Origin: Dictyostelium discoideum | Lineage: Eukaryota | DNA: 64,000 nucleotides | Assembly: GCA_000004695.1 (NCBI GenBank) | Contig: CM000154.2 | Span: 1 to 64,000 of the forward strand | Direction of reading: 5' to 3' | In this document: in pieces, positions 1 through 64,000 of the stretch | Layout: each line of letters opens with the position of its first letter | Numbering within the stretch: the first letter of the stretch is position 1 | Translations under genes and position numbers: made by a program | The notes under the pieces: model-generated | Told to the model about the DNA's origin: nothing | What the model saw: only the letters and a program-made list of their open reading frames with translations | The model's database searches: none

Positions 1-100
1 NNNNNNNNNNNNNNNNNNNNNNNNNNNNNNNNNNNNNNNNNNNNNNNNNNNNNNNNNNNNNNNNNNNNNNNNNNNNNNNNNNNNNNNNNNNNNNNNNNNN

Positions 101-1635
101 TTATCAAAAATGTAATATAAACATCTTTGTGCGACACCTAATAAAATATTATGTAATATGTCTGGTTGTGTTTTTAAATAATTAATGGACAAAGGTTCGA
201 CCCACCCTCTGCCCACACCTTTGATACCAATATCTTTTGCTTTTTTTTCCCATATTTTTTTTAATTCTATATCAGCATTTAATTCAGCATAATTTGGTTT
301 GGTGGAGTGAAAATTTGTAATATCTTCTTGTTTTGTTAATGTACCTGAATGGCAAATAAATAAACCATCTCTTGGTTTGTCACATGTGTGACATGCATAT
401 TCATTTGAATTATGTCCATTAAGTTTACACGATGCTCTAAATTCTGGAATATCCATTGTCAGTCCAAACGGTATAACATCTATTTGTTCATTTTCAATAA
501 TTAAATTAAAGCCATTACCAATAAAAGATGAAAACAATGCCCTAATTGTTTGATGAAAATTAAGTAACCAATCATTTGGTACTACAAATAATAATAATTT
601 ATTATTTTTAAATTCATTTCCAATATAATTTTCTATATCCAGCATTATAGTATAATCTTTCTTGTTTTGACACTGCATACTATCAGTGAATATTCTAAGT
701 AAAACAATTTTATTTTTATTTTTATTTTTTAAATCTTTAAATTGTTGACCACTTTTATAATTTGTATAAATTCCAGTTTCAAAATCTGTATCAAAATCTA
801 TTCTTTCAAAAAATTGCTTTTTATTTAATAAAGTTTCTAATACTTTTTTAATTTCAAAATAAAAAATTGAGTGATCATAATTTTTATTTATAAATGTTTC
901 TCCTTTTATTTGAAAATCTTCCATAAATAATTTATCCATATATTGAGGTGTGTATCTTATTTGATTTAAATTGGTTTTATTTTTGTCAATAAAACTTTTA
1001 AATTTTTCAAGTAGCTTTAAACTTATTGAGTTTTCAATTCCCAACATTAAAAATTCAATTTCAGTCTCATTTAATTTTTTTTTTGATTTTTCATTATCTA
1101 AATTATTATTTAGATTATTATTTATTGGTTCGTTTTGAGCATTTTCATTTTCATTATTTTCATTATTTTCATTATTAATGTTTGCTTCATTTTCATCTAT
1201 TCTAATTTCATTGTTTTCATCTTCACTATGTACCAACCCAATTATATCATGATTTTCTTCATTATCAATTGTTTGATTATTTTCATTATTTTCATTATTT
1301 TCTTGATAAAAAATTTCATCTTGGTTTTGGTTACATAAATGTTTACATGGGTCATCTGGATCATTTGTTGGATATTTTATTTTTTCACCAGTAATATCCA
1401 TTAATTTTTTATAAAAGATATCTCTTTTTTGATTATTTGTAATAATTTTATTTTGTTCATTTTTACATTTTTTGGTGTTGAAATGTCCATTTACATCATA
1501 AAATTGTTTATAAGAACGGTAATATGCAAGACAAAATGGACATATATTTTTATGCATAATATAATGAATAATAATATTTTTAAAATTCTTTAATTTTTCT
1601 CTGCAATTAATGCATGATATGTTATTTAAATTCAT
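101..1635 (-). CDS. Zinc-finger protein: N-terminal C2H2/BED-like fingers (CINCREKLKNFKNIIIHYIMH; CPFC...H), an acidic Asn/Glu-rich linker and a ~350-aa C-terminal domain containing CHTCD...ICH. The 3' end runs off the window. Possibly transposase-derived.
   Basis: ATG at 1635-1633 (minus). I checked codon by codon that the frame is open from 1635 to 101 and continues into the N-run, which is why it is missing from the ORF track. The plus-strand ORF 1135..1338 is its antisense low-complexity frame. Confidence 0.5.
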
Positions 1636-1740
1636 TTTGTTTGTTGGGTGGAAATTAAAAATAACATTTTTTTTTTTTTAATTCGAGTTTTTACGATTTT
1701 TTTTTTTTTTTTTCATTTTATTAAAATTTTAGCAATATAG

Positions 1741-1830
1741 GAAGTCAATATAGGATTTAGCTTTAGATTTATTTATTTAGAGGGATATACCCCATTTTCA
1801 AAAAATGACGGGGAACCTATGACCCTGTCT
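1741..1830. promoter_or_regulatory. GC-richer island 100-200 bp upstream of the 101..1635 gene, with direct repeat caatatagga x2 and a cccc...gggg hairpin.
   Basis: Its composition stands out from the flanking poly-A/T. It carries the gggatatacc 10-mer also seen at 33107. No ORF. Confidence 0.2.
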
Positions 1831-2291
1831 ATACCTTTTTCTTTTTAAAATATTAAAAAAAAAAACTATAAAATTTGCCCCGATTTATTGTAAAACTACA
1901 CTAATGCAATAATATACTTGCACTCGTTAATTGTTTATTAATTATAAAAAATAAAAAATAAAAAATCTTTTTTTATATGTATATGTTTATACTTATAATA
2001 TAAATATGCAAAACAAATAATTAAATTTTTTTTTTTTTTTTTTGATATTTTTCGCTTTTTGAAATGAGAGGTAAAATTTAAAATAACATAATATAAAACC
2101 CAAGGCAACTGAAATACTTATTTATTATTAATTACTAAAAATAATAATATTAGAATTCAATTGCCACTGAAACAAATAAATAAAGAATTAAAATTAATTT
2201 GGTTATCTTTTTAGTTTTTTTTTTTTTTAAATTTTCTTAATTTTTTTTTTTTTTTTTAAATAAATTTGAAATAAATAGTGTAATAATTGAT

Positions 2292-2580
2292 TTGAAATGC
2301 ATTTAAAATGCATTTTAAAAAATGTAATTAATAAAAGCTTAAAAAAGGATTAATAAGTAATTTTAAATTACATTAAAAATAACTTTTTTAAATTTATTAT
2401 AAAGTGATTAAAACAGTAGTTAAAAACCGCTTTATAATAAATTTAAAAGGTCATTTTTAATATAATTTTAAATGACCTTAAAAATATCTATAAAATTACC
2501 TTTTTAAAAAGCGCCATTAAAGCCAATTTAAAGCAAATTTAAATTGAATTTGATTTAAATTGGCTTTAAAGGTGCATTTT
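2292..2580. repeat. Cluster of four unrelated short palindromes/inverted repeats within 300 bp.
   Basis: aaatgcattt aaaatgcattt (self-complementary unit x2) at about 2295-2317. gtaattttaaattac at about 2368-2382. aaggtcattt..(20)..aaatgacctt at about 2450-2489. ttaaagccaatttaaa..(25)..tttaaattggctttaa at about 2518-2574. Confidence 0.6.
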
Positions 2581-3069
2581 TCTTCGCTGTGTAATTCAAT
2601 TATTCACTGATAGGTCCAATATAAAAAAAAAAAAAGGTTTTAAAAAAAAGCATTCTTATCAACTGTTTAATGATAATTATTAGTCAACTCTACTTCTCAC
2701 TCTTAAATTAAATGAAGATCATAATTTTTTTTTTCTACGAGCTCTATTAAATACAATAGGGTTGGATTACCTTGAACTTTGATATCCACAGCTGTAATAC
2801 CTCGAGATCTCCTTAAAAGATTTTATGTCTCCCCCTATTTCCTTTTGAATCTAACTAAAATCACATTTTCTAGGTTCACCCAAATTTATTTTCTCTTTAC
2901 TTTTATTTTCATTACAATATAAATCTTTATCATTTTCTTTTTGTTTTATTGAAACTTTTTCTTTAATGTTTGTACATTAAAAAAAAAATATATATATATA
3001 TAAAAATTATCAATATGGTTATTTGGTTAAAATTAATTTCTCTTTATTATATCATTATTTATTTTATGC

Positions 3070-4182
3070 CTATTTCACTGTAGAAGCTAGAAATTCATTT
3101 AATAAAAATGTTACATAGGAAAAAGGAAAGCTTTTATATAATTTTCTATATCCTTGAGTTTTTACTAAATCTACTGCTATTGAGATTGGATTAGTTAATA
3201 ATAAATTAACAGAATTACCAAGATAACGTTGAGCGAAAAAATAAGAGAATTGAGAACGAACTGTTTCACATGGGAGGAGAGCCAATGTTAATAAAAAGGT
3301 TTTAGCGTATATTGATTTAATTATGAGTGTTGAATTTCTCCAAAATGTTGATTTTGGATTCTCTAATGATTTCGACTCGACATATTCAATTAATTTATTT
3401 ATGGTACCCTTTAAAAGTCTACTTGTAGCATACAATCCAACTGATGAAATAAAAGTGTAGGCTACATTTTTGAAATTGAATTTTCCAGTTACCCCATCTT
3501 GGCAAAGTACAATTTTTTTAATTACTTCCAAAAATGATAATTTGTTGGCAGATTGTATATAACAATCAAGTGGGAACACAACAACAAATGATGAAAAACA
3601 CCATAAAATTTCATCTGTTAATTTACCCATTGTTGAGAATGGATAGGCGAATTTATCCTTCAATATAAAAAGTGGTTGTAGTGATACTGCAATAGTTGAA
3701 GGAACAATAGCTTGTGCTAAAATGATTTTACCTAATGAAAATGCATTATTATTTCTAATGAATGATTGAAGAACTCCTAGTGAATTAGAATGACTTGGTG
3801 TTGAATTTATAACAAGTGAGGCTATTTCAAATGGTGCTGCTAAAGTTCCCATAATTGAGAGTAGGGTATGATTTTTTTGATTTAATGATTTAAAGTATTC
3901 AAGTTCTAAGGTGACCATCTCATCATGTATTTCCCTATCATAATAATCCCTTAATCTTTTATCTGAAATTACTGAATATGCTGCATCTAAACTCTCTGCT
4001 ATTTTTTTATCATTTTCGAAATTACTCCTAACTTGTTCATACGAATGAGCAATTTTATCAATAGTATCTTCTTTTTTAACTCCTAAAAATCTATAAAGTT
4101 CACCACATTGACATTCATGTGTTGCATAAAATATTTTTACTTTATCTTCGTCAGTAATTGGAAAAATTTGGGTATCTTTCAT
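3070..4182 (-). CDS. Membrane protein with an N-terminal J-like domain lacking the HPD motif (ELYRFLGV...AYSVISDKRLRDYYD) and a hydrophobic, probably transmembrane, C-terminal half.
   Basis: 370-aa intact ORF. J-domain helix I/IV consensus is present, but the HPD tripeptide is replaced by NFENDKK. Several hydrophobic segments; PLD and GxxxG-like motifs. Confidence 0.55.
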   Translation of the reverse strand: MKDTQIFPITDEDKVKIFYATHECQCGELYRFLGVKKEDTIDKIAHSYEQVRSNFENDKKIAESLDAAYSVISDKRLRDYYDREIHDEMVTLELEYFKSLNQKNHTLLSIMGTLAAPFEIASLVINSTPSHSNSLGVLQSFIRNNNAFSLGKIILAQAIVPSTIAVSLQPLFILKDKFAYPFSTMGKLTDEILWCFSSFVVVFPLDCYIQSANKLSFLEVIKKIVLCQDGVTGKFNFKNVAYTFISSVGLYATSRLLKGTINKLIEYVESKSLENPKSTFWRNSTLIIKSIYAKTFLLTLALLPCETVRSQFSYFFAQRYLGNSVNLLLTNPISIAVDLVKTQGYRKLYKSFPFSYVTFLLNEFLASTVK

Positions 4183-4812
4183 TTATTTCTTTTTTTTTTT
4201 TTTTTTTTTTTTTGTTTTAAATGATGATAATATTAGTTCTGTTTTATTTTTTTTTTTATTTTTTTTTTTTTTTCAAACGAAAGATTTTTTTTTTTTTTTT
4301 TTGGAAGATATTTTTTTTTTTTTTGAACTTTTTTTTAAAAAAAATTAAAAAACATCATAATTTGTTGTCTAAACCAACAAAAACAAAAAATGAAAACCAG
4401 AAAAAAAAAAGAAAATATCTTTCGTTTGTGTGTTACCAAATTTTTTTTTTTTTCTGATTTTAATTATTTAATTTTTTTTATTTTTCTAATAATTAATTAT
4501 GATAACAAGTACTCAAAATTAATTTTCTTTTAACTTATTTAAATGATTTTATTTTATTTGTTTAGGTTTATTATTTTTTTTTTTTAAAAAATTAAAGGTC
4601 AGATTTTATCAATTTCCTTTTTTTTTATTCATTGAATCTTATTTTAATTCATTTTTCGTTTATTTTTTTAGAATCACTTTAAAAAAAAATTTGAAAATCA
4701 AACAAAAAAAAAAAAAAAAAAAAAAATCAATCAACCTTTAAAAAAATTCCTCTTTTTTAATTAACACGAATTATTTAAATTCTAATTTCTCTATCTCTTT
4801 CATTAAAGCAAT

Positions 4813-4849
<37 letters not shown>

Positions 4850-4921
4850 CATATAAAAAAAAAAATTTTTTTTTAACCCTGTTAAAAAAAAAAAAAAAAA
4901 AAAATAATTTTTTAAAGGGGG

Positions 4922-4958
<37 letters not shown>

Positions 4959-5245
4959 TCTTATACATTCCAAACATACTTTCATAATATCACATAATCA
5001 GAGCCGTTAAAATTATTTCTAATTTTTTTTTTTTTTTGCTCTAAATTTTTTTTTTTTTTTTTTTAATTTCAGACTGAAAAACATTCTGATTTCTCAAATA
5101 ATGTTTTAAAAAAAAAAAAAAATAATAAAAATAATAAAATAAAAAAAAAAATTAATAAAAAGAAACATGTTCTTATTAAAACAATTTAAAAATAATTCTA
5201 AAATGTAAATATGATTCTAGAAATAATTTTATATGTTATCATTGA

Positions 5246-6196
5246 TTGTTATTAACAAAGTTTTTTTTAAAGAACAAAAAAATGATTTTTATAAATAATA
5301 TAAAAAATCGATTTTTTAAAGGTAAAAAATGTAGAATTGCATTTATTGAAGCATTTACAACGATGATATCATGTATATTTTCATTGATACCATATGGATT
5401 TGAATTTAATTTTAGTGTATTAGTATTGATACCAGTTTATGTTATTTTAGCATCATGTTATACCTCATCATATACAAGTTTAACGATTGGAGCAACCATA
5501 TTCTATGGAACATGTGTAGCTAGTTTGTATTGTTATTTAATTGTATTAATAACTAGAGATATCATTTGGATAACTTTTATAACAACATTCCTCTTCTCCT
5601 ATATAATGGCAACCATTCACGTAACAGCAGGTAGAAAATGGATGGGTGGCTTATTCTTTAAAAAAATGTTATTAGATATAATCATAGTACTATATTTTGC
5701 ACCTGGTGGTAAAGAAAACATTCATTCAAATAATTGGCAAAATTTAGTTGGCAGTGGTTTTATATTTTCATCGATGATAATTGGTCATTTCATATCTCCA
5801 ACTTTAGCATCTCGTTTATTCTTTTTTAAAACTTTAAAAACTTTTCATTCAACTAGACTTTATTTTCGTATAATTGGTCATCAATTAAATGAAAAATTAG
5901 ATTTATTTACAAATAATCAACAAAATCAACAAAATCAACAAAATCAACAAAATCAACAAAATAATAATATTTTAAGAATATCGAATAATAGTGAAACAGA
6001 GAATAATAAATTAAAATTACCATTAGCAAGATCTACTTCATTGGAATATTCTCAACAACAACAACAACAACAATTGAAAATAAAACAAACACAGATTATT
6101 TCACCAACAAGTAATGATATATCATCAAGTATGATTATTGATGGTGAATCTTCAACAATTATAGACTTTGATCAAACAAATATTAATTTAAATGAA

Positions 6197-6292
<96 letters not shown>

Positions 6293-6715
6293 TATAATAA
6301 TAATAATAATAATTATAATTTAAAAAATTTATTTAAAAATGAAAAAAAAATTAAAATAAATGAAGAAATTTATTTACAAACCAGTGAAAAAGAAATTCAA
6401 AAAATTGAAATTAAATTTACAAATGAAATTAATAGAATGATAACTATCTTTAATGAATCTAAATCAGAGATTTGGAATAATGATTTAAATTCCAATTATA
6501 ATAAAGTGTTAACTATATTTGAATTATCATTTAAACAATTAGTTTCAATAAAAGAAGCAATAAAAAGTGGTTTTACTCCTTTAGCAAGTCAAGAATTAAT
6601 CAGTCCATTAATTCCATATATTGAATGTTTGGTTGAAGAAGTTTATTTACAAATGGGTTTAATGATTGATATTTTGGAATCAAAGGTACCTGATTTTATA
6701 AAATCAGATACAACT

Positions 6716-6749
<34 letters not shown>

Positions 6750-7912
6750 GTGGTGGTAGTGAATTTATTGTTAAAAATGATAATATAGACATAGTTAGTT
6801 CAATATTATATCAATCATTTGATGAAACTAAAGATTTAGTTGATAGAGTTAAATTAGAATTTAGAGAATCTGTTAATCAATATGAAAAATCTAATAATGA
6901 AACATTAAGTGGAATTGAGGTTTCAAAAGTTTGTTACTTTATACATGGTGTCTTATCATTTGTACTTCAACAACGTCAATTTGGTGATTTATTAATAACC
7001 ATAAAAAGACAACAAATAACACAATTTAAATCATCTTGTAGATATGAATTATTTAAGAATGGTTTACTTTTTATTTTAATTGGTATTCCTTTAAATTTAA
7101 TTAATAAATATAAATCATTTAAAAATATGATTTTAAATTCAAGAAAGAATACAAATGAACCATCATCAGAACCACAAAAAGAAGAAGAACAAAGACAACA
7201 ACAATCAAAAATAAATTTTTTTTTTAATTCTATAATTATTTATTTCTTTAAAAATAATAATAAATGGAGATATCCATTGCAAGTATCAATTGCGTCAATA
7301 ACAGTGACAATTCCATTTCATTATTTCCAAGGCCAACAATATAAAGAATTAGAACTTTATGGTGTTTGGGCATGTGCAACCGTTGTTTTAGTAATGGTAC
7401 CATCATGTGGTGCGACAATTTATAGAGGATTTCTTAGATTTGGTGCAACAATTGTAGGTGCTTTTCTTGGATTTCTTATATCACTTCTTTGTAGTATAAT
7501 ACCAACACCTGGTAAAGAGATTATAATTCTATTATTTATTTTCATATTCGTTTATATGATGTCTTTTATTCAACAAGATCAGAGATATTCTTACGCAGGT
7601 GCAGTTTCTAGTCTAACATTTTTAATTATTGTTCTTGGTCAACATAAATCAAATTCTTTTGATTATATGTATCCCGTTTTAAGAGCCTTTCATATTACAT
7701 TAGGTATAATTTGGGTTATTATCATTGGTTTATTTATATTTCCTTATTTTACATACAAATCTACAAGAATTAAAATTTTTAATATTACAAATTCAATAAC
7801 TGATACATCAATAAATATTATAGAAAAAGGTTTAAGAATGAATGAATTAATTGAAATTAATAATTTAAATTTAAATTTAAATTTAAATAATAATAATAAT
7901 AATAATAATAAC

Positions 7913-7999
<87 letters not shown>

Positions 8000-8716
8000 T
8001 ATTTAAATTATAATAATGAAAAAAAGGAAATAATTGATTTAATTTTAAGTGGTAAAGGTTTTGGTTTACCAAATGATTTAATTAAAATAATAGATAATGA
8101 TGAAAAACTTTTAGCTAAAAATAGAGAATTAAAAAAGAAAGAAATTATTGAATCTATAAGATCAATTAGAATTGATATTGGTCAAATAAAATCCTCATTA
8201 TATGATATCAAATCTGAAATGGTATTTGTTTCACCATTAAAAGTAAATAAATACTCTTCAGTATTTGAAAAGTTGAATGATTGTCTTACAAAGTTAGTTG
8301 TATTAGAAAATTCATTCGATCCAATTTTTTGTGATATCATTATATTATCTACACTTTTTAAAGTTTCAGCGCCATTAAATCAATTCTTTCAGCAATTGAA
8401 TAAATCAAAATCTGAATTTAATCAATTAAAAATTAACAGTGATGATAGTAAACAATGTAATGCTGACTTTTTTTTACAATCTTCATTATCACTCCAATCA
8501 TTTCAAACAAAAATTAATGATGCATATCAATCAATTAGAGTTTATTATCTAAAAGAGAAAATTTTTCACAATTTATATCCAGAAATGATTCAATTTGGAT
8601 CTGGTTTTTTATCAATTCATCATTTCATAAACTCTTATGTCCAACTATTACAAGATTTAAGTTCAATAAGAAAAGAAAAAAGTTATTTTAAATCAATTTT
8701 TAGAATTAAACATTAA
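5246..8716 (+). CDS. Large multi-pass membrane protein with two hydrophobic domains resembling the ArAE/FUSC-ALMT transporter family, interrupted by long poly-Asn/Gln tracts. The likely start is the AAAAATG at 5282.
   Basis: 1156-aa ORF. N-terminal 5-6 TM helices. A second hydrophobic block (WACATVVLVMVPSCGATIYRGFLRFGATIVGAFLGFLISLL...) follows a coiled-coil/low-complexity middle. (AAT)n runs at 6197-6290 and 7885-7995. Confidence 0.45.
6197..6290 (+). repeat. (AAT)n coding microsatellite (poly-Asn) inside the transporter-like gene.
   Basis: About 31 AAT units in frame. Confidence 0.9.
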
Positions 8717-9157
8717 AATAAATAAATAAACAGACAAATAAAGAAAAAAAAAATAAAATAAATAAATAAAAAATAAATAAAAATAAATAAAAATAAATAA
8801 ATAAATAAATATTAATAAAAATAATACATTTATATATATAGTTATAAATTAATATATATTTTTTTTTTTATTTTATTTTTTTTTTTTTTTTAATAAAAAA
8901 TCTTGGTTTTTTGTTTGTTCTTGTTCAAATGAAAAAAAGATATAAAAACAACTTTTAAATGAATAAACAAACAAAAAATTATTTGAAAAAACATTAAAGT
9001 TCTGATGGTGTAACTTCTCTTGTTAATTTGCTTGACCATGGGCAATAAAAGCAACCTATATTTTAAAAAATAAATAAATATTAATTTATATTTAAAAGAA
9101 AATGATGAATAATTTTAATTAATACAAACCAGGAAGGAAAGCTTAAATGATTTTTTT

Positions 9158-9193
<36 letters not shown>

Positions 9194-9426
9194 ATATTAA
9201 TAAAAGAAAAAGTAAATTAAATTAAATTTATATTAATTTTCTTACCTCCACATGCTTCATCAATATGATCTTGAACATAAGAAAGTGAGGCATCACAAAC
9301 TTCAATTGCAATAGTAAAAAATGATATGGTATTCTCATCTAAATGGAAAGAATAATCTTATAAAACGAACAAAAATGGAAAAAAAAATTAATAATTATTT
9401 TTAATTAATAATACTGTAAAAAGTTT

Positions 9427-9518
9427 TATAAATAGGTACTTGGGTTATAAAATGCTTGATTTTTTTTAATTCTTCCTAATACGTGAAGTTTTTCAGTTTC
9501 CTCTAATAAATGTTAATT

Positions 9519-9552
<34 letters not shown>

Positions 9553-9773
9553 AAAATTAATAAATAAAAAAAATTAATAAATAAAAAAATAAATAATAAA
9601 TTTAAAAACTTACTTCCAGATAAAATATCCCTTGCTGTTTGAATTGAATCTTCAGTTGTTAACTTGATAATGAATTCTTTATCTTGATTTGTAGTGAATG
9701 CAAAAAAAGCAGTTTCACATTTTGACAAAGCAAATAATGAAAATAAAAGGACAAATAATAAAATTAATTTCAT
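9427..9773 (-). CDS. Small secreted protein, two-exon model: join(9773..9614, 9502..9426), about 78 aa, with signal peptide MKLILLFVLLFSLFALSKC.
   Basis: ATG at 9773. Canonical donor GTAAGT at 9613-9608 (phase 1). Acceptor tttattag at 9504-9503 keeps the frame to a TAA at 9428-9426. Further open segments at 9246-9360 (…FFTIAIEVCDASLSYVQDHIDEACGG) and 8994-9056 (CFYCPWSSKLTREVTPSEL*) could be extra exons. Confidence 0.35.
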
Positions 9774-10148
9774 TCTTTTTTAAAAAAAAAAAAAAAAAAT
9801 TAAATATATTTAAGAGAAAAAATAGGTTAATGATATAAAAAAAAAAAAAAAAATTATTTTAAATAAAAAAAAAAATATTGAAAAAAAAAAAAAAATAAAA
9901 TATTAAATTATTTTTTATTATTTACCAGTTTGATGTTGGAAATTGTAATATCACCCCTTTTTTTTTTTTTGTTTTTTTTTTTTTTTTATTTTTTTATTTT
10001 TTGTAAAATTGAAGTGTGGTAAAGTTATCTAAAAATAATTTTATTTGAAAGGATAAACCTTTTAAATTAAAAAAAAAAAAAAAAAAAACTTTTTTTTTTT
10101 AAAAAATATTTTTTGAAAAAATATAAATATATTTTATTTATTAATTCT

Positions 10149-15933
<5,785 letters not shown>

Positions 15934-15975
15934 TCTTCTTGTAATAATTGATGATGTTGGTCTTGTTGGTGGTGG

Positions 15976-15976
<1 letters not shown>

Positions 15977-16058
<82 letters not shown>
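15977..16058 (-). repeat. (GAT)n on plus, read (TCA)n on minus: in-frame poly-Ser upstream of the annotated HECT start.
   Basis: 27 GAT units. The minus frame stays open from 16224 to 15934. Confidence 0.8.
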
Positions 16059-16060
<2 letters not shown>

Positions 16061-16079
16061 GCTACTGGTGTATGACTGG

Positions 16080-16110
<31 letters not shown>

Positions 16111-16259
16111 GGTGGTTGAATTACTACTATTTGTTGTTATTTTTTTTCTATTACTAGATATTGGTTTATTTGGTGTTGATTCAGTACTGTTGCTAATTGA
16201 TCTATTTATTATTATTTTAAAAAATTATTTTTTAGTTATTAATTATTTAATTTATATTA

Positions 16260-16291
<32 letters not shown>

Positions 16292-16536
16292 AGTATGGGA
16301 AAAAAAAAAAATTTATATAATATTATATGTGGAAATTAAATTATATGGCATTTATAAAAATATGTAAACATAAAAAAAAATAAATAAAAATAAAAATTGG
16401 TTTAATTTTTATACAAAATTTTATTATTGTTTTGTATTATTAAATTGGGGTGTGTATTTTTTTTATTTTTTTTTTTTGTCAAAAAATTAAGAAAAATAAA
16501 AAAATAAAAAAATAATTTAATATAAAAAAAAAAAAA

Positions 16537-16589
<53 letters not shown>

Positions 16590-16975
16590 AAAAAAAAAAA
16601 AAAAAAAATTTAATTTAAATTTTTAAAGTTGACGATAATAAAGAACAAAACCCAATTCAATTAAAATTTTATTTTTATATGGGTGTGTTTATGTGGTTAT
16701 ATATTTAATTTTTTGGATTTACATTGTGCGAAATTTAAATAAAATGAATAGAAAAAATAAACAAAAATAATAAAAATAAAAATAAATAAAAAAAATTAAA
16801 CAAAACAAAACAAAAAAAAACAAAAATTAATAAAATAAAATAAAAAAAAAAAATTAATAAAATAAAATAAAAAAAAAAAATAAATAAAATAAAATATATT
16901 TTTACTACTTGAATAATATTTATAAAAAATAAAATATAAATCATTTTATTTGAGAGGTTATTATAATTTACTTAC

Positions 16976-17304
16976 ATCTTTTGTTTTTTAGTTCTTTTTG
17001 ATGATTTTTGTTGTTCTTCTTCTATTTGTTTTTGTAATGCCGCTGCTTGGGATCGAGTTTTTGGTGGTGAAATTGGAGTTGTTGTTGGAGTTGTTGTTGG
17101 AGTTGTTGTTGGAGTTGTTGTTGGAGTAGTTGTTGGTGTAGTGGTTGGTGTAGTGGTTGTTGATGTAGTGTTCCCACTACCTTTTTTTGGTTGTTGATTG
17201 ATTATTGACTCTTTATTAATTTCGTTTTCCTTATTTATTGTGGTTGTTGCCGTTGTATTTGATTTGGGAGTTGGTGTTTTACGCTTTTTATTACCAGTAG
17301 ACAT
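16976..17304 (-). CDS. Basic Lys/Thr-rich exon (MSTGNKKRKTPTPKS...TTTP x7...KRTKKQK). Proposed to be the 5' exon of the HECT ligase gene, spliced over a 774-nt intron (16975..16202); otherwise a separate 110-aa gene.
   Basis: The ORF ends in AAG AT|GTAAGT, a canonical donor leaving 2 nt. Acceptor aataaatag at 16203-16202 supplies 1 nt and lands exactly in the HECT frame, which is open from 16201 to the ATG at 15933. Human TRIP12 has a similar basic Ser-rich disordered N-terminus. Confidence 0.4.
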
Positions 17305-17865
17305 ATAACAAAGTATATGTAATTAAACTATTGTTTAAAATAAATTGTGAAATAGTGAAAAAAATTCTCTCTAAATTATTATTTAATTTAATTGCTGCTA
17401 CTGCTGCTGCTGCTGCTAAATTTAATGTTTAAAATATAAAAAATGAAAAAAAAAATATATTTTTTTAATAATGTTGGTTTTTAGTTTTATTTGTTTTCTG
17501 TTGTTGGTTATTTTATGAAAATGAGAGAGTGGGGTTGATAAATAATAAGAAAAAAAAAAAAAAAAAATTAATTTTTTTTTTTTCAAATTATTTTTTTTTT
17601 TTTTTTTTTATTTTAATTTTTTTTTTTTTTTTTGATTTTTTTAATTTATTTTTATACATATATATATAAATCGTTATGAATATATTAAAAAAATAAAAAA
17701 AAATAAAAAAAATAAAATAAATAAATTTTTAGGGTTTAAAAAAGACGAAGTAAATAAAAAAAAAAAAAAATAAAATAAAATAAAAAAAAATTTTATGATA
17801 ATAAAAAAAATAAATAAATAAAATATTAAATAATTATTACAGTTGTTTAAAAAAGAAGAAAGATA

Positions 17866-17896
<31 letters not shown>

Positions 17897-17926
17897 CTAT
17901 TATAATAAAAAAATTTATTTAATCTA

Positions 17927-18320
17927 TAGTTTTTTAATTATTATTATTATTATTATTATAATAGCTCTTTAATATACATTTCTCTTTTTTTAGTAATCTC
18001 TTTTAATTTTTTAAATTTTTCTTATTTTCATAAATACCATTTTTGGTATTTTTTCTTTTCCAAAAATTTGGATAATATTTTTACTATTATTGTTTTTATT
18101 AATTTTACCTAAACCTAATTTATTATTCTTTTTTTCAACTTTTATTGGATTAATTTTACTTTGATTATCCTTACCTAAACCTTCACCATCGGACCAATTC
18201 ATTTTTTTAGTAATAATTTTATAATCAACATTCAAAGGTAATCAAGATGATATAAATCTTTTTAAAACAGAACCTTCTTTAGTTCTTTCACATAAAATTA
18301 GAGTTGTTGATTATTGACGT
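17927..18320 (-). pseudogene. Truncated, degenerate duplicate of the 3' part (G-patch region) of the gene at 19093..19836.
   Basis: 17941-18320 is about 95% identical to 19076-19480, including the preceding (ATT)n. The copy keeps the MNWSDGEGLGKDNQSKINPIKVEKKNNKLGLG ORF (18011..18235) but has stops and divergence upstream. Confidence 0.6.
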
Positions 18321-18780
18321 TCAATTTTCTATACAAATAACCATAATAAAAATTAGTGAGGGTAATTTTTTATTTATCACCAGATTTTTTTTTTTTTTTC
18401 GCACACACAAAAATAAAGTCCAAAGAATAAGGTTGACTTTTTTGCCAACAAGATGAAATGGAATGGATTTAAATTGATATAATATGCGCATATTATTTTT
18501 TTTTTTTTATAAAAAATAAGAAACATTGGATGGATTTTATGTACATATATTGTTTTTTTATTTAAATTACAATTCTAGAAACAATTTTTGTTTTTTTATT
18601 TTTCTTTCTACATGTTGTTGAATAGTGGAATTTAAAGGAGTTTTGCTAAAAAATAATTCATTCTTTTGTGGTTGAATTACATTTATGTCGTCTTGGGATA
18701 ATTGATTAATTTGATCCAAATCTTGTAAATTGATATTGGATATATTTAATTTATATGAAGTTGGATTTCTTTTGTGATTT

Positions 18781-18801
18781 ATTATTATTATTATTATTAT
18801 T

Positions 18802-18892
<91 letters not shown>
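18781..18892. repeat. Intergenic (ATT)n microsatellite, about 36 units, between the duplicated segments.
   Basis: Direct reading. Confidence 0.9.
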
Positions 18893-19092
18893 GACACTAC
18901 TATTATTCATATTAATCTTCTTGGTTGGGTGCTCGTAATTAAAAAAATAAAAAAAATAAAAAATTCCTATAATAAAAAAATAAATAAAAAATTACTATAA
19001 TAAAAAAAAATTATTTAAAATTTATTATTATTTTTTATTATTTTAATTTTTTATTATTTTTTTTTTTATTGGTATTATTATTATTATTATTA

Positions 19093-19836
19093 TTATAATA
19101 GCTCTTTAATATACATTTCTCTTTTTTTAGTAATCTCTTTTAATTTTTTTAAATTTTTCTTATTTTCATAAATACCATTTTTGGTATTTTTTTCTTTTCC
19201 AAAAATTTGGATCTTATTTTTACTATTATTATTATTATTATAATTAATTTTACCTAAACCTAATTTATTATTCTTTTTTTCAACTTTTATTGGATTAATT
19301 TTACCTTGATTATCTTTACCTAAACCTTCACCATCGGACCAATTCATTTTTTTAGTAATAATTTTATAACCAACATTCAAAGGTAATGAAGATGATATAA
19401 ATCTTTTTGAAACAAAACCCTCTTTAGTTCTTTCACATAAAATATGAGTTGTTGATGATTGATGTTCAATTTTCTCTGTATTAAAAATTTCACTTTCACA
19501 TTGATCACAATAAAATGATTTTACTTTTGTTATATTGGTTGTTGTTGTTGTTGTTGTTATTATTTTTCCAGTAGTTCTTGATAATTCTTCACCAGAACCA
19601 ATATTATTATCAATTAATAATGGTTGTTGTTTTGATATTTCTGGTAATCTTTTAAATAATCTTTCTGGTAACTTTGTATTTAATGAAGAGGTTGAAGTTT
19701 TATAGAAATTTGAAATATTGAAACCTTCTTCTTCTTCTTTTTCTTTTTTTAATTTATCAATATCAATATTGTTATCAAAATTATTTTCAAATAAATCTTC
19801 ATTGGTTATGTAACCTCCTGATATAAATCTTTTCAT
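19093..19836 (-). CDS. G-patch domain protein with a matrin/U1-type C2H2 zinc finger.
   Basis: 247-aa ORF. Finger FYCDQCESEIFNTEKIEHQSSTTH (C-x2-C-x12-H-x5-H). G-patch motif KMNWSDGEGLGKDNQGKINPIKVEKKNNKLGLG. Confidence 0.7.
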   Translation of the reverse strand: MKRFISGGYITNEDLFENNFDNNIDIDKLKKEKEEEEGFNISNFYKTSTSSLNTKLPERLFKRLPEISKQQPLLIDNNIGSGEELSRTTGKIITTTTTTTNITKVKSFYCDQCESEIFNTEKIEHQSSTTHILCERTKEGFVSKRFISSSLPLNVGYKIITKKMNWSDGEGLGKDNQGKINPIKVEKKNNKLGLGKINYNNNNNSKNKIQIFGKEKNTKNGIYENKKNLKKLKEITKKREMYIKELL

Positions 19837-20108
19837 CTTTTTTTAGTTGAAAAGTAAGAATTATTTTGCCATACATAAAGATTTCGACGATGGGTGGTAT
19901 ATTATATTTTTTTTTTTTTTTTTACAATTGTAAGTTTGTTAATTTTTTTTTTTTTTTCTATTGTTTTTTTTTGAAATTTAATGAGGGAAGGGCGATATTT
20001 TTTTTATTTTTTTTTTTGTAAAAACGAAGGACGCTTATGTGGCTTTTTACACAAATTATTTTAAATTTGTCAAAATACCGAGTGTTTTTTGGGAATATTA
20101 AATTAAAT

Positions 20109-20148
<40 letters not shown>

Positions 20149-20537
20149 AAAAAAATGAAAAAAATAAAAAAAAATAAAATTAAACAAAAAAAAACGTTCA
20201 GATGAAATTTCATAAATGTTTTATTGTTTTTTATATTTTATTTTTAAAAAATCAATTTTAAACACAAAACAGAACATTAAATACCAGCTTTCTATGAGAC
20301 ATCCACATAATTCACCAATTCTAAAAAAAGATGATATCAATGGAGATTTGGATATATAAAAAAAAAAAAAAAATGAATAAAAAAAAAAAATTTTTAAAAA
20401 AAAAAATAGAAAATAAATAGTATTTCCATTTTTACATTTTTTTTCTTAAATAAATCAAAAAAAAAAAAAAAAAAAACCAATCAAAATTCACACAACACAT
20501 GATGAAATAGTAGAAATTTAGTATGAATTTAAATATA

Positions 20538-20580
<43 letters not shown>

Positions 20581-20694
20581 TTTTTTTTTCCCTTTTTTTT
20601 TTTTTAAATTTTTTTAATTTTTTTTTTTTTTTTTTCTTTTCTTTTCTTAAACCAAAAAAAAAACAATTCTCCATTTATCTTCAGTTACTTTTTT

Positions 20695-20727
<33 letters not shown>

Positions 20728-21181
20728 GGGTTTTTTCTTTGAAAAAAAAAAAAAAAAAAAATTTTTAAAATAAAAATAACTTATTATGTATATTTTAAAT
20801 CTAATTTTTTCCAAATTTTTAAGAATTTTCTTTTAAAAAATAGTGATTTTCCACATACACTTTAACACAACACACATTAACACAAACCACACAAATAAAA
20901 AAATATTATTATAAACTTTCATAGTGTTAAAACACTTTTAATTTTTTTTTGTTTTTTTTATTTTTTATTTTTTTTTTTCTCAAAATTAATTTTTCAACAT
21001 ATACATTTAAAAAAAAAAAAGAATATACCAAAATTTATTTTATAGATTATAATACTATACTATAATATTATTGTATTTTAAAATAAAATATTATCAAAAA
21101 AAAAAAAAAAATCAAATAGAATTTTATTTTTTAATAATAATAATAAAAAAAAAAAAAAACACAACATATTATAAAATCTTT

Positions 21182-21466
21182 ATGAAAAGGAATTATTATG
21201 ACTTATTGGGAATCGATTCATCAGCTGATGAAAAAAAGATTAAGAAAGCATATAAGAATTTGGCATTAAAATATCATCCTGATAAATTTAATACAACCAA
21301 TAATATAAATATAAATGAATTATCTAATAATAGCAACAATTCATCAATTTCAAGTTTGGTGAATAATAGTAATAATAGTGATAATAATAATAATAACAAT
21401 AATAATAATAATAAAAATAAAAATAATAATAATAGTAATAATAATAATAGTAATAATAATAATAAT

Positions 21467-21537
<71 letters not shown>

Positions 21538-21856
21538 TAATAATAATAAAAATAATAATAACAATAATAATAATAATTATAATAATAATAATAATAACAA
21601 TAATTATAATTATAATTATAATAATAATAGTAATAATAGTAATAATAGTAGTAATAAAAATAATAGTAATAGTAATAGTAATTCATTAAATGATTTAAAT
21701 CAATTTATGGAAATAAAAGAAGCATATGAAACATTAATGGATCCAACTAGAAAAAATAAATATGATAAATCAGAGATATTAAATTCAGTAATCTTAAAAC
21801 ATAAATCAGATTTTTTGCCAATAAGCTTAAATAGTATTAATAATAATATTAGTAAC

Positions 21857-21941
<85 letters not shown>

Positions 21942-22615
21942 GTAATAATTCAAATAATAATATTTGTAGAATATCAAATTCATCTTTAGCATCAACATAT
22001 TTTAATAACGCTATTGGAAGTATGGGTAATATTGGTTCTTTAGGAAATTGTAGTATTAATAGTGCATTATTCTCAATAACCACATCATCATGTTCACCAT
22101 CATCTTCACCTGAAAATTCAAATAGAGAAAGCAGCAGCAGTTTATTTACATCTTCAAATACTTTAATTTCAAACTTTTTCGAACAACAAAATAGTAATAA
22201 TGGTTTATCATCATCTGTTTCATCATTATTAACTGGTAGTTATGGTAATAGCTCTGCAACCAACACTACAACTGCATCAACATCATCATCAACATCATCA
22301 CCATCATCATCATCATCAACATCAATATCAACATCATCAACATCATCAACATCAACATCAACATCAACACTATCAATAAGTTCATCAAATCCACAATTGC
22401 AATCCTCTTATGCATCATTACAAAACAATATTAGTAATCTTAGTAATTATATTTCAAATATTAGTAATTTAAAAAGTCAAAATTCTGTTTCAGTATCTGT
22501 TGATATAGGTTTCTTTGAAGTAATGAGTAGTCATAAGAAACTAATAAATTATAATAAATTAACAATTTGTAGTGAATGTTGTAATAATAATCAAAATAAT
22601 AATAATAATCAAAAC

Positions 22616-22702
<87 letters not shown>

Positions 22703-23287
22703 CAAAATAAATGTAGTTTATGTTTAGGAAGCAATAGAATAATGGAAAAGTGTGAAATTACAATAGATGTTCCAAAAGGTGTTACAAATGGTCAAAAATT
22801 AGTATTCCCTTCATTGGGTAATATTTGTGATAATTTACCAAATTCACCAAATAAACTTTTAAATTGTAATAATAACAATAATAATAATAATAATTCTAAT
22901 AATCAACAATCATTAATTTATGGTGATTTAATAATAAATTTCCAAGTCGAGGAGAGTAGTAATTTAAAGAGAGATGGAGATGATGTAATATCAGAGGTAG
23001 TTGTAAATTTCATTGATGCCATTTTAGGTTGTAGAATATCGGTTCCAATTTTATGTGGTAGTATGGAGATTGATATACCTGCTGGTACTCAACCAAATCA
23101 AATTTTAAAAATAAAGAATCAAGGTTTCTTAAATTCAATCACTCTGGTCAAAGGAAACTACTATTTAAAAATACTGGTAGATTTACCAAAAAAAGTCTCA
23201 AATAAACAAATTAGTTTATTGAATCAATTTTATTCAAAAGAAAATAACACAAATAATAATAATTTAAATAATAATAATGATAAATAA
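21182..23287 (+). CDS. DnaJ/Hsp40 family protein: N-terminal J domain with HPD, long poly-Asn/Ser inserts, and a DnaJ C-terminal substrate-binding domain.
   Basis: MKRNYYDLLGIDSSADEKKIKKAYKNLALKYHPDK. C-terminal ...ITIDVPKGVTNGQKLVF...GDLIINFQVEESSNLKRDGDDV...EIDIPAGTQPNQILKIKNQGF. The ORF-track start at 21071 is an AT-rich leader, so I take the ATG at 21182. Confidence 0.85.
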
Positions 23288-23736
23288 TTAAAATAAGAAT
23301 AATCAAAATAATAATAATAATGGAAAACAAAAAAAATTTATTTAAATATTTTGTTTTTTATTTTTTATTTTAACGCAATAATTTTCATATAAATAAACTA
23401 CTTTAAATGAATTTAAATAATTAATCGATTGTTTTAACTTTTTTTTTTTTTTTTTATTTGATTTTTTATTCATTGTTTTAATTTTTTTTTTTTTTTTATT
23501 TTTTTTTTTCCAGAAACAAATAATGACATAATCAGGAAGGGAGTTCTTTTTCTATTTTAGAATTTTTTATTTTTTTTATTTTTTTATTTTTTTTTATTTT
23601 ATTTTTTATTTTAAAATATTTTTATTTTTTTTATTTTTTTTTTTTTTTTCAGTTTCAATTTAAAAATCAAAATTTGAAAAAAAAAAAAAAAAAAAAAAAA
23701 TATTTCATTTTCATCCCAATTTACAAACAAAACAAA

Positions 23737-24143
23737 ATGTACAAAGAACCAAAAAACGAGAGTGAATACGAAGCTGAACTCAAAAACGCTCCAGTCGCTG
23801 TTGTTTATCTCACTGCTACCTGGTGTAAGTTTTTTTTTTTTTAAAAAAAAAAATAAAAAAAATAAAAAAAAATAAAGTGTACTAAATTTAAAATTTTTTT
23901 TTTCCTATTACAGGTGGCCCATGTCGTGCTATCGCCCCAGTTTTCACCAACATTTCAAATGCACCAGAAAACAGCAAAATCACTTTTTTCAAAGTTGATG
24001 TTGATGCCCTTAAAAAATTACCAGTTTGTGAATCACTCCAAGGTGTCCCAACTTTCATTGCTTACAGAAATGGTGAAGAACAAGAAAGATTCTCTGGTGC
24101 CAATAAAGTAGCCCTTGAAAATATGGTCAAAAAACTCTTATAA
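23737..24143 (+). CDS. Thioredoxin: join(23737..23824, 23914..24143), 105 aa.
   Basis: An intron (GTAAGT...ttattacag, 89 nt) splits the active site, TGG T|GT GGC CCA TGT giving WCGPC. Full thioredoxin-fold sequence KITFFKVDVD...GVPTFIAYRNGEE... Confidence 0.9.
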
Positions 24144-24159
24144 ATAAATAATCTATAGA

Positions 24160-24203
<44 letters not shown>

Positions 24204-24321
24204 ATTACTATTAAAGTTTAATTTTATTTGCACAACAAATAACTATAAAGTGTCGATTCACTTTTTTTTTTTTTTTTTTTTTTTATTTATTACAAATTAA
24301 ATTGATTATTTATGTTGATCT

Positions 24322-26298
24322 CTAAAGATAATCAGCTAAAATTGTATCAGCACACTTTTCAGCAACAGCCATAACAGTTGCTTGAAGTAAACCATGTGGA
24401 ATTCGAGGTAAGATAGAAGCGTCAACAATACGAACACGATTAACACCAAATACCTTTAATTTGTTATCAACCACAGCAAGTGGATCTGATGATGTGCCCA
24501 TTTTAGCAGTACCACTCCAATGATCATGAGGTACGATATTATTTCTAACAAATGATTCCAATTGAGCATCAGTACTAATTGAAGCATCAGGTAAAACTGG
24601 AATTGATAATTGAGACATTGGTGGATAAGACATAATTCTACGACTCTCTTTAATGGATGATACTAATTTTGCAACATCAACATCGACAGCACCTGGATTG
24701 AATGAAACATTTACACCTTTCTTATAGAATTGAATAGCTGATAAACCAGTTACATTTGATGGCAATGTAACTTTATTGATTGGATTTGGTGTTGGTTCAC
24801 ATAAACTTACGGCAAATGTCATCATACCAGGTAATGTACTACCAAGTGCACCTGGGAAAATGGTCATAATTGTATCAGCAGGGCTTGATGGTGATGATGA
24901 ATTTGGTTTTAACCAAGCACCAACACTAAAACCTGGTGTTGATAAAATACCAGTTCCTTGGGTTTGATATTGTAAGTTTACATTATAGTTTGTGTAAAAA
25001 TCTGGACGTGATGCACTATCAGCATAACTCCAAACATTGAATACAATGAAATGATTTTGAAGATTTTGACCAACACCTGGTAAATGTTTAATGGGTTGAA
25101 TGTAATTTGAATATTGAGTTTGTGTTAAAACATTGGAATCACCAACACCACTATTGAATAAAATCTTTGGTGTATTTAATGCACCAGCTGCAAGTACAAC
25201 CTCTTTTGAACAATATAATGTTTTAATTGTATTTGGTGCATCATCAGATACATATTCAATACCAGTTGCTTCATTTTTACCACTGAATATATTAAAAGTC
25301 CATTTAATACGTGTAACTGTTGCAGAATCAATTAATTTAACCCTTGACATTGCAACGGCCTTAGCAAGGTATTCATGTGCAGTTGATGAACGTTCACCTT
25401 TACCATCGATATTCAATTGGAAATAACCACAACCAGAACGTGGATTAACTTGGAAATCATCATTAAAATTTAATCCACTTTCATTACATGATTTAACAAA
25501 ATCACTACCTTCCTTATCAAATGGTATACTCTTTACCTTTATAAATCCATTATGGCCATGTTCAGTTGAACTTTGGAGGTTTGAATCTAATATGGTTTCA
25601 ACTTTTAAAAAATAAGGTTTTAAATCTACAAAATTCCAATTACTAATATTCCAGTCATAATCTGAATCAATTCCTCTTTGGTATACCATAGCATTATGAA
25701 GACCTGATCCACCAACCATTTTTGCAACATTTGTATTTGGAATATCCCATCTATTTCCATTAATATCTGCTGATTGAAAAAAAAATGGTACATCATATTT
25801 TGTTAATGGTCTCTAAAATAAATTTATTTATATTAATAATTTTTGAAAAAAAAAAAAAAAAAAAAAAAAATTTAAAGTGTTTAATTACCTGTGGAGTATA
25901 AACATTATCAGAATTTAAAGTACCTTTGGTTCCAATATAATCAATACCACCCAAAGAGGCAATTGATTTACCACCTCCTTCAATAATAATAACAGAGTAA
26001 CCTTTTTGAGCTAATCTAATAATAATAATAACCATTTTTTAATTATTATTTTTTTTTTAAATAGTTAATAATAAAAGTTTAAAAAAAAAAATAAAAAAAT
26101 AAAAAAAAAAAAGATTAAATAATTATTAAAATTAAAAAAGAAATACCTGTAAGCCACAATGGAACCACTAACACCTGAGCCAACTACAATGAAGTCATAT
26201 GGAAATAAATTAATTCCGGCAGAAGATGAAGATAAGGAATCTGATAAGACAACATTAATTATTAAAAATAATGAAATAAATAATTTAATAGTATTCAT
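24322..26298 (-). CDS. Secreted GMC-family FAD oxidoreductase (choline/glucose dehydrogenase-like): join(26298..26147, 26015..25889, 25812..24322).
   Basis: Signal peptide, then FAD fingerprint DFIVVGSGVSGSIVAYR|LAQKGYSVIIIEGGG...TPQ|RPL... and GGSGLHNAMVYQRG. C-terminal GMC motifs HWSGTAKMG...VRIVDASILP. Introns of 131 nt (donor GTATTT, phase 2) and 76 nt (donor GTAATT, phase 0), both with AG acceptors and consistent frames. This unites ORFs 26065..26298, 25793..26035 and 24322..25719. Confidence 0.85.
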
Positions 26299-26381
26299 TT
26301 TATTTTATTTTTTTTGGTAATAAATTAATTAATAAATAAATTCTTTTATTTTATTTCTTTATTTTTTTTTAATTCTTTTTT

Positions 26382-26426
<45 letters not shown>

Positions 26427-26614
26427 AGGATGAATAATTTATTGGAATTTAAAAAAAAAAATTAATAAAAATATTTAATAATATTTTTTTTAGATTAGAC
26501 AGATAGATAAATAAAAGATGAAATAGATTAAAGAAAAGAATAAATAAATAAATAAATAAATAAAAAGTAAATATATTTTAAAAATGAAATGAGGAAAAAC
26601 TTTCTTTGATTAAT

Positions 26615-26654
<40 letters not shown>

Positions 26655-28269
26655 TTTTTTTTTCTTATTATTTTATTTTATTTTTTTTAAATATTTATTT
26701 TAAAAAAAATATCATAACAATGGTGTTTTTTAATTAATAACAAATAAAATAAAAATTGTTTTTTAACAGAATTTTTTTTTTTTTTTTTAATTTTAAAAAA
26801 AAAAAATCTAAAATAAAGAGATTTTTTCGGGTTTATGAGATGATGATTAGGTTGGGGTTATTTAATATAATGGTATTATATGAAACTAAGTATACATTTT
26901 TAAAGTATTTTTAATTTTTTTTTTTTTTAATTTTTTTATTTTCAATATTCAAAAAATAAAGAGCGATGTGATGATTTGTGCAAATTTAGTTGATTTTTTG
27001 ATTTTTTTTTTTTTTTTTTTTTTTAAATAATTCTTTTTTTTTTCTGGTGTTAATGCTTGTTTGGTGTGTTAATTTTTTAACTGACTCACTCTTGTATCGC
27101 ACATTTGAAATTAGGTATTTCTTTTAATTTCCTAACCGTTTTAGTTATGTTTAACATTAGATTTCTACAACAATAAACATTGTATTGTGATTTTTTAATT
27201 TTTTTTTTCCACTTTATTTTTTTCCATTTTTTTTTTTTTTATCTTTATTTTATTTTTATTTTATATTTTCTTTTTTTATATCTAAAAAAGGGGTTAGGTG
27301 GGGGAATATAATTTTGTTTTTTAAAAAAAAAAAAAAAAAAATAATATTGATTCATTAAATTTACATCTTTTAATTTGTATTAATTTGTTATTATTCGTTT
27401 TTTAATGATATATTATTATTTAACAGTTAGTTTTTTTATTTATTATTTTTTATTTTTAATTTTATAATAAAATAATTTATAATAATAAGGGTGTTCAATA
27501 TTGACACAAACAACAATGATTACCATACTCAAAGGTGAATTTTTTTTTTTTTCTTCAACAAAAGAATAAATACAACGAAAATAGTGTAAAAAAAAACCTA
27601 AAATTAGATGTTGGGGAGGTGTTATCATTTTGCAAAAATTGGTGTTTTAACTATTGGAGTATTATTAATTAACCTAAAGGTTTGGGGATATTTTTTATTA
27701 TTTAGAACAATTTTATTTGAAATGTTAAAAAAAAAAAAATAAAAAAAAAAATAAAAAAATTAAATGATTTTTTTGTGTTATTTCAATTTTTTAGATTTTT
27801 AAACAATTTTTTTTTTTCGCCCGATTTCAATTCGCTAATTACCAAATATCATCTTCATAAAAAAAAAAAAATAAAAAATAAAAAATTTAAATAAAAAAAA
27901 AAAAAAAAAAAAAAAGATCTTAATATCTTTTTTTTAAAATTATTTATTAAAGATATTTTTAGTTTTTTTTTTTTAGAAAGTAATTAAAGTTGATTTTAAA
28001 ATCAAAAAAAAAAAAAAAATATTGATCAAACAATCTTGTTATAATTTTTTTTTTAAGATTAAAAATCCATTTTTTAAAATTTTTTTTATTTTTTTTTTAT
28101 TTTTTTTTTAATTTTTTTTTGTGTCAGATCTCTAAACACTTTTAATATTTTTATTTCACTTAAACCATGATTTGGTTTTTTTTTTTTTTTTTTTTTTTTA
28201 ATATCAAATTATTTTTTTTTTTTTTTATTTATTTTTTTTTTTTTTATTTATTTTATTTGATACATAATT

Positions 28270-31038
28270 TTAATGATAAGTAATTTCAATTGCTTTAATT
28301 TCTGATGGATATAAGGTAATTTTAGTTTGTTTTGTATTAATTGGGTTGAAACGAGTTGGAGTATCTTTAATAGGGAAAAGATTTTTTCCAACAATTGAAC
28401 GATGAGAAGAAATAATATTATCAATATTATTATCAACGAATCTATTGATTAAAGATAAATTATATTCTTTAATTGATTTAATTGATTTGATAAAAGAGAA
28501 TAAGCCATTTAAATCAAAAGTGATTGGAGATTGATTATTATTTTCAATATTATGAATTCTTAATTTAATTGAACGAGGACCAGATCTTTCCATTGATAGA
28601 ATATGAATAAACTCTGGTAATGGTTTTAACATAAAAGATTTTGAAGACATATAAGAAGAATCTTGACCTTGATAAATTTGGAATTTATGTTGATAATTAA
28701 TTGATTGTTTTCTAATATCATCACCACCACCACCACCATTCGATTGTTGTGAATTTGATGGTACTTCATCTAAATAACATTCAAAACGTGCATTAATTGA
28801 GGATTCATCAATTGCAGGAATTTCTAAACCTTTACCATCTTCATAAGTTAAACTTCTATGTAATGCCATTTCCAAGCAACCTTGACCTTGACTTGAAACA
28901 CCTCTTGATCTATCATTATTACAAACAAATCTTTTTCCAGTACTTTGAGATTCGATATAAACTGAATTAATAGTTGGATAATAACTTTGAGTTTCTCTAC
29001 CAACTTCAACTGATTGTGATGAAATTGATTTTCTATGCATCATCTCTAAACCATTATCACTATATAATTCACGATTATTATCAATATCAGTTGTAAATCT
29101 ATTAATGGTTGTTGTACCATTTATACCTCTAATATGAAAATTGAAATTAATCTTTTTATCAATCATTTCATTACCAGTATTAATTAATTTAATACTGTTA
29201 TAATTAAATGTTGAAATAGTTTGTTGTTGTTGTTGTTGTTGTTGATTATTACCATAATAATAATAATAACCATTTCTATTTGAAATTTGATGAGTATCTT
29301 GTAATATACTTTGAGCTTCTTGATAAAATTTACCAATATAAGTAAAAGTTGAATAAACTTGTCTTGGTGGTTGAAAAACTTGTTTATTTGTACGGAAAAT
29401 ATAAGCACCACCAATATCTGAATAAGTTAAAAGTTGTTGATTAATTTCAGTAATTTGATTAGCACCACCACCATGTCGAGATGATTTTGATTTTAAAGAT
29501 TTAATAAGATAATTTTCATCTAAATTTGCAGTATAAATTGAATTTTCAATTGAATTGAAATGATTAGTTTTTGGTAATACCCAATTTGATTTATTTGGAT
29601 TTGATTTTCTTTTTAAATAATAAAGTTTGCTTGAGAATGGTTTTAATTTTGCAGGGAAATCAATTTGAATGAATTCTTTATGATCATCAGATTGATCACT
29701 TTTAAAATCACTTCTTGGACTACAATCAATTTCAATTTCATTTAAAAAATCTTCTTGAGCCAAAACATATGGACAAGCATTATTTGTTGGTGAATTCAAA
29801 GATTCACCATGATCACCAACCGATTGAACTTTAATTGAAATTAATTCTTCTTTTGACCAAGATAATTGATTAAATAAAATAAAAGAGATTGCATCATTAT
29901 TTTTTGGAAAATTTAAAGAACCACCAATATCAATGATATCCAATTTAGTTGGTGAATGTTGAGAAAGTGCACTTGCTAATAATTTTTCAGATTGTTCACT
30001 AACTAAAATATCAGCTTTTTGTAAACGTGAAAAATAATCTTGAACAACATGTTTTTTACTTGTACCACTAATTGCATCATGATGTTGAAGAATTGAAACT
30101 TGTTTAGAAGCATTTAACAATTGGTTTGGATAATATTTTTCATCGTTTTGAAGTGCTGATAAAATTTCAGCAGATCTTAACTTTGAAGAAACATGTCTTT
30201 CATAACCTTTAAGCAATGGTCTAGATGTATAATAACCAGTCCAATAGGTATTTGAATCATCAGCATATGGAAAGAAATCAGAATCATAATAATTGAATGA
30301 AACTTTATTTTCATTATGCCAATTGATAGTATCGGAAAAGAAATCAGCCAATGTACTATACTGACAGATCACATTGGATTCACCATTTGCATGTTGACCA
30401 TTGATACTTGCAACTAATTGATCCATTTGTTCAAATGATTTGTAAGCATTTTTAAAAGCGAAATCACCACCCATTGGAATTAAAACATGTGGAGATTTAT
30501 AAAATACTGAACGATTACGTGCCAATTCAATCATTTCCATTGTTAATCTTGGTAAACCATAGGCAAGGAAATTGTAACCATCAAAACTCATATGTGGTGG
30601 ACTTGTATAGAAATCATCGAAAACATGAGCTAATATATCTGATTTTGGTCCAACACCTTCTGGACTACCTCTCCATTTAAATTGTAAATTCTTTTCTTCT
30701 TTAAATTTCTTTTTCAATTCATAGTGAATACGATTCAATACAACATGTTTATAACCAAATTGAGCTTGTAATGTTGGTGTCAATGATGAATGTCCAAATG
30801 GATCAATTTGCCATCCACTCTCTGGTTGTTTTCCAAATTTCTCTCTAATAAATTTATGTCCATTTGATAATTGTCTAATTACACTTTCTAAACTTGCACA
30901 TGCTTCATCATTCATTACCCATCCACCATTTACAAATTCAATTCTATCATTTTTAACATGTTTTATAAAATCATTTTTAATTTCAATTGGCATATCATCC
31001 CACCATTGTTCTAAAAATCCACTTTTATATATATATAT

Positions 31039-31091
<53 letters not shown>

Positions 31092-31440
31092 GAAAAATTA
31101 AAATAATTAATAAAATTAAATAAATAATTAAAATAATTTATTAAATAAATAATTTAAACATTTTTTTAAAAATTAAATAATTAAAATAATTTTATTAAAT
31201 TACTTACATTTCAGACCAAACAAATTTTCTAGGTGGATTTGATTCAACATTTAATGATTGAACCATTGATGATATAATACTTTTAACTTGACCCATATAA
31301 TATTCGTTCATTGTTGATGTCCATCCAGAATCACAATGTGAATGTGGAATTAAATGAAGTTTAATTTCACCATCTTTTAATGAATAGCAAACTTCATTAA
31401 AAAATAATAAAATTAATATAAAATAATAAAAGTTTTTCAT
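28270..31440 (-). CDS. GH38 alpha-mannosidase (lysosomal type), about 996 aa: join(31440..31208, 31021..28270).
   Basis: Signal peptide, then HLIPHSHCDSGW. Intron (GTAAGT...ataaaag, 186 nt, phase 2) gives ...RKFVWSE-I-GFLEQWWDDMPIE..., matching the human LAMAN RRFIYVEIAFFSRWW. Downstream GGWVMNDEA, QHHDAISGTSK and the rest of GH38. Confidence 0.9.
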
Positions 31441-32101
31441 TATATCTTTGAATACTATGAAAAAAATTAAATTATTATTATTAAATGAATTTTATTTTAA
31501 TGATATATATATTTTTTTTTTTGGTTTTTATATCTTTTTTTTTTTATTATGATGTTATTTTAGACGAGTTTTACAAGTTGTCAAAAAAAAAAAAAAAACA
31601 AATTATTATAATACTAATTATTAGGGGTAATTTGTATAAATTTTGTATTATCATTTAACACACTATTTTTTTCTGGGTGAGTGGGGTGTAATATTGTTTT
31701 TATTTCTTTTATTTTTATTTTTTATTATTAACTCTGGTTAAAATTATTATTATTATACATTTGCTGAAATGATTTCATTACCAATATATACAATCTATTG
31801 TAAAATGACTAAAACTCTCCATTTAAATATCATGTTTTTTATTGGAAAGTATAAATTAATAATTATTTTTAACACGCAATGAACAAAAATTTTAAAAAAA
31901 AAAAGATTTAAACAAGAAAATTGTAACAAATAATTATTTTAATTTACGAAAAAATAAAAAATAAAAAAAAAAAAAAAATAAATAAAAAAAAAAAATAAAA
32001 ATAAAAAAAAAATGATGGGAATTTCAAAAGTTTATTTTTAGTTTTGATAACTTTTATTAATAATAATATTTATTAATAATTTATTATTTATTATTTATTA
32101 T

Positions 32102-32728
32102 TTAATCTTTACCAACTAAAATTTTATAATAATTTTCTAATATTTCAGGTTCTTTATCAGGAGTGCATGGTATAGTTGGATATTGAGAACCTTTAAAAGT
32201 AAAAGTTGAATTAAAGATTTCATCCAATTGAGATTCTAACCATTGATTTTGACCTCTTAAATTGTTAATGACAGCTTTTGCCCAAACGAAATAACCTTGA
32301 ATTACATCAACAGACCAAGATGGTGGTGCATTAGTTTGAATATCTCTAAGATTGAATAATTTATCAGCCATTTTAACTAATTTCGATTCATTTTGAATAT
32401 GTAATGCATGTTCAATTTGATGTTTCTTTCTTTCTTGTTTTGATAAAGATTTATCATCTGTTACATCCATAACATATGATGCAACTCTTTCACCAAATTC
32501 TTTAATAATTTCTTCTTTTGTAGTTTGTGTATCTTCTATTGTATCATGTAATATTGCAGCTTGTAAAATATCACTGTCATAAACACCTGCTTTGATTAAA
32601 TTATAGGCAACACCAATTGGATGATTAATATATGGTGTACTATGTGAATCTTTTCTTCTTTGATCTCTATGTTTTTTACATGAAAAATCAATTGATTTCA
32701 TTAATTGAATTAAATGTTCATTATCCAT
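32102..32728 (-). CDS. HD-domain (p)ppGpp hydrolase homolog, MESH1/HDDC3 family.
   Basis: 208 aa. KKHRDQRRKD...PYINHPIGVA...AAILHDTIEDT...FGERVASYVMDVTDDKSLSKQERKKHQ matches the MESH1 HD domain. Confidence 0.8.
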   Translation of the reverse strand: MDNEHLIQLMKSIDFSCKKHRDQRRKDSHSTPYINHPIGVAYNLIKAGVYDSDILQAAILHDTIEDTQTTKEEIIKEFGERVASYVMDVTDDKSLSKQERKKHQIEHALHIQNESKLVKMADKLFNLRDIQTNAPPSWSVDVIQGYFVWAKAVINNLRGQNQWLESQLDEIFNSTFTFKGSQYPTIPCTPDKEPEILENYYKILVGKD

Positions 32729-33456
32729 TTTTTTTTTTTATTTTGATTGGGTGGTTTCTTTTTATGATTACAATTAAAATTAAAAAAAAAAAAAAAAAAA
32801 TTTTTTAATTTATTTTTTTAATTTTTTTAATTTTTTTTATGTGAAATTTCCCAACACCAAAATCTTGCTATGGCCACGTCTATTTTTTAAGGGATTTTTT
32901 ATTTTCTAAGGTATTTTTTTTTTTTAAAACACAAAATGATATTATTAAAATTATTTGATTTTATTGAGATATTATATTAGTTTTACCTTAGTGCACAGTT
33001 TGTATTTCAAATACCAAATTGTAGGTATGAGTTGAAGTGGACATGATTTCATGAAAAAAAAAAAAAAATGACAGTTATAACAATTAAAAGATAGATTACG
33101 ATCAGGGATATACCTTAGGAAACATAGCAGCTCGACTTTGAATGGCTCAATGCAATGTGAATTTGTCAGTCCTAAGAATGGAGAATATATGGTTATATAT
33201 GGAGATTATGATGTAATTGATGAAAAATAAACCTTTTAAATATTAAAAAAATAATTATTTAAATATCTAAAAACTAAGAAATAATAATCTTATTGTAGTA
33301 AATTCCAAAAATAAATTAAAAAATTAAACCCACTTTTTTTTTTTTTTTTAATTTTTTTTTTTTTAATTTTTTTTTATTCCCGCAGGATATTGTCTATGCA
33401 GGTATCTTAAACACATTTTCAAAAAAAAGAAAATAAAAAATAATCTTATCATACAT

Positions 33457-33769
33457 ATGGATGAATTTCAATCAAAGGCATTTGAAGTTGGAGAAGAGAT
33501 AGAACCAGATGATAATGAACCATTAACAGGTGAAGAATATTTACAAAGGGTTAAATGGCATTCAAATCGTTGTCCTTCAGTTGTTGTTGCAGATATAGAT
33601 TACAGTAAAATTAAAGTTACAATTCCTTCAAATAGTTATTTTACATTACCACCTTCAATTACAAAATGTAAAAAAGAATTATTACCAACACCAACATGGG
33701 AAAAAGAATTTTTAAATGATTTTTCAGAATTTAGACAAAAATTACAGTATATAAAATCAAATAGACCTA

Positions 33770-33834
<65 letters not shown>

Positions 33835-34452
33835 TTAATACCTCAACTACCACATATAAATGATAAAAGATATTGGTATATATTTTGTTTTGGTAGTAAT
33901 GGTAATAATAATAATAATAATAATGATATAAAAATGAAAGATTTTAATGATAATCAAGAAGATGATGATGATGATGAAAACAATGAAGATTATGAATATA
34001 ATGAAAATAAAGAAGAGGAAGAAGAAGAAGAAGAGGAAGAAGAAGAAGAAGAGGAAGTAGAAGAGGAGGAAGAGGAGGAAGAAGAAGAAGAAGAAGTGGT
34101 AGATTATTCAACTAAAAAACCAACATTAGGTAATAAACCAACAATGGATATATTATGTAGATTGGATCATGTTTTAACGGTTGCATTAGTAAATTATCAT
34201 ATTGAATGGTTAGAGAAAAGAGAATTTACTCAAGAGAGATCATATTGGTTATATATGCTTTTATCATTATTAGAGAAACCTATTGATCCAGATACATGTT
34301 CAAATTTACGTTCATGTATAAGAAGGTTATCAGTATTTAGATCTAAAATAACAAATTTAAATGATCCAAATCTACCATCAATTAATATCCTTTTCACAAT
34401 TATAGCTAAATATTTTGATCAATTAGAACCATCTGATATTTTATATTTATAA
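33457..34452 (+). CDS. Gemin2/SIP1-like (SMN-complex) protein with poly-Asn and poly-Glu inserts.
   Basis: GEEYLQRVKWHSNRCPSVVVADID resembles the Gemin2 signature (human ...EEYLRRVRYEAAQCPDVVVAQ). The C-terminal helical region is conserved. (AAT)n at 33775-33835 and (GAA/GAG)n at 34010-34100. Confidence 0.55.
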
Positions 34453-34539
34453 AAATAAATAAATAAATAGATAAATAAATAAAAAAAAAAAAAAAACAAA
34501 TTTAATTTATTACAAAACACTATTATTTTATTATTTTAT

Positions 34540-35400
34540 TTAAATCTTTGAATTTGAAATATCATTATTATTATTATCAACAAAGATTTGATTTAAAGGT
34601 TTATCTTGAATACAAAATTGATTAATTATTGATTCAACATCTTCTTTAATTTCATCTAAATCAATATTATTATTATTATTTTGAGAAGTGGTGGTGGTGG
34701 CAGTGTTATTATGTTGTAATAAAGTTGTTGAGATTGAATCAATTAATTTTGATTTCTTTTCTTTTTGAGAATCTCTATTATTTACAATAACTCTTAAAGC
34801 TTCCCAATTTTCATCAAAAATTTTTGTAAAGTTTTTAGATCTTTCATAAATTTGTGAAAAATAACTTATTGCAATAATAATTACACAAACTGTAATCGTG
34901 TAATGGAATATATTTGACTTAAATTTCTCTTTTTTTAATAATCTATGACTTTCAATTCTTCTGTTATTTAAATCTTCAATTAATTTATCATATTTTTTTT
35001 CATCTTCCCTTACTCTTTTTTCAAAACCAGCAAATAATTCACCTATCAAACCTTCTTGAAGTTTAAGAACTGGACTCTTTTCATATTTAAATCCTGTCTT
35101 TTCTTCATCCATTGCAATGAATTTTTTAAATGACTCTTTATCTGATTCAACTTTATCTAAAATTTCTTGTAATGCTTTTTTATCTTCTTCAGGAACTCCT
35201 CCAAAATTTTTATTTTCATAATTATTATCGATATTATTGATATTATTATTATTATTATCGTTATTTTTATTATTACTTGAGAAAAATAATTGGTTTGATT
35301 GTTTTCTTATATATGTTGGTTTATTTAAAAATGATGTTGATGAAATCATTGATTTGATTCCATTTTTATTAATTAATTTTAATGATTTATTGAAATTCAT
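34540..35400 (-). CDS. Hypothetical protein with one transmembrane segment (HYTITVCVIIIAISYF) and an N-terminal region rich in Asn/Lys; function unknown.
   Basis: 286-aa intact ORF. No recognised catalytic motifs. Confidence 0.45.
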   Translation of the reverse strand: MNFNKSLKLINKNGIKSMISSTSFLNKPTYIRKQSNQLFFSSNNKNNDNNNNNINNIDNNYENKNFGGVPEEDKKALQEILDKVESDKESFKKFIAMDEEKTGFKYEKSPVLKLQEGLIGELFAGFEKRVREDEKKYDKLIEDLNNRRIESHRLLKKEKFKSNIFHYTITVCVIIIAISYFSQIYERSKNFTKIFDENWEALRVIVNNRDSQKEKKSKLIDSISTTLLQHNNTATTTTSQNNNNNIDLDEIKEDVESIINQFCIQDKPLNQIFVDNNNNDISNSKI

Positions 35401-35599
35401 TTTGTGATAATTGTCGGTGAAAAAAAATAAAAAATAAAAAAATAAAAAAAAATGAAAATGTAAATGACATGAAAAAATTATGAAAAAAAAAAAAAAAAAT
35501 AATAAAAAAAAAAAAAAAAAAATCTAAATGTACAATAAATTTGATTTAAAAATAAAATTTAAAAACTATAGTTTTTATTATATTAAAAATTTAAAATTA

Positions 35600-36529
35600 T
35601 TATGATTTATTTAAAGCTTTTAATTTATTACTAAAATCTTTTGATGATTTTTTCTTTTTTATTAAATATCCAACAGTAATAATTAATGCAACACCTAAAA
35701 CGCTAGCAACAACAGCAACTGGTATAACATAGGATTTTCTACTTGCTTCATTATCATCATCATCACATGAGGATTTAAAATCTGATGATAAAAGAACCGA
35801 AAAATCTAAATAAATTTAATAAATAATTAATAATGAGTAAATTAGTTTTTTTTTTTTTTTTTTCAGAATAATTTATAATTAATTAATGAAAAATATCACT
35901 TACCAGGATCAATTAAACATTTATTACAATATGGTAAATTTAAACCTAATGTAATTGATTCATTTTCATATGATACAATTGAAGTTCACATTAATGTTGA
36001 TCTATCATCACTCTTCATTATTGATAAGAATCTTCCATTTTGCCATTCTTTTTAATTGAAATAAAATTTAAAAAATTATCATTAACTGAATCTTTAATTT
36101 GTGTAACTTTTTCATTACAATTATTATTATTGCTATTATCTTTATCAACGATATCTGAAGTTGCAACTTGAGATTTCATTTGAATTTGTAAATTATTTAA
36201 AGTTGATAAATATGGATAATTATTAATAGATATTGATATTTTTAATGAACCTGAATCAATTGAATAGTTAAAAACTGCAAATGAATATTCTTTTGTACTA
36301 TTAACTTGTTCGATAGCATAAACAATTATACATTCAGTTTCATTCAATGTTTGATTAAAAATATTTGAATTATTTTCATACATTTCCACTGCTAACCAAT
36401 TTGTACTTTTAATGTCCCATTCTTTAATTGTATCACCATTAATATTTTGTTCAATAATTTTAGTAATCATAATTTCAAATATTGTTTCAGAGTTTTTAAT
36501 TGTTGAAATTGCATTATTTCCAATTTCAA

Positions 36530-36573
<44 letters not shown>

Positions 36574-38855
36574 CTATTATTATCATCATCATGATTTAAA
36601 ATAATTTTTGAAGAACAATCTAAACCTGTAAAACCTTGATTACATGAACATGACCATGTATTACATTTACCATTTCCAGAACAATTTTGATAGCATGAAA
36701 TTGTTTGAATTTCCTCTTGATATTTAAATAAATTTTTACCAATCCATTCAATTCAATTTTGATTTATATAACCATTTTGAAAACCATTATTTGGTTTATT
36801 TGATAATGTACAATTAATGATTTTATCTGTTGTTGTAATATTTATACATGCTGTCATCGTTGTTGAATTAACAACACCAATTTTAATAAATAGATCATTA
36901 TGAATTTTTCCAAACCAACCATAAAAACTAATTGAATTACCAATTTGTGAAACACTCGAAGAATAATGATTTGCTATTAAACAATTTTCACCAAGCCATC
37001 CTGAACTACATTTACATTCTCCAATTGATAAATCACAATATTCATTTGAAGTACAAGCTTTTGTACAATTAATTTCAAGACAAGAAGCACCACTATGTTT
37101 ACTATCACAAATACATCTTTCATTTCATGAAGCAAGTACCATTAAAATTACAATATGATAATGATACAACTGGTGATAAACTTGATTTCACCACAACCAA
37201 TCCGCAATTAATTTCATAAAATGTTGATGATAAAACATTACATTATATCCACCAATATCAATTGATATAGTTGATACATTATAACTGAAATATGCACCAC
37301 CAATTATTACTAAATCATTTACAATTGAAATATTTTTAATTTGTGGTGGTAATGGGTTTGAACTAACTCTATAAACTCTTGAAGAAATTCTAAATGTTAA
37401 ATCTATATAATAACCAAGTGGTGGTGAAGTTGAACTTGCATAATAAGAAATTGATGGAATATCCATTCTAAAATATAATCCACTTGAAGATGAACTAACA
37501 TAATCATCAGAGAATCCTAAATCCTTTACAAATAAATATGTCATACCTTTTGTTGAATCATTTCTTAAATTTGGTACAATTGTTGCTAAAAAAAAAACAA
37601 AAATTATAATTAATATGTTATTTAAATATATTATTAGTAATACCATTATTATTAATATAAATAATACTTACTACATGGTGGTTGATCAGAATAAAAATCT
37701 AAATTATTAAATTTATTACCAGAGAAACCATGAGTAAAACTCATAGCATCTAATTCATCAAAACTTGAATCTGGGTTCATTAATAAATTTATAAAATAAC
37801 AAGTAAAACAAGTTGGTAATTCTCCAGGTATACTATTATTTCTTAATGATAACTCTTCAACATTTTTAAAAGACATTAAATTTGGTAAACCTGAATATAG
37901 ATTTGAATCTTGAAATGAAAATGTTTTCAATGTTGATGCTATTGAATTTAAATCAAATGGAATTTCACCATTGAATTGAAATGATGATCCAACCCTAGAA
38001 ATATCAAAATCTTCTAAAATCTTTAAATTTTCAAGACTAATTAATGATGATGGTGTTGAAAATTTCATTAAAAATGTAATATCTCTATTAACATTATCTT
38101 TTAATTGAACTAAACTTGATGGAAATTCTATCAATGGTAAATATTTTTTTAAATCTTCTATATAAATTGTATCAACTTTATTATATGTTGAAAAGTTTGA
38201 ATAAGATGAAATATCAAAATTTGAACTTGCATATGAAACTCTTTTATTTTATTTAATTTTTTTTTTTTTAAAATTTAAATAAAGTTAATCATCTTTTATA
38301 TATTTTTTTCATATGAAAAAAAAAAAAAAAAAAACTTACAATCTTGATATATTAATATTTTTTAATGATGGTAAATTTGTTGATTCAAATATCCATGAAA
38401 CATCTTTTTTAATTTTGAGTGGTGTAGTTAAATCATTTATATATTTCAATTGTAATGTATATCCTGGTGTATTATCATTTTGATAACTTGAAAAAATTAA
38501 TTTAATTTAAATATATAAAATGAATTTATATTAATATATGTTTTAATATAATTAGTTAAAAAAATAAATAAATAAAATAAATAACTTACTATCTATCAAG
38601 AGATTTTAAATAAGAAAAATAAATGGTACTTGTAAATGTTTCATTTGGGTAAAATGATAAACTTTTTAATGTGGGACTTATTTATTCTACCACCTTTACA
38701 ACGATAAACATAAAGAGTATCCACTGAGCTTGGGAGATGTTGAGATGTAAAAAAGTCATTAGAAATATAAAAGTCATATAAACTTAAACTATTTAATCCA
38801 ACCATGCAGCTGAAATCACTTTGTGAGAATACATAATTATTATAAGAGGTAAATT

Positions 38856-38902
<47 letters not shown>

Positions 38903-39156
38903 CCAAAAAGATATATGTGTTAAAAATAATTTGTAAAATAAAATAGAAAATGAAATTTTAATTTACATACATTGAAGTCATATAACCAGATGAATTACAA
39001 CTAAAAGGAGAACTACAAAATGCATATTTGCTTGTTGTTTGATTTAATGTAATTTTACTAATTTGGTTCGATTTTGTGGTTATATCTAAAAGGCAATCAT
39101 CTATTTTGTGTAAAAATCTTAATTAATAATAATGAAATTATATATGTTTTGTTCAT
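35600..39156 (-). CDS. Multi-exon gene (at least 6 exons) for a type-I membrane protein with LRR-like and EGF-like domains, a single C-terminal TM helix and a short cytoplasmic tail. It carries one in-frame TGA (36755..36753) and possibly a frameshift.
   Basis: Last exon: ...IPVAVVASVLGVALIITVGYLIKKKKSSKDFSNKLKALNKS*, with stop at 35602-35600. Donor GTAAGT at about 35905. Long exon 36018-37130 has an EGF motif (CYQNCSGNGKCNTWSCSCNQGFTGLDC) and Cys-rich repeats. Introns: about 79 nt at 37576-37654 (ORFs 37188..37646 and 37652..38134 join in phase 1), about 38231-38335 and about 38470-38595. Candidate start is the ATG at 39156 (MNKTYIISLLL...). Confidence 0.45.
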
Positions 39157-40193
39157 TATCTCTTTAAACAAAAAAAAAAATAAAATAAATAAAAAAATAA
39201 AAAAAAAATGAAGTTCAGGTGAAAATCTAAAACAAAAATATCTTTTTATTTTAATAAAAAAAATATTCGGAAATAAAAAACTTTTAAAATAAATAGAGAC
39301 ATTTTGACTTTTATTTTATTTTATTTGATTTTATTTTAATTTAATTTTTTTTTTTTTTTTTTTTTTTTTTTGAATTATTGTTATTTGAAACTCCCTTTGA
39401 TTCTGATTTGTCTATTTTTTTTTTCAAGAGTCTTTTAAATTTTTAATTCTTATAAAAAAATTGTAATTTAAATGTCAAATGGGCACAATCGGGACATTGA
39501 GTTTAATACCTGTTCAGACTCGAGAGGTATCGTTCATTTCACTCTGCACCATCATCAATTAAGAAAGATTGTAAAATAAACTCTAATGGTGGAAAAATTA
39601 TGAGAAGAAACAGCTTTAAAAAAACATCTGCGGTCTCAAAAACCCAACAAGTCAGTAGTGACTATAAATTTGCATTAAAAATTAAATCTTTTTCTTAAAT
39701 TTCTCTTTAAAATAATATTAAATTATTAAATAATTATGTAATGAATATAAAAAATTTTCTTTTAGAAAATTTTTTTAACTATTTTTTGAATTGGATAACA
39801 CAATTATTATTTGCTTCTCCTTGAGATGCTAAATCTCATTTTATTTGTAGTATTTTTTACAGGGTTTCTAAAAGAGGTGTTAGTTTATTTTTTTTTTTTT
39901 TTTTTTTTTTTTTTTCGAATTTTTAATTGTATTATTACTTTTGATTAAAACATCTTTTTTGTCCAAACTTTTTTTTAAATCTTTTTTTATTTTGGAGTCG
40001 GCTTCGTGATTGATGTTGATGACATATTTGAATTGTTTTTTTTTATTTGAGTTCTGTCTACAATTTCGCTTATTTTTTGTAGGTATTTGTATTGGTGGTG
40101 TTATTGGTTATTTTCATCTTATTTTCTTTCTATTTTTTTTATTTTACTTTAAAAAGTTACAAATCTTGAAATTTTTTGATTAACTTGGGTTCC

Positions 40194-40197
<4 letters not shown>

Positions 40198-40242
<45 letters not shown>

Positions 40243-40840
40243 TATTATTTATAGAGAGTACTATCACTACTAGTTTTAGCGAGATTAAGGAGTCTAGCGA
40301 CAGTATGACGGGTCTTGAACTACCCAACCCCTCATAGTATCGGTGAAACCTTAAGTCACTTTCTTGACTGACATTCGCTCTCATCTCTCGCGCCACTCAC
40401 TCGCCATTCGTTTTTATATATTTTTACTTTTATCGACTTACTATGTGTGAGCGCGAAGGCCCAGAGGCATAAGCCTCCTTCCCGTTACTTGAAGTGTCTC
40501 GCCAGTGTGCCACACGTTTACTGTTGCAGTGACTGAATAACCAACGGCTTCGCTTAAGCCTTATCGAGGTGTCCTGTTGACCGTTTGTGCCGTCGAATGG
40601 TTTTGCAAACTACCTCCCCAGATTCGATGATAGTATTGTAATCACTCATTTCGGAGTTTTTAGTTGCTATGCTTATTGGTCTGGTTATACATGTCCGAGG
40701 AGATTTTTTTGCTTTAAACCATCAATATAAGCAGTTTTTATTACTTCCTACTATTGACCTAGGTCTTATATGTTTTTATGAGCCAACAGGTTATCTTACC
40801 GTTGTACCCTTGGGACATAAGTCTATCTCTTGTCTGCTAT
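40198..40840 (-). mobile_element. Non-autonomous TRE5-like (tRNA-gene-targeted non-LTR retroelement) relic: GC-richer ORF-less segment with a 50-nt poly(A) tail on the minus strand and its 5' end about 48 bp upstream of tRNA-Lys.
   Basis: Composition about 45% GC against flanks under 20%. Poly-T at 40198-40247 on plus. The element ends at about 40838 and the tRNA starts at 40886, the characteristic TRE5 spacing. No ORF. The family rests on position and geometry only. Confidence 0.4.
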
Positions 40841-40885
40841 TATTTTTAATTTAAGCTTGTATTAAAATTAAATTTACCAAAAAAT

Positions 40886-40958
40886 GCCCAGATAGCTCAG
40901 TCGGTAGAGCGCAAGGCTTTTAACCTTGTGGTCGGGGGTTCGAGCCCCCCTTTGGGCG
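40886..40958 (+). tRNA. tRNA-Lys (anticodon UUU), 73 nt.
   Basis: GCCCAGA/TTTGGGC acceptor stem, D-arm GCTCAGTCGGTAGAGC, anticodon arm CAAGG-CTTTTAA-CCTTG, T-arm GGGGG-TTCGAGC-CCCCC, discriminator G. A- and B-boxes are internal. Confidence 0.95.
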
Positions 40959-40988
40959 AAATTTTCTAAATGTACCCATTAGATCATA

Positions 40989-40999
40989 GGTTCGAATCC
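40989..40999 (+). promoter_or_regulatory. External B-box (exB) GGTTCGAATCC, 31 bp downstream of the tRNA.
   Basis: Perfect B-box consensus without a tRNA body, a known feature of Dictyostelium tRNA gene flanks. Confidence 0.5.
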
Positions 41000-41099
41000 T
41001 AATTAAATGGAAATTCATTACCTAATATTTCTGAAAAACTTGCACCACTAATAAAATACTCTTATTGAAATGATAAAGAATTACCTATTTTTTAATTTT

Positions 41100-41336
41100 G
41101 TAATTGATTCTGTATTTGTTGAGTTTTATATGCGAGTTGTTACCATTTCGTGTATTTTTAAAATACTCTCTCAAAAGACCCAAACAACTTCAAAGATCCA
41201 AACGTTTTCCTCAATCAAATTATTAATTTAAGAAACTTAACATGCAAAGTCTATTGCATTCCGAAATCAGTACTCCCAAACCTAGTCTCTTTCGACCAAT
41301 TTATTTAAATAATTCTCAAAAAAAAAAAAAAAAAAT
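41100..41336 (+). mobile_element. Possible 5'-truncated TRE3-like retroelement 3' fragment ending in an A19 tail, 140-380 bp downstream of the tRNA.
   Basis: An approximately 230-bp ORF-less segment of normal complexity, terminated by poly(A) at 41318-41336 on plus. The position is typical for TRE3 insertions. Confidence 0.25.
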
Positions 41337-41564
41337 TTCTAAATAAAACTATTAATTATTGTTTATTCCCTTTAAAGGATAAACTTTAATTAATCAATAT
41401 AAAAAAAAAAAAAAAAAAAAATTTTAAAATCTAATAATATTTGATGGTAATATTGATTTTTATCTTCGTTTTTTACGAAATTTTTTATTAAACATATCTG
41501 TTTCAAATTTATATTATTAAATAAATAACATGTTGGTCATTCTTTATGTGTCAACTAGATACTT

Positions 41565-41687
41565 CACTTTTTTATTTTTTAACGTGGCAGTTATGAAATT
41601 TTTATTTAATTCAAAAATAAAAAATATCAAAAAAGATATTTTTTTTAAAAGTTTCAAATAACTGCCACGTTAAAAAATAAAAAAGTG
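41565..41687. repeat. Perfect inverted repeat with a 30-bp stem (cacttttttattttttaacgtggcagttat) and a 63-nt AT loop.
   Basis: Arms 41565-41594 and 41658-41687 are exact reverse complements. The loop is itself partly palindromic (gaaattttt...aaaagtttc). Confidence 0.85.
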
Positions 41688-41772
41688 ACATAAAACATGA
41701 TTGTAATTATAAATAATAAATTAATTAAAAAAAAAAAATTAGTATCAAAATAAAATAAAATAAATATATATA

Positions 41773-42591
41773 ATGGTACTAAAAACAATAGAATATGATT
41801 ATTTGTGTAAAAGTAAATACATTTTAATACTTAAATTGATTTTTTTATGTTATTATTATCACTATTAATAAAATATATTTAAAAATAAAGTTGTTGTTAT
41901 TGGAGATTCAGGAGTAGGAAAATCAAATCTATTATCAAGATATAATAAAAATGAATTTAGTGTCGGAAAATTATCAACAATAGGTGTTGAATTCTCAACC
42001 AAAACATTAAAAATTGATAATAAATTAATAAAACTTCAACTTTGGGATACTGCAGGTCAAGAAAAATATAATTCTATAACGGAATCATATTATAAAGGAG
42101 CTATTGGGGCTTTAATTGTTTATAATATTGCTGATAGAAATTCATTTAATAACCTTGAAAAATGGTTAAAAAAATTTAGAGAAAATGGTAAATAATTTTA
42201 TAAAATAAAATTATGAATTATTATCATAAATATTAATATTAATATTTAATCAAAATTATAAAAAGCACATCAAGATTATGGAATAATGTTGGTAGGTAAT
42301 AAAAGTGATTTAAAAGAATATCGTGAAGTTTCAACATTAGAAGGTAAACAATTTGCTGAAAAACATTATATGCAATTTATTGAAACATCTGCATTAGATT
42401 CAAATAATGTTGAAACTGCATTTAATAATTTATTTAATTTTATTTATTATAGTTTATTTAAAAATAAAACTATGACTTTGGATATTAATAATAATGGTAA
42501 TAATAACAGCAATATAATGGTTGGTGATTGTGAACCAATTCAATTTGATCAACGATATACAATTAATAAACCAGTATATGATTGTTGTTAA
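41773..42591 (+). CDS. Rab-family small GTPase (Rab11-like, divergent) with a C-terminal CC prenylation site: join(41773..41811, 41891..42187, 42266..42591).
   Basis: Exon 1 [13 protein letters not shown], then GTAAAT intron (79 nt, phase 1), giving ...[27 protein letters not shown], then G|GTAAAT intron (78 nt, phase 1), then [24 protein letters not shown], ...DCC*. ORF 42286..42591 is exon 3. Confidence 0.85.
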
Positions 42592-42647
42592 AAAAAAAAA
42601 AAATTTTAATAGAATGGTATTCTATTTTTATTTTATTTATTTGTATT

Positions 42648-43808
42648 TTATTTACTTTGTTTTATTTCTAGATCAGTGTCATTAATTATTGTGTCAAATA
42701 TACCTACTATATCGATATATAATTCCAATTTTTTATTTTTATTAAGTCTAATTAAGGAGTAGAATAAATGACCATTCCAAATTCTTAATAAATAGTTTAC
42801 CTTTGAATCTAATGATTCTAAACCAAAATCTTTAATAGAAATTGAAAAATTACACATACCAATTTTTTCAAACATTGTTGGCCGAAATCAAACCCAAAAG
42901 TATTTTTTAATAATTCTGTTGGGACTGGGATTTGAATAACTTTGAAAATAAATTTTCTTAAATCATTTTTAGTATAAAATTTACCTAATAATCCCAACCA
43001 TTTACAGTTATTTGGTTTATCTTTTTCTAAAATTTCGATTAGTTCACCATACCCTTGTTTTAATAAATCACCTCTTTCTTTAAAAAAGTTATCTATTATA
43101 ACCCCAATGTAATATGTATTGCCTCCAAATCCATCATCAGGTATAATCCTCCAATTTGAAAAAAATGTAGTTTTATCTTTTTCAAGGCTTAATGATGACA
43201 TACCATAATCAATTATATACAATTGCTTTGTTTTTATATCTATCATCATATTTTCACTATGCAGATCACCATGTTGAATAAACACCAAATTTTTTATCCA
43301 ATTGTATTTAAATAATTGTTTAATAATATTTTTTTTCTCCTCATCAAATGATGGATCTGTTTTTCTTGATTCATCTCTGTAATATTCGCTAACAAATTCA
43401 CCCTCTATTTTTTGAATTAGCAATAACATTCTATTAATATCTTTATGACAATCAACTTCGAATACAATTCCATATATTTTTGGTGTACATTCATCAACAC
43501 TGTGCATAATATAATGATATAATAATTCTTTTGTTACACAATCAATATATTCTTGACCAAAAGCTCCTAATAATTCTTTTGCAACATAATTGTTTTTCTA
43601 TTTTATCCCCATAATAGATAACATTATAAACAACACCAAATTGGCCACTTCCAATAACATTGTCACCTGCACCTTTATAAGGTATCGTTCCACAAAAATC
43701 ATTAATGTAGAAATCATTTAAAAACTCTTTGGGAATTGAAAAATGGAGTTTTTTCGAATAATCTTTAAGTTTATTATTGAAAGAGTCTTGGAATTCTTTT
43801 ATTTTCAT
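42648..43808 (-). CDS. Atypical protein-kinase-like / APH-choline-kinase-like protein (GSGQFGVVY...YVAKE...HGDLHSENMMID...IIDYG), broken by one or two 1-nt frameshifts in homopolymer runs.
   Basis: ORFs 43542..43808, 42818..43507 and 42648..42875 are consecutive frames of one gene. The shift between ...YYGDKIE and NNYVAKELL lies in an A5/T5 run at about 43593-43597. A second possible shift lies in an A6 run at about 42865. Confidence 0.5.
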
Positions 43809-44048
43809 TTGTATTTATTTTTTGACCAATTGTCAATTTAAAATTTAAAAAAAAAATTTTAAAAAAAATTCAAATCTTATTTTTTTTTTTTTTTTTTTTC
43901 CAAGATGTAATTTTTCTCAATTTTTTTTTTTAAAAAATAGGATTATAAGTTTAATATTTATTAAAATCTAAAAATAATTATGATCTTTTAGAAAGTTAAT
44001 AACTTTTTTTTTTTTTTTAATTTTATTTATTTAATTTTTTATTTTATT

Positions 44049-47000
44049 TTATTGATAATCAGAAAGTGGTGGGCAAGAACAAACTAAATTTTTATCACCA
44101 TGAACGTTATCAATTCTACCAACGGTTGGCCAGAATTTTGAGGCAACAGTTGCAGGAGTTGGGAAAGCAGCTTTAGAACGAGAGTATGGATAATTCCAAT
44201 TATCAGCGACAATAACTTTTTCAGTGTGTGGAGAATTAACGAGAACATTATTTTTTCTGTCGGCTTTACCAGTTTCAATCTCTCTAATTTCCTCACGAAT
44301 TAAAATGAGAGCATCACAAAGACGATCCAATTCATATTTTGATTCAGATTCGGTTGGTTCAATCATAAGAGTATTTGGTACTGGCCAAGACATGGTTGGA
44401 CCATGGAAATTCATATCTTGAAGACGTTTAGCTACATCTTCAGCTTCGATACCAGCAGATTCCTTAAACATTCTAAGATCAATAATGAATTCATGAGCTA
44501 CCAAACCATGGGAACCAGTGTAAAGAATTTTATAGTGATCCTTTAATCTACTTGCCATATAGTTTGCATTGAGAATGGCGACTTGGGTTGCTTTTTTCAA
44601 ACCTTGACCACCCATTAATTTCAAGTAAACATAAGTGATTGGAAGGATTGAACTTGAACCCCATGGACCAGCAGAAACTGCACTCATTGCACGTTCACCA
44701 CCTACACCCTTTACAACGGAATGACCTGGAAGGAATGGAGCGAGATGGGATTTAACGCAAATTGGACCCATACCTGGACCACCACCACCATGTGGAATAC
44801 AAAAAGTTTTATGAAGATTTAAATGACAAACATCGGCACCAATATCACCTGGACGACAAAGACCAACTTGAGCGTTCATATTTGCACCATCCATATAGAC
44901 TTGACCACCATTGGCATGAATGATATCACAAATATCATTGGCACCCTCTTCAAATACACCATGAGTGGATGGATAAGTGATCATAAGAGCAGCCAATGTA
45001 TCTTTATGTTTTTCAGCTTTAGCTTTAAGATCGGCAACATCGATATTACCATTGGTATCACAATCTACAACAACAACTTTCATACCAACCATTGCAGCAC
45101 TTGCTGGATTAGTACCATGAGCAGAGACTGGAATGAGACAAACATTTCTTTGACTTTGACCAATTGAAGTTAAATAAGAACGAATTACCATTAAACCAGC
45201 ATATTCACCTTGTGAACCAGCATTTGGTTGTAAAGAACAACCATCGAAACCAGTGACTTCACATAACATATTTGAGATTGATTCAAACATTTCCTTATAA
45301 CCAAGTGATTGATTAGCTGGTACAAATGGATGAATTGAATTAAATTCTGGCCATGAAACTGGATACATTTCAGTGGTAGCATTTAATTTCATTGTACAAC
45401 TACCCAATGGAATCATTGCTGTGGTTAAACCTAAATCCTTCTTTTGAAGTTTATGAATATAACGAAGAAGTTCATGTTCTGAATGATATCTATTAAAGAT
45501 TGGATGAGTAAGGAATGGTGTTTGACGAGCAAATTCTTCTGAAATAACAGAGATTGTAGAGGTTTCTTTTTCCAATTGTTCTGGTGATGATAAACCCAAT
45601 GGTTTTGATGCGTGAGCTGAAAATCCATTCAATAATGCACTGATATCAGCAGAGGTAACAGTTTCATCCAATGAGATTGAAATTGATTTACTACAATATT
45701 GACGAACATTAATTTGACGTGATTCCAATTCTTTAATCATCATATCGGTCTTATCACCAGTGATAATTAAAACTGTATCAAAGAATGGACGATCCAAAAC
45801 TGTATAACCCAATCTTTTAATACCTTCAGCGAGGATGATAGCTTTTCTATGAACTGCATTGGCAATATCTTTAATACCTTGTTGACCATGATAAACTGCA
45901 TACATTGCAGACATATTAGCCAAGAGTGCTTGAGAGGTACAAATGTTTGATGTTGCTTTTTCACGACGAATATGTTGTTCACGAGTTTGTAATGCCATAC
46001 GGAATGCTGAATTACCTTGTTTATCTTTACTTACACCAATGATTCTACCTGGAAGTAAACGAGCATACTTATCTTTAGTTGAAAAGAAAGCAGCATGTGG
46101 ACCACCAAAACCTAATGGTACACCAAATCTTTGACTATTACCCAAGGCAATATCAGCTCCCCATTCACCTGGTGGTTTCAATAATGCCAATGAGAGTAAA
46201 TCAGTGGCAGCTACAACCAATGCATTGGCTTGATGAGCACGATCTGCCATCTCCTTATAATCGGTAATGACACCATTGCTTGATGGATATTGAACGATAC
46301 AACCAACTACATCCTCTGTGAATTTGAAATCCTTTGAATCGACTACTTCAATACGAATACCCTTTGGTTCTGCTCTAGTTTTAATGGTATCAATTGTTTG
46401 TGGATGACAATATTTATCGACCAAGAAAGCAAATGGTCCTTTACTCTTTGAAATGTTTACACACATTTGCATTGCCTCTGCAGCAGCGGTTGCTTCATCC
46501 AATAATGATGCATTTGACATTGGTAAACCTGTAAACTCTGATACCATAGTTTGGAAATTCAATAAACTCTCCAAACGACCTTGACTAATCTCTGCTTGAT
46601 ATGGTGTGTATGGTGTATACCAACCTGGATTCTCTAAAATGTTACGTTGAATTACATGTGGTGTAATTGTTCCATAATAACCCATGCCAATGAATGATCT
46701 ATAAACTTTATTCTTTTCTGCAATCTTTTTTAAATCCTTTAATAATTGATTCTCACCAATAACTTTATTCTCTTCAATATTTAATTCTCTATTTAATCTA
46801 ATATCCTTTGGAATTGTATATTCGATCAATTGTTCTAAACTATTTGGATTCTTTTTTGAAAGTTTTGATGTATTAATACTTTTTAACATTTCATTAATTT
46901 CATTTTCATTTGGTCCAATATGTCTTTTTGGAAATGTATCTAATGCTTGAAATATTGATTGTTTTGTTGAATAATTCTAAAAAAAAAAAAAAAAAATTAA

Positions 47001-47134
47001 AAAAAAAAAAAAAAAATAATAAAAAAATATTATATTTAAAAAAAAAAAAGAAATAATAATAATATAAATATTTATTTTATTTTTTTTTAAGTTCTTGGAT
47101 AATAATGATGGGTAAATGGGTGAAAAATGGGGGT

Positions 47135-47179
<45 letters not shown>

Positions 47180-47251
47180 AATTTGCAAACATACTCTAAT
47201 TAAATTAGATTTTAATTTATTTATTCCATTATTACGTAATAATTTTAACAT
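44049..47251 (-). CDS. Glycine dehydrogenase (decarboxylating), P-protein of the glycine cleavage system: join(47251..47195, 46976..44049).
   Basis: Exon 1 [19 protein letters not shown] (mitochondrial presequence) with donor GTATGT. A 218-nt intron, acceptor ttttttag, then [31 protein letters not shown]... (the conserved RHIGP start) runs in frame into the 946-aa ORF with GPHAAFF and the PLP-lysine region. Confidence 0.9.
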
Positions 47252-47853
47252 TTTTATTTTATTATTTAAATTTATTATTTAAAATAAATATTACAACAAT
47301 CCAACAACAAAAATAGTTTTAATAAAATAAATAAATAAAATAATATTATCGAACAACAAAATAAGTGAACGAGTTAAAAAAAAAAAAAAAAAAAAAAAAA
47401 TGAAATTATTTAAAAATATCAAAAAAAAAAAAAAAAAAATTAAAAAAAAAAAAATTAAAAAAAAAACTAAAAGTGAAAAAATGTTAAACCAATCGATGAT
47501 GACTGTATGCATGAATTCAAAACAAAAAAAAAAAAAAAAAAAAAAAAACTTTTCGTTTTTCCATCCAAAATTACCGAAATAGATAAAGCCCAAAAAAAAA
47601 AAAATAAAATAAAATAAAAAAATAATGTTTAATCTTAAAAAAATAAAACTAAATCTCTAAATTTCTCTTTCTTTTTTTTTTTTTTTTTTATTAAAATAAA
47701 TAAATAAATAAATAAATAAAAAATAATAAAAAAAAAGAAACAATGGTTTTATTTATCCAATTATAAATTTATAATAAATTTTTATTATAATTTATTATTA
47801 TTTATTATTATTTATTTATTTATTTATTATTATTTATTATGATTTATTATGAT

Positions 47854-49162
47854 TTATTTTTTTAATTTTAATAAATTATCATGAGCTTTTTGCAAAGTTA
47901 AATCATCTTTACAAAAAGTGAAACGTACGAAATTTTCGGGTATTTTTTGATGATCATCACAATAGAAAGCAGAAGGTGGAATTGTAGTTACACCATATTC
48001 AGTTGTTAAATAACGAGCTATATTCCAATCACGTAAATGTAAACCCATACCAGTGATTGAGGTATCTTTACCTTGATCACCTTGTAAGTGTATACTTGAA
48101 GTATCACCCATGATAAAGTAAGTACCTTGTGGGATGACAGGATCTAAACCTGCTTGGGTGAGTGAATTTAAGAGAGTATCTCTTTTATTTTGATACATTG
48201 TTGCCAATTCTTTAAAGTAGTCTTTTATATTTGGTTGCTCCAAAGCTATGGCTACAGCTTCTTGAGTTGGTGTTGGTACACTGAATGGCACATATTGATG
48301 AGTGTTTGCAATTGCTCCAATGATATTGGAAGGACCGATACACCAACCTACTTTCCAACCAGTGATTGAAAATGTTTTACCAGCTGAACCAATTGTGATT
48401 GTTCTTTCCCACATACCAGGTAATGTTGCGAATCTATGATGTTCTTCACCATCGAATGTCATCCATTCATATACTTCATCACTGATGACAGTTGTATTTG
48501 GACCATGTTTAGCAACGACATCAGCAATCTCTTGTAACTCTTCTTTACTATAAACTTTACCAACTGGATTATGAGGATTGTTTAAAATGATTAATTTGGT
48601 TTTATCTGTGAATGCTGCTGCCAATTCTTCCTTATTAATTTTCCAATGTTTTGATGATCTTTTTTTATCTGAACTACCAGCTTGAGACGACTCCTCCTCT
48701 TTTAATGTTACAAATTTTGGTATACCACCTGCCATTAAAATTGGTCCAATATAGATATCAAAGAATGGTTCAATTAAAATAACTTCATCACCTTCATTAA
48801 CAATCGATGAAATCGCTGCAAATAATGATTCAGATGCTCCTACTCCAACCATAATCTCTGTCATTGCATTCAATTCTCTACCAAAGTATGGTGAATATAC
48901 TGATGATAATGCTTTAACCAATCTAATATGTCCTGGTGAACGTGTATATTGATTAAATCCACCAACTTCAATTGTTTTTATCATTGCATCTTTTACAAAT
49001 TTTGGTGGTTCAAAATTTGGAAATCCTTGTCCTAAATTAACTGCATTATATTTAATTGCTAATGGTGAAAATTCTATTTTTATATAATTAAATTAATAAA
49101 TAAATTAATAAATAAATTAAAATAAATAAATAAAATAAATAAATAAATTATTAGTATTATTA

Positions 49163-49194
<32 letters not shown>

Positions 49195-49326
49195 ATTATT
49201 ATTATTTATAATTTTTTTTATTATTATTAAATTCATACCCAACCACACTGATGGTCCAAAAGAACTTGTTTGTTTACTTGGTTTAAAAGTATAAGTCATT
49301 AATCTTTTTACTGTGTTTCTTAACAT
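47854..49326 (-). CDS. Kynurenine-oxoglutarate transaminase / cysteine-conjugate beta-lyase (class I aminotransferase): join(49326..49239, 49073..47854).
   Basis: Exon 1 MLRNTVKRLMTYTFKPSKQTSSFGPSVWL, donor G|GTATGA (phase 1). A 163-nt intron, acceptor aaaatag, giving ...SVWL-E-FSPLAIKYNAVNLGQGFPNFEPP... Downstream NPHNPVGKVY and SAGKTFSITGWKVGW (PLP-Lys region) are typical of KAT/CCBL. Confidence 0.85.
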
Positions 49327-49844
49327 TTGAAAAAATAAAAAAAAATAAAAAAATATGAAAAATATTTTTTACACGATAAAACTTTTTTAAAAAAAAAAAA
49401 AAAAAATAAAAAAAAAAAAAATTTTAATTACCAAAGGAGTTTTAAGAACCAACGCCAAAAATAAAAAAAAAAAAAATGAAAATAATTAAAAAGTCAAATA
49501 AAAAAAAAAAAAATATCTTTTTTTTATTTAGAACAAAATAAAAGAATAAAAATTTTCTTTAAACAATTCAATTTTTCTTTTTTATTTTTTTGTATTTTTT
49601 TTTATTATTTGGAAATTAGTTGTGGTAAAGTATAATACAAATTAAAAAAAAACATTACATTTTACCACCATTTAAATTTTATTTGGCAGATAAATATTAA
49701 AAATAATCTTTTGGATATTTATTTATGATGACATAAATATATATATATTTTTTTTTTTTAATTTTTTAATTTTTTTTTATTTTTTTTTAATTTTTTTTTT
49801 AAAAAAACTAAATCTTAAGTTTTTTTTCTTTTATAAATTAAATC

Positions 49845-49847
49845 TTA

Positions 49848-49907
<60 letters not shown>

Positions 49908-51749
49908 ATTTAAAAACCCTTGAGAGTTGATGGCATTTGTTGCACCTTGTTGTACAGCAGGATTTCTAGCAGCATTCATAGCACCTTGTTGTACAGCAGG
50001 ATTTCTTGCAGCATTTAATGCAAAACCACCCATTTGATTCATTTGTTGTTGTGATGGTTGTGGTACGCCACCTGCTGGTTTTGGTACTGGATAGGTTGGA
50101 CCTTGTTTAAATGTTGATGATACTGGACGAGGTGGTGCTTGCTGTTGTTGTTGTTGTTGTGGTGGTGCATATTGTTGTGGTGGTTGGTATTGTTGTGGTG
50201 GTGCATATTGTTGTGGTGGTTGATATTGTTGTGGGGCAGCACCACCTGGTGGTTTACCAAATGGAGAAGGTATACCACCAACAGGTCTTGGTGGTGCCTG
50301 TTGTTGTTGTGGAGTTGGAGCAGCACCACCACCATATTGTTGTGGAGTTGGATACATTGATTTAGCACCTGGTGGTGGAGCAGGTCGAGATGGTACTTGT
50401 TGTTGATTTGGTGGTGATGGTTGACGAAGTGGTTGTGGTGGTCTATATTGTTGTTGTGGTGGTTGTTGTTGTTCATATTCCCCATATTGTTGTTGTTGTG
50501 GTGGTGATGGTTGTTGATATTGATTTGGTTGTTGGTAACTTCCAACTTGTTGTGGTTGTGGTTGATATGGTTGTGGAGCTGAAGAAACTGGACGTGGTGG
50601 TGGAGCGCCATTTGATTGAGGTGGTGATGGTCTTTGAACATTATTAGTAACATTATTATTTAAACCTCCACTACTACCACTACTTGGATTACTTGATACA
50701 GGAGAATCATCTATAGATGGAATAGTTGTAGATTGACCTAAAAATTCAATTACTGGATTATAATATGGTGGAGTTTGTTGAATGAAATGAGAATTTTGAT
50801 CATGACTTGATGAGATTGTTGAGAATAAACCACTTAATGATAAAAGAATATTTTGAAGTGGCCATTCAAAGTAATCAATCTTATCCTCAAAGAATTGAGA
50901 TATATCAGATAATGCCTTTTGATTGGCAATTATAAATGATTCTCTCTTTGCATTGTAATTGTTTTGTTCTTGTTGTAATTTATGAATTTCTTTTGATGGT
51001 TTCTCTTTTAATGATTTTATCTTTGATGCACTCTTATCAACTTCTTCCAATAATTTATCTCTATCAGAAATTGCATCTTTAATAAATTTAGATCTTGCTA
51101 AATATTGTTGAATATAATCATAATTTGCTTTTTGACTTTGCTATTTATATATTTTGATAAAAAAAATAATTAATTATTAAATTTTAAAAATAAAAATAAA
51201 AATAAAAATAAAAATAAAATTACATACAGTCCATTCATTAAAACTTGCTTCTATAGTTTTATTTACTTCAGTTGTATATTGAGTAAGTGGATGTGAAGAT
51301 GGGAAATATTTTTGAACATTCTTATTCAAACTACTTGGATGAATAAAGGTTTCTATATAAAATTTTTAATTTTTTTAATTTTTTTTTTATTAAATAATTT
51401 AATTTAATGATAAATAATTAAAAATATTATTTATATTAATGACAGTAAAAATAATAATTACTTTGTAAATTTTTATCATGTTTTAATAAAGATTCATAGG
51501 TTTTAGTAATAGTTTCATTGAGTGTTGTATATTCTTTTCTTGCTGTTTCAAAGTTTAAATCAACTGAGCTTGGACCAGAGCTTACTAATCCTTTTAGCTA
51601 AAAATTTTTTTTTTTTTTATTAATTAAAAAATAAGAATTAGAAAAAAAATAAGAATTAAAAAAATTTAGATTAAATTTAATCTAAATTTTTTTTTTTTTT
51701 TTTTTTTTTTTTCAATATGAAAAACTTACTTTTGCTCCAAAAGATTTCA
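49845..51749 (-). CDS. N-BAR-like (amphiphysin/Rvs-like) coiled-coil protein with a long Pro/Gln/Tyr-rich tail (PPQQY repeats). The C-terminus ends in about 19 Lys encoded by a poly-A run. Four-exon model.
   Basis: Exons: 51749..51729 (MKSFGAK|GTAAGT), 51597..51462, 51353..51228 (donor GTATGT), 51140..49845. Exon 3 needs a 1-nt correction in an A5 run to keep frame (or my model is wrong there). Tandem 51-nt repeat (NAARNPAVQQGA x2) at about 49930-50030. Confidence 0.4.
49851..49906. repeat. 56-nt poly(T) (poly(A) on the minus strand), read in frame as the C-terminal poly-Lys of the upstream gene.
   Basis: Direct reading. Preceded by a duplicated aaatcttaag motif. Confidence 0.9.
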
Positions 51750-51802
51750 TATTTTTAAGTTTTCTAGTTTTATATAATTAATAATAGTTTTTTTAAAATG
51801 AA

Positions 51803-51833
<31 letters not shown>

Positions 51834-52105
51834 ATTGAATCTAAAAGTTTTTGATGTATAAGAAAGAAAAAAAAAAAAAAATTAGTTGTAAATTAATAAA
51901 TAAACAAAAAAAAAAAAATTTATAAAAAATAAAAAATTTAAAAAAAAAAAAAAACAAAATAAAATAATATTTTATTGTTTAAATTAAAATTAATTTTGAA
52001 CAATTCAAAAAAAAAAAAAAAAAAGCCAATTAGGGATAGGGGTAGTGTGTTTATTAAATTTTAATAAAAATAAGGAAAATTACCACTATCAACAAATTTA
52101 AAATG

Positions 52106-52154
<49 letters not shown>

Positions 52155-52531
52155 AAAAAAAAAAAAAAAAAAAAAAAGAAAAAAATTAAAAAAATTTAAA
52201 ATAAAAACTCATGGTTTCAAAAAATTCATTTTTTTAATAATCAAAAAAAATATTATCACTTCTTTTTTTATAATAAAACAAAAAATCGGAACGTTCAGAT
52301 TCCAAAATGTATTTCGAATGAAATCCAATAAAAATGATTGATTTTACTCTTTCTAAGTATTGTTTTTTTTTTTTTATTTTTTTTTATTTTATTTTTATTT
52401 TATTTTTATTTTTTTCCTTTTTTGTTTAAAAAAACAATTTGTTTTTTTTTTTTTTTTTTTACTTTTTTTTTTTTTTTAGTATATTTATTAATATTTTCAA
52501 CACAAAATCCCATTTTATTCATAATAAATTA

Positions 52532-52973
52532 TTATTTATTAATATTTGAAATTTGAGAATTTGAATATTTAGCAATTAAATAATTGGAAGTTTCAGTTAA
52601 TCTTGAATTTTCGGTTACTTCAGAATATTGATGACCACCAAAAACAATATTTCCAGCTTTATATGTCATTTCATTGATGATAAAAAGTAAAAGACTGATT
52701 GGAATGATTTCAAAGAAAAGATAATATACTAAATCCTTATACCAAAAACCCAATTTCAAAAATATTGTCAAACATGTCATTATGGCCCTAATTAAAAAAC
52801 ATAAAAATGAAAAAAATATAATTCCATTACTTCTCTTTTTAAGTTGTACAGATTCTTGTGTTTTAACTGCATCTGCAAATTTATCATCATAATGTTCATA
52901 ATAAGTTTTAAATCTAAAATAAAAAAAGAATAAAAACGTTTGTATTAATTTTTAGATTTACTTTTTTTAAATC

Positions 52974-53004
<31 letters not shown>

Positions 53005-53748
53005 CTTACAAAAATACAAAGAAAGTAACAGCAGTAATAAAATAAATAAAAGCTGCAATGAATTGTATGATCATTTGAAAAACTGAAGTTGGTTGATCAA
53101 CTGATGCTGTTTCATATGGAAATAATACAAAATCCAAAATGAATAAAATTGCCAGTATTAAATAAATAACAACATTTGCAATAATGACAACTGTTTTTAA
53201 TTTTTGCATATCTACTGCTTTAACTACTAATGTTCCTTGAAAAATTTGAATTCTTAAAAAAAAAAAAAAAAAAAAAAAAAAGATTAATAATTAAATTTTA
53301 AATAATAAATAATAATAATTTTAAAATTATTGATACAAACGATAAAAGTAAAGCCATTGAAAAAAAGGTTAAATAAAAAAAACTAGGTAATTCATTTGTT
53401 AGAAACAATAGATTACCATCAATTTCTTTAACTTTTTCTTCATTTATTATAAAAAGTGAAAATGATACCGCCCTTAATAATGACGCTATAAGTAAAACTA
53501 TATGAAAAGATATTATAAAAATATTTTTTTTGGCTTTATATATTTATTTATTTTATTTGTGTATGGATAAATTAAAAATTTTTAGTATAAAAAAAAAAAA
53601 AAAAAAAAAAAATTAGATTGTTGGTTATGGAAATAAAACTACATACTCGTTGATCTTATAAAACTTATTATTGATAAAATAGCTAATATTGTATATAAAG
53701 AAATTAATGCTATATGTGAATAATCATAATATGCATTTGTTATTGCCA
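52532..53748 (-). CDS. Multi-exon gene for a small multi-pass membrane protein; function unknown, structure only partly resolved.
   Basis: Last exon about 52922..52532 (...IMTCLTIFLKLGFWYKDLVYYLFFEIIPISLLLFIINEMTYKAGNIVFGGHQ...). It is joined in phase 2 to exon about 53286..53011 (RIQIFQGTLVVKAVDMQKLKTVVIIANVVIYLILAILFILDF...FFVF) through TT|GTAAGT. Candidate first exon from the ATG at 53748 (MAITNAYYDYSHIALI...) needs a 1-nt shift to continue into LYTILAILSIISFIRST. Confidence 0.35.
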
Positions 53749-54439
53749 TTTCTATAGCATAATCTATCTATTATACAATTATCTTTTTATATTATTTTAT
53801 TTTATTTTATATTTTATTTTATTTTTTTATTTTTTATTTTTTTTAATTATCTCTTTAATTTTATTTAATTTTATTTTTATTATTTTTCTTTTTTTCCAAA
53901 TCTGATTTAGCTATTTCTTTTTTTTTACTTTTTTTCTTTTTTTTTATTTGAATCTAAAATTATGTTGTTATTTTTCAGGGTTTTTTTTTTTTTTTTTTTT
54001 TTTTCTTTTTACTTTTTTTTTTTTTTTCTTTTTACTTTTTTTTTTTTTTTTTTTTTTATTTGAAACTAAAATGTTTCAAAAAATTTTTTTTTTTTTAATA
54101 ATATAATAATTTAATAATATAATAATAAAAACAATACCAATAAAAAAATAAAAATAAAAATAAAAATAATTAAAATAATAATAATAATAGAATATTATTT
54201 TTCTATACAAAATTATATACACACAACCACACAAATATATAGTACTATGATTATTGTTGTAGATTAAAATACTGATACAATATTATTATTATTTGTATTT
54301 TGGCAAGATGATTGAAAAAATAAAAATGAAAATAAAATAATAATTAAAAATAACAAAAATAAAAAATAAAAAATTATTATAATTAAAGCGTGGTTATATT
54401 TAACCTATTTTTATTATATATGTGAAAAATTCAATATTG

Positions 54440-54484
<45 letters not shown>

Positions 54485-54881
54485 AAATTAAACCAAATTA
54501 AAAAAAAAAATTCACCAAATTTTTAAAAAAAAAAAAAAAAAAAAAAACCGGTTTCCTAATTTGGTTTGGGTTTGGACCAAACCCTAAAAAATTAATATAT
54601 CTTTTTATCAAATAATTTTATCACCTTTAAATTTAAAAAAAAAATTAAAAAAAAATTAAAAATAGAAAATGGAAATAAATAATAGGATAAATAGATAAAT
54701 TAATAATACAATTTCTCATTAATATATATATATATATTTTTAAAAATGAATACCAATAGAAACAAAAAAAAAAGTACACAAAATAAAAAATATTACTTTG
54801 GTTTTAAATTTATTTTTATTTATCAAAATGTAAAGCTGATGTTATTTTATAATTTTTTTTTTTATTTTTTATTTTTTCTTT

Positions 54882-56472
54882 TTATCTTATATCTAGACCT
54901 TTTTTATTATAAAATGAATCGAGATTTGAAGAAAAAGAAGACTCTTTATTTGAAGGAAATAAATTCCAAAATCTTAAACTATTATCACCAGCTCCAGTAC
55001 AAACGGTTTGACCATCAGGAGAAACCGCCAAATAAAGGACTCTCATTGTATGGCCAGTTAAAGTGGTAACGGGTGTCATTGTGGGATAGTTCCAAACAGT
55101 GATTTGATTCTGTGAGTAGCCATGAGTGCTCACCAATTCATTAATATTCTTACTCCATGCTAAATTACAAACTTGACTACCAGTATCAATTGATTGAATG
55201 GATTGACCTGTAGTTGTATTCCAAAACCTTATACATTTATCATGAGTACCACCACCTGATGCTAATAATCCACGTTGATGTGGACTCCATGCAATAGCTT
55301 TAACTGCTGCATAATGAAATTTAAATTGATAAAGAGGTTTACTTGTATTTTGTTGTTGTTGTTGTTGTGAGATAGAAGAGGTATTTGATGATGGTGGTGG
55401 TGGTGGTGGTTGATGTTGTTGTTGAGGTTGTTGAGTCATTGAATGATCCCAAACATTTAATAAATTATCATTACCACCAGATGCTAATTGTTGACCATCA
55501 GGAGACCATTTTAAACCACAAATTTCATGCCTATGACCAACTAATCTATTTGTGTAATTATTACTACAATCACGTACATCATGATGTAGAATCACTTTAT
55601 CCTTACCACCACTACTCAGTATATGATTATTCCAAGCCAAAGCGTTCACTCTTGTATTGTGACCTTGTAATTCTCTAATCTTTTTCTTTTTATTTACATC
55701 CCAAATCGAGACTACACCATCAGTACCACCAATTGCCAAATGAATACCACCACGTTGTATCCAACCAACTGATGAAACTGGTTGACCTGATTCCATTTCA
55801 CAAAGTTTTGAAACTTGGCTTGTAGTTGCATTCCAAAGATAAACACTAGTATCCAAACCTACAGCTAAAATATTATGTGAACTCCAATCAATTAAATTTA
55901 AATAAAAGTCATCTTTTATCATTGGAGCATCTAATATCTTTATTGGTGTTTTCGATATCTTTCTTTGTGGTTTTCTTGGTGATGAAAGTAATTTCTGACT
56001 ATCATCACTCAACAATGATAATGAATATGGTGAGCAATCTAAATGATTACTCATTGTTGATTTTTGTTTTTGATTATATTTTAATATTCCAAAATTATTA
56101 TTATTATTATTATTACTATTATTATTATTCATTGTTGCACTCATTAAACTTTGTTTTTTACTTGGTGATTGATTAATATTTATTAAATTATTATTTGTAT
56201 TTGTATTTGTATTTGTATTAGTAGTATTGGTAGTATTGGTAGTAGTTGTTGTTGTAGTAGTAGTGTTATTACTATTATTATTGTTATTATTTGTAGCATT
56301 GGTAGTAGTTGTGGGTATATTTGTATTTGTTGTTGTTGTGGTTGTTGTTGTAGCAGTTGTGTCATTAATATTTACATTGTTGTTGTTGTTGTTATTGTTA
56401 TTGTTATTGTTATTGTTTGTGGGTGTATCAATATTATTATTATTATTATTATTATTGTTATTATTTACATGG

Positions 56473-56545
<73 letters not shown>

Positions 56546-56959
56546 AAATTGAAGATTTATAAATAGAAGAGGGTGAATCAAAAAAGTTTGAGGAAAGAGA
56601 AGAACCTAATAGTTCATTCTTTAATACTATATTATATGCTAAATGACTTTCATCCCTTTGTTTATCTATTGTGTATGAGTTTTCTGAAGGATAACAATAT
56701 AGATACTCATAAGATGATTCATCAAAACTATAGTTATTTTGGGATTCTAAACCAATTGAAAGTGGTATAAATCTATCACCATAACTATCATATGATGGTG
56801 TAGTAGTGGTAGTGGTGGTAGTTGTTGTTGGTGTAGTTATTGGTGTTGTTGTAGTAGTTGTTGTTGTTGATGTACTCTTAATTGGTGTAGTGATATTATT
56901 ATTAATATTACTTCCACTATTATTGCTATTATTATTGTTATTATTGCTATTCAAGTTAA

Positions 56960-56992
<33 letters not shown>

Positions 56993-57143
56993 TACCATTA
57001 TCTTCATAAGTTGAGTGAAAAATAGATAATGGCAATGGGATTGGTGTATTATTGTTGTTATTACTATAATTATTATAATAATTAGTTTTTGAACCTGGTG
57101 ATTTTGATGGTGATCTTAATTTCTTTTCATATTCTGAATGAAA

Positions 57144-57146
<3 letters not shown>
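54882..57146 (-). CDS. cdh1: Cdh1/Fizzy-related APC/C coactivator (WD40), single exon, with a long poly-Asn/Thr N-terminal region.
   Basis: C-box GDRFIP. WD40 domain nearly identical to human FZR1 ([81 protein letters not shown]). Terminal ...LDIR (IR tail). Confidence 0.9.
56478..56544 (-). repeat. (AAT)n poly-Asn coding repeat inside cdh1 (ATT on plus).
   Basis: Direct reading. Confidence 0.9.
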
Positions 57147-57188
<42 letters not shown>

Positions 57189-57366
57189 CCTGTTTTGTTA
57201 CAAAAAAGTAAACAGATAATTTTTTTTTTTTTTTTTGAATATTTATATTTTGTATTTAATAATTTTTTGATAAAAAGTGAAAAAAAGAAAAATATGAAGG
57301 GGTTTTTTCCTTTAATTATTAAAAAAAAAAAAAATGGAAAAATTGGAAATTAAATTAAATTTTTTT

Positions 57367-57415
<49 letters not shown>

Positions 57416-58158
57416 TTATTAATTAAATAAAAAAAAAAAAAAATAGATATACTGAAGTTTTTATTATTACTGTTTAGGAATTATTTTTATTATTTTTTTT
57501 TTCTTTTTTTTTTTTTTTTAATATTATTGTTTGTAATTTTTTATTATTTTTATTATTATTATTATTATTATTATTTAAATGTTTTTTTTTTATCTGTATA
57601 TGAAAAGGCACAATAAGGTGGTGAAATATCTTGTTTTGAGGTGTTCACTATATCTTTGAAAATTGTAAAAAAATTTAAAAAAAATAAAAAAAAAAAATAA
57701 AAAAATTAAAAAAAAATAAAAAAAATTTAATTTCAAATATTGATATGGTAGACCACAAAAAAAATAAAAAAAAAAAAAAATATAAAAAAAAATAAAAAAA
57801 AAAAATAAAAAAAAAAAATAATTGAAAAAAAAAAAAAAAAAATCAAATAAATAATTTAAATTTAATTTAATAAACAGTTCAATAAAAATAGTAATTTAAG
57901 ATTATTTATTATATTAAAATCTTCTTTTTCCTTTAATTTTTTATTTTATTATTTTTCACAGATTTTATTATAAATAATAATAAATTGTTATCTAAAATAA
58001 GTGAAAAGAAGAAAGTAGAAATACTTTTTAAATTAATATTAATCTTTATTATCTAATCATTTACTTTTTTATATAAATTTAGAATCCCATAATGATCATT
58101 GGTCAGGTTTTTTTTTTTTTTTTTTTTTTTAAGATTTTAATATTGGTTTAAACATTTT

Positions 58159-58193
<35 letters not shown>

Positions 58194-58444
58194 AATTTTT
58201 ATAATATTATGGTCGATTTTGAATTCTATCAAAGGACATCTTTCGGTAAAGAAAATATCATTTGATATAAAAAAACCTCTTTATCATATTTTAATCCATA
58301 AAAAGAGATTTTTTTTTAAAATCTAATAATTTCCCTAAACTTTTTTTTCAAAAAAAAAAATATTAAATTAAATTTTGTTCCCTTAACTTTTTGAAAAAAA
58401 AAAAAAACAAAAAAAAAAAAATAAAAATTTCCATTCCAAACCAA

Positions 58445-58478
<34 letters not shown>

Positions 58479-58744
58479 CTCCAAACAATGTTTCATATTT
58501 TCATTTTTTTTATTTTCATTTTTTTTTTTTTTATTAAAAAGAGTAACAATATGGTAAAAAAAAAAGATTTCCTTTAAAATTTTAAACTATTTAAAAAAAA
58601 AAAAATCATTTTCTTAACCACAAGGATTATTAATAATTAACCAATAAAAATAAATAAAAATAAAAAATAAAAACAAATAGAATCAAAGTACTATAATTTT
58701 ATAAAAATAAAAATAAAAATAATAATAAATAATAATAAATAAAA

Positions 58745-59640
58745 ATGGATTTTAAAAATAATAATAACAGTAATAATGATTATGATTTTTCATTATTAAT
58801 TTTAAAAGATAAAAAAGTGAATATTGAATTAGAATGGCCATTTCAAGTGAATAAAATATCAGATGCTTATAAGAATAAAAAAATTGATAGAGAAACTTTA
58901 ATAAAACATTTAAATATTTTAGTTGGTGATAAAACTGATTATTATTTAAAGATAATTGAAGAAAATCCTGAAGTTTCTTCACTACCAATAGATTTTAATT
59001 TACAAGCTACTCTATCAAGAACTCAAGAATTATTTGATGAATATCAAAAAACAATTCAACTTTTACAAATTCAAAATAAACAACAACAACAACAGCAACA
59101 GCAACAACAACAACAACAGCAACAACAACAACAAAATCAAAAACAAAATAATCAACAAAAAAATCAACAAAATAAATCTACAACAACAACATCATCATCA
59201 AAAATATCGACAAATTCACCAAATATAAATCAAAATGATTTATGTTGTAAATGTAAATCAATTTTTGGTAAAGAAGTTTATCAATTCAATTTATTTGAAT
59301 ATTTAGGAAAATATAGTAATGATCATAAAATGACTGATTATTGCACTGAAGCATGCTGTTTTCATATTGTTAAAAAGTATCAAGAAGTTATTGAATATGC
59401 AAATAACAGAATATTCTTTTATAAATCTTTAAAAACTGAAAATGGATGTTACAATGGTTGTAATGTTGGATTTGTTGAATTTTATCAATATATAAATTGT
59501 TTAATTCCTTCAATTGCTCCATTATTTAAAAAGGTATTATTTAAAATAATAATTTTATTTTTTAATAATAATAAAAAAAAAAAAAAAAAAAAAAACCACT
59601 ATATTAATTCTATTTTACTTTTTTTTTTTTTTTTCCATTT

Positions 59641-59673
<33 letters not shown>

Positions 59674-59872
59674 CCATCCAAATTTAAAAATAAAATAATA
59701 AAATTATTTAATTAAAATAAAGGTTGAAGATTCTATTAAATTTAAAATAAGAAATAAAAAATTAACAATTAATAAAGAAACTACAAATAATCAATCACTT
59801 TATGGTTTGTATTGGTCTACAAATAATATGATATCTTATGAAATCAATTCAAATACTCCCATTGAAGAATAA
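58745..59872 (+). CDS. Hypothetical protein with poly-Gln and a Cys-rich C-terminal region (CCKCKS...CTEACCFH...CYNGCNVGF): join(58745..59533, 59723..59872).
   Basis: Donor AAG|GTATTA at 59534. A 189-nt AT-rich intron, acceptor aaataaag at 59721-59722, phase 0. Exon 2 VEDSIKFKIRNKKLTINKETTNNQSLYGLYWSTNNMISYEINSNTPIEE*. Confidence 0.55.
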
Positions 59873-60362
59873 ATATTATATATATATTGATATACCAAAA
59901 AAATGTAAATAATTAAGTAAAATAAATGTAAATAAGATTTGTATACATCATGTTTATTATTTTTAATAATTTTGAGTTTTAACGATATAAATTATTATCA
60001 GTAAGGGTGGTTTATTTATATTTTTTTCTTTTTTTTTATTCCAATGTTTATAAAAAATTAAATAATTAAAAAGAGTTTAAAAAAAAAAAATAATAATTTT
60101 CCAAGGAAATAAAAAAACAATAACAATGAAAATTTATTTAAAAAAAAAAAAAAAAATAAGGCGATCATCATAATTTGAATTGTTTTAATTTCTTTTTTTA
60201 ATAATTTTTAATTTTTATTTTTAATTTTTATTTTTAATTTTTTTTTTTTTTTTTCAACTTTTTTTTTTTTAATCTTCAACTTTTTTTTTTTTTTTTTTTT
60301 TTTAATTTTTCATTTTCACAAATTATTCACAAAATAGAAATCATAATAGAAAAAAAAAAAAG

Positions 60363-60874
60363 ATGTCGACTTTAGAATCGCAACAACAAAATCTTTCAGC
60401 ATTACAAAGATTAGATAGTAAGATATGTGGTGTTTTAGGAACATCAACACATGTAACTGCCTATAAATTTGATGAATCTGTTAAACAATGGGTAATTTAT
60501 TTATTTTTTTATTAATATTTTTAATTATATATATAAATAATAATACTAACATTTAAGGATTTATATAAAAATTTTTAGTTTAGAAAAGATATAGAAGGTT
60601 CATTATTTATAGTGAACACAACAGAATATCCATATTGTAAATTAATTGTAATGAATAGATTAAGCACAAAGAATTTAGTAGAAGAGATTAATGAAAAGAT
60701 TGTTATTAGAATTCAAGGTCAATATTTAATATATAAAAATAAAAGTGGTGAAATCAATGGTATTTGGTTTTATGAAGTAACTGATCAAGAAAAGATTTAT
60801 AATTTATTAAAAGATCTTCAAAGGAATCCACCACAACCACCACAAATACAACAACAACCACAACCACAACAACC

Positions 60875-60908
<34 letters not shown>

Positions 60909-61526
60909 CCACCACAACCACAACAACAACCACCACAACAAATGCAACAACAACCTCCAGGTACTATGTCACCACAAGGTATGATACCACCTCCAGGTTT
61001 TATAATTCCACAAGGTGGTATACCTCCTCATCCACAATTTATGCCTCAATCTCATGTTTATCCATATATGATGCAACCACAACAAATTCAACCAAATTAT
61101 AATAATAATAGTAGTAATAATAATAATAATAATAATAATAGTAGTAATAATAACAGTAGTAATAATAATAATAGTAATCCACCAACACCAAACAAACAAA
61201 ATATAAATGATACACCAATTACGCCAAATACAATAATAAATCAAATTCAACAAAATTCAACCCAATCAAACAATAGTAATAATATCAATAATAATAATAA
61301 TAGTAATAATATCAATAATAATAGCAAAACTACTCCATATTCAACCACTCCACAACAATTATCACCAACAATTAAAAAAGAAGTACCACTATTATCAGTA
61401 TTAATGAATTCAGTTGTAGTTAAAGAGAATACAATAACAAAAGATCAAATTAGAGAAACCTTAAAAAGATTAGTGAATGATGAAAACTTTATTGATTTAG
61501 TTTATAACTCTTACATTAATGAATAA
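60363..61526 (+). CDS. mRNA-decapping enzyme subunit 1 (DCP1, EVH1-like) with a Pro/Gln-rich tail: join(60363..60491, 60579..61526).
   Basis: Exon 1 MSTLESQQQNLSALQRLDSKICGVLGTSTHVTAYKFDESVKQW|GTAATT. The 87-nt intron has a taatactaac branch-like motif and a tttttag acceptor. Exon 2 FRKDIEGSLFIVNTTEYPYCKLIVMNRLSTKNLVEEINEKIVIRIQGQYLIYKNKSGEINGIWFYEVTDQEKIYNLL resembles the Dcp1 EVH1 domain. Confidence 0.7.
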
Positions 61527-61592
61527 ATTTGTAATTGTTTTTTAAATAACCAAATAAAATAAAATAGAATAAAAATAAATTAATGATTTCAT

Positions 61593-61627
<35 letters not shown>

Positions 61628-61688
61628 TTTAGAATATTCATTCTTATTATTAATATTATTGTTATTTTATTTTAATTTTTTTAATTTT

Positions 61689-63115
61689 TTAATTATTTAT
61701 TGGACCAATTAAAATTGCTTTTACCATTGAACCTTTTTCTAAATGACCATGTTTTTGAGGTAATACTAATAAAGCATTTGCTTGTTTTAAACTTAGTAAA
61801 CGACAAGATGCTTGTGAACCAGTACTTTTTGAGACAAAACAATGCTCTTGGAAATCCCATTCTATAGTACAACGATGATATTCTGGTCTTTCATGATCCA
61901 ATTGAATTCTATCCAATAGTTTAACTTCAACACATGGTAAATTCAATTGTGAACCATTATTTTTAATTCCAAATCCACCTAATTTACGAAGTGCAGGTAC
62001 GACGAATAAATAAAATGTTACAACTGTACTAACTGGATTACCTGGTAATGAAAATACTAAAGTTGTTTTCTTCTTCTTCTCCTCCTCTTGATTATTATTA
62101 TCGGTAGTAGTGGTGGTTATAGTTGAAAATGTTAAAGGTTTACCAGGTTTCATATTTACTCTACCAAAATGAACGGTACCAATTTTTTCTAATAATGGTT
62201 TAACTAAATCTAAATGACCCATTGAAACACCACCACTTGTAATGATGATATCAGATTTCTTTGAGCAATCTAATAGAGTGTCTTTTAAATTCTCCAATTT
62301 ATCAGGTATAATACCAACGAGGTTAATATTATCTCTTGAACAACATTCACCGAAATGATTTGAAATCTCTTGAAGAATAGTTGCTAAAGTTGGTGAATTA
62401 CTATCTCTAATGATACCACTCTTCATTGAATCACTCTTACTTTGATAATCTGTTAATTCATCACCAGTTGAAATGATTGAAATACTTGGTAACTTTGGAC
62501 AATGAACCCATTGAATACCAAGTGTTGCCAATAAACCAATCTCTGCACAACCAATTTTATCACCTTTATTCAATACAATCGTACCAGATGCTATATCACT
62601 ACCAATCTCTCTAATGTCTTGACCAGGTTTACATGTTACTTCAATACTAACCATATTTTCACCAATCATCTCTGTTTCTTCAATCATTACAACTGAATCA
62701 TAACCATCTGGTATCTTTGCACCAGTAGTAATACGTACACAATATTTTTCATTATCATCATCATTAATAGAATTAGTTGGTTGTTGTGGTTGTGGTGGTA
62801 TTAAATTTTCACCAGTATTACCAGCAACTGAATCACCTAATAATCTATATTTACCAATACCATCTTTTGATCTAATTGCATAACCATCCTTTATTGATGC
62901 TCTAAAATTTGGAAATGGTTCAACTGATGATATATCTTCACCTAAAATTCTACCTAATGATTTTGTAATTTCAACTTTTTCTAATTCATTATTAATATTA
63001 TCACATTGTTCTAATATTATTTTAATAGCTTCATCAACTGGTGTCATATTATAACTTGAGCCTCTTTTACCTGATCCACCACATGAATGATGATGATGAT
63101 GATGATGATTATGAC

Positions 63116-63167
<52 letters not shown>

Positions 63168-63844
63168 TTGATTATTTTGATTAATAATTAAATTTGAATC
63201 AATTTGTGAATTTTTAATATAATCTTTTGATCTATGAGATTCTGGTAATGATGATTTTGGTTTTGAATTAATTAAACCAATTGCATGAGGAATTGCAGGT
63301 AAAACAACACCTAAATTTTCACGAATTGCTTTAACACTACCAGGTAGAGTGATGATAAGAGTTTGGTCACGAATACCTGCTATTGGACGTGATAACATTG
63401 CATGTGGTGTAATATCTAAACTTGTTTTTAACATTGCAATTTCAATACCTTTAGTTCTACGATTTAATAATGGTTTAATTGCTTCTGGTGTAACATCACG
63501 TGGTGTAAATCCTGTACCACCAGTAGTGAGAATTAATTTATATTTTAAATGAGTCCATTGAGTTATCATTTGTTGAATATGTTCAATTTCGTCTGGTACA
63601 ACTTTATAAACTGTAATAACATTGATTGAACAACTCTCTCCCATCATTTGTTTCAATTGATTCTTTATGATTGCAACAATCTCTGGTCCTGATTGATCAA
63701 TTGCAATACCTTGACTAACTCTATCACTTGTTGTTAAAACACCAACTATCCATTCTTCTTCTTTTTTACCACTCTCTTTTTCATTCAATTGTGCTGCTGT
63801 TGGTGAATTAGTTATATTTCTTTCGGTTGTTAATGTATTTGACA

Positions 63845-63845
<1 letters not shown>
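61689..63845 (-). CDS. Gephyrin (molybdenum cofactor biosynthesis MogA/MoaB G-domain plus MoeA E-domain).
   Basis: G-domain VGVLTTSDRVSQG...LILTTGGTGFTPRDVTPEA...LSRPIAGIRDQTLIITLPGSVKA aligns with gephyrin. E-domain ...SGGVSMGHLDLVKPLL...VNMKPGKPLTFS...LPGNPVSTVVTF. The frame upstream of the ATG at 63845 stays open through (AAT)n to the window end. Confidence 0.9.
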
Positions 63846-63899
<54 letters not shown>

Positions 63900-64000
63900 T
63901 CCTTTTTTAGTGTTATTGTTTTCACTGTTATTTACACTCTCACCCTTATTATTATAATTATTATTATTATTAACAGTATCAGTACTTTTTTGACCCCCAA

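Follow-up and report, generated by a model that had tools for sequence, protein, structure and literature searches.

The window analysed here is the first 64,000 nucleotides of contig CM000154.2 of Dictyostelium discoideum (assembly GCA_000004695.1), a sequence of ~78% A+T that contains long runs of single nucleotides and, in coding regions, poly-N/Q tracts. It opens on an assembly gap of 100 N (positions 1-100), which cuts a zinc-finger gene lying on the minus strand at 101-1635 (511 codons up to the gap, none of them a stop). The next gene, also on the minus strand, occupies 3070-4182 and encodes a protein identical to DDB_G0287215 of D. discoideum AX4. Between the two lies a block of palindromes (2292-2580), separated from the start codon of the zinc-finger gene by a non-coding leader (1636-2261, minus strand) with homopolymer tracts at 2203-2260. 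This leader is 95-96% identical to that of two copies at one of the related loci described below (L005), and its homopolymer part varies among copies.

A preliminary description of the sequence had listed four dyad-symmetric elements in the block. All four were found where it had placed them when we re-read the sequence, but a fifth and stronger one had been overlooked. The first palindrome (2295-2315, z of -2.8) consists of two AAATGCATTT units in tandem. The second, GTAATTTTAAATTAC at 2357-2371, is also the outer arm of a composite palindrome at 2354-2480. The third (2386-2448, z of -8.2) is the one that had been missed; its arms of ~20 nt, TTTTAAATTTATTATAAAG and CTTTATAATAAATTTAAAA, are invariant among copies and its loop is variable. 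The fourth (2447-2479, z of -4.0) pairs AAGGTCATTT (2447-2456) with AAATGACCTT (2470-2479), and together with the second and the third it is nested in the composite, a 127-nt imperfect palindrome. The fifth (2506-2580, z of -7.1) has 37-nt arms that are 86% complementary. The 16-bp arms reported earlier, TTAAAGCCAATTTAAA at 2517-2532 and TTTAAATTGGCTTTAA at 2554-2569, are present but are the perfect core of this larger structure. The palindromes had also been called unrelated in sequence, which is wrong, since TTTAAA is a core common to them. This hexamer occurs 11 times in 2292-2592 (301 bp), while 800 other AT-rich windows of 301 nt average 1.67 (sd 1.45), and no compared window that does not overlap 2292-2592 has more than five.

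The region folds far more stably than its composition would lead one to expect. Positions 2280-2600 have a minimum free energy of -85.6 kcal/mol, whereas dinucleotide shuffles average -44 +/- 4 (z of -10.2), and the minus strand gives a z of -9.8 relative to the same kind of shuffles. When 1,272 overlapping 300-nt windows of the 64 kb were folded and the effect of GC was regressed out, 2292-2591 was one of only two outliers, the other being 41401-41850, both at a residual z of about -3.7 to -3.9. Each of the arm sequences lacks any second occurrence in the 64 kb, and the window contains no copy of the block itself except low-complexity T-runs. The palindromes are thus not the common motifs of unrelated contexts that the preliminary description had allowed for, and the cluster that it reported is real and non-random. 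Short AT palindromes are common in such an AT-rich genome, but the idea that the block arose by chance is hardly credible given a z of about -10 on both strands against dinucleotide shuffles, its place at the top of the 1,272 windows, the uniqueness of its arms in the window, and its conservation in seven copies.

The block is part of a repeat with a precise boundary. In L001 (a gap-free D. discoideum assembly), L002, L004, L005 (two copies), and L006, homology starts exactly at the nucleotide corresponding to window position 2591 and continues with the palindrome block and then the gene; the DNA outside 2591 is unrelated from copy to copy, and homology breaks exactly there. The interval 2292-2580 falls within the conserved block, which reaches slightly further, from about 2262 to 2591. 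We describe this stretch (2262-2591, minus strand) as a left subterminal repeat region, with TTTAAA-core motifs 11-55 bp apart and ~88-96% conservation in six other copies. Read in the orientation of the gene, the terminus at 2591 is 5'-CACAGCGAAG..., also given as 5'-CACAGCGAAGAAAAATGCACCTTTAAAGCC. The terminal 21 bp of the inverted repeat (2571-2591, minus strand; GGTGCATTTTTCTTCGCTGTG on the plus strand, 5'-CACAGCGAAGAAAAATGCACC in the orientation of the element) lie directly outside the perfect core of the fifth palindrome, and in other loci 7 left ends and 2 right ends carry this terminus, with more of them in L007. In total, more than 10 element ends in the related loci start at CACAGC with differing flanks. 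It had been proposed that co-occurrence of the palindromes with paralogues of the zinc-finger gene would speak for a transposon, and this is what the other loci show: the palindrome arms are found there at element ends only, beside paralogues of the gene, and in unchanged order.

Several arguments indicate that these repeats are mobile elements of the class II type with terminal inverted repeats. First, a complete element of 5,034 bp was found in L004 (3218-8251), starting with CACAGC... on the left, ending with ...GCTGTG on the right, and flanked by a duplicated TG (TG/TG). Second, there are short derivatives that have both ends in inverted orientation and no gene: one of 761 bp in L005 (581-1341), flanked by TA/TA, and two of 759 bp each in L007 (3043-3801 and 3841-4599), flanked by TT/TT. 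The complete element and these ~760-bp derivatives have the terminal inverted repeats CACAGC[G/A]A[A/T]GAAAA...CACCTTTAAAG at both ends. Third, the L005 derivative sits in a retrotransposon fragment, an uninterrupted paralogue of which lies 300 bp away. The empty site (L005 225-285) reads GTGTTAGTAG and the filled one GTGTTA[CACAGC...GCTGTG]TAGTAG, hence a duplication of 2 bp (TA). Shared termini, terminal inverted repeats, and target-site duplications with an empty site are thus all present. The 2-bp duplication rests on four insertions (TG, TA, TT, TT) and this one empty site; truncation or nesting has deprived several left ends of a duplication partner that could be recognised. In the window, the TA flanking the terminus (2592-2593) is a candidate half of such a duplication, the other end of this copy being missing. 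Two other types of element were considered and rejected. TA flanks the window copy and one short derivative, which brought Tc1/mariner elements to mind, but TG and TT are found at other insertions and the transposase motifs described below are of the CMC type, not DD34-37E/D. Helitrons were set aside on account of the inverted termini and duplications.

The shared boundary could in principle be that of a segmental duplication within a subtelomeric gene family, the palindromes being conserved intergenic or recombination-prone DNA. All copies are in rearranged and repeat-rich regions at chromosome ends, and two of them are directly in tandem. Furthermore, L003, from another strain, has entirely different DNA from window position 3054 outward, i.e., it lacks the whole region, which reflects structural instability of the region and not a clean excision. 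Yet transposition is signalled by termini that are exact and inverted, by four insertions with 2-bp duplications, by the empty site, and by gene-less derivatives that keep nothing but the two ends, and together these make a segmental duplication a highly improbable explanation.

What the different ends have in common is the motif more than the palindromes. The left ends, the right end of the L004 element, and both ends of the short derivative share ~30 terminal bp and no fixed sequence beyond. Inward of these, every end is a TTTAAA-core array, be it left, right, or that of a gene-less element. For example, the units ACCTTTAAAATT and TGACCTTTAAAA recur every 12 bp, or units of 11 and 12 bp alternate, and the resulting TTTAAA spacing of 11-12 bp in the repetitive stretches is approximately one helical turn. 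In the full-length L004 copy, the right end contains an array of the 10-mer of the fourth palindrome, one every 12 bp. Since TTTAAA is its own reverse complement, the arrays are inherently self-complementary; the L004 right end and the whole short element are so as well (z of -8.7 and -8.4, respectively, against shuffles). The discrete palindromes arise in the left end of autonomous copies, where units of opposite orientation meet by chance. Their arrangement differs among left ends, right ends, and short derivatives, while the motif and the general self-complementarity are kept. Because the arrangement is not conserved among the types of ends, the palindromes as such may have no role.

The substitutions among copies fit this picture. 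We compared six left-end copies, one of them from D. cf. discoideum with ~84-88% identity, and found substitutions in 5.5% of the cells of arm columns versus 11.8% of those of loop columns. Across these six copies there is no compensatory change inside the hairpins, and most substitutions break pairs; two cells that seemed compensatory belong to a long-range helix that runs across the boundary of the element and is spurious. Judging from sequence comparison, it is the sequence of the motif that seems to be conserved, as one would expect of protein-binding sites, and not an RNA or DNA secondary structure. By analogy with better-known elements, the TTTAAA arrays are putative binding sites of the transposase, with its zinc fingers as the candidate readers. 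In the transposons of the En/Spm group, the subterminal arrays consist of 12-mers bound by TnpA, short motifs present in both orientations, and the subterminal arrays of short motifs described here likewise occur in both orientations. TnpA binds subterminal repeats that overlap the promoter, and the palindromes could similarly be cis-regulatory sites (promoter or repressor sites) for the transposase gene, instead of or beside a role in transposition. The palindromes are 650-950 bp upstream of the ATG (1635), and no other non-coding stretch separates the end from the gene; their dyad symmetry is typical of the sites of dimeric DNA-binding proteins, and their arms are better conserved than their loops. 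We nevertheless consider this reading unlikely: arrays of the same motif also lie on the downstream side of the genes, at the right end, and make up the two ends of the gene-less 760-bp derivatives, where there is nothing to regulate, and the ATG is distant by D. discoideum standards.

The same conservation pattern bears on the proposal that the block is a structured non-coding RNA, which we did not find upheld. In its most specific form, the block would be transcribed, e.g., on the plus strand from the T-rich tract at 2203-2260, into a hairpin RNA giving miRNA-like molecules or siRNAs. There is a precedent for small RNAs derived from transposable elements in this species: the hairpins of thug-S, which like those studied here are inside a DNA transposon, are described as giving miRNAs in D. 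discoideum (Avesson 2012; Meier 2016, PMC4894637). Stable, almost perfect hairpins of the size of a pre-miRNA are present at 2505-2581 and, on the minus strand, at 2354-2480, and the upstream run of T followed by G resembles the start-site motif of D. discoideum pri-miRNAs (PMC6161686). However, T-runs are ubiquitous in the genome of D. discoideum. A search of the whole window against Rfam at the gathering threshold retrieved tRNA-Lys only. When 1600-3150 was searched at E <= 10, weak, sub-threshold look-alikes of miRNA-precursor models appeared on 2505-2581, but they reflect a generic hairpin shape, and the best of them scores 29.9 bits versus a cut-off of 95. Neither the window nor the related loci have a match with up to 3 mismatches to the published miRNAs, miRNA candidates, and primers (Liao 2018, Table S1/S2; Meier 2016, Table 2), and miRNA_can_D3 of thug-S (5p and 3p) is absent from the window, the full-length copy, and all related loci. 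The miRNAs of Dictyostelium are recognised by discrete 5p/3p reads with a 2-nt overhang and by their dependence on DrnB (PMC6161686). Given these results and the pair-breaking substitutions, with none that compensate, we regard a small-RNA precursor as very unlikely.

The zinc-finger gene has the features of a transposase gene. Two zinc fingers near the N-terminus (1465-1614, minus strand), of the forms C-x2-C-x12-H-x3-H (aa 8-28), which is classical, and C-x2-C-x15-H-x6-C (aa 32-57), presumably make up the DNA-binding domain, and their cysteines and histidines are conserved in the alignment of the family (A2). The motifs of the catalytic core lie at 148-702 on the minus strand: LLRIFTD (676-702), GLTMDIPE (439-465), CHTC, or C(2)C (376-393), and DILH (148-165). 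Two further parts of the signature, H(3)H and the final E, are encoded beyond the gap. The protein completed from L001 has 703 aa and 29 paralogues with 42-95% identity, all of them from D. discoideum or D. cf. discoideum, all annotated as "hypothetical", and none with a Pfam domain. Alignment A2 keeps LLRIFTD, TMDIPE, CHTC, DILH, FHLLLH, and SAE.FE, from which the signature residues D328, D405, CHTC at 425-428, DILH, H595-x3-H599, and E616 can be read. These align to like motifs in distant homologues, so that the catalytic activity is predicted by comparison.

The distant homologues link the protein to known transposases. A profile search against 1.84 billion representative proteins gave ~50 distant matches beyond the family, in the C-terminal half, with E between 1e-7 and 1e-3. 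They come from metagenomic contigs and a tick. Among 49 of these proteins, Pfam identified Transposase_21 (tnp2 of En/Spm) in 7 (best E 1.5e-13), DUF1258 in 5, and DUF4218 in 2, P0065 being the sole distant homologue above the gathering score of Transposase_21. Alignment of the family with the distant set by hhalign gave a probability of 99.9% over 414 columns, a comparison that is partly circular since the second set was selected by the first, with the motifs in register (D, D, C(2)C, D..H, H...H...G.P...S...FE). Pfam searches with the part of the protein encoded in the window and with the full 703 aa gave no match even at E = 10. An AlphaFold2 model built on a family alignment of 15 sequences (pLDDT 35, too poor for use) has a beta-beta-beta-alpha-beta order around D328 and D405 that is compatible with an RNase H-like fold but unreliable. 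The placement in a superfamily rests on the remote homologues and the motifs, and on these grounds we consider that the protein is remotely related to the CMC transposases and probably works like them, and do not claim it as a member of a curated family.

The comparison with the CMC (CMCT) superfamily of DDE transposons (CACTA/En-Spm, Mirage, Chapaev) can be extended to the ends. The published signature of this group includes 5'-CAC..GTG-3' termini and duplications of 2-5 bp (PMC12730594 and PMC4079192, as they summarise Yuan and Wessler 2011). The element studied here has 5'-CAC...GTG-3' termini and 2-bp duplications, which fall within that range and are like those of Mirage, and its protein conserves the D, D, C(2)C, LH, H(3)H, E signature described for the group. 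Remote homologues match Transposase_21 and DUF4218, but the protein itself lacks a direct match to the curated model (Transposase_21 / tnp2). Other differences are the TTTAAA core in an extremely AT-rich context and the host, an amoebozoan. Furthermore, no similarity to TnpA was detected in the second ORF of the full-length element, for which Pfam gave no match either. The 759-761-bp copies in L005 and L007 resemble MITEs: they keep just the hairpin-prone ends, without transposase, and have like termini and 2-bp duplications. They differ in carrying internal tRNA-like fragments with a B-box-like motif, and the window copy is not of this kind, being a truncated autonomous element. ARAGORN detected no intact tRNA in the related loci, only fragments and B-box-like motifs.

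To which family does the element belong? A 2017 review catalogued three families of putative DNA transposons in D. discoideum (Tdd, DDT, and thug) and described Dictyostelium transposases as having no significant similarity to known ones, unlike the remote similarity to the CACTA/tnp2 group found here. The DDT family includes DDT-A, DDT-B, and DDT-S (Glockner et al. 2001, as cited in PMC5633606, PMC2665215, and PMC9012585). With DIRS and Skipper, its elements are found in the centromeric regions at chromosome ends, of which they make up ~20% (PMC2665215), and the paralogous loci are likewise all at ~10-90 kb from a contig or chromosome end, among fragments of reverse transcriptases and integrases. 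The organism is the same, the size is close (5,034 bp versus the 5,471 bp of the DDT-B consensus), and the gene-less form of 760 bp would be in keeping with a "short" member. The published end of chromosome 5 has a TRE5-A.2 located 46 bp upstream of an A/B box, the latter within a DDT-B fragment that has been rearranged (PMC9012585); A/B-box-like tRNA fragments occur within the related copies as well, and the sequence that fills the gap in L001 reproduces the published arrangement of TRE5-A.2 and A/B box. The element is thus very probably a member of the DDT family, an assignment for which size, location, and the arrangement in L001 give good but indirect support. The published mapping of DDT-B covers nt 1646-3291, the coding part only, and going by this mapping the coding part of the window gene corresponds to it. 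Because of this, the palindrome-bearing end may belong to a DDT subfamily other than DDT-B.

The copy in the window has ceased to be an active element. L001 is 99.4% identical to the window over 101-4200 and places the locus 20-33 kb from the start of a 5.29-Mb chromosome. There, the gap is occupied by what remains of the ORF, one end of a second DDT-type element, pieces resembling tRNAs, and a 199-bp tandem array. At L001 position 10633, the left end of a related element (CACAGCGGCG...) breaks into the transposase ORF; this element has a palindrome of 170 nt made up of 13-bp units, as well as tRNA-like pieces that include a B-box. The 199-bp array starts at 11120 and is followed by poly(A) and then an ORF. 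No inverted copy of the left end of the window element is found downstream of the gene in L001, where the ORF is broken by the end of this different, related element. Relative to full-length copies, the window copy stops at L001 10631-10633; ~115 C-terminal residues of the transposase are missing, as are the second ORF and the right end. The 3' third, with the right end, was lost when the related element inserted into the transposase ORF inside the gap. Since it has lost these parts, the window copy is a dead, fixed relic that is no longer mobile, and its palindromes are a relic as well.

Our preferred explanation, which we hold with considerable confidence, is therefore that the stretch 2262-2591 forms the left end, terminal and subterminal, of a class II (cut-and-paste) DNA transposon, very probably of the DDT family, whose transposase is encoded by the gene at 101-1635. 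The preliminary description had offered this among its readings, with the palindromes as subterminal repeats, and it now has strong support: the homology among copies stops at a defined boundary, the termini are inverted, 2 bp are duplicated at insertions, there is one empty site, and the palindromes co-occur with paralogues of the gene; in addition, the motif is enriched, and the protein has remote homologues and conserved signature motifs. For intact copies, a mechanism can be proposed by analogy with En/Spm and other elements with terminal inverted repeats. The transposase, with two N-terminal zinc fingers and a DDE core of the CACTA/Mirage/Chapaev type, would bind the motif arrays at both ends as multiple molecules and pair the ends; the DDE core would then cut at the CAC/GTG termini, and the element would reinsert through a cut staggered by 2 bp.

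A more far-reaching reading would have the ends, beside binding the transposase, double as a source of small RNAs, as in thug-S: outward transcripts from the T-rich tract would fold into long hairpins and feed DrnB and RNAi, either targeting the element itself or regulating genes. In a milder version, the "unclassifiable" DDT would be an unrecognised amoebozoan lineage of CMC elements. We think such proposals have a slim prospect of being right. If the milder one were true, it would describe a DDT lineage with 2-bp duplications and with TTTAAA binding arrays set in helical phase in the repetitive stretches.

Our analysis describes an ordinary and already known kind of element, almost certainly of a catalogued family, in a model genome. 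The gain for annotation is that the zinc-finger "gene" and the palindromes beside it should be read as a fragment of a dead transposon, and not as a host gene with odd regulation or a new RNA. There are two further, modest gains, neither of which alters the thinking on how such elements work: 1) a protein family, most probably that of the DDT transposase, is tied to CACTA/Mirage/Chapaev by remote homology, termini, and 2-bp duplications; and 2) the TTTAAA arrays found at all ends provide a concrete candidate for the binding site of this transposase.

Comparison of window positions 101-3054 with positions 7129-13113 of the locus from another D. discoideum strain (L003; assembly GCA_054859385.1) revealed that the two share the neighbouring minus-strand gene DDB_G0287215, and that DNA entirely unrelated to that of the window begins in L003 16 bp past the stop codon of this gene. 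The other strain lacks the transposon fragment and also the 460 bp separating it from DDB_G0287215; the chromosome end is structurally polymorphic here. Assemblies also differ within the transposase gene: in the gap-free assembly (L001) the ORF carries a frameshift at about codon 97 (8818-8840) that is absent from the AX4 window (approximately 1340-1350), and the full-length copy at another locus (L004) likewise has its transposase split into two ORFs. The frameshift and the split ORF could mean that the genes have really decayed, or they could be homopolymer errors introduced by long-read assembly.

In the gap-free assembly, the transposase ORF is broken by one end of another, related element (CACAGCGGCGAAAATCAACACTTTAAAG...; L001 10634-10866), which falls within the assembly gap at window positions 1-100. 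This second element carries a near-perfect palindrome of 170 nt (z -16) built from about 13 copies of TATACTTAATAAG, and the same module followed by a B-box-like motif was seen again at two other loci, one with another copy (L006) and one with gene-less derivatives (L007). The subterminal repeat design of this sister element differs from that of the element in the window. The adjoining sequence (L001 10884-13113) starts with tRNA-like fragments, comprising a 53-bp repeat and a B-box (GGAATCGAACC) at 11010, and continues from 11120 with a 199-bp unit repeated 8.5 times, after which come a poly(A) run of 40 nt and an ORF. This arrangement accounts for the gap at this place in the AX4 assembly. 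It matches the published TRE5-A.2 insertion at the chromosome 5 end, which lies 46 bp upstream of an A/B box within DDT-B (PMC9012585).

Sequence resembling TRE5 is also found further inside the window, upstream of a tRNA-Lys(UUU) gene (40885-40959): positions 39917-40239 are 88.6% identical to L001 12776-13107, and positions of about 40300-40850 have a higher GC content. The region 39917-40959 is the tRNA-targeted retrotransposon arrangement usual in this genome. A 125-nt hairpin (41564-41688) with perfect 31-nt arms (TCACTTTTTTATTTTTTAACGTGGCAGTTAT and its reverse complement) follows the tRNA gene at a distance of around 600 bp and precedes a Rab-like GTPase ORF by about 200 bp. With a DNA fold z of -13, it is the sole structural outlier of the 64 kb besides the palindrome cluster, with which it has no sequence kinship; possible identities are a small inverted-repeat element and a locus for hairpin RNA. 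In absolute terms, folding energy is lowest in the window at 49900-50550 (-88 to -95 kcal/mol per 300 nt), where G+C reaches 44-48% against 22% in the surroundings; once GC is allowed for, this stretch is no folding outlier.

The terminal heptamer of the window's element, CACAGCG (2585-2591), is one position off CACAGTG, the heptamer of V(D)J recombination signals. The likeness fits the CAC terminus common to the CMC/Transib/RAG clade and probably means nothing beyond that. Between the two ends of the 760-bp gene-less derivatives sit tRNA-like fragments (L005 745-900; L007 1307 and 4105) in which B-box-like motifs occur (GAGTTCGAAGCC, GATTCGATCCC), and these fragments could attract retrotransposons that target tRNA genes.

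Follow-up and report, generated by a model that had tools for sequence, protein, structure and literature searches.

The window, that is, the whole stretch of 64,000 nucleotides analysed here, carries on its minus strand a gene which, from the domains it encodes, is the Dictyostelium discoideum gene for a HECT ubiquitin ligase of the TRIP12/UPL3/Ufd4 type on chromosome 5 (AX4). In the order in which the gene would be transcribed, its parts are the following.

17305..17545, minus strand: probable 5′ leader of the HECT mRNA, drawn from the sequence and the four-species upstream alignment, with a putative transcription start position
16976..17304, minus strand: coding part of exon 1, 329 nt (109 codons plus 2 nt)
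16970..16975, minus strand: 5′ splice site GTAAGT, phase 2, in the context AT/GTAAGT
16202..16975, minus strand: intron 1, GT...AG, 774 nt, 9% GC and 56% T
16338..16748, minus strand: span of the conserved intronic blocks, eight single-copy blocks in four species
16202..16203, minus strand: 3′ splice site AG, in the context aataaatag/ATCAATTAGC, exon 2 starting at 16201
15934..16201, minus strand: 5′ part of exon 2 (the extension), 268 nt, ATG-free
15931..15933, minus strand: internal Met codon, called the annotated Met in an earlier reading of the sequence
15066..15933, minus strand: rest of exon 2, TRIP12-type TPR/ARM repeats (PF25579)
14978..15065, minus strand: intron 2, 88 nt, phase 1, GTAAGT...TTTAG
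10149..14977, minus strand: last exon, C-terminal HECT domain (PF00632), stop codon 10151–10149

A Pfam scan of exons 2 and 3 gave the HECT domain PF00632 in the last 310 residues (E = 1.6e-77) and PF25579, TPR_TRIP12_N, encoded by exon 2 (E = 2e-38), and it is this combination of a C-terminal HECT domain with an exon 2-encoded TPR_TRIP12_N region that identifies the predicted product as the TRIP12/UPL3/Ufd4-type ligase of Dictyostelium. The catalytic Cys stands in the context SCTNYIKLPDYS, within ...SVMSCTNYIKLPDYS..., and for the ARM/TPR region 944 orthologue matches were obtained at E ≤ 1e-10. Human TRIP12, UPL3/KAKTUS and UPL4 of plants and Ufd4 of yeast are HECT E3 enzymes with N-terminal ARM/TPR repeats, and the Dictyostelium gene shares both the HECT domain and the repeats with them; unlike these proteins, it has long poly-Ser, poly-Thr, poly-Asn and poly-Gln tracts of its own. 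The WWE domain is a feature of metazoan TRIP12 proper, and none was found in the scan of exons 2 and 3, so that the architecture appears closer to that of UPL3/Ufd4 than to that of metazoan TRIP12. Exact look-up of open reading frames identified the neighbours DDB_G0287215 (3070–4182) and DDB_G0287251 (19093–19836) and, further along the same stretch, veg110, choline dehydrogenase and glycine dehydrogenase. A search of the literature for a description of a Dictyostelium TRIP12 or HECT gene yielded nothing useful.

The open reading frame 17304..16972 (minus strand) codes for 110 amino acids (pI 10.4, 18 K+R) and was confirmed to end, as an earlier note on this DNA had read it, in AT/GTAAGT: its last codons are ...AAA CAA AAG, and the AT that follows, with the donor G at 16975, would be read unspliced as ATG TAA. 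The peptide of exon 1 is basic and Thr-rich, starting with MSTGNKKRKTP...PPKTRSQAAALQKQIEEEQQKSSKRTKKQK, with the further segments MSTGNKKRKTPTP...SPPKTRSQAAALQKQ...SSKRTKKQK, and it contains the NLS-like motifs KKRK (residues 6–9) and KRTK (residues 103–106). The donor agrees fully with the species consensus GTAAGT. At GTAAGT 16975 the GC content drops from coding to AT-rich DNA in the same way as at other apparent donors in the window. The leader upstream of the exon 1 start codon contains no ATG, lies downstream of an oligo(dT) run and carries a conserved CAACCCCACTC (17537–17527), and its 26-nt block directly before the start codon (17330–17305) is identical in four species.

At the other end of intron 1, the acceptor AG 16203–16202 restores the reading frame in the way that had been claimed, through a junction codon AT+A = ATA (Ile) that leads into the HECT frame; position 16200 is in frame with the ATG at 15933, and the spliced model has no internal stop. 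The TAG that contains the acceptor AG lies outside the HECT frame and is not the in-frame stop. The earlier note was right that the HECT frame is open above the internal Met, and the open length is 291 nt, from 16224, the 268 nt that it gave being the distance from the acceptor. No in-frame ATG occurs in the HECT frame between 16224 and Met 15933, and this frame therefore needs an upstream start. It is the only frame open across the non-repeat parts of 16224..15934, the other two carrying stops, and the stretch above Met 15933 has 33–36% GC, like coding DNA, against 7–14% in the intron. The extension encodes ISISNSTESTPNKPISSNRKK, then the expected poly-Thr (13 residues) and poly-Ser tracts, the latter with 28 residues and not 27, and then ...TRPTSSIITRR. 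The pattern of exon and intron signals exceeds chance expectation. Splicing at 16202 gives a product of 2097 aa, of which the N-terminal 199 aa have a pI of 11.0, 25 K+R versus 7 D+E, and 52% S+T; the N-terminal ~200 residues are probably a basic, low-complexity, disordered region, as predicted from their composition. A search of metagenome contigs with the spliced-junction DNA gave no match, and a homology search with the junction peptide gave no candidates in a protein index from which this gene drew nothing above 614 aa and nothing of Dictyostelium.

Syntenic annotated loci of four species were fetched by using the neighbouring proteins as anchors. All four genes are annotated from exon 1, with the following product and part lengths and donor contexts.

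D. discoideum: from the exon 1 ATG, 2097 aa; exon 1 329 nt, intron 1 774 nt (763 nt in GCA_054883475.1), extension 268 nt; AT/GTAAGT
D. firmibasis (GCA_036169595.1): from the homologous exon 1, 2006 aa; exon 1 323 nt, intron 1 587 nt, extension 151 nt; AT/GTAAGT
D. citrinum (GCA_054859325.1): from the homologous exon 1, 2160 aa; exon 1 266 nt, intron 1 946 nt, extension 163 nt; AC/GTAGGT
D. dimigraforme (GCA_054859025.1): from the homologous exon 1, 2137 aa; exon 1 287 nt, intron 1 674 nt, extension 148 nt; AT/GTAAGT

Since the DNA is AT-rich, global percent identity of exon versus intron was uninformative and was replaced by frame arithmetic and counts of conserved runs. In all four species the length of exon 1 is 2 mod 3 and that of the extension 1 mod 3, the length differences of the exons being multiples of 3 throughout, and the intron lengths follow no frame constraint, their differences not being multiples of 3. 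The donor is at the same codon, in phase 2, in every one of them. Conserved exon 1 peptides are MS[TS]GNKKRKT..., ISPPKTRSQAA(A)LQKQIEEE... and KSSK.KK.K. Around the acceptor, D. discoideum, D. citrinum and D. dimigraforme share ...tag/ATCAATTA..., and D. firmibasis has ...acag/AACTGAATC. Between the acceptor and the conserved ...IITRRMS... no in-frame ATG is present in any of the four, and the internal Met is kept in all of them as ...RRMS.... A comparison with Dictyostelium orthologues, of the kind that the earlier note had proposed for D. purpureum and D. firmum, found exon 1, the donor and the acceptor region retained in D. firmibasis, D. citrinum and D. dimigraforme.

A profile search of JGI metagenome contigs with the N-terminal ARM region gave one match only, a contig of 6205 nt (Ga0256797_1001123, hereafter L001), in which 71% of the matched N-terminal 414 residues are identical; it comes from a dictyostelid relative more distant than the sister species. 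In L001 one ORF of 1903 aa covers the entire protein without interruption, and its N-terminus reads MDKSSRKRKATSS...TPKTSFIRTRSQAAAAAASSP...KQPVKKIKTSSNTSTPISKSKGK...TPITRRRS...NKRKTMSNKQSSEDINSGETG. Exon 1 followed by the extension is colinear with the first ~178 residues of this ORF, the extension corresponding to residues ~115–178, and the counterpart in the window consists, in the same order, of exon 1, the extension and the body MSSHQKPSEEINSGQT. Both proteins start with M....[KR]KRK, the KRK being at residues 7–9 in each, and they have in common the exact 7-mer TRSQAAA, followed by KK.K.S..STP and then by the conserved Met, which in L001 is an internal residue of the ORF. A shared 7-mer of this kind was found in 26 of 5000 shuffles. 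Alignment of exon 1 with L001 over the whole segment gave z = 2.8 (23 of 2000 shuffles), a score only modestly above the shuffles because the region is of low complexity. When the L001 N-terminus was compared with the window by tblastn, composition correction left no match; with the correction off, exon 1 was the top match for L001 residues 1–125, aligned start to start, with other low-complexity regions scoring nearly equally. Upstream of the gene, D. discoideum and L001 are not alignable, so the CCACTCTCT that they share may be due to chance. The fusion in L001 of a predicted exon 1 homologue to the HECT protein, in frame and with no intron, is the key structural evidence for the gene model.

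A basic, S/T-rich region of low complexity before the repeats occurs both in the Dictyostelium protein and in TRIP12/UPL3-type orthologues, and of 65 non-redundant orthologue N-termini roughly one in two carries three or more K/R in residues 2–12 (e.g., METRSRKRAEA and METRGNRKRKV); beyond composition, the region is not alignable with these orthologues. When exon 1, the extension and the junction were compared with the N-terminal part of the EukProt transcript P0001 in shuffle tests, every z score stayed below 2, so the likeness is compositional. A start-anchored PSSM from the 65 N-termini ranked exon 1 seventh of 889 and Met 15933 tenth, near-equal ranks by which the test does not discriminate between the two starts. 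The motif TR[SA]Q[AT]A was also considered across orthologues and was dropped, since it is too rare and occurs mid-protein as well. The earlier comparison of this N-terminus with the basic, Ser-rich extension of TRIP12 therefore holds for composition and not as significant similarity outside the Dictyostelia, and reasoning from TRIP12 N-termini can suggest the gene model but does not serve as evidence for it. What decides in favour of the predicted gene model is the comparison within the Dictyostelia.

The earlier note had called intron 1 unusually long, and its 774 nt are indeed about five times the mean D. discoideum intron of 146 nt (PMC3188802). From the gene ranges and product lengths in GCA_054883475.1, the total intron sequence per neighbouring gene is mostly 0–377 nt, with one exception of ~1.2 kb. 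Intron 1 is long and AT-rich in all four species (587–946 nt), and eight single-copy blocks within it, all on the minus strand, are conserved among the four.

16748–16734, minus strand: conserved block
16732–16720, minus strand: conserved block
16705–16682, minus strand: C-rich block, AACCACATAAACACACC
16665–16626, minus strand: block TTTAATTGAATTGGGTTTTGTTCTTTATTATCGTCAACTT
16495–16480, minus strand: conserved block
16457–16434, minus strand: C-rich block
16429–16396, minus strand: TATA-like block TGTATAAAAAT
16360–16338, minus strand: TATA-like block, TATAAATGCCATATAAT / TTTTTATAAATGCCATATAATTT, with oligo(dT) runs after it

The TGTATAAAA of block 16429–16396 recurs as a conserved motif in the true upstream promoter, and in the four-species alignment the density of conserved columns is 36% both in the intron and in the upstream promoter/leader region. 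Rfam and tRNA scans of intron 1 found nothing. Long first introns carrying regulatory elements are a general eukaryotic pattern; intron 1 is likewise first and long and has conserved non-coding blocks at promoter-like density. Its blocks are thus possible candidates for an enhancer or an internal promoter, and in an unusually long first intron they offer a modest lead for work on the regulation of the gene.

The earlier proposal of an extra 5′ exon joined across the 774-nt intron is borne out by the reading frame, the synteny in the sister species, the intronless relative and the annotated product of 2097 aa. Three coding exons on the minus strand, 17304–16976, 16201–15066 and 14977–10149, with the intron 16975–16202 removed, would encode this 2097-aa protein, a reading to which we assign a probability of about 0.93. 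The same DNA could be taken for two tandem genes, a small one for the 110-aa basic protein, with its own TAA and a poly(A) signal near 16950, and a HECT gene starting at Met 15933, whose promoter would lie in the 774-nt spacer and whose repeat-rich 5′ UTR would consist of the GC-rich open stretch preceding that Met. In its length the spacer resembles a typical Dictyostelium intergenic region; TATA-like motifs and long stretches of oligo(dT) occur in it, an AATAAA follows the TAA at ~26 nt, and Met 15933, conserved and in an A-rich context, is also where P0051, a predicted dictyostelid orthologue, begins. However, the stop of the 110-aa frame is the TAA inside GTAAGT, and two genes are contradicted by the phase-2 donor conserved in four species (even as AC/GTAGGT in D. 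citrinum), by the indels of exon 1 and the extension, which preserve the 2+1 frame arithmetic in all four, by an extension that is conserved as protein and lacks ATG in each of them, and by the orthologue L001, in which both parts are fused in one intronless ORF. Moreover, four annotations call a single gene and the 110-aa protein was absent on exact look-up, so that two separate genes are extremely improbable. Within a spliced gene, the main acceptor might be not AG 16203–16202 but a second in-frame AG at 16194–16193, 9 nt downstream, which would give a protein of 2094 aa lacking Ser-Ile-Ser; it also keeps the frame (AT+C = Ile), and the AG is present in D. citrinum too. Use of this site as the main acceptor is very unlikely, since AG 16203–16202 comes first behind the A/T-rich tract, the annotated 2097 aa fit acceptor 16202 and not 16193, and neither D. 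firmibasis nor D. dimigraforme has an AG at +9, the latter having an in-frame AG 15 nt downstream.

A further reading retains the three-exon transcript and adds to it a second, shorter mRNA from a promoter in intron 1, with the conserved Met 15933 as its first AUG and an isoform of 1898 aa, devoid of the NLS-like N-terminus, as its product. The conserved intronic blocks would then be the internal promoter (candidates 16429–16396, 16360–16338 and the C-rich 16705–16682 and 16457–16434), which would also explain why the intron has stayed long in every species. In line with this, the eight blocks conserved in four species include TGTATAAAA and TATAAATGCCATATAAT with oligo(dT) runs, the intron matches the upstream promoter region in conserved-column density, all four species lack an ATG, whatever the frame, from the TATAAATG block to Met 15933, and the Met is conserved even in the intronless L001. 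Yet the absence of ATG is not significant, the probability of finding none being 0.41–0.67 per species in shuffles; the blocks could equally be enhancers of the upstream promoter or splicing elements; and the Met is conserved in L001 where there is no intron to house a promoter. With a conserved internal Met and promoter-like blocks in the intron, a shorter second isoform is possible, though rather unlikely; if both forms were made, one gene would yield proteins of 2097 and 1898 aa, possibly with different localisation.

For the three-exon gene read from the exon 1 ATG, a promoter upstream of ~17545 would drive a pre-mRNA with its first AUG at 17304, from which the spliceosome would remove the 774-nt (GT–AG, phase 2) and 88-nt introns. 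Splicing would thereby join the basic, Thr-rich exon of 109 codons to the Ser/Thr-rich extension and the ARM/HECT body in a protein of 2097 aa. TRIP12 and UPL3 are nuclear proteins, and by analogy with them the basic N-terminal ~200 aa, with KKRK and KRTK (K-K/R-x-K/R), would serve in nuclear or chromatin targeting.

The gene structure is correct but not new, because at least four public annotations start the gene at exon 1. In the D. discoideum assembly GCA_054883475.1 (CM142511.1), which is probably that of strain AX2-214 of PMC12745789, the gene runs from the exon 1 ATG (position 18970 of locus L003) and the product has 2097 aa; the atactttgttat that precedes the start codon there is found in the window as well. 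Over the gene DNA covered, this assembly differs from the window only by 11 nt of poly-T and by two substitutions in the intron, at 16577–16616, and the poly-T length accounts for the shorter intron 1. Its product would be the 2097-aa model, judging by the length and the start coordinate (63 nt of the gene lie outside the compared loci). For D. firmibasis, MAKER was run with genome-guided Trinity transcripts (1576× mRNA coverage) and the D. discoideum UniProt proteome (PMC11193728), so that the gene model of this species has transcripts, AX4 proteins or the two together as its evidence.

On exact look-up in a protein collection, the 110-aa ORF and the 1898-aa, 2097-aa and 2094-aa models were all absent, and neighbouring AX4 proteins were present in the same collection. 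This negative result is uninformative because the look-up also missed the 2097-aa sequence evidently encoded by GCA_054883475.1; the absence of that exact sequence looks like a gap in the index, not the sign of a different model. A homology search with the ARM region returned only fragments of up to 614 aa, none from Dictyostelium, and one with the 617-aa spliced N-terminus was swamped by low-complexity words. As the long model already stands in D. discoideum (GCA_054883475.1) and in the annotations of three sister species, the practical gain is small. If any database starts the gene at Met 15933, ~200 N-terminal residues are lost, including the only NLS-like motifs, and such a truncated model would mislead tagging, knockout and localisation work on the Dictyostelium TRIP12/UPL3 orthologue. 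Predictions for other dictyostelid orthologues may share the 5′ truncation, as exemplified by P0051, whose Met1 is the internal Met.

Within the 774-nt first intron of the HECT gene (window 16975-16202), which encodes a TRIP12/UPL3-type ubiquitin ligase, eight single-copy blocks common to D. discoideum, D. firmibasis, D. citrinum and D. dimigraforme were found on the minus strand at window 16338-16748. Two of the eight blocks are TATA-like and two are C-rich, of the ACACACC type, and conservation among the four species is as dense in the intron as in the promoter region upstream of the gene. The conserved blocks may correspond to an enhancer or to an internal promoter. When AX4 was compared with the second D. 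discoideum assembly (GCA_054883475.1), the only differences over the covered HECT gene were located in an intronic oligo(dT) run at window 16577-16616, which is 11 nt shorter and carries two substitutions in GCA_054883475.1; the cause is either polymorphism in the length of the run or an error in sequencing the homopolymer.

In the leader 5' of exon 1, the sequence CAACCCCACTCTCTC (window 17527-17537) directly follows an oligo(dT) run and is kept in the four species. The intronless HECT gene of a dictyostelid relative, on the metagenome contig L001, shows CACCACTCTCT at L001 positions 56-67, after an oligo(dT) run of its own. CAACCCCACTCTCTC in the window and CACCACTCTCT in L001 may mark the transcription start region; their likeness may also be due to chance, because the two regions are otherwise not alignable. 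The same leader contains a (GCA)n repeat of about eight copies (window 17393-17417), and the surrounding leader sequence is AT-rich and devoid of ATG.

The model of a predicted dictyostelid orthologue of the HECT protein (P0051, 1576 aa) begins at the Met homologous to that at window 15933, and 36 residues are missing from it at the place of D. discoideum intron 2. P0051 is probably a gene model that lacks the first exon and is mis-spliced. The word-indexed protein search with the HECT gene gave no match longer than 614 aa and none from Dictyostelium. Exact protein look-up did not retrieve the 2097-aa GCA_054883475.1 product, though neighbouring proteins from the same assemblies were present. 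Misses for long proteins in either search should not be read as absence.

On the minus strand, a 74-codon ORF (window 18011-18235) codes for a G-patch domain (match to Pfam family PF01585 at E = 8e-9, passing the curated cut-off). The ORF lies between the HECT promoter and DDB_G0287251, a G-patch gene at 19093-19836. The GCA_054883475.1 gene table contains no gene call at this ORF. Since it starts without an ATG, the ORF may represent an exon missing from the annotation or form a small gene of its own. For the G-patch gene adjoining the HECT gene (window 18825-19861, and its orthologues in the syntenic loci L003-L006), the models disagree between annotations, as listed below.

Length of the G-patch gene product by annotation
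AX4: 247 aa
GCA_054883475.1: 273 aa
D. firmibasis: 252 aa
D. citrinum: 348 aa
D. dimigraforme: 189 aa

Follow-up and report, generated by a model that had tools for sequence, protein, structure and literature searches.

A truncated, probably decaying duplicate at the 3' end of a G-patch gene in Dictyostelium discoideum

G-patch proteins (PF01585), for example SUGP1, TFIP11/Spp382 and NKRF, are cofactors of DEAH-box helicases. Duplication beside a parent gene has been described at the tgrBC locus, where full and partial duplicates diverge as likely pseudogenes and vary among close strains (PMC12745789). On another scale, AX4 chromosome 2 carries a large segmental duplication that originated in the laboratory lineage (PMC12745789).

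We analysed a window of 64 kb from chromosome 5 of D. discoideum AX4 in which the end of a G-patch gene, DDB_G0287251, occurs twice, once within the intact gene (copy B) and once downstream of it (copy A). The locus was compared with four other assemblies of the discoideum complex (L001, L002, L006 and L007) and with two outgroups, D. firmibasis (L004) and D. dimigraforme (L005). Copy A is, in our judgement, probably a non-processed, 5'-truncated duplicate that holds the last 127 codons of DDB_G0287251 and the start of its 3' flank.

The G-patch gene and its partial copy

DDB_G0287251 (Q54KN9) occupies 19093..19836 on the minus strand in the ORF listing and encodes 247 aa; an exact-sequence look-up identified the product as XP_637318.1 of D. 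discoideum AX4. The protein carries a CX2CX11HX5H finger (C110, C113, H125, H131) upstream of a G-patch at aa 154-195, which scores above the Pfam threshold (PF01585, E 1.4e-9, 38.1 bits, cut-off 22) and whose PDB matches are the G-patch regions of SUGP1, TFIP11, NKRF and Spp382. Orthologues are present in four other Dictyostelium assemblies. Downstream of the duplication, the first exon of a neighbouring gene of about 2,000-2,100 aa (an ORF at 16972..17304, minus strand) provides a syntenic anchor, and this neighbour is colinear in L001, L002 and L004-L007 according to the gene tables.

When the region was searched against the entire window by blastn, with dust filtering active, one non-self match emerged. 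It pairs copy A (17937..18330) with copy B (19074..19475), both on the minus strand, as direct repeats offset by about 1.1 kb (402 alignment columns, 94.5% identity, E 2e-177); the 64 kb hold no further copy. With the low-complexity filter off the search yielded AT-rich noise only. The base-by-base alignment contains 14 substitutions and 8 gap columns (one gap of 6 bp and two of 1 bp). The match extends over non-repetitive sequence containing G and C, such as GGTCCGATGGTGAAGGTTTAGGT, and the similarity is therefore not an effect of low complexity. The initial annotation had reported a local duplication affecting the 3' portion of the G-patch/zinc-finger gene, at 17941-18320 and 19076-19480 with about 95% identity, and the search and alignment bear it out with slightly shifted edges. 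Since the same duplicate is found at the same place, in synteny, in independent long-read assemblies of related strains, an artefact of the AX4 assembly was ruled out.

Copy B begins at the second base of codon 121, takes in the stop codon and closes with an (AAT)7 tract beyond it. Both copies end in this tract, read as (ATT)7 on the forward strand at 17937-17959 for copy A (TRF) and at 19074-19096 for copy B (read from the sequence; TRF reports the latter run only as part of a longer impure array at 19022-19096).

Distribution, decay and coding potential of copy A

Copy A was found in every discoideum-complex lineage examined, at the same place in each, and is absent from D. firmibasis and D. 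dimigraforme, in each of which the duplicated segment matches once. In AX4, L002 and L006 it adjoins unique sequence on its 5' side at an identical breakpoint (...TTATTATGGTTAT.TGTAT/AGAAAATTGAAC, the slash marking the breakpoint), while L001 and L007 keep 5'-deleted remnants at the orthologous position. Flanking genes differ by 2.4-3.3% among AX4, L001/L002 and L006, whose branching is a trichotomy by this measure, by 4.6-6.7% from L007 and by 10-16% from the outgroups; a duplication common to lineages at these distances predates their splits. The comparison shows a single origin of the duplication, in the common ancestor of the D. discoideum complex and after the split from D. dimigraforme and D. 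firmibasis, a bracket that is coarse, drawn from five assemblies of the complex and two outgroups. The adjacent gene of ~674 aa, used as a protein query toward the loci of D. citrinum and D. intermedium, gave no match, perhaps because of low complexity. Copy A, called recent in the initial annotation, is old, being present in all these lineages.

The 5' breakpoint of copy A is sharp and falls inside codon 121, which means that neither the gene start nor the finger's Cys pair was ever part of the copy. It had been proposed that the finger and the start were lost through stops and divergence; the breakpoint, the same in the three lineages that keep the 5' end, contradicts this. The His pair alone of the finger was copied, and it was mutated afterwards (H125R, H131L). 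In the parental frame copy A reads stop-KIERQ-stop-STTLILCERTKEGSVLKRFISS-stop-LPLNVDYKIITKKMNWSDGEGLG..., with two premature stops, at codons 127 and 151, and it also carries the 6-bp deletion and the two 1-bp deletions.

By substitutions, lineages differ from one another at 3.2-5.0% in copy A, at 0.5-1.8% in the corresponding segment of the functional gene, and at 2.4-6.8% in the non-coding DNA next to copy A. Five substitutions are common to all A copies and nine are specific to that of AX4, where seven of the nine are non-synonymous (two of them nonsense) and two synonymous. Other lesions are found in the other lineages: in L002 a +1 insertion together with a 3-bp deletion and a missing 3' end; loss of the first ~100 bp in L001; 1-bp deletions in L006; and loss of the first ~185 bp, the G-patch core included, in L007. 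The lesions of the lineages are independent of one another. Conversion between copies A and B in AX4, considered because there are no substitutions in the last ~130 bases, is not needed, and a clade of L002 and L006 would account equally well for two B-like sites of the AX4 copy A. Copy A thus combines homology to a parent with disabling lesions and with evolution relaxed relative to that parent, as in duplicated pseudogenes, and the proposal that one copy is decaying stands, with in-frame stops, frameshifts and divergence at the intergenic rate. The reading that we consider probable is that of an ordinary duplicated pseudogene, decaying neutrally at a structurally unstable locus.

Copy A is annotated in AX4 as a protein-coding gene, DDB_G0287223 (Q54KP0, XP_637317.1 by exact look-up), an ATG-started ORF of 63 aa at 18011..18202 on the minus strand in which the G-patch core is followed by a frameshifted tail. 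As first noticed in the initial annotation, the G-patch reading frame is kept: the enclosing ORF at 18011-18235 (minus strand) matches PF01585 with E 7.9e-9 and 35.7 bits, above the cut-off of 22. A core of about 33 codons is open from an internal Met in four of the five lineages (AX4, L001, L002 and L006), and in L006 the frame continues to the original stop. Such features would be expected of a functional G-patch-only micro-protein arisen by domain capture, for instance a decoy or a free-standing activator of DEAH-box helicases. On the sequence evidence we find this improbable. Copy A evolves at the rate of its intergenic surroundings; across the A copies the core has four non-synonymous and two synonymous changes, with D to N, E to G and D to H at conserved sites in L006; and the C-terminal tail varies through independent frameshifts. 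The core is wholly deleted in L007, and at 3-5% divergence an open frame of about 100 bp is expected by chance. The gene model DDB_G0287223 is most likely the annotation of a relic, and DDB_G0287223 itself is very probably a pseudogene fragment of DDB_G0287251. A full-text literature search found no mention of either gene.

The DNA between the copies and the edges of the unit

Copies A and B lie 743 bp apart in AX4 and 2.4-2.5 kb apart in L002 and L006, and the DNA between them is missing from the outgroups. Directly 5' of copy A, unique sequence at 18331..18578 (minus strand) is colinear by blastn with L002 12927-13187 and L006 9048-9304; its orthologue in the other lineages is the interval that separates an orphan gene from copy A, and its substitution divergence between lineages is 2.4-5.9%. 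The orphan gene itself is intact in the wild lineages, with orthologous proteins of 237-264 aa. In AX4 we located a relic of its exon 1, 54 codons at 18582..18743 (minus strand), by tblastn with aa 1-54 of the orphan protein P0008 (92.6% identity, the sole match in the window). The start codon has become ATA in AX4 (18741-18743), and junction alignments place at about 18579 a deletion of about 978 bp that corresponds to the remainder of the gene. The arrangement had been described as tandem, which does not readily fit a spacer that is the remnant of another gene; the 110-bp microsatellite reported between the copies is present, as (ATT)37.7 at 18779..18892 (TRF; (AAT)n on the gene strand), but it shares the spacer with this remnant.

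A third partial copy of the gene end, copy C, is found in L001, L002 and L006. The event that produced it comprises an insert of ~690 bp and a repeat extending from 163 nt into the duplicated segment (CDS nt 524) to 45 bp past the stop. Loss of copy C from AX4 by recombination between B and C was considered and rejected; the most divergent lineage, L007, is also without it, so that AX4 probably never had copy C. The sharing of copy C also suggests that L002 and L006 form a clade.

We considered whether the DNA between the copies could be a mobile or otherwise inserted element that made a target-site duplication of 0.4-0.5 kb, a second such event giving copy C. The two events are alike in architecture (target 3' end, insert, target 3' end again), the insert in the event that gave copy A would be about 1.6-2.4 kb, and the C-event insert shares a palindromic motif, TAATATGCGCATATT, with the segment that precedes copy A on its 5' side. 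Against this, homologues of the orphan protein are found at this locus only, one per assembly, and the 10 kb to each side revealed neither a transposase nor terminal repeats nor any additional copy. Dictyostelium elements are not known to make target duplications of hundreds of bases, and we hold an insertion of this kind to be hardly probable.

The edges of the duplicated unit were examined against the other lineages. On the far side of copy A, 17305..17936 (minus strand) is the ancestral 3' intergenic flank toward the next gene: D. dimigraforme L005 10322-11148 is colinear with the window from 18328 down to 17469, that is with copy A and its downstream flank, while D. dimigraforme homology to copy B ends at the end of the gene. 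Beyond copy B, an AT-rich 3' flank of the parent, ending TAATTACGAGCACCCAACCAAGAAG, leads into the upstream region of the orphan gene (18925..19073, minus strand; comparison with L002, L006 and L007) and may contain a degraded duplicated flank. In AX4 the similarity of the flanks past (AAT)7 is marginal (local alignment, z 3.2, with 1 of 300 dinucleotide shuffles reaching the score), and the L007 flank comparisons past the microsatellite are overall not significant in a shuffle test. The only convincingly shared stretch is in L007, where the parent flank after (AAT)n matches the copy A flank at 31 of 33 bases, which places the microsatellite inside the duplicated unit and not at its boundary. 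The (ATT)n run that had been assigned to the distal edge does end the aligned part of both copies, but it lies within the unit. Of the outgroups, D. dimigraforme has just a short (TAA)n at the 3' end of the unit, and D. firmibasis lacks one.

The initial annotation had explained the locus as a recent microsatellite-mediated tandem duplication, which would have occurred in the AX4 lineage by exchange or slippage between (ATT)n tracts, with decay just begun. The (ATT)7 that ends both copies, the 110-bp (ATT)n between them and the high identity of A and B are what such an event would leave. The long tract sits just upstream of the orphan-gene relic, about 450 bp from copy A, and its orthologue has 3-4 units in L002, L006 and L007; it is an expansion specific to AX4 and therefore younger than the duplication. 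Moreover, copy A, with its breakpoint wherever the 5' end survives, is common to lineages as distant as L007, its 5' junction adjoins unique sequence, and the microsatellite is internal to the unit. Around the 5' breakpoint the parent reads AATACAG/AGAAAATTG and is microsatellite-free, so repeat tracts do not stand at both ends of the unit; nor is the junction made of repeat. We consider this origin very unlikely. A 5'-truncated processed retrocopy of the G-patch mRNA can practically be dismissed, since copy A, although truncated at the 5' side and reaching the gene 3' end like LINE-mediated retrocopies, runs on directly into the ancestral downstream flank, which is the outgroup arrangement, and hence stands in the original 3'-end position, has no poly(A) tail, and lies about 0.7 kb from its parent in direct orientation.

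Proposed history and comparison with known systems

In the present layout copy B retains the ancestral 5' half of the gene and the downstream copy A the ancestral 3' flank, with extra DNA between them. Such an arrangement is the signature of a direct duplication in place, some 0.4-0.5 kb long, that has foreign DNA close to or at its junction. As to the order of events, the segment could first have been duplicated in simple tandem, the DNA bearing the orphan gene entering afterwards, or a single repair or replication event could have duplicated the segment and captured filler DNA. Copy A, without the parental start codon and with half a zinc finger, has drifted at the intergenic rate. Later, in the AX4 lineage, erosion of the locus went on: the ATG of the orphan gene disappeared along with about 1 kb of the gene, and a short (AAT)3-4 tract upstream of it grew to 110 bp.

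A bolder reading, which we think unlikely, is that the 3' end of the G-patch gene is a recurrent hotspot of rearrangement, with partial copies of the gene end (A and C) formed at least twice around new DNA, one lineage with a relocated truncated copy, and an orphan gene delivered or born there and lost in the laboratory strain, or alternatively that the G-patch-only ORF is an expressed micro-protein acting on DEAH-box helicases. Under the duplicated-pseudogene reading, the value of the locus is mainly one of annotation and housekeeping, with no bearing on open questions. DDB_G0287223 is best left out of any tally of independent G-patch genes, and AX4, being without an orphan gene that is intact in wild relatives, falls short of the complete gene complement of the species. 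The locus also offers a compact, datable case in which part of a gene was duplicated and decayed, within a genome of extreme AT richness.

Compared with described systems, copy A resembles non-processed pseudogenes in being a truncated local copy with stops and frameshifts that evolves at about the neutral rate beside a constrained parent; unlike them, it is annotated as protein-coding, and a second, lineage-specific gene, destroyed in AX4, lies between the copies. As in G-patch proteins, the domain passes the Pfam threshold both in the parent and in the ORF of copy A, the link to helicases being here one of sequence similarity; unlike in those proteins, the parent has a CX2CX11HX5H finger upstream, with no specific member assigned as its orthologue, and copy A is a core with a scrambled tail. 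With the tgrBC locus it shares a partial duplicate beside the parent that diverges as a likely pseudogene, and differences between strains (PMC12745789), but the present locus is small, comprises a single gene and gives no sign of diversifying selection or of fragments recombining into the parent. Finally, the duplication on AX4 chromosome 2 is, like copy A, direct and present in the reference strain, whereas copy A is 0.4 kb long, ancient and common to wild relatives.

The duplicated segment in AX4

The parent of the duplication is a minus-strand open reading frame (19093-19836) of 247 aa, identical by exact look-up to XP_637318.1 (Q54KN9), "hypothetical protein DDB_G0287251" of D. discoideum AX4. 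Residues 154-195 form a G-patch (Pfam, E 1.4e-9), and the only solved-structure matches of the protein are the G-patch regions of SUGP1, TFIP11, NKRF and Spp382. Upstream of the G-patch there is a CX2CX11HX5H motif (C110, C113, H125, H131) that is kept in the orthologues. The window has a G+C content of 22.8%, and an assembly gap of 100 N (1-100) opens it.

We compared 17800-20300 with the whole window by blastn with low-complexity filtering on. The sole non-self match was between 17937-18330 (copy A, minus strand) and 19074-19475 (copy B, the duplicated segment of the parent). The two are 94.5% identical across 402 aligned columns (E 2e-177) and differ by 14 substitutions, a gap of 6 bp and two gaps of 1 bp. 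The initial annotation, which had placed the duplication at 17941-18320 and 19076-19480 with about 95% identity, was therefore correct to a few bases, and the similarity, above 80% identity, passes through ordinary coding sequence rather than low-complexity sequence alone. As it also described, both copies end in an (ATT)n run, here (ATT)7 in each (copy A at 17937-17959, by TRF; copy B at 19074-19096, read from the sequence), and a tract of about 110 bp lies between them (18779-18892, (ATT)37.7 by TRF).

The duplicated segment runs from the second base of codon 121 through the stop codon of the parent, and the breakpoint falls after the finger's Cys pair but before its His pair. In the comparison of the copies, no common sequence was found upstream of this breakpoint. 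Since the segment begins inside codon 121, the duplication never included the beginning of the gene or the leading half of its finger; neither was lost by decay, as first proposed. In the parental frame copy A reads stop-KIERQ-stop-STTLILCERTKEGSVLKRFISS-stop-LPLNVDYKIITKKMNWSDGEGLGKDNQSK...KIRKI-stop, with changes at two zinc ligands (H125R and H131L), two premature stops, G155D and a tail scrambled by two 1-bp deletions. A 63-aa ATG-started frame within it (18011-18202) is the annotated AX4 gene DDB_G0287223 (Q54KP0).

Age and polarity of the duplication

Syntenic loci were gathered by protein searches and exact look-ups from two other assemblies labelled "D. discoideum" (L001 and L002, locus-tag prefixes ACTFIR and ACTFIW), two labelled "D. 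cf. discoideum" (L006, ACTFIY; L007, ACTFIZ), a second site in the ACTFIZ assembly (L003), and the outgroups D. firmibasis (L004) and D. dimigraforme (L005; prefix n/a for both). PRJNA1300491 is the most probable source of the new assemblies; the paper that describes it, PMC12745789, covers two wild isolates of D. discoideum (CR116C and OT3A), D. dimigraformum AR5b, and M4B and S6B as possible cryptic species. The loci have a common gene order: GMC oxidoreductase, thioredoxin, a 650-780-aa gene, the G-patch gene and a gene of ~2,000-2,100 aa. In the large gene next door, exon 1 (16972-17304, minus strand) carries a 12-bp tandem repeat encoding (TTTP)n, whose unit number varies between assemblies. 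In flanking genes the p-distance is about 1% between L001 and L002, 2.4-3.3% from AX4 to L001/L002 and to L006 (a trichotomy), 4.6-6.7% from L007 to the other complex lineages, and 10-16% from the complex to the two outgroup species.

Each outgroup has one copy of the duplicated segment and merely about 600-720 bp from the G-patch gene to the next gene. In D. dimigraforme, one colinear alignment spans window positions 18328 down to 17469, comprising copy A and its downstream flank, and homology to copy B stops where the gene ends. Copy A has therefore kept the ancestral 3' surroundings of the gene and copy B the ancestral 5' surroundings, and additional DNA separates the two. All five discoideum-complex lineages carry copy A: its 5' junction is identical in AX4, L002 and L006 (...TTATTATGGTTAT.TGTAT/AGAAAATTGAAC), and 5'-deleted remnants occupy the orthologous position in L001 and L007. 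Thus the duplication, which had been called recent, predates the radiation of the complex. Among the five complex lineages and two outgroup species compared, it is younger than the divergence from D. firmibasis and D. dimigraforme. Over 351 shared columns, all A copies have five substitutions in common and AX4 copy A has nine of its own, with the parent nearly unchanged, which makes the duplication roughly half as old again as the AX4/L002/L006 split.

Boundaries, spacer and later rearrangements

The duplication had also been attributed to microsatellites. Its high-identity core stops at (AAT)7, and in AX4 the flank similarity past this point is merely marginal. In L007, 31 of the 33 bases past the parent microsatellite agree with the sequence flanking copy A (TAAAAAA.TA.TAGATTAAATAAAATTTTTTTATT), which places the microsatellite within the duplicated unit. 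The 5' junction of copy A is in unique sequence. As for the 110-bp (AAT)n between the copies (~38 units in AX4), the orthologous tract in the other lineages has 3-4 units (for example CAATAATAATAATAAATCA in L007), so it expanded in the AX4 lineage, later than the duplication. Nothing in these comparisons supported an exchange between microsatellites. The layout (5' gene part, copy B, foreign DNA, copy A, ancestral flank) is consistent with direct duplication of a short segment and entry of DNA at its junction or close by, in one step or two.

The spacer is more than a microsatellite. An intact three-exon orphan gene of 237-264 aa (MSNINLQDLDQINQLSQDD...) lies between the copies in three wild assemblies, L002 (11781-12699), L006 (8001-8881) and L007 (8001-9366); its homologues occur at this locus only and are well conserved among lineages. 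AX4 is without this gene that its relatives carry: directly downstream of the (AAT)n tract it retains the first 54 codons (18743 down to 18582, minus strand; 92.6% identity, the only match in the window), with the ATG start changed to ATA and about 978 bp deleted at about 18579, at AAATTGTT/AAATTTTTT microhomology. A separate, lineage-specific deletion in L001 fuses copy A to the orphan gene's final exon, and accounts for the chimeric 281-aa gene model ACTFIR_001025 (P0005; L001 10001-11535).

A second event, alike in form to that of copy A, is seen as a third partial copy of the 3' end of the G-patch gene (copy C) in L001 (9628-9725), L002 (11345-11587) and L006 (7554-7792). Copy C starts 163 nt inside the duplicated segment (CDS nt 524), ends 45 bp beyond the stop and has an insert of ~690 bp in front of it. 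It is absent from AX4 and L007, which probably never carried it. A motif that includes the palindrome ATATGCGCATAT is found both 5' of copy A (window 18481-18505) and in the insert ahead of copy C (L006 7010-7034; L001 about 9120; L002 about 10830), and these two segments also have a ~50-bp sequence (TTTAGATAGTAATATATAAATCACAAATG...) in common in L001 and L002. Such sharing hints at template switching within the locus or at a small repetitive element. The syntenic G-patch gene of the ACTFIZ assembly (L007 7426-8101) is internally deleted and degenerate, and another contig (L003 10001-10604) holds a 198-aa copy of the gene, truncated in its poly-Asn (AAT)n tract, at a distance of about 1.9 kb, or two genes, from a DDE_Tnp_4 transposase gene. 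It looks as if the gene was relocated by duplication and the original was lost afterwards.

Decay of copy A

Substitution-only divergence between lineages is 3.2-5.0% in copy A, 2.4-5.9% in the unique spacer adjoining it, 5.0-6.8% in the intergenic flank downstream and 0.5-1.8% in the equivalent segment of the functional gene. Seven of the nine AX4-specific changes are non-synonymous (two of them nonsense) and two synonymous. The lesions differ lineage by lineage: L002 has a +1 insertion ahead of the internal Met, a 3-bp deletion and the last ~70 bp gone; L001 has lost the first ~100 bp; L006 carries 1-bp deletions, and three conserved residues of its G-patch are replaced; and L007 lacks the first ~185 bp, G-patch core included. 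The open frame from the internal Met is kept in four of the five lineages, and survival of a ~100-bp frame at this level of divergence is expected by chance. The pattern of substitutions and lesions indicates that copy A evolves as non-functional DNA, drifting like its non-coding surroundings; the earlier reading as a pseudogene fragment is supported, more strongly than the current annotation is. On this evidence copy A is very probably a duplicated pseudogene of the ordinary kind, in an intergenic locus that is structurally unstable, and in practice DDB_G0287223 should be treated as a relic.

Follow-up and report, generated by a model that had tools for sequence, protein, structure and literature searches.

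A tRNA-Lys(UUU) gene of Dictyostelium discoideum very probably lying between two retrotransposon relics, the upstream one with a head unlike TRE5-A on a TRE5-A tail

What has come to rest beside the tRNA-Lys(UUU) gene in this part of the Dictyostelium discoideum genome, and in how many events did it arrive? A sequence-only reading of the 64-kb stretch of DNA analysed here (the window) had proposed that the gene is flanked on both sides by relics of tRNA-targeted retroelements. The features on which it relied are real, although some were misread, and its interpretation holds in part: the tRNA gene was indeed hit from both sides, but the extent and structure of the upstream element are different. 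Our overall explanation, in which we have high confidence, is that the tRNA-Lys(UUU) gene and its external B box (exB) lie between dead copies of two tRNA-targeted non-LTR families, the upstream copy being a single TRE5-A-derived insertion with a foreign head (here X) and the downstream copy being of the TRE3 type.

The integration target, the tRNA-Lys(UUU) gene, occupies 40886–40958 on the plus strand (ARAGORN, 40885–40959; Rfam RF00005, 72.6 bits), as had been proposed, and its internal B box lies at 40937–40947 on the same strand. The gene agrees with Lys(UUU) primers given in PMC3159450 and in PMC5391098 S1, and it is 100% identical at the orthologous loci of three related assemblies (L009, L010 and L011). 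The perfect extra B box noticed earlier at 40989–40999 (plus strand, GGTTCGAATCC), 30 bp past the tRNA 3' end, is the known exB, and it too is kept in these three loci. Two sites in the 64 kb, the internal B box and exB, match GGTTCGANNCC, versus 0.01 expected. About 80% of D. discoideum tRNA genes carry an exB (PMC5911963), and the box of the window, with its perfect consensus, resembles those of other Dictyostelium tRNA genes and is in no way unusual. Further along, an open reading frame for glycine dehydrogenase (44049–46889) shares its 90%-identity cluster with XP_637330.1 of D. discoideum AX4. The window also holds about 120 homopolymer runs of at least 15 nt, so that an A- or T-run alone is uninformative here; our argument therefore rests on reference elements and on empty sites.

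Empty sites are found in the three related assemblies, where the orthologous tRNA gene occurs without either insertion. With 39782–40852 removed, the window aligns unbroken to L010 and L011, each of which has a single AAATTTTTATT... copy. The alignments place the two copies of an imperfect target-site duplication in the window at 39767–39781 (left, AAATTTTTTTAACTA) and at 40839–40853 (right), the latter forming part of the 48-bp spacer to the tRNA gene. This duplication is AT-rich and about 13 bp long, with agreement at about 10 of 13 positions, and the insertion that it encloses ends in an A tail of 6 nt; each of these signs is weak alone. On the other side of the gene, 41143–41421 is missing from all three loci, and the window without it aligns unbroken to L009. 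Both insertions are thus younger than the split from the three assemblies with empty orthologous sites, and the upstream DNA is best read, from these alignments, as a single insertion event. Locus L006 (GCA_054883475.1) is 100% identical to the window over the GC-richer block upstream of the tRNA gene, the gene itself and the downstream sequence to 42600, and 99% identical over 39600–40197.

TRE5-A.1, formerly DRE, is an autonomous tRNA-gene-targeted retrotransposon of the L1 clade in D. discoideum. As the TRE5-A reference we took the element of locus L021. It has a 444-aa ORF1 in which residue 10 is Ile, the residue concerned in the I10* mutant of PMC3159450, an ORF2 of 1047 aa with RVT_1, and B- and C-modules that together measure 429 bp, the published lengths being 290 bp for B plus 137 bp for C (C-module 134–137 bp). 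The C-module positions T15, C26, A35 and C38 are present in it, and the primers Rep-190 and Rep-109Q match exactly. Judged by these sequence characters, the reference element really is TRE5-A.

Set against this reference, the upstream insertion is 1,057 bp long (39782–40838, minus strand), with its 5' end 48 ± 1 bp from tRNA +1 (40837/40838 versus 40886). Its 3' 515 bp are colinear with the canonical TRE5-A.1 3' end, while X makes up the 5' 542 bp; a single blastn alignment runs from 40262 to 39770, through the A40 run, at 87.7% over 511 bp. In the sense of the element (minus strand throughout), X is followed by a remnant of the ORF2 3' end at 40238–40296 (...LDSLISLKL..., stop codon; blastn, tblastn) with an internal deletion of about 85 bp: 40296–40268 corresponds to canonical TRE5-A positions 5072–5100 (86%), the sequence from 40262 onward falls within the 511-bp alignment, and DSLISLKL corresponds to ORF2 residues 1019–1027 (tblastn). 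An internal oligo(A)40 tract (40198–40237, T40 on the plus strand) then separates the ORF2 end from the 3' B-module, which covers 282 bp (39916–40197; protein search, blastn) and is half untranslated, the remainder being the start of ORF1 and about 66 codons. A six-frame query of this module retrieved the multi-copy 444-aa proteins P0010–P0013 (MKITNNTTNI...) at 90% identity (E ~1e-9), its ORF1 stub is broken by a 10-bp deletion and frameshifts, and blastn aligns it over 282 bp, at 87–88% identity, with the B-modules of all TRE5-A loci, 5' and 3' alike. The C-module and its leading oligo(dA) run (T28 on the plus strand, 39888–39915) occupy 39788–39915 (blastn, three-way alignment). Here 39770–39887 is 84–91% identical (blastn) to the stretch directly after the 3' B-module in all TRE5-A loci, and in the colinear three-way alignment the sense positions T15, C26, A35 and C38, counted from the 3' end and known as the stem positions mutated in PMC3159450, are all present. 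Last comes the terminal oligo(A) tail (A6, 39782–39787), after the C-module end CCAATTC, where canonical copies bear poly(A) tails. The end of the block was also tried as a C-module, and a hand test for the same four positions failed there, the block not being C-module; the test succeeds from 39788 onward.

The T-run that borders the block had been taken for a 50-nt poly(A) tail. It is 40 nt long (40198–40237) and is an internal oligo(A) tract, the true 3' end lying about 415 bp further left. Among the fetched loci, all 46 of the 46 sampled B-modules have an A-run of 22–43 nt before them; before 3' B-modules the sequence reads ...cagtactttctataaataaat followed by A28–43, and in the window ...agtactctctataaataataatatt followed by A40. 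In TRE5-A a long A-run is thus no mark of an element end, and the limits of such a relic must come from the modular reference and from empty sites. Could 40198–40838 nevertheless be an internally deleted but complete TRE5, about 640 bp long and ending in a tail of 40–50 nt, so that the DNA further left would be an older and separate insertion, displaced from the tRNA gene, and the whole a tandem of two events? Tandem TRE5-A elements at one tRNA gene do occur (L021; Table S2 footnote of PMC5006619), and the block does end in a long A-run, with its 5' end at –48. However, its last ~60 bp, the A-run and the B-module are ordered exactly as in the canonical succession of ORF2 tail, A28–43 and B, so that an unrelated element would need to have ended by chance in an ORF2 tail and to have landed at the first base of a start-truncated B-module. 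There is also no target-site copy beside the T40 run, and a second copy of X, in L021, shows the order X, ORF2 tail, A-run, B, C as well. We consider this account very improbable.

The single-insertion reading also alters what can be kept of the proposal that the 640-bp block is a deleted TRE5-A. It is not a deleted A-B-C version of that element, because about 540 of its 600 bp have no TRE5-A similarity and only the last ~60 bp are alike; it does belong to an ORF-less derivative of TRE5-A type, which is not self-contained at 640 bp but runs on via B and C to 39782. The repeated targeting proposed for the gene likewise comes down to one hit on each side. Alignment to TRE5-A, which had been suggested together with a search for duplicated target sites, did recover the TRE5-A 3' end and an imperfect duplication upstream, but no duplication is recognisable at the downstream relic.

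The B- and C-modules and the start of ORF1 lie on the minus strand and point away from the tRNA gene, which is on the plus strand, and the element's 5' end is turned towards the tRNA 5' end. TRE5-A integrates 44–54 bp upstream of tRNA genes in the opposite orientation (PMC5911963; orientation rule, PMC5391098), and the head-to-head geometry claimed for the block, with its right end about 48 bp upstream of the gene, is borne out by the 48 ± 1 bp measured here and by the minus-strand B- and C-modules. In its position, in its orientation and in its colinear, 87.7% identical 3' end the window copy thus resembles TRE5-A.1. It differs in being 1.06 kb rather than 5.65 kb long, in being about 12% diverged, and in having no A-module, no ORF1 body and little of ORF2, with 542 bp of unrelated sequence instead. 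The A-module promoter (~200 bp) is absent: nothing in X resembles the part of L021 that holds the A-module (9621–9886). Of ORF1 (444 aa) and of ORF2, which in TRE5-A encodes APE, RT and a zinc finger, there remain a 66-codon ORF1 stub and the last ~60 bp of ORF2, with stops in all frames of X, and the copy is defective and non-autonomous. The TRE5-A primers Rep-190 and Rep-109Q have no match in the window because both lie in the part of ORF1 that this copy is missing.

Downstream of exB, a 5'-truncated relic of TRE3 type covers 279 bp of the plus strand (41143–41421), as judged from the empty sites, the ORF2 C-terminus and related relics. It retains the last 48 codons of ORF2 (41162–41305) with their stop codon (41306–41308), a 3' UTR with an internal A18 (41318–41335) and a poly(A) tail, A21 (41401–41421). 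The 48-aa reading frame is 58% identical, end to end, to residues 1003–1050 of a 1050-aa RVT_1 ORF2 in L020 (E = 1e-17), which itself lies downstream of a tRNA-Val gene in the same orientation, the position of a TRE3. Relics with 86–88% identity to the UTR part occur in L022, L016 and L014, and their poly(A) tails line up with the A21; DNA identity is 76–88% to these three and 71% to the abundant type found in L020, L029 and L030. The segment, which is non-local DNA, had been correctly taken for a relic of TRE3 type ending in an A-run and lying in the orientation of the tRNA gene, but its extent had been given as 41100–41336, and the supposed terminal A19 at 41318–41336 is the A18 inside the 3' UTR, the end being the A21.

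The published range for TRE3 insertions is 40–150 bp downstream of a tRNA gene, counted from its internal B box or from exB, with element and gene in the same orientation (PMC5911963). The relic shares with the TRE3 group (TRE3-A to -D) its side of the tRNA gene, its transcriptional orientation, its 5' truncation, its poly(A) tail and the 58% match of its ORF2 C-terminus to the L020 type. It differs in that 279 bp are left and in that its 5' junction at 41143 lies 184 bp from the tRNA end, and 143 bp from that of exB, at or slightly beyond the limit of the published range; the stretch between the tRNA gene and the relic has indels between strains. No target-site duplication is recognisable at its junctions. 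Of the tRNA genes of D. discoideum, 61% carry a TRE and 13% have one of each kind (PMC5006619), so that two-sided occupancy is ordinary here, X apart.

What, then, is X? This 542-bp, ORF-less head (40297–40838, minus strand; blastn, tblastx, Rfam, protein search) has a GC content of 0.43, whereas no stretch of 500 bp in TRE5-A.1 exceeds 0.39, and both similarity and GC break abruptly at its junction with the TRE5-A part. The description of the block as GC-richer and ORF-less therefore stands, at a GC of 0.43–0.47 against a window mean of 0.228 and with stops in six frames. Neither blastn (word 7) nor tblastx relates X to TRE5-A.1, and tblastn with 28 TRE-type and related ORF2 proteins and a comparison with the rDNA-palindrome primers of PMC5391098 were negative as well; X was not found in JGI metagenomes, GTDB genomes or PLSDB plasmids, and by Rfam it contains no tRNA-, 5S- or 7SL-like part. 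The block as a six-frame protein query gave nothing at E ≤ 0.001, its four small ORFs and two of the downstream segment had no exact match in the protein collection, and an approximate human L1 ORF2 query detected no RT-like ORF in the window or the first loci. Within the window, a blastn search for other copies of the block gave homopolymer matches only, and the name 'TRE5-A.3' does not occur in the literature searched. X could belong to TRE5-B, TRE5-C or the named TRE3-A to -D, TRE5-A being the TRE5 reference that was compared.

A partial second copy of X does exist in L021 (15353–15530; 85% over 185 bp), joined there to a TRE5-A ORF2 tail, A-run, B and C. It bears directly on the refuting case that had been named for the block, namely that it has nothing to do with retroelements and is local, non-repetitive DNA found once, for example an ncRNA gene. 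Such a gene would be consistent with the missing ORF, with a GC content like that of structured RNAs and with a moderate folding z-score of –2.7 on the element-sense strand, but the opposite strand folds almost equally (z = –2.0), and no Rfam family matches X at E up to 10. Since L010 and L011 have neither the block nor the TRE5-A tail at their orthologous sites, and since X recurs beside another TRE5-A tail in L021, a local gene is highly unlikely; an ncRNA gene at some other place in the genome could still be the source of X.

Alternatively, X may be a piece of ORF2, much degenerated, from an old TRE5-A-related lineage that is now extinct, in which case the copies would be ordinary old elements with 5' truncation and internal deletions and not chimeras. 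Their 5' ends, at X position 1 in the window and at about position 118 in L021, show the differing truncation typical of non-LTR elements, and one frame of X reads EGGLCLWAFALTHSKSIKVKIYKNEWR, which is like the conserved GGL(E/N)LW..T.S.AQKAWIYE motif of TRE ORF2. Against an HMM of 21 ORF2 proteins X scored 0.1, above 97 of 100 shuffles; yet this match is marginal, being reached by 3 of the 100, and its weak hits do not follow the order of ORF2. Neither at the nucleotide level nor by tblastx does X resemble TRE5-A ORF2, although the adjoining ORF2 tail is still 86–88% identical, and decay in this genome should lower GC, whereas X is GC-richer than any part of TRE5-A.1. We regard degenerated ORF2 as unlikely, though worth keeping in view, and rank it below a joining of X to the TRE5-A end at the level of RNA.

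This last explanation, towards which we lean slightly, is that X entered the unit either by a template switch of the reverse transcriptase or as part of a hybrid RNA (foreign body plus TRE5-A 3' end) from a progenitor. By analogy with published TRE5-A biology, we infer that an RNA ending in the C-module would be bound by TRE5-A ORF2 protein supplied in trans, and that the complex would be brought to a tRNA gene occupied by TFIIIB/TFIIIC. The DNA would be nicked about 48 bp upstream of the gene and the RNA copied by target-primed reverse transcription, a process which would account for the fixed orientation and the short target-site duplication. Such trans-mobilisation is possible because a promoter–marker–C-module construct that had no ORF1 kept 0.5% of the control's retrotransposition rate, the C-module being essential (PMC3159450).

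That two copies of X stand at different tRNA genes, in the same order and orientation relative to a TRE5-A tail, invites a further alternative. X-BC may be a distinct non-autonomous family, with a master copy repeatedly mobilised in trans by TRE5-A.1, as SINEs or SVA are by LINEs, and with a head captured from a cellular RNA or another transposon. The whole unit does lie between duplicated target copies and is absent from L010 and L011, similarity and GC do break off at the junction (0.43 versus ≤0.39), and ORF1-less C-module constructs do retrotranspose at a low rate. Yet the roughly 0.4 Mb of TRE5-A-rich sample yielded two copies and none at 18 other TRE5-A sites. Those two differ in their X/TRE5-A junctions and in their internal deletions, and shared substitutions in B and C do not group the X-bearing copies (14, 12, 17, star-like); with two copies only, such junctions and a star-like pattern, a common master element is no more than a possibility. 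No promoter was identified in X, and two independent template switches onto one abundant RNA would look alike. We therefore hold the family possible but doubtful, and still prefer, by a little, a joining at the RNA level.

LINE-mediated chimeric retrocopies, such as human U6/L1, and parasites of LINE tails (SINEs that share a LINE 3' end, SVA) likewise consist of a foreign 5' part on a LINE 3' end, inserted as one unit with a target-site duplication. X-BC departs from them in the two copies seen, with differing junctions, and in having no identified internal promoter. Within the TRE5-A group it resembles TRE5-A.2 and TRE5-Absr (PMC3159450), which are non-autonomous, C-module-dependent and moved in trans to the same target in the same orientation. 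TRE5-A.2 keeps A, B and ORF1 and has a 72-bp deletion at the B/C junction, whereas the window copy has full-length B–C and is without A, the 5' B-module and ORF1; from the ORF1-less TRE5-Absr constructs it is clear that a C-module end allows a foreign body to be mobilised (PMC3159450).

Tentatively, then, X-BC may be a low-copy, non-autonomous chimeric retroelement in which a 540-bp head from a GC-rich non-coding RNA, be it a cellular RNA or another element, is carried by a TRE5-A tail and moved in trans by TRE5-A.1. If so, nature would have its own equivalent of the synthetic TRE5-Absr constructs without ORF1, and the TRE family would have, to our knowledge, its first reported template-switch chimera or parasite of the SINE or SVA kind. 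Should X turn out to head a small non-autonomous family, or to be a cellular RNA that was captured, natural trans-mobilisation of foreign RNA by TRE5-A, so far seen with engineered constructs only, would follow. The locus as a whole is a textbook example of retrotransposon survival where genes are densely packed, by using the safe zones beside genes transcribed by RNA polymerase III.

Two insertions flank the tRNA-Lys(UUU) gene (ARAGORN, 40885–40959; Rfam, 40886–40958, 72.6 bits), which is the sole tRNA gene in the 64 kb. The external B box beyond it (GGTTCGAATCC, 40989–40999) is perfect, as the sequence-only reading had stated; the window has just one other site with the B-box consensus, the internal B box of tRNA-Lys (0.01 sites expected by chance). 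To the left lies the GC-richer block (GC 0.43–0.47 versus a window mean of 0.228), indeed without an ORF, as stops occur throughout all six frames; the window holds no second copy of it, and a protein search with its six-frame translation gave no match. The locus L006 from another assembly (GCA_054883475.1) matches the window at 100% identity through the block, the tRNA and onward to 42600, and at 99% in 39600–40197. The only other stretch of GC ~0.46 in the window, 49845–51050 (minus strand), is neither a repeat nor an RNA gene; it holds an ORF of 401 aa, low in complexity and rich in Pro and Gln, for which a Pfam search gave no match. A glycine dehydrogenase ORF (946 aa) at 44049–46889 falls in a 90%-identity cluster with D. 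discoideum AX4 XP_637330.1.

The extent of the upstream insertion is evident from sites that lack it. In two related assemblies (L010, GCA_054859355.1; L011, GCA_054859385.1) the orthologous tRNA-Lys, beside the same Rab gene, has no upstream element: ~100 bp of simple flank is followed by sequence homologous to 39606–39735, which is unique upstream DNA of the window, and the window without 39782–40852 aligns unbroken to both sites. A target sequence, AAATTTTTATT..., that is single in L010 and L011 flanks the insertion in the window (39767–39781 and 40839–40853); the target-site duplication sought there is thus present, if imperfect. The unbroken alignment to empty sites, together with the single-copy target, argues that the whole 1,057 bp (39782–40838) was inserted as one unit, including its GC-richer 542-bp head (40297–40838, minus strand), here called X. 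The element sits upstream at 48 ± 1 bp from the tRNA and has the orientation obligatory for TRE5-A, the geometry originally proposed. The insertion is absent also from the orthologous locus L009 of the sister taxon D. cf. discoideum, where a different repeat lies directly upstream of tRNA-Lys; this repeat (15217–15620), which may be another tRNA-targeting element, e.g. a DGLT-A LTR, has ~79% identity to L027 3891–4189, beside a tRNA-Glu, and also matches L016 15240–15610. A second D. cf. discoideum locus (L008, GCA_054859235.1, 13540–14400) carries a non-orthologous tRNA-Lys(UUU) near a glycine dehydrogenase gene, with an external B-box variant, GGTTCGAATCT, and a downstream segment bounded on either side by TCTATAATAAATGTTATTAATTA; the locus lacks the Rab gene, and the region is therefore rearranged.

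A six-frame query with 39916–40197 matched a multi-copy 444-aa D. discoideum protein (N-terminus MKITNNTTNI), and 19 loci encoding it, reached via cluster members in a newer assembly, served as a reference sample. Full-length copies each encode ORF1 (444 aa) and ORF2 (1047 aa, with an RVT_1 domain) and face a tRNA gene from ~48 bp upstream. Four checks establish that these are the TRE5-A elements of the literature: ORF1 has Ile-10, the residue altered in the I10* mutant; the B- and C-modules total 429 bp (published, 290 + 137); the sense-strand nucleotides mutated in the C-module stems, T15, C26, A35 and C38 (numbered from the 3′ end), are present; and the primers published for endogenous TRE5-A, Rep-190 and Rep-109Q, have exact matches. 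One chromosome region (L017–L019, GCA_054883475.1 CM142511.1, ~3.016–3.047 Mb) holds head-to-tail TRE5-A arrays spaced at 4,890 bp, in which one unit's 3′ B-module doubles as the next unit's 5′ B-module. In L017 an ORF2 tail, and no A-module, precedes the B-modules at 5030, 9920 and 14800, which suggests amplification via recombination between B-modules rather than separate insertions.

Against the canonical full-length copy, TRE5-A.1, the window from 40262 to 39770 (minus strand) aligns uninterrupted with the 3′ end (87.7% over 511 bp), and a further 29 bp (40296–40268) match ORF2 immediately upstream of this alignment. Colinear with TRE5-A.1 on the minus strand are the ORF2 tail (...LDSLISLKL..., a stop codon, then ...ctctataaataa), an oligo(A)40 (40198–40237), the B-module (40197–39916) and the C-module (39915–39788), which begins with its own oligo(dA) run (T28, 39888–39915); the element ends in CCAATTC followed by A6. 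The run at the block's left end, read earlier as a 50-nt poly(A) tail, is 40 nt long, and the element extends ~415 bp further left. An A-run of 22–43 nt precedes all 46 B-modules of the fetched loci, with an ORF2 tail plus A28–43 directly before the 3′ B-modules, so the supposed tail is the internal TRE5-A A-tract. In the otherwise identical locus L006 the run measures 34 nt (17009–17042), a difference in homopolymer length from one assembly or strain to another. Within the B-module the ORF1 start (40090–40110, minus strand) has a 10-bp deletion relative to the canonical ...caaatattaag..., which together with further frameshifts leaves the 66-codon ORF1 stub untranslatable.

Homopolymer runs of 15 nt or longer number ~120 in the window, so A-runs alone are no evidence. 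Downstream of the tRNA, the window without 41143–41421 aligns unbroken to L009, and the stretch is missing in L010 and L011 too. It contains a 48-codon ORF (41162–41305, stop 41306–41308) that aligns along its whole length, at 58% identity (E = 1e-17), with the C-terminal 48 residues of an RVT_1 ORF2 (1050 aa) whose element (L020) lies downstream of tRNA-Val in the tRNA's orientation, the TRE3 position. The 3′ UTR (41309–41400) shares 86–88% identity with relics in L022, L016 and L014, whose poly(A) tails align with A21 (41401–41421) in the window. This A21 is the tail; the run previously assigned that role as A19 is an A18 (41318–41335) inside the UTR. Compared with the abundant TRE3 type (L020, L029, L030), the DNA of the relic is only ~71% identical, and the relic therefore probably represents another TRE3 subfamily. 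Its 5′ junction lies 184 bp beyond the tRNA end and 143 bp beyond the external B box; the published range for TRE3 integration is 40–150 bp, widened by the external B box (PMC5911963). No target-site duplication is visible at the relic. The ~120 bp of AT-rich sequence between the external B box and the relic (41020–41142), shared with L009 and missing in L010 and L011, is an indel with no repeat match.

TRE5 insertion ~50 bp upstream, head to head, and TRE3 insertion at ~100 bp on the downstream side, oriented like the tRNA gene, are established in D. discoideum (PMC5006619, PMC5391098, PMC5911963), where 61% of tRNA genes carry a TRE and 13% both kinds (PMC5006619), and ~80% have an external B box (PMC5911963). 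The locus is an ordinary case of this kind, from a reference genome already sequenced. The sequence-only reading was right in its general idea; it misplaced the element boundaries and misinterpreted both A-runs.

The sole unexplained item at the locus is X. It has no similarity to TRE5-A (blastn, word size 7; tblastx), no ORF and, with E allowed up to 10, no match in Rfam, and its GC of 0.43 compares with a maximum of 0.39 in any 500-bp stretch of TRE5-A.1. Folding z-scores are moderate (−2.7 sense, −2.0 antisense). A weak GGLxLW... motif is similar to one conserved in TRE ORF2 proteins; scored against a profile built from 21 ORF2 proteins (TRE-type and related), X reaches a marginal 0.1 (shuffles, −2.6 ± 1.4; three of 100 reach 0.1), and the weak matches lack colinearity with ORF2. 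Eighteen other TRE5-A sites lack X, as do JGI metagenomes, GTDB genomes and PLSDB. One further copy occurs in the ~0.4 Mb sampled (L021, 15353–15530; 85% identity to X positions 118–301), at another tRNA gene and again followed by the TRE5-A ORF2 tail, an A-rich tract, B and C. That gene, a tRNA-Lys(CUU), has received three successive TRE5-A-type insertions (15258–16160): a full-length copy, a ~60-bp C-module fragment and the X′-B-C copy, with a target copy GTGGGTT... after each. The X-to-tail junction differs between the two copies, with TTA microhomology at that of L021, and substitutions in B and C (14, 12 and 17) do not group the two against the canonical element. Our conclusion is that X belonged to the RNA that was reverse-transcribed, or became attached in the course of the same reverse transcription. 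Carriage by the TRE5-A machinery is plausible, since the C-module is essential and constructs lacking ORF1 still reach, in trans, 0.5% of the retrotransposition rate of the control (PMC3159450). Tentatively, X could represent a small chimeric derivative, undescribed so far, that is mobilised by TRE5-A.

Follow-up and report, generated by a model that had tools for sequence, protein, structure and literature searches.

A perfect hairpin in the rab11B promoter of AX4-type Dictyostelium discoideum, probably a recent local inverted duplication by template switch

The rab11B promoter of the AX4-type haplotype of Dictyostelium discoideum contains a perfect inverted repeat with arms of 31 nt, of which the left arm is absent from three related haplotypes. 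The new arm is derived, and it is a reverse-complement copy of sequence that lies close by in the same promoter. We consider it highly probable that the hairpin is a recent, lineage-specific local inverted duplication; the pattern of the sequence points to a replication template switch as the most likely mechanism. What appeared to be a hairpin element or mini-transposon can thus be described as a dated, polarised mutation that leaves its ancestral state, its donor and its product open to inspection.

The inverted repeat upstream of rab11B

The window, by which we mean the whole 64-kb stretch of DNA that was analysed, has a G+C content of ~22% and is of the AX4 type of D. discoideum. Orthologous loci, located by protein look-ups, were taken from four other assemblies: L003 (GCA_054883475.1), L001 (D. 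discoideum, GCA_054859385.1), L004 (D. discoideum, GCA_054859355.1) and L002 (D. cf. discoideum, GCA_054859205.1). A repeat search of the window identified a perfect inverted repeat at 41564-41594 and 41658-41688, with arms of 31 nt each that are 100% complementary and have 63 nt between them. An earlier note on this DNA had described exact arms of 30 bp (41565-41594 and 41658-41687) around a 63-nt loop; the exactness and the loop were borne out, whereas the arms proved to be longer by one base per side. The right arm ends 85 bp before the ATG (41773) of a gene whose spliced product, of 220 aa, is identical to D. discoideum AX4 Rab11B (Q54KM9). The note had put the repeat ~90 bp upstream of a Rab11-like gene, within its promoter region; this was correct, and the gene is rab11B. 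Because a TATA-like box sits downstream of the hairpin, the hairpin is probably located upstream of the rab11B transcription start and would thus not be part of the rab11B mRNA. The features of this region are listed below.

40885-40959, + strand: tRNA-Lys(UUU) gene, ~600 bp upstream, with an external B-box-like sequence, GGTTCGAATCC, at ~40990-41000
41564-41594, no strand assigned: left arm, TCACTTTTTTATTTTTTAACGTGGCAGTTAT; derived; all that L001, L004 and L002 share of it is the initial TC[A], 2-3 bases of the conserved flank TACTTC(A)
41595-41657, no strand assigned: spacer of 63 nt, of which 41595-41607 is the inner end of the inserted copy and 41608-41657 is ancestral and collinear with the other strains
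41619-41644, no strand assigned: inner small hairpin of the spacer, AAAAAATATC / 6-nt loop / GATATTTTTT; pre-existing, and conserved in L001, L004 and L002
41658-41688, no strand assigned: right arm, ATAACTGCCACGTTAAAAAATAAAAAAGTGA; ancestral promoter sequence, with orthologues in L001 (ATAATCGCCACGTTAAAAAATCAAAAAAGTGA), L004 and L002
41708-41715, + strand: TATA-like motif, TATAAATA, read directly from the sequence, between the hairpin and the ATG, which it precedes by 58 bp
41773-42594, + strand: rab11B, with exons 41773-41812, 41891-42187 and 42266-42591 and the stop codon directly after the last of them

The 31-mer was found at only two sites in the window, namely the two arms, even with up to 3 mismatches allowed, and none of 100 shuffles gave any match. 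A scan of the window indicated that this is its longest perfect inverted repeat, the N run at 1-100 (100 N, an assembly gap) and pairs of A/T homopolymers aside, and it is the sole long inverted repeat in the window with G/C (8 G/C per arm). To estimate the length expected by chance, 100 order-3 Markov simulations of the window were scored for perfect inverted repeats that had 4 G/C or more and a loop no longer than 300 nt. The simulated maximum was 18 nt, compared to the 31 nt observed, and the claim that the repeat exceeds chance was thus upheld.

Folding predictions likewise supported the hairpin that had been proposed. The 151-nt region that holds the 125-nt hairpin was predicted to form a strong stem-loop as RNA of the + strand (-54.5 kcal/mol, z = -11.6), and predicted folds of similar strength were obtained for RNA of the - strand (-52.9 kcal/mol, z = -10.2) and for DNA (-41.9 kcal/mol, z = -11.6). 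In the predicted structure, the 31 perfect pairs give way to a 2-nt bulge, beyond which the stem is extended imperfectly by 10 pairs (41595-41604 with 41646-41655); these are followed by an asymmetric internal loop and by the inner hairpin, itself predicted to have 10 bp (41619-41628 / 41635-41644) and a 6-nt loop.

Hairpin-free alleles and the proposed template switch

The window, L003, L001, L004 and L002 were aligned with MAFFT from the tRNA gene to rab11B exon 2. L001, L004 and L002 were each found to have the left flank in conserved form (..CAACTAGATACTTC), the spacer including the small hairpin, and a recognisable right arm; the orthologue of the right arm reads TATAATCGCCACGTTAAAAAATCAAAAAAGTGA in L001 and GATAACGTCCAAGTTAAAAAATAAAAAAAAGTAAT in L002. 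At the site of the left arm, the alignment had a 42-column gap in these three haplotypes. Three differences between the window and the other alleles could be delimited.

41533-41551, no strand assigned: inverted segment of 19 nt, TTGGTCATTCTTTATGTGT in the window versus ACACATAAAGAAAAACCACCAA in L001/L004, 13 bp upstream of the left arm
41566-41607, + strand: lineage-specific insertion of 42 nt, ACTTTTTTATTTTTTAACGTGGCAGTTATGAAATTTTTATTT, which would be the 2->3 fragment of the template-switch model
41657-41658, no strand assigned: junction of a 14-nt deletion; AAATAAAAATTTGT lies left of the right arm in L001, L004 and L002 and is missing from the window

The reverse complement of the insert aligned end to end with a 44-nt ancestral segment, AAATAAAAATTTGTATAAT(C/T)GCCACGTTAAAAAATCAAAAAAGT, which comprises exactly the 14 nt missing from the window (AAATAAAAATTTGT) plus the right arm. 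This donor match lies 51 nt downstream of the insertion point, at 5867-5910 in L001, 5865-5908 in L004 and 6278-6317 in L002, and its alignment scores of 32-34 compare with a best background score of 19 in 13-kb chunks. When all indels of 12-120 nt between the window and L001 were considered over 12.8 kb, the 42-nt insert was the sole one with a local reverse-complement source.

The deletion junction at 41657/41658 coincides exactly with the inner end of the right arm, and AAATAAAAATTTGT survives in the window in inverted form only, within the left copy (41595-41607). Where the two parts of the copied segment (C and D below) meet, the inserted copy is slightly unlike the ancestral form (TTTC-ATAAC versus TTTGTATAAC). 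Two G>C changes are specific to the window, AATTG>AATTC (41608-41612) and GTTTG>GTTTC (41651-41655). These transversions, at 41612 and 41655, occupy the centres of TTGAA motifs that form a direct repeat flanking the spacer, and the one at 41655 makes a G-C pair that lengthens the stem; the paired changes could be a second templated correction. A combined inversion and duplication that would have inverted the spacer was ruled out, since the spacer aligns in direct orientation, apart from the two G>C changes, and AAAAAA, its central loop, has kept its orientation. The segment at 41533-41551 scored 11 against L001/L004 when reverse-complemented and -18 in the forward direction; this stretch is absent from L002, which leaves the direction of change unpolarised.

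The polarity of the insertion was established from the neighbouring glycine-dehydrogenase gene, whose DNA is 99.0% identical between the window and L001/L004, 98.1% between the window and L002, and 98.2% between L001 and L002. Identity of this coding DNA places L002 outside the other three and makes it the outgroup. Because the outgroup has no left arm, one gain is more parsimonious than two identical, precise losses. These results indicated that, in a comparison with three hairpin-free haplotypes (L001, L004 and L002), the left arm is derived in the window lineage, i.e. was gained. The predicted fold of the ancestral-type sequence was not significant (-9.3 kcal/mol, z = -0.95), and an unstructured ancestor means that the hairpin arose de novo.

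We propose the following sequence of steps. The ancestral order would have been A-B-C-D-E, in which A is the flank ending TACTTC, B is the 50-nt spacer with the small hairpin, C is AAATAAAAATTTGT, D is ATAAC..AAAAAAGT and E is GAC..., and the order in the window would correspond to A-rc(CD)-B-D-E. A replicating strand would briefly have copied the opposite or the nascent strand backwards and then returned, an event of the four-point model's type '1-4-3-2', with the result that a 42-nt reverse-complement copy of C+D was placed between A and B and no bases were lost where it went in. The outermost 2-3 pairs of the arms, TC[A] with [T]GA, stem from complementarity that the flank already had with the bases next to D on its right, and this would be a plausible microhomology for the first switch. 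C would then, or simultaneously, have been lost from the original copy, leaving perfect arms of 31 nt and a spacer of 63 nt. An intermediate allele, A-rc(CD)-B-C-D-E, was found in none of the alleles compared, and the order of insertion and loss given here is provisional. One switch is insufficient, because the 14-nt loss, the two G>C changes and the difference at the C/D junction lie beyond it and call either for a further event or for a single one of greater complexity. The product could equally be that of break repair with fold-back priming. The adjoining 19-nt inversion, unpolarised as it is, has the form of a type 1-3-2-4 outcome of the four-point model. In yeast, tRNA genes are known replication pause sites, and it is a matter of speculation that fork stalling at the tRNA gene would have favoured template switching here.

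The closest known counterparts are the template-switch mutations described with the four-point model by Loytynoja & Goldman 2017 (PMC5453318) and by Monttinen et al. 2022/2023 (PMC8794818, PMC10710096). In those studies, as in the rab11B promoter, the new segment is the reverse complement of sequence tens of bases away, and the rab11B case shares with them a perfect hairpin formed de novo from an unstructured ancestor, polarity given by an outgroup and an adjoining in-place inversion. Type 1-4-3-2 events, which create an inverted repeat, make up 31% of the high-confidence human-chimp events and type 1-3-2-4 events 45% (PMC5453318), and template switches make perfect hairpins in one step even without a prior repeat (PMC10710096). 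The 2->3 fragment in rab11B, at 42 nt, is well over the 14-nt reliability threshold (PMC5453318) and is longer than the short events stressed in published work. The rab11B case also differs in that a 14-nt deletion and two base changes fall outside a single switch. Published examples come mainly from catalogues of primates, yeast and bacteria, whereas this one is amoebozoan. A related process is quasi-palindrome correction (Ripley 1982), in which, as outlined in PMC5453318, replication strand switching perfects a pre-existing near-perfect inverted repeat. On that outline, the small prior hairpin in the spacer and the 2-3 nt of complementarity at the outer junction resemble such a correction, but the correction needs a prior near-perfect repeat and the rab11B ancestor was without any left arm (z = -0.95).

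The process is a known mutational one, and no new type of biological system is involved. The hairpin cleanly illustrates how a templated replication error, as we read it, makes a perfect 31-bp stem from unstructured DNA. Together with the adjoining micro-inversion, the event suggests that template switching also shapes amoebozoan promoters, in this case in the extremely AT-rich Dictyostelium genome. The comparison further flags a structural difference in the rab11B promoter, in which the AX4-type haplotype, represented by two assemblies, is set apart from the remaining D. discoideum isolates compared here.

Function and other readings of the hairpin

Nothing indicates a function for the hairpin, which we regard as a probable selectively neutral by-product of the duplication. 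A present function is unlikely; it would take the form of a transcribed hairpin that gives rise to small RNAs (a nascent miRNA or hpRNA) or of a palindromic or cruciform site that changes rab11B expression. Slightly less likely again is a newborn functional element of the AX4-type laboratory lineage, in which transcription started by a T tract would yield a hairpin diced by DrnB, or in which the promoter insert would change rab11B expression relative to wild isolates. These possibilities draw on the very stable hairpin predicted for both strands and on the finding that template-switch hairpins landing in transcribed DNA are a documented source of new miRNA genes (PMC10710096). In addition, the duplication sets a T tract (CTTTTTTATTTTTT) in + orientation, and D. 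discoideum miRNAs are mostly intergenic, with T tracts preceding their start sites (PMC6161686). The hairpin resembles D. discoideum miRNA precursors (Avesson 2012; Meier 2016; Liao 2018; Edelbroek 2024) in being an intergenic AU-rich stem-loop of ~125 nt whose energy is likewise far under -0.2 kcal/mol/nt. It differs from them in its perfect 31-bp stem, a feature closer to an siRNA source than to a miRNA precursor, and in being confined to one lineage.

Several results weighed against a function. The palindrome is not conserved, the left arm being absent from all three other haplotypes, and the hairpin, which probably lies upstream of the TATA-like box, would fall outside the rab11B mRNA. TAACTG, which we take to be a Myb-type core, occurs in each arm, but it is not conserved in the right-arm orthologues, which have TAATCG, TAATTG and TAACGT. 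A conserved palindromic cis-regulatory site was ruled out on the same grounds, i.e. the absence of the left arm in three haplotypes and the variable core of the right arm. A spacer of 63 nt makes cruciform extrusion unlikely.

Sequence searches for known products of the stem were also negative within their scope. The 9-mers of the stem core had no match in the supplements of Liao 2018 and Edelbroek 2024 (PMC6161686, PMC11014262), the two most complete D. discoideum miRNA surveys. The absence of the stem sequence from these supplements argues weakly against DrnB-dependent products of ~21 nt. A full-text literature search with the stem 14-mers, as DNA and as RNA, matched no paper. At gathering thresholds, Rfam returned only the tRNA from the whole window, and a search of the 600-bp region at E<=10 returned noise only (MIR2646, 14 bits versus a gathering score of 245). 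Template switching could also provide raw material for lineage-specific dictyostelid miRNAs, and if the small-RNA reading were true, the locus would be a de novo hpRNA or miRNA locus caught at birth in an amoebozoan.

Long palindromes are deletion-prone, and just three hairpin-free haplotypes were sampled, which together would allow the hairpin to be ancestral and the left arm to have been lost independently in the other lineages through palindrome instability. This is very unlikely. It demands that an identical 42-nt deletion occurred independently at least twice, in the L002 outgroup and again in the lineage of L001/L004, and it can hardly explain why the 14-nt segment C is direct in those alleles and present only in inverted form in the window. 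Arms of such age should also differ by now, yet they are identical. The strains are several percent divergent in the non-coding DNA nearby, and perfectly identical arms amid such divergence point to a young age for the event.

The first of the readings suggested in the earlier note was a MITE or foldback-type element (thug-like), here a 125-bp unit inserted upstream of rab11B; its others were a cruciform-forming regulatory element and the stem of a transcribed hairpin RNA, and a local inverted duplication was not among them. The long perfect terminal inverted repeats, the small size and the transposon-rich interval beside a tRNA gene fit a transposon. MITEs and foldback elements, Thug among them, share with the hairpin the long terminal inverted repeats, a short internal region and strong hairpin potential, but such elements insert as a unit, whereas in the hairpin-free alleles both spacer and right arm are in place at the orthologous site and just 42 nt are absent. 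The missing 42 nt, moreover, are a reverse-complement copy of adjacent sequence. No target-site duplication was found, as the flanks ..GATACT / CATAAA.. (..CTAGATACT and CATAAAACAT..) have no direct repeat, and no further copy was present in the 64-kb window (up to 3 mismatches allowed) or in 12 dictyostelid loci, ~193 kb in all. Thug-S is a multi-copy, intron-containing DNA transposon (PMC4894637) that yields known miRNAs, while the rab11B repeat is single-copy in the DNA examined. Given a single new arm, the lack of a target-site duplication and the absence of further copies from the sequence searched, the transposon reading was refuted, and we regard it as extremely improbable.

The chance that the repeat is an artefact introduced when the reference sequence was cloned or assembled, for which the assembly gap in the window (N run 1-100) and the difficulty of cloning AT-rich palindromes might be cited, is practically negligible, because the same 125 bp are found in the independent chromosome-level assembly L003 and contigs from two separate read sets break precisely at the right arm. 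Over 12.8 kb, L003 matches the window at 99.81% identity (4 mismatches, 6 gaps), and its hairpin is identical; a locus this similar that nonetheless differs elsewhere is an independent assembly of a near-identical strain. The Logan contigs L005 and L006 (read sets SRR26869257 and SRR26869267) have the first base of the right arm as their first base. Logan assemblies use k=31, and a k=31 de Bruijn graph would be expected to break in this way at a 31-nt perfect inverted repeat. The hairpin thus explains the breaks of short-read graph assemblies at the rab11B promoter. More generally, any perfect inverted repeat that reaches 31 nt breaks up a k=31 graph assembly, and contig ends could be used to reveal such repeats.

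The rearranged neighbourhood of the hairpin

The AX4-type haplotype is rearranged all round the tRNA-Lys gene compared to the other isolates. A block of ~920 bp at 39884-40844 is found in the window and L003 only and is absent from L001, L004 and L002; it is G+C-rich at 40240-40850, has a 39-nt poly(T) tract at 40200-40238 and ends ~40 bp upstream of tRNA-Lys. Downstream of the tRNA gene, ~430 bp at 41008-41445 are absent from L001/L004, and 41141-41445 is absent from L002 too. The first ~100 bp of 41008-41445 are therefore common to the window and L002, which indicates that L001/L004 also carry a deletion there. The segment 41141-41445 consists of two pieces that end in A18 (41319-41336) and A22 (41400-41421), ~180 bp downstream of the tRNA. 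TRE5 integrates ~50 bp upstream and TRE3 ~100 bp downstream of tRNA genes (PMC5633606). The position and the minus-strand poly(A) end of the ~920-bp block would fit a fragment of a TRE5-type, tRNA-targeted retroelement, and the pieces in 41141-41445 may be 3' remnants of TRE3 type. Both blocks are called TRE-like by position and poly(A) ends only, as their 19-22-mers had no literature match and no further copies were found in the fetched loci.

The genes next to the hairpin also vary between isolates. Rab11B protein is only 96% identical among D. discoideum isolates, compared to 99% for the neighbouring glycine-dehydrogenase DNA, and in D. cf. discoideum (L002 6300-7060) exon 1 of rab11B is missing and the reading frame contains a TGA. 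No rab11B was found in the interval from glycine dehydrogenase to the ComC-like gene in D. firmibasis, D. citrinum, D. dimigraforme or a second D. cf. discoideum (L009-L012), and the rab11B promoter was also missing from the syntenic site in all of them. By these comparisons, rab11B appears to be a young, unstable gene. A minus-strand gene at 42818-43808, which separates rab11B from glycine dehydrogenase, has ~650 bp less in the window/L003 than in L001/L004, with a called product of 363 aa versus 577 aa; the difference is a large indel in the coding region (window ~42837-42845 versus L001 7055-7715). A separate palindrome was observed in L012 (D. cf. discoideum, GCA_054859235.1), ~250 bp downstream of glycine dehydrogenase. 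It is a perfect palindrome of 58 bp without a spacer at L012 10456-10513 (TTTTTAAGAGTAATCTAAATTAGATAAAA / reverse complement), occurs in none of the other 11 loci, and may likewise have arisen de novo by inverted duplication.
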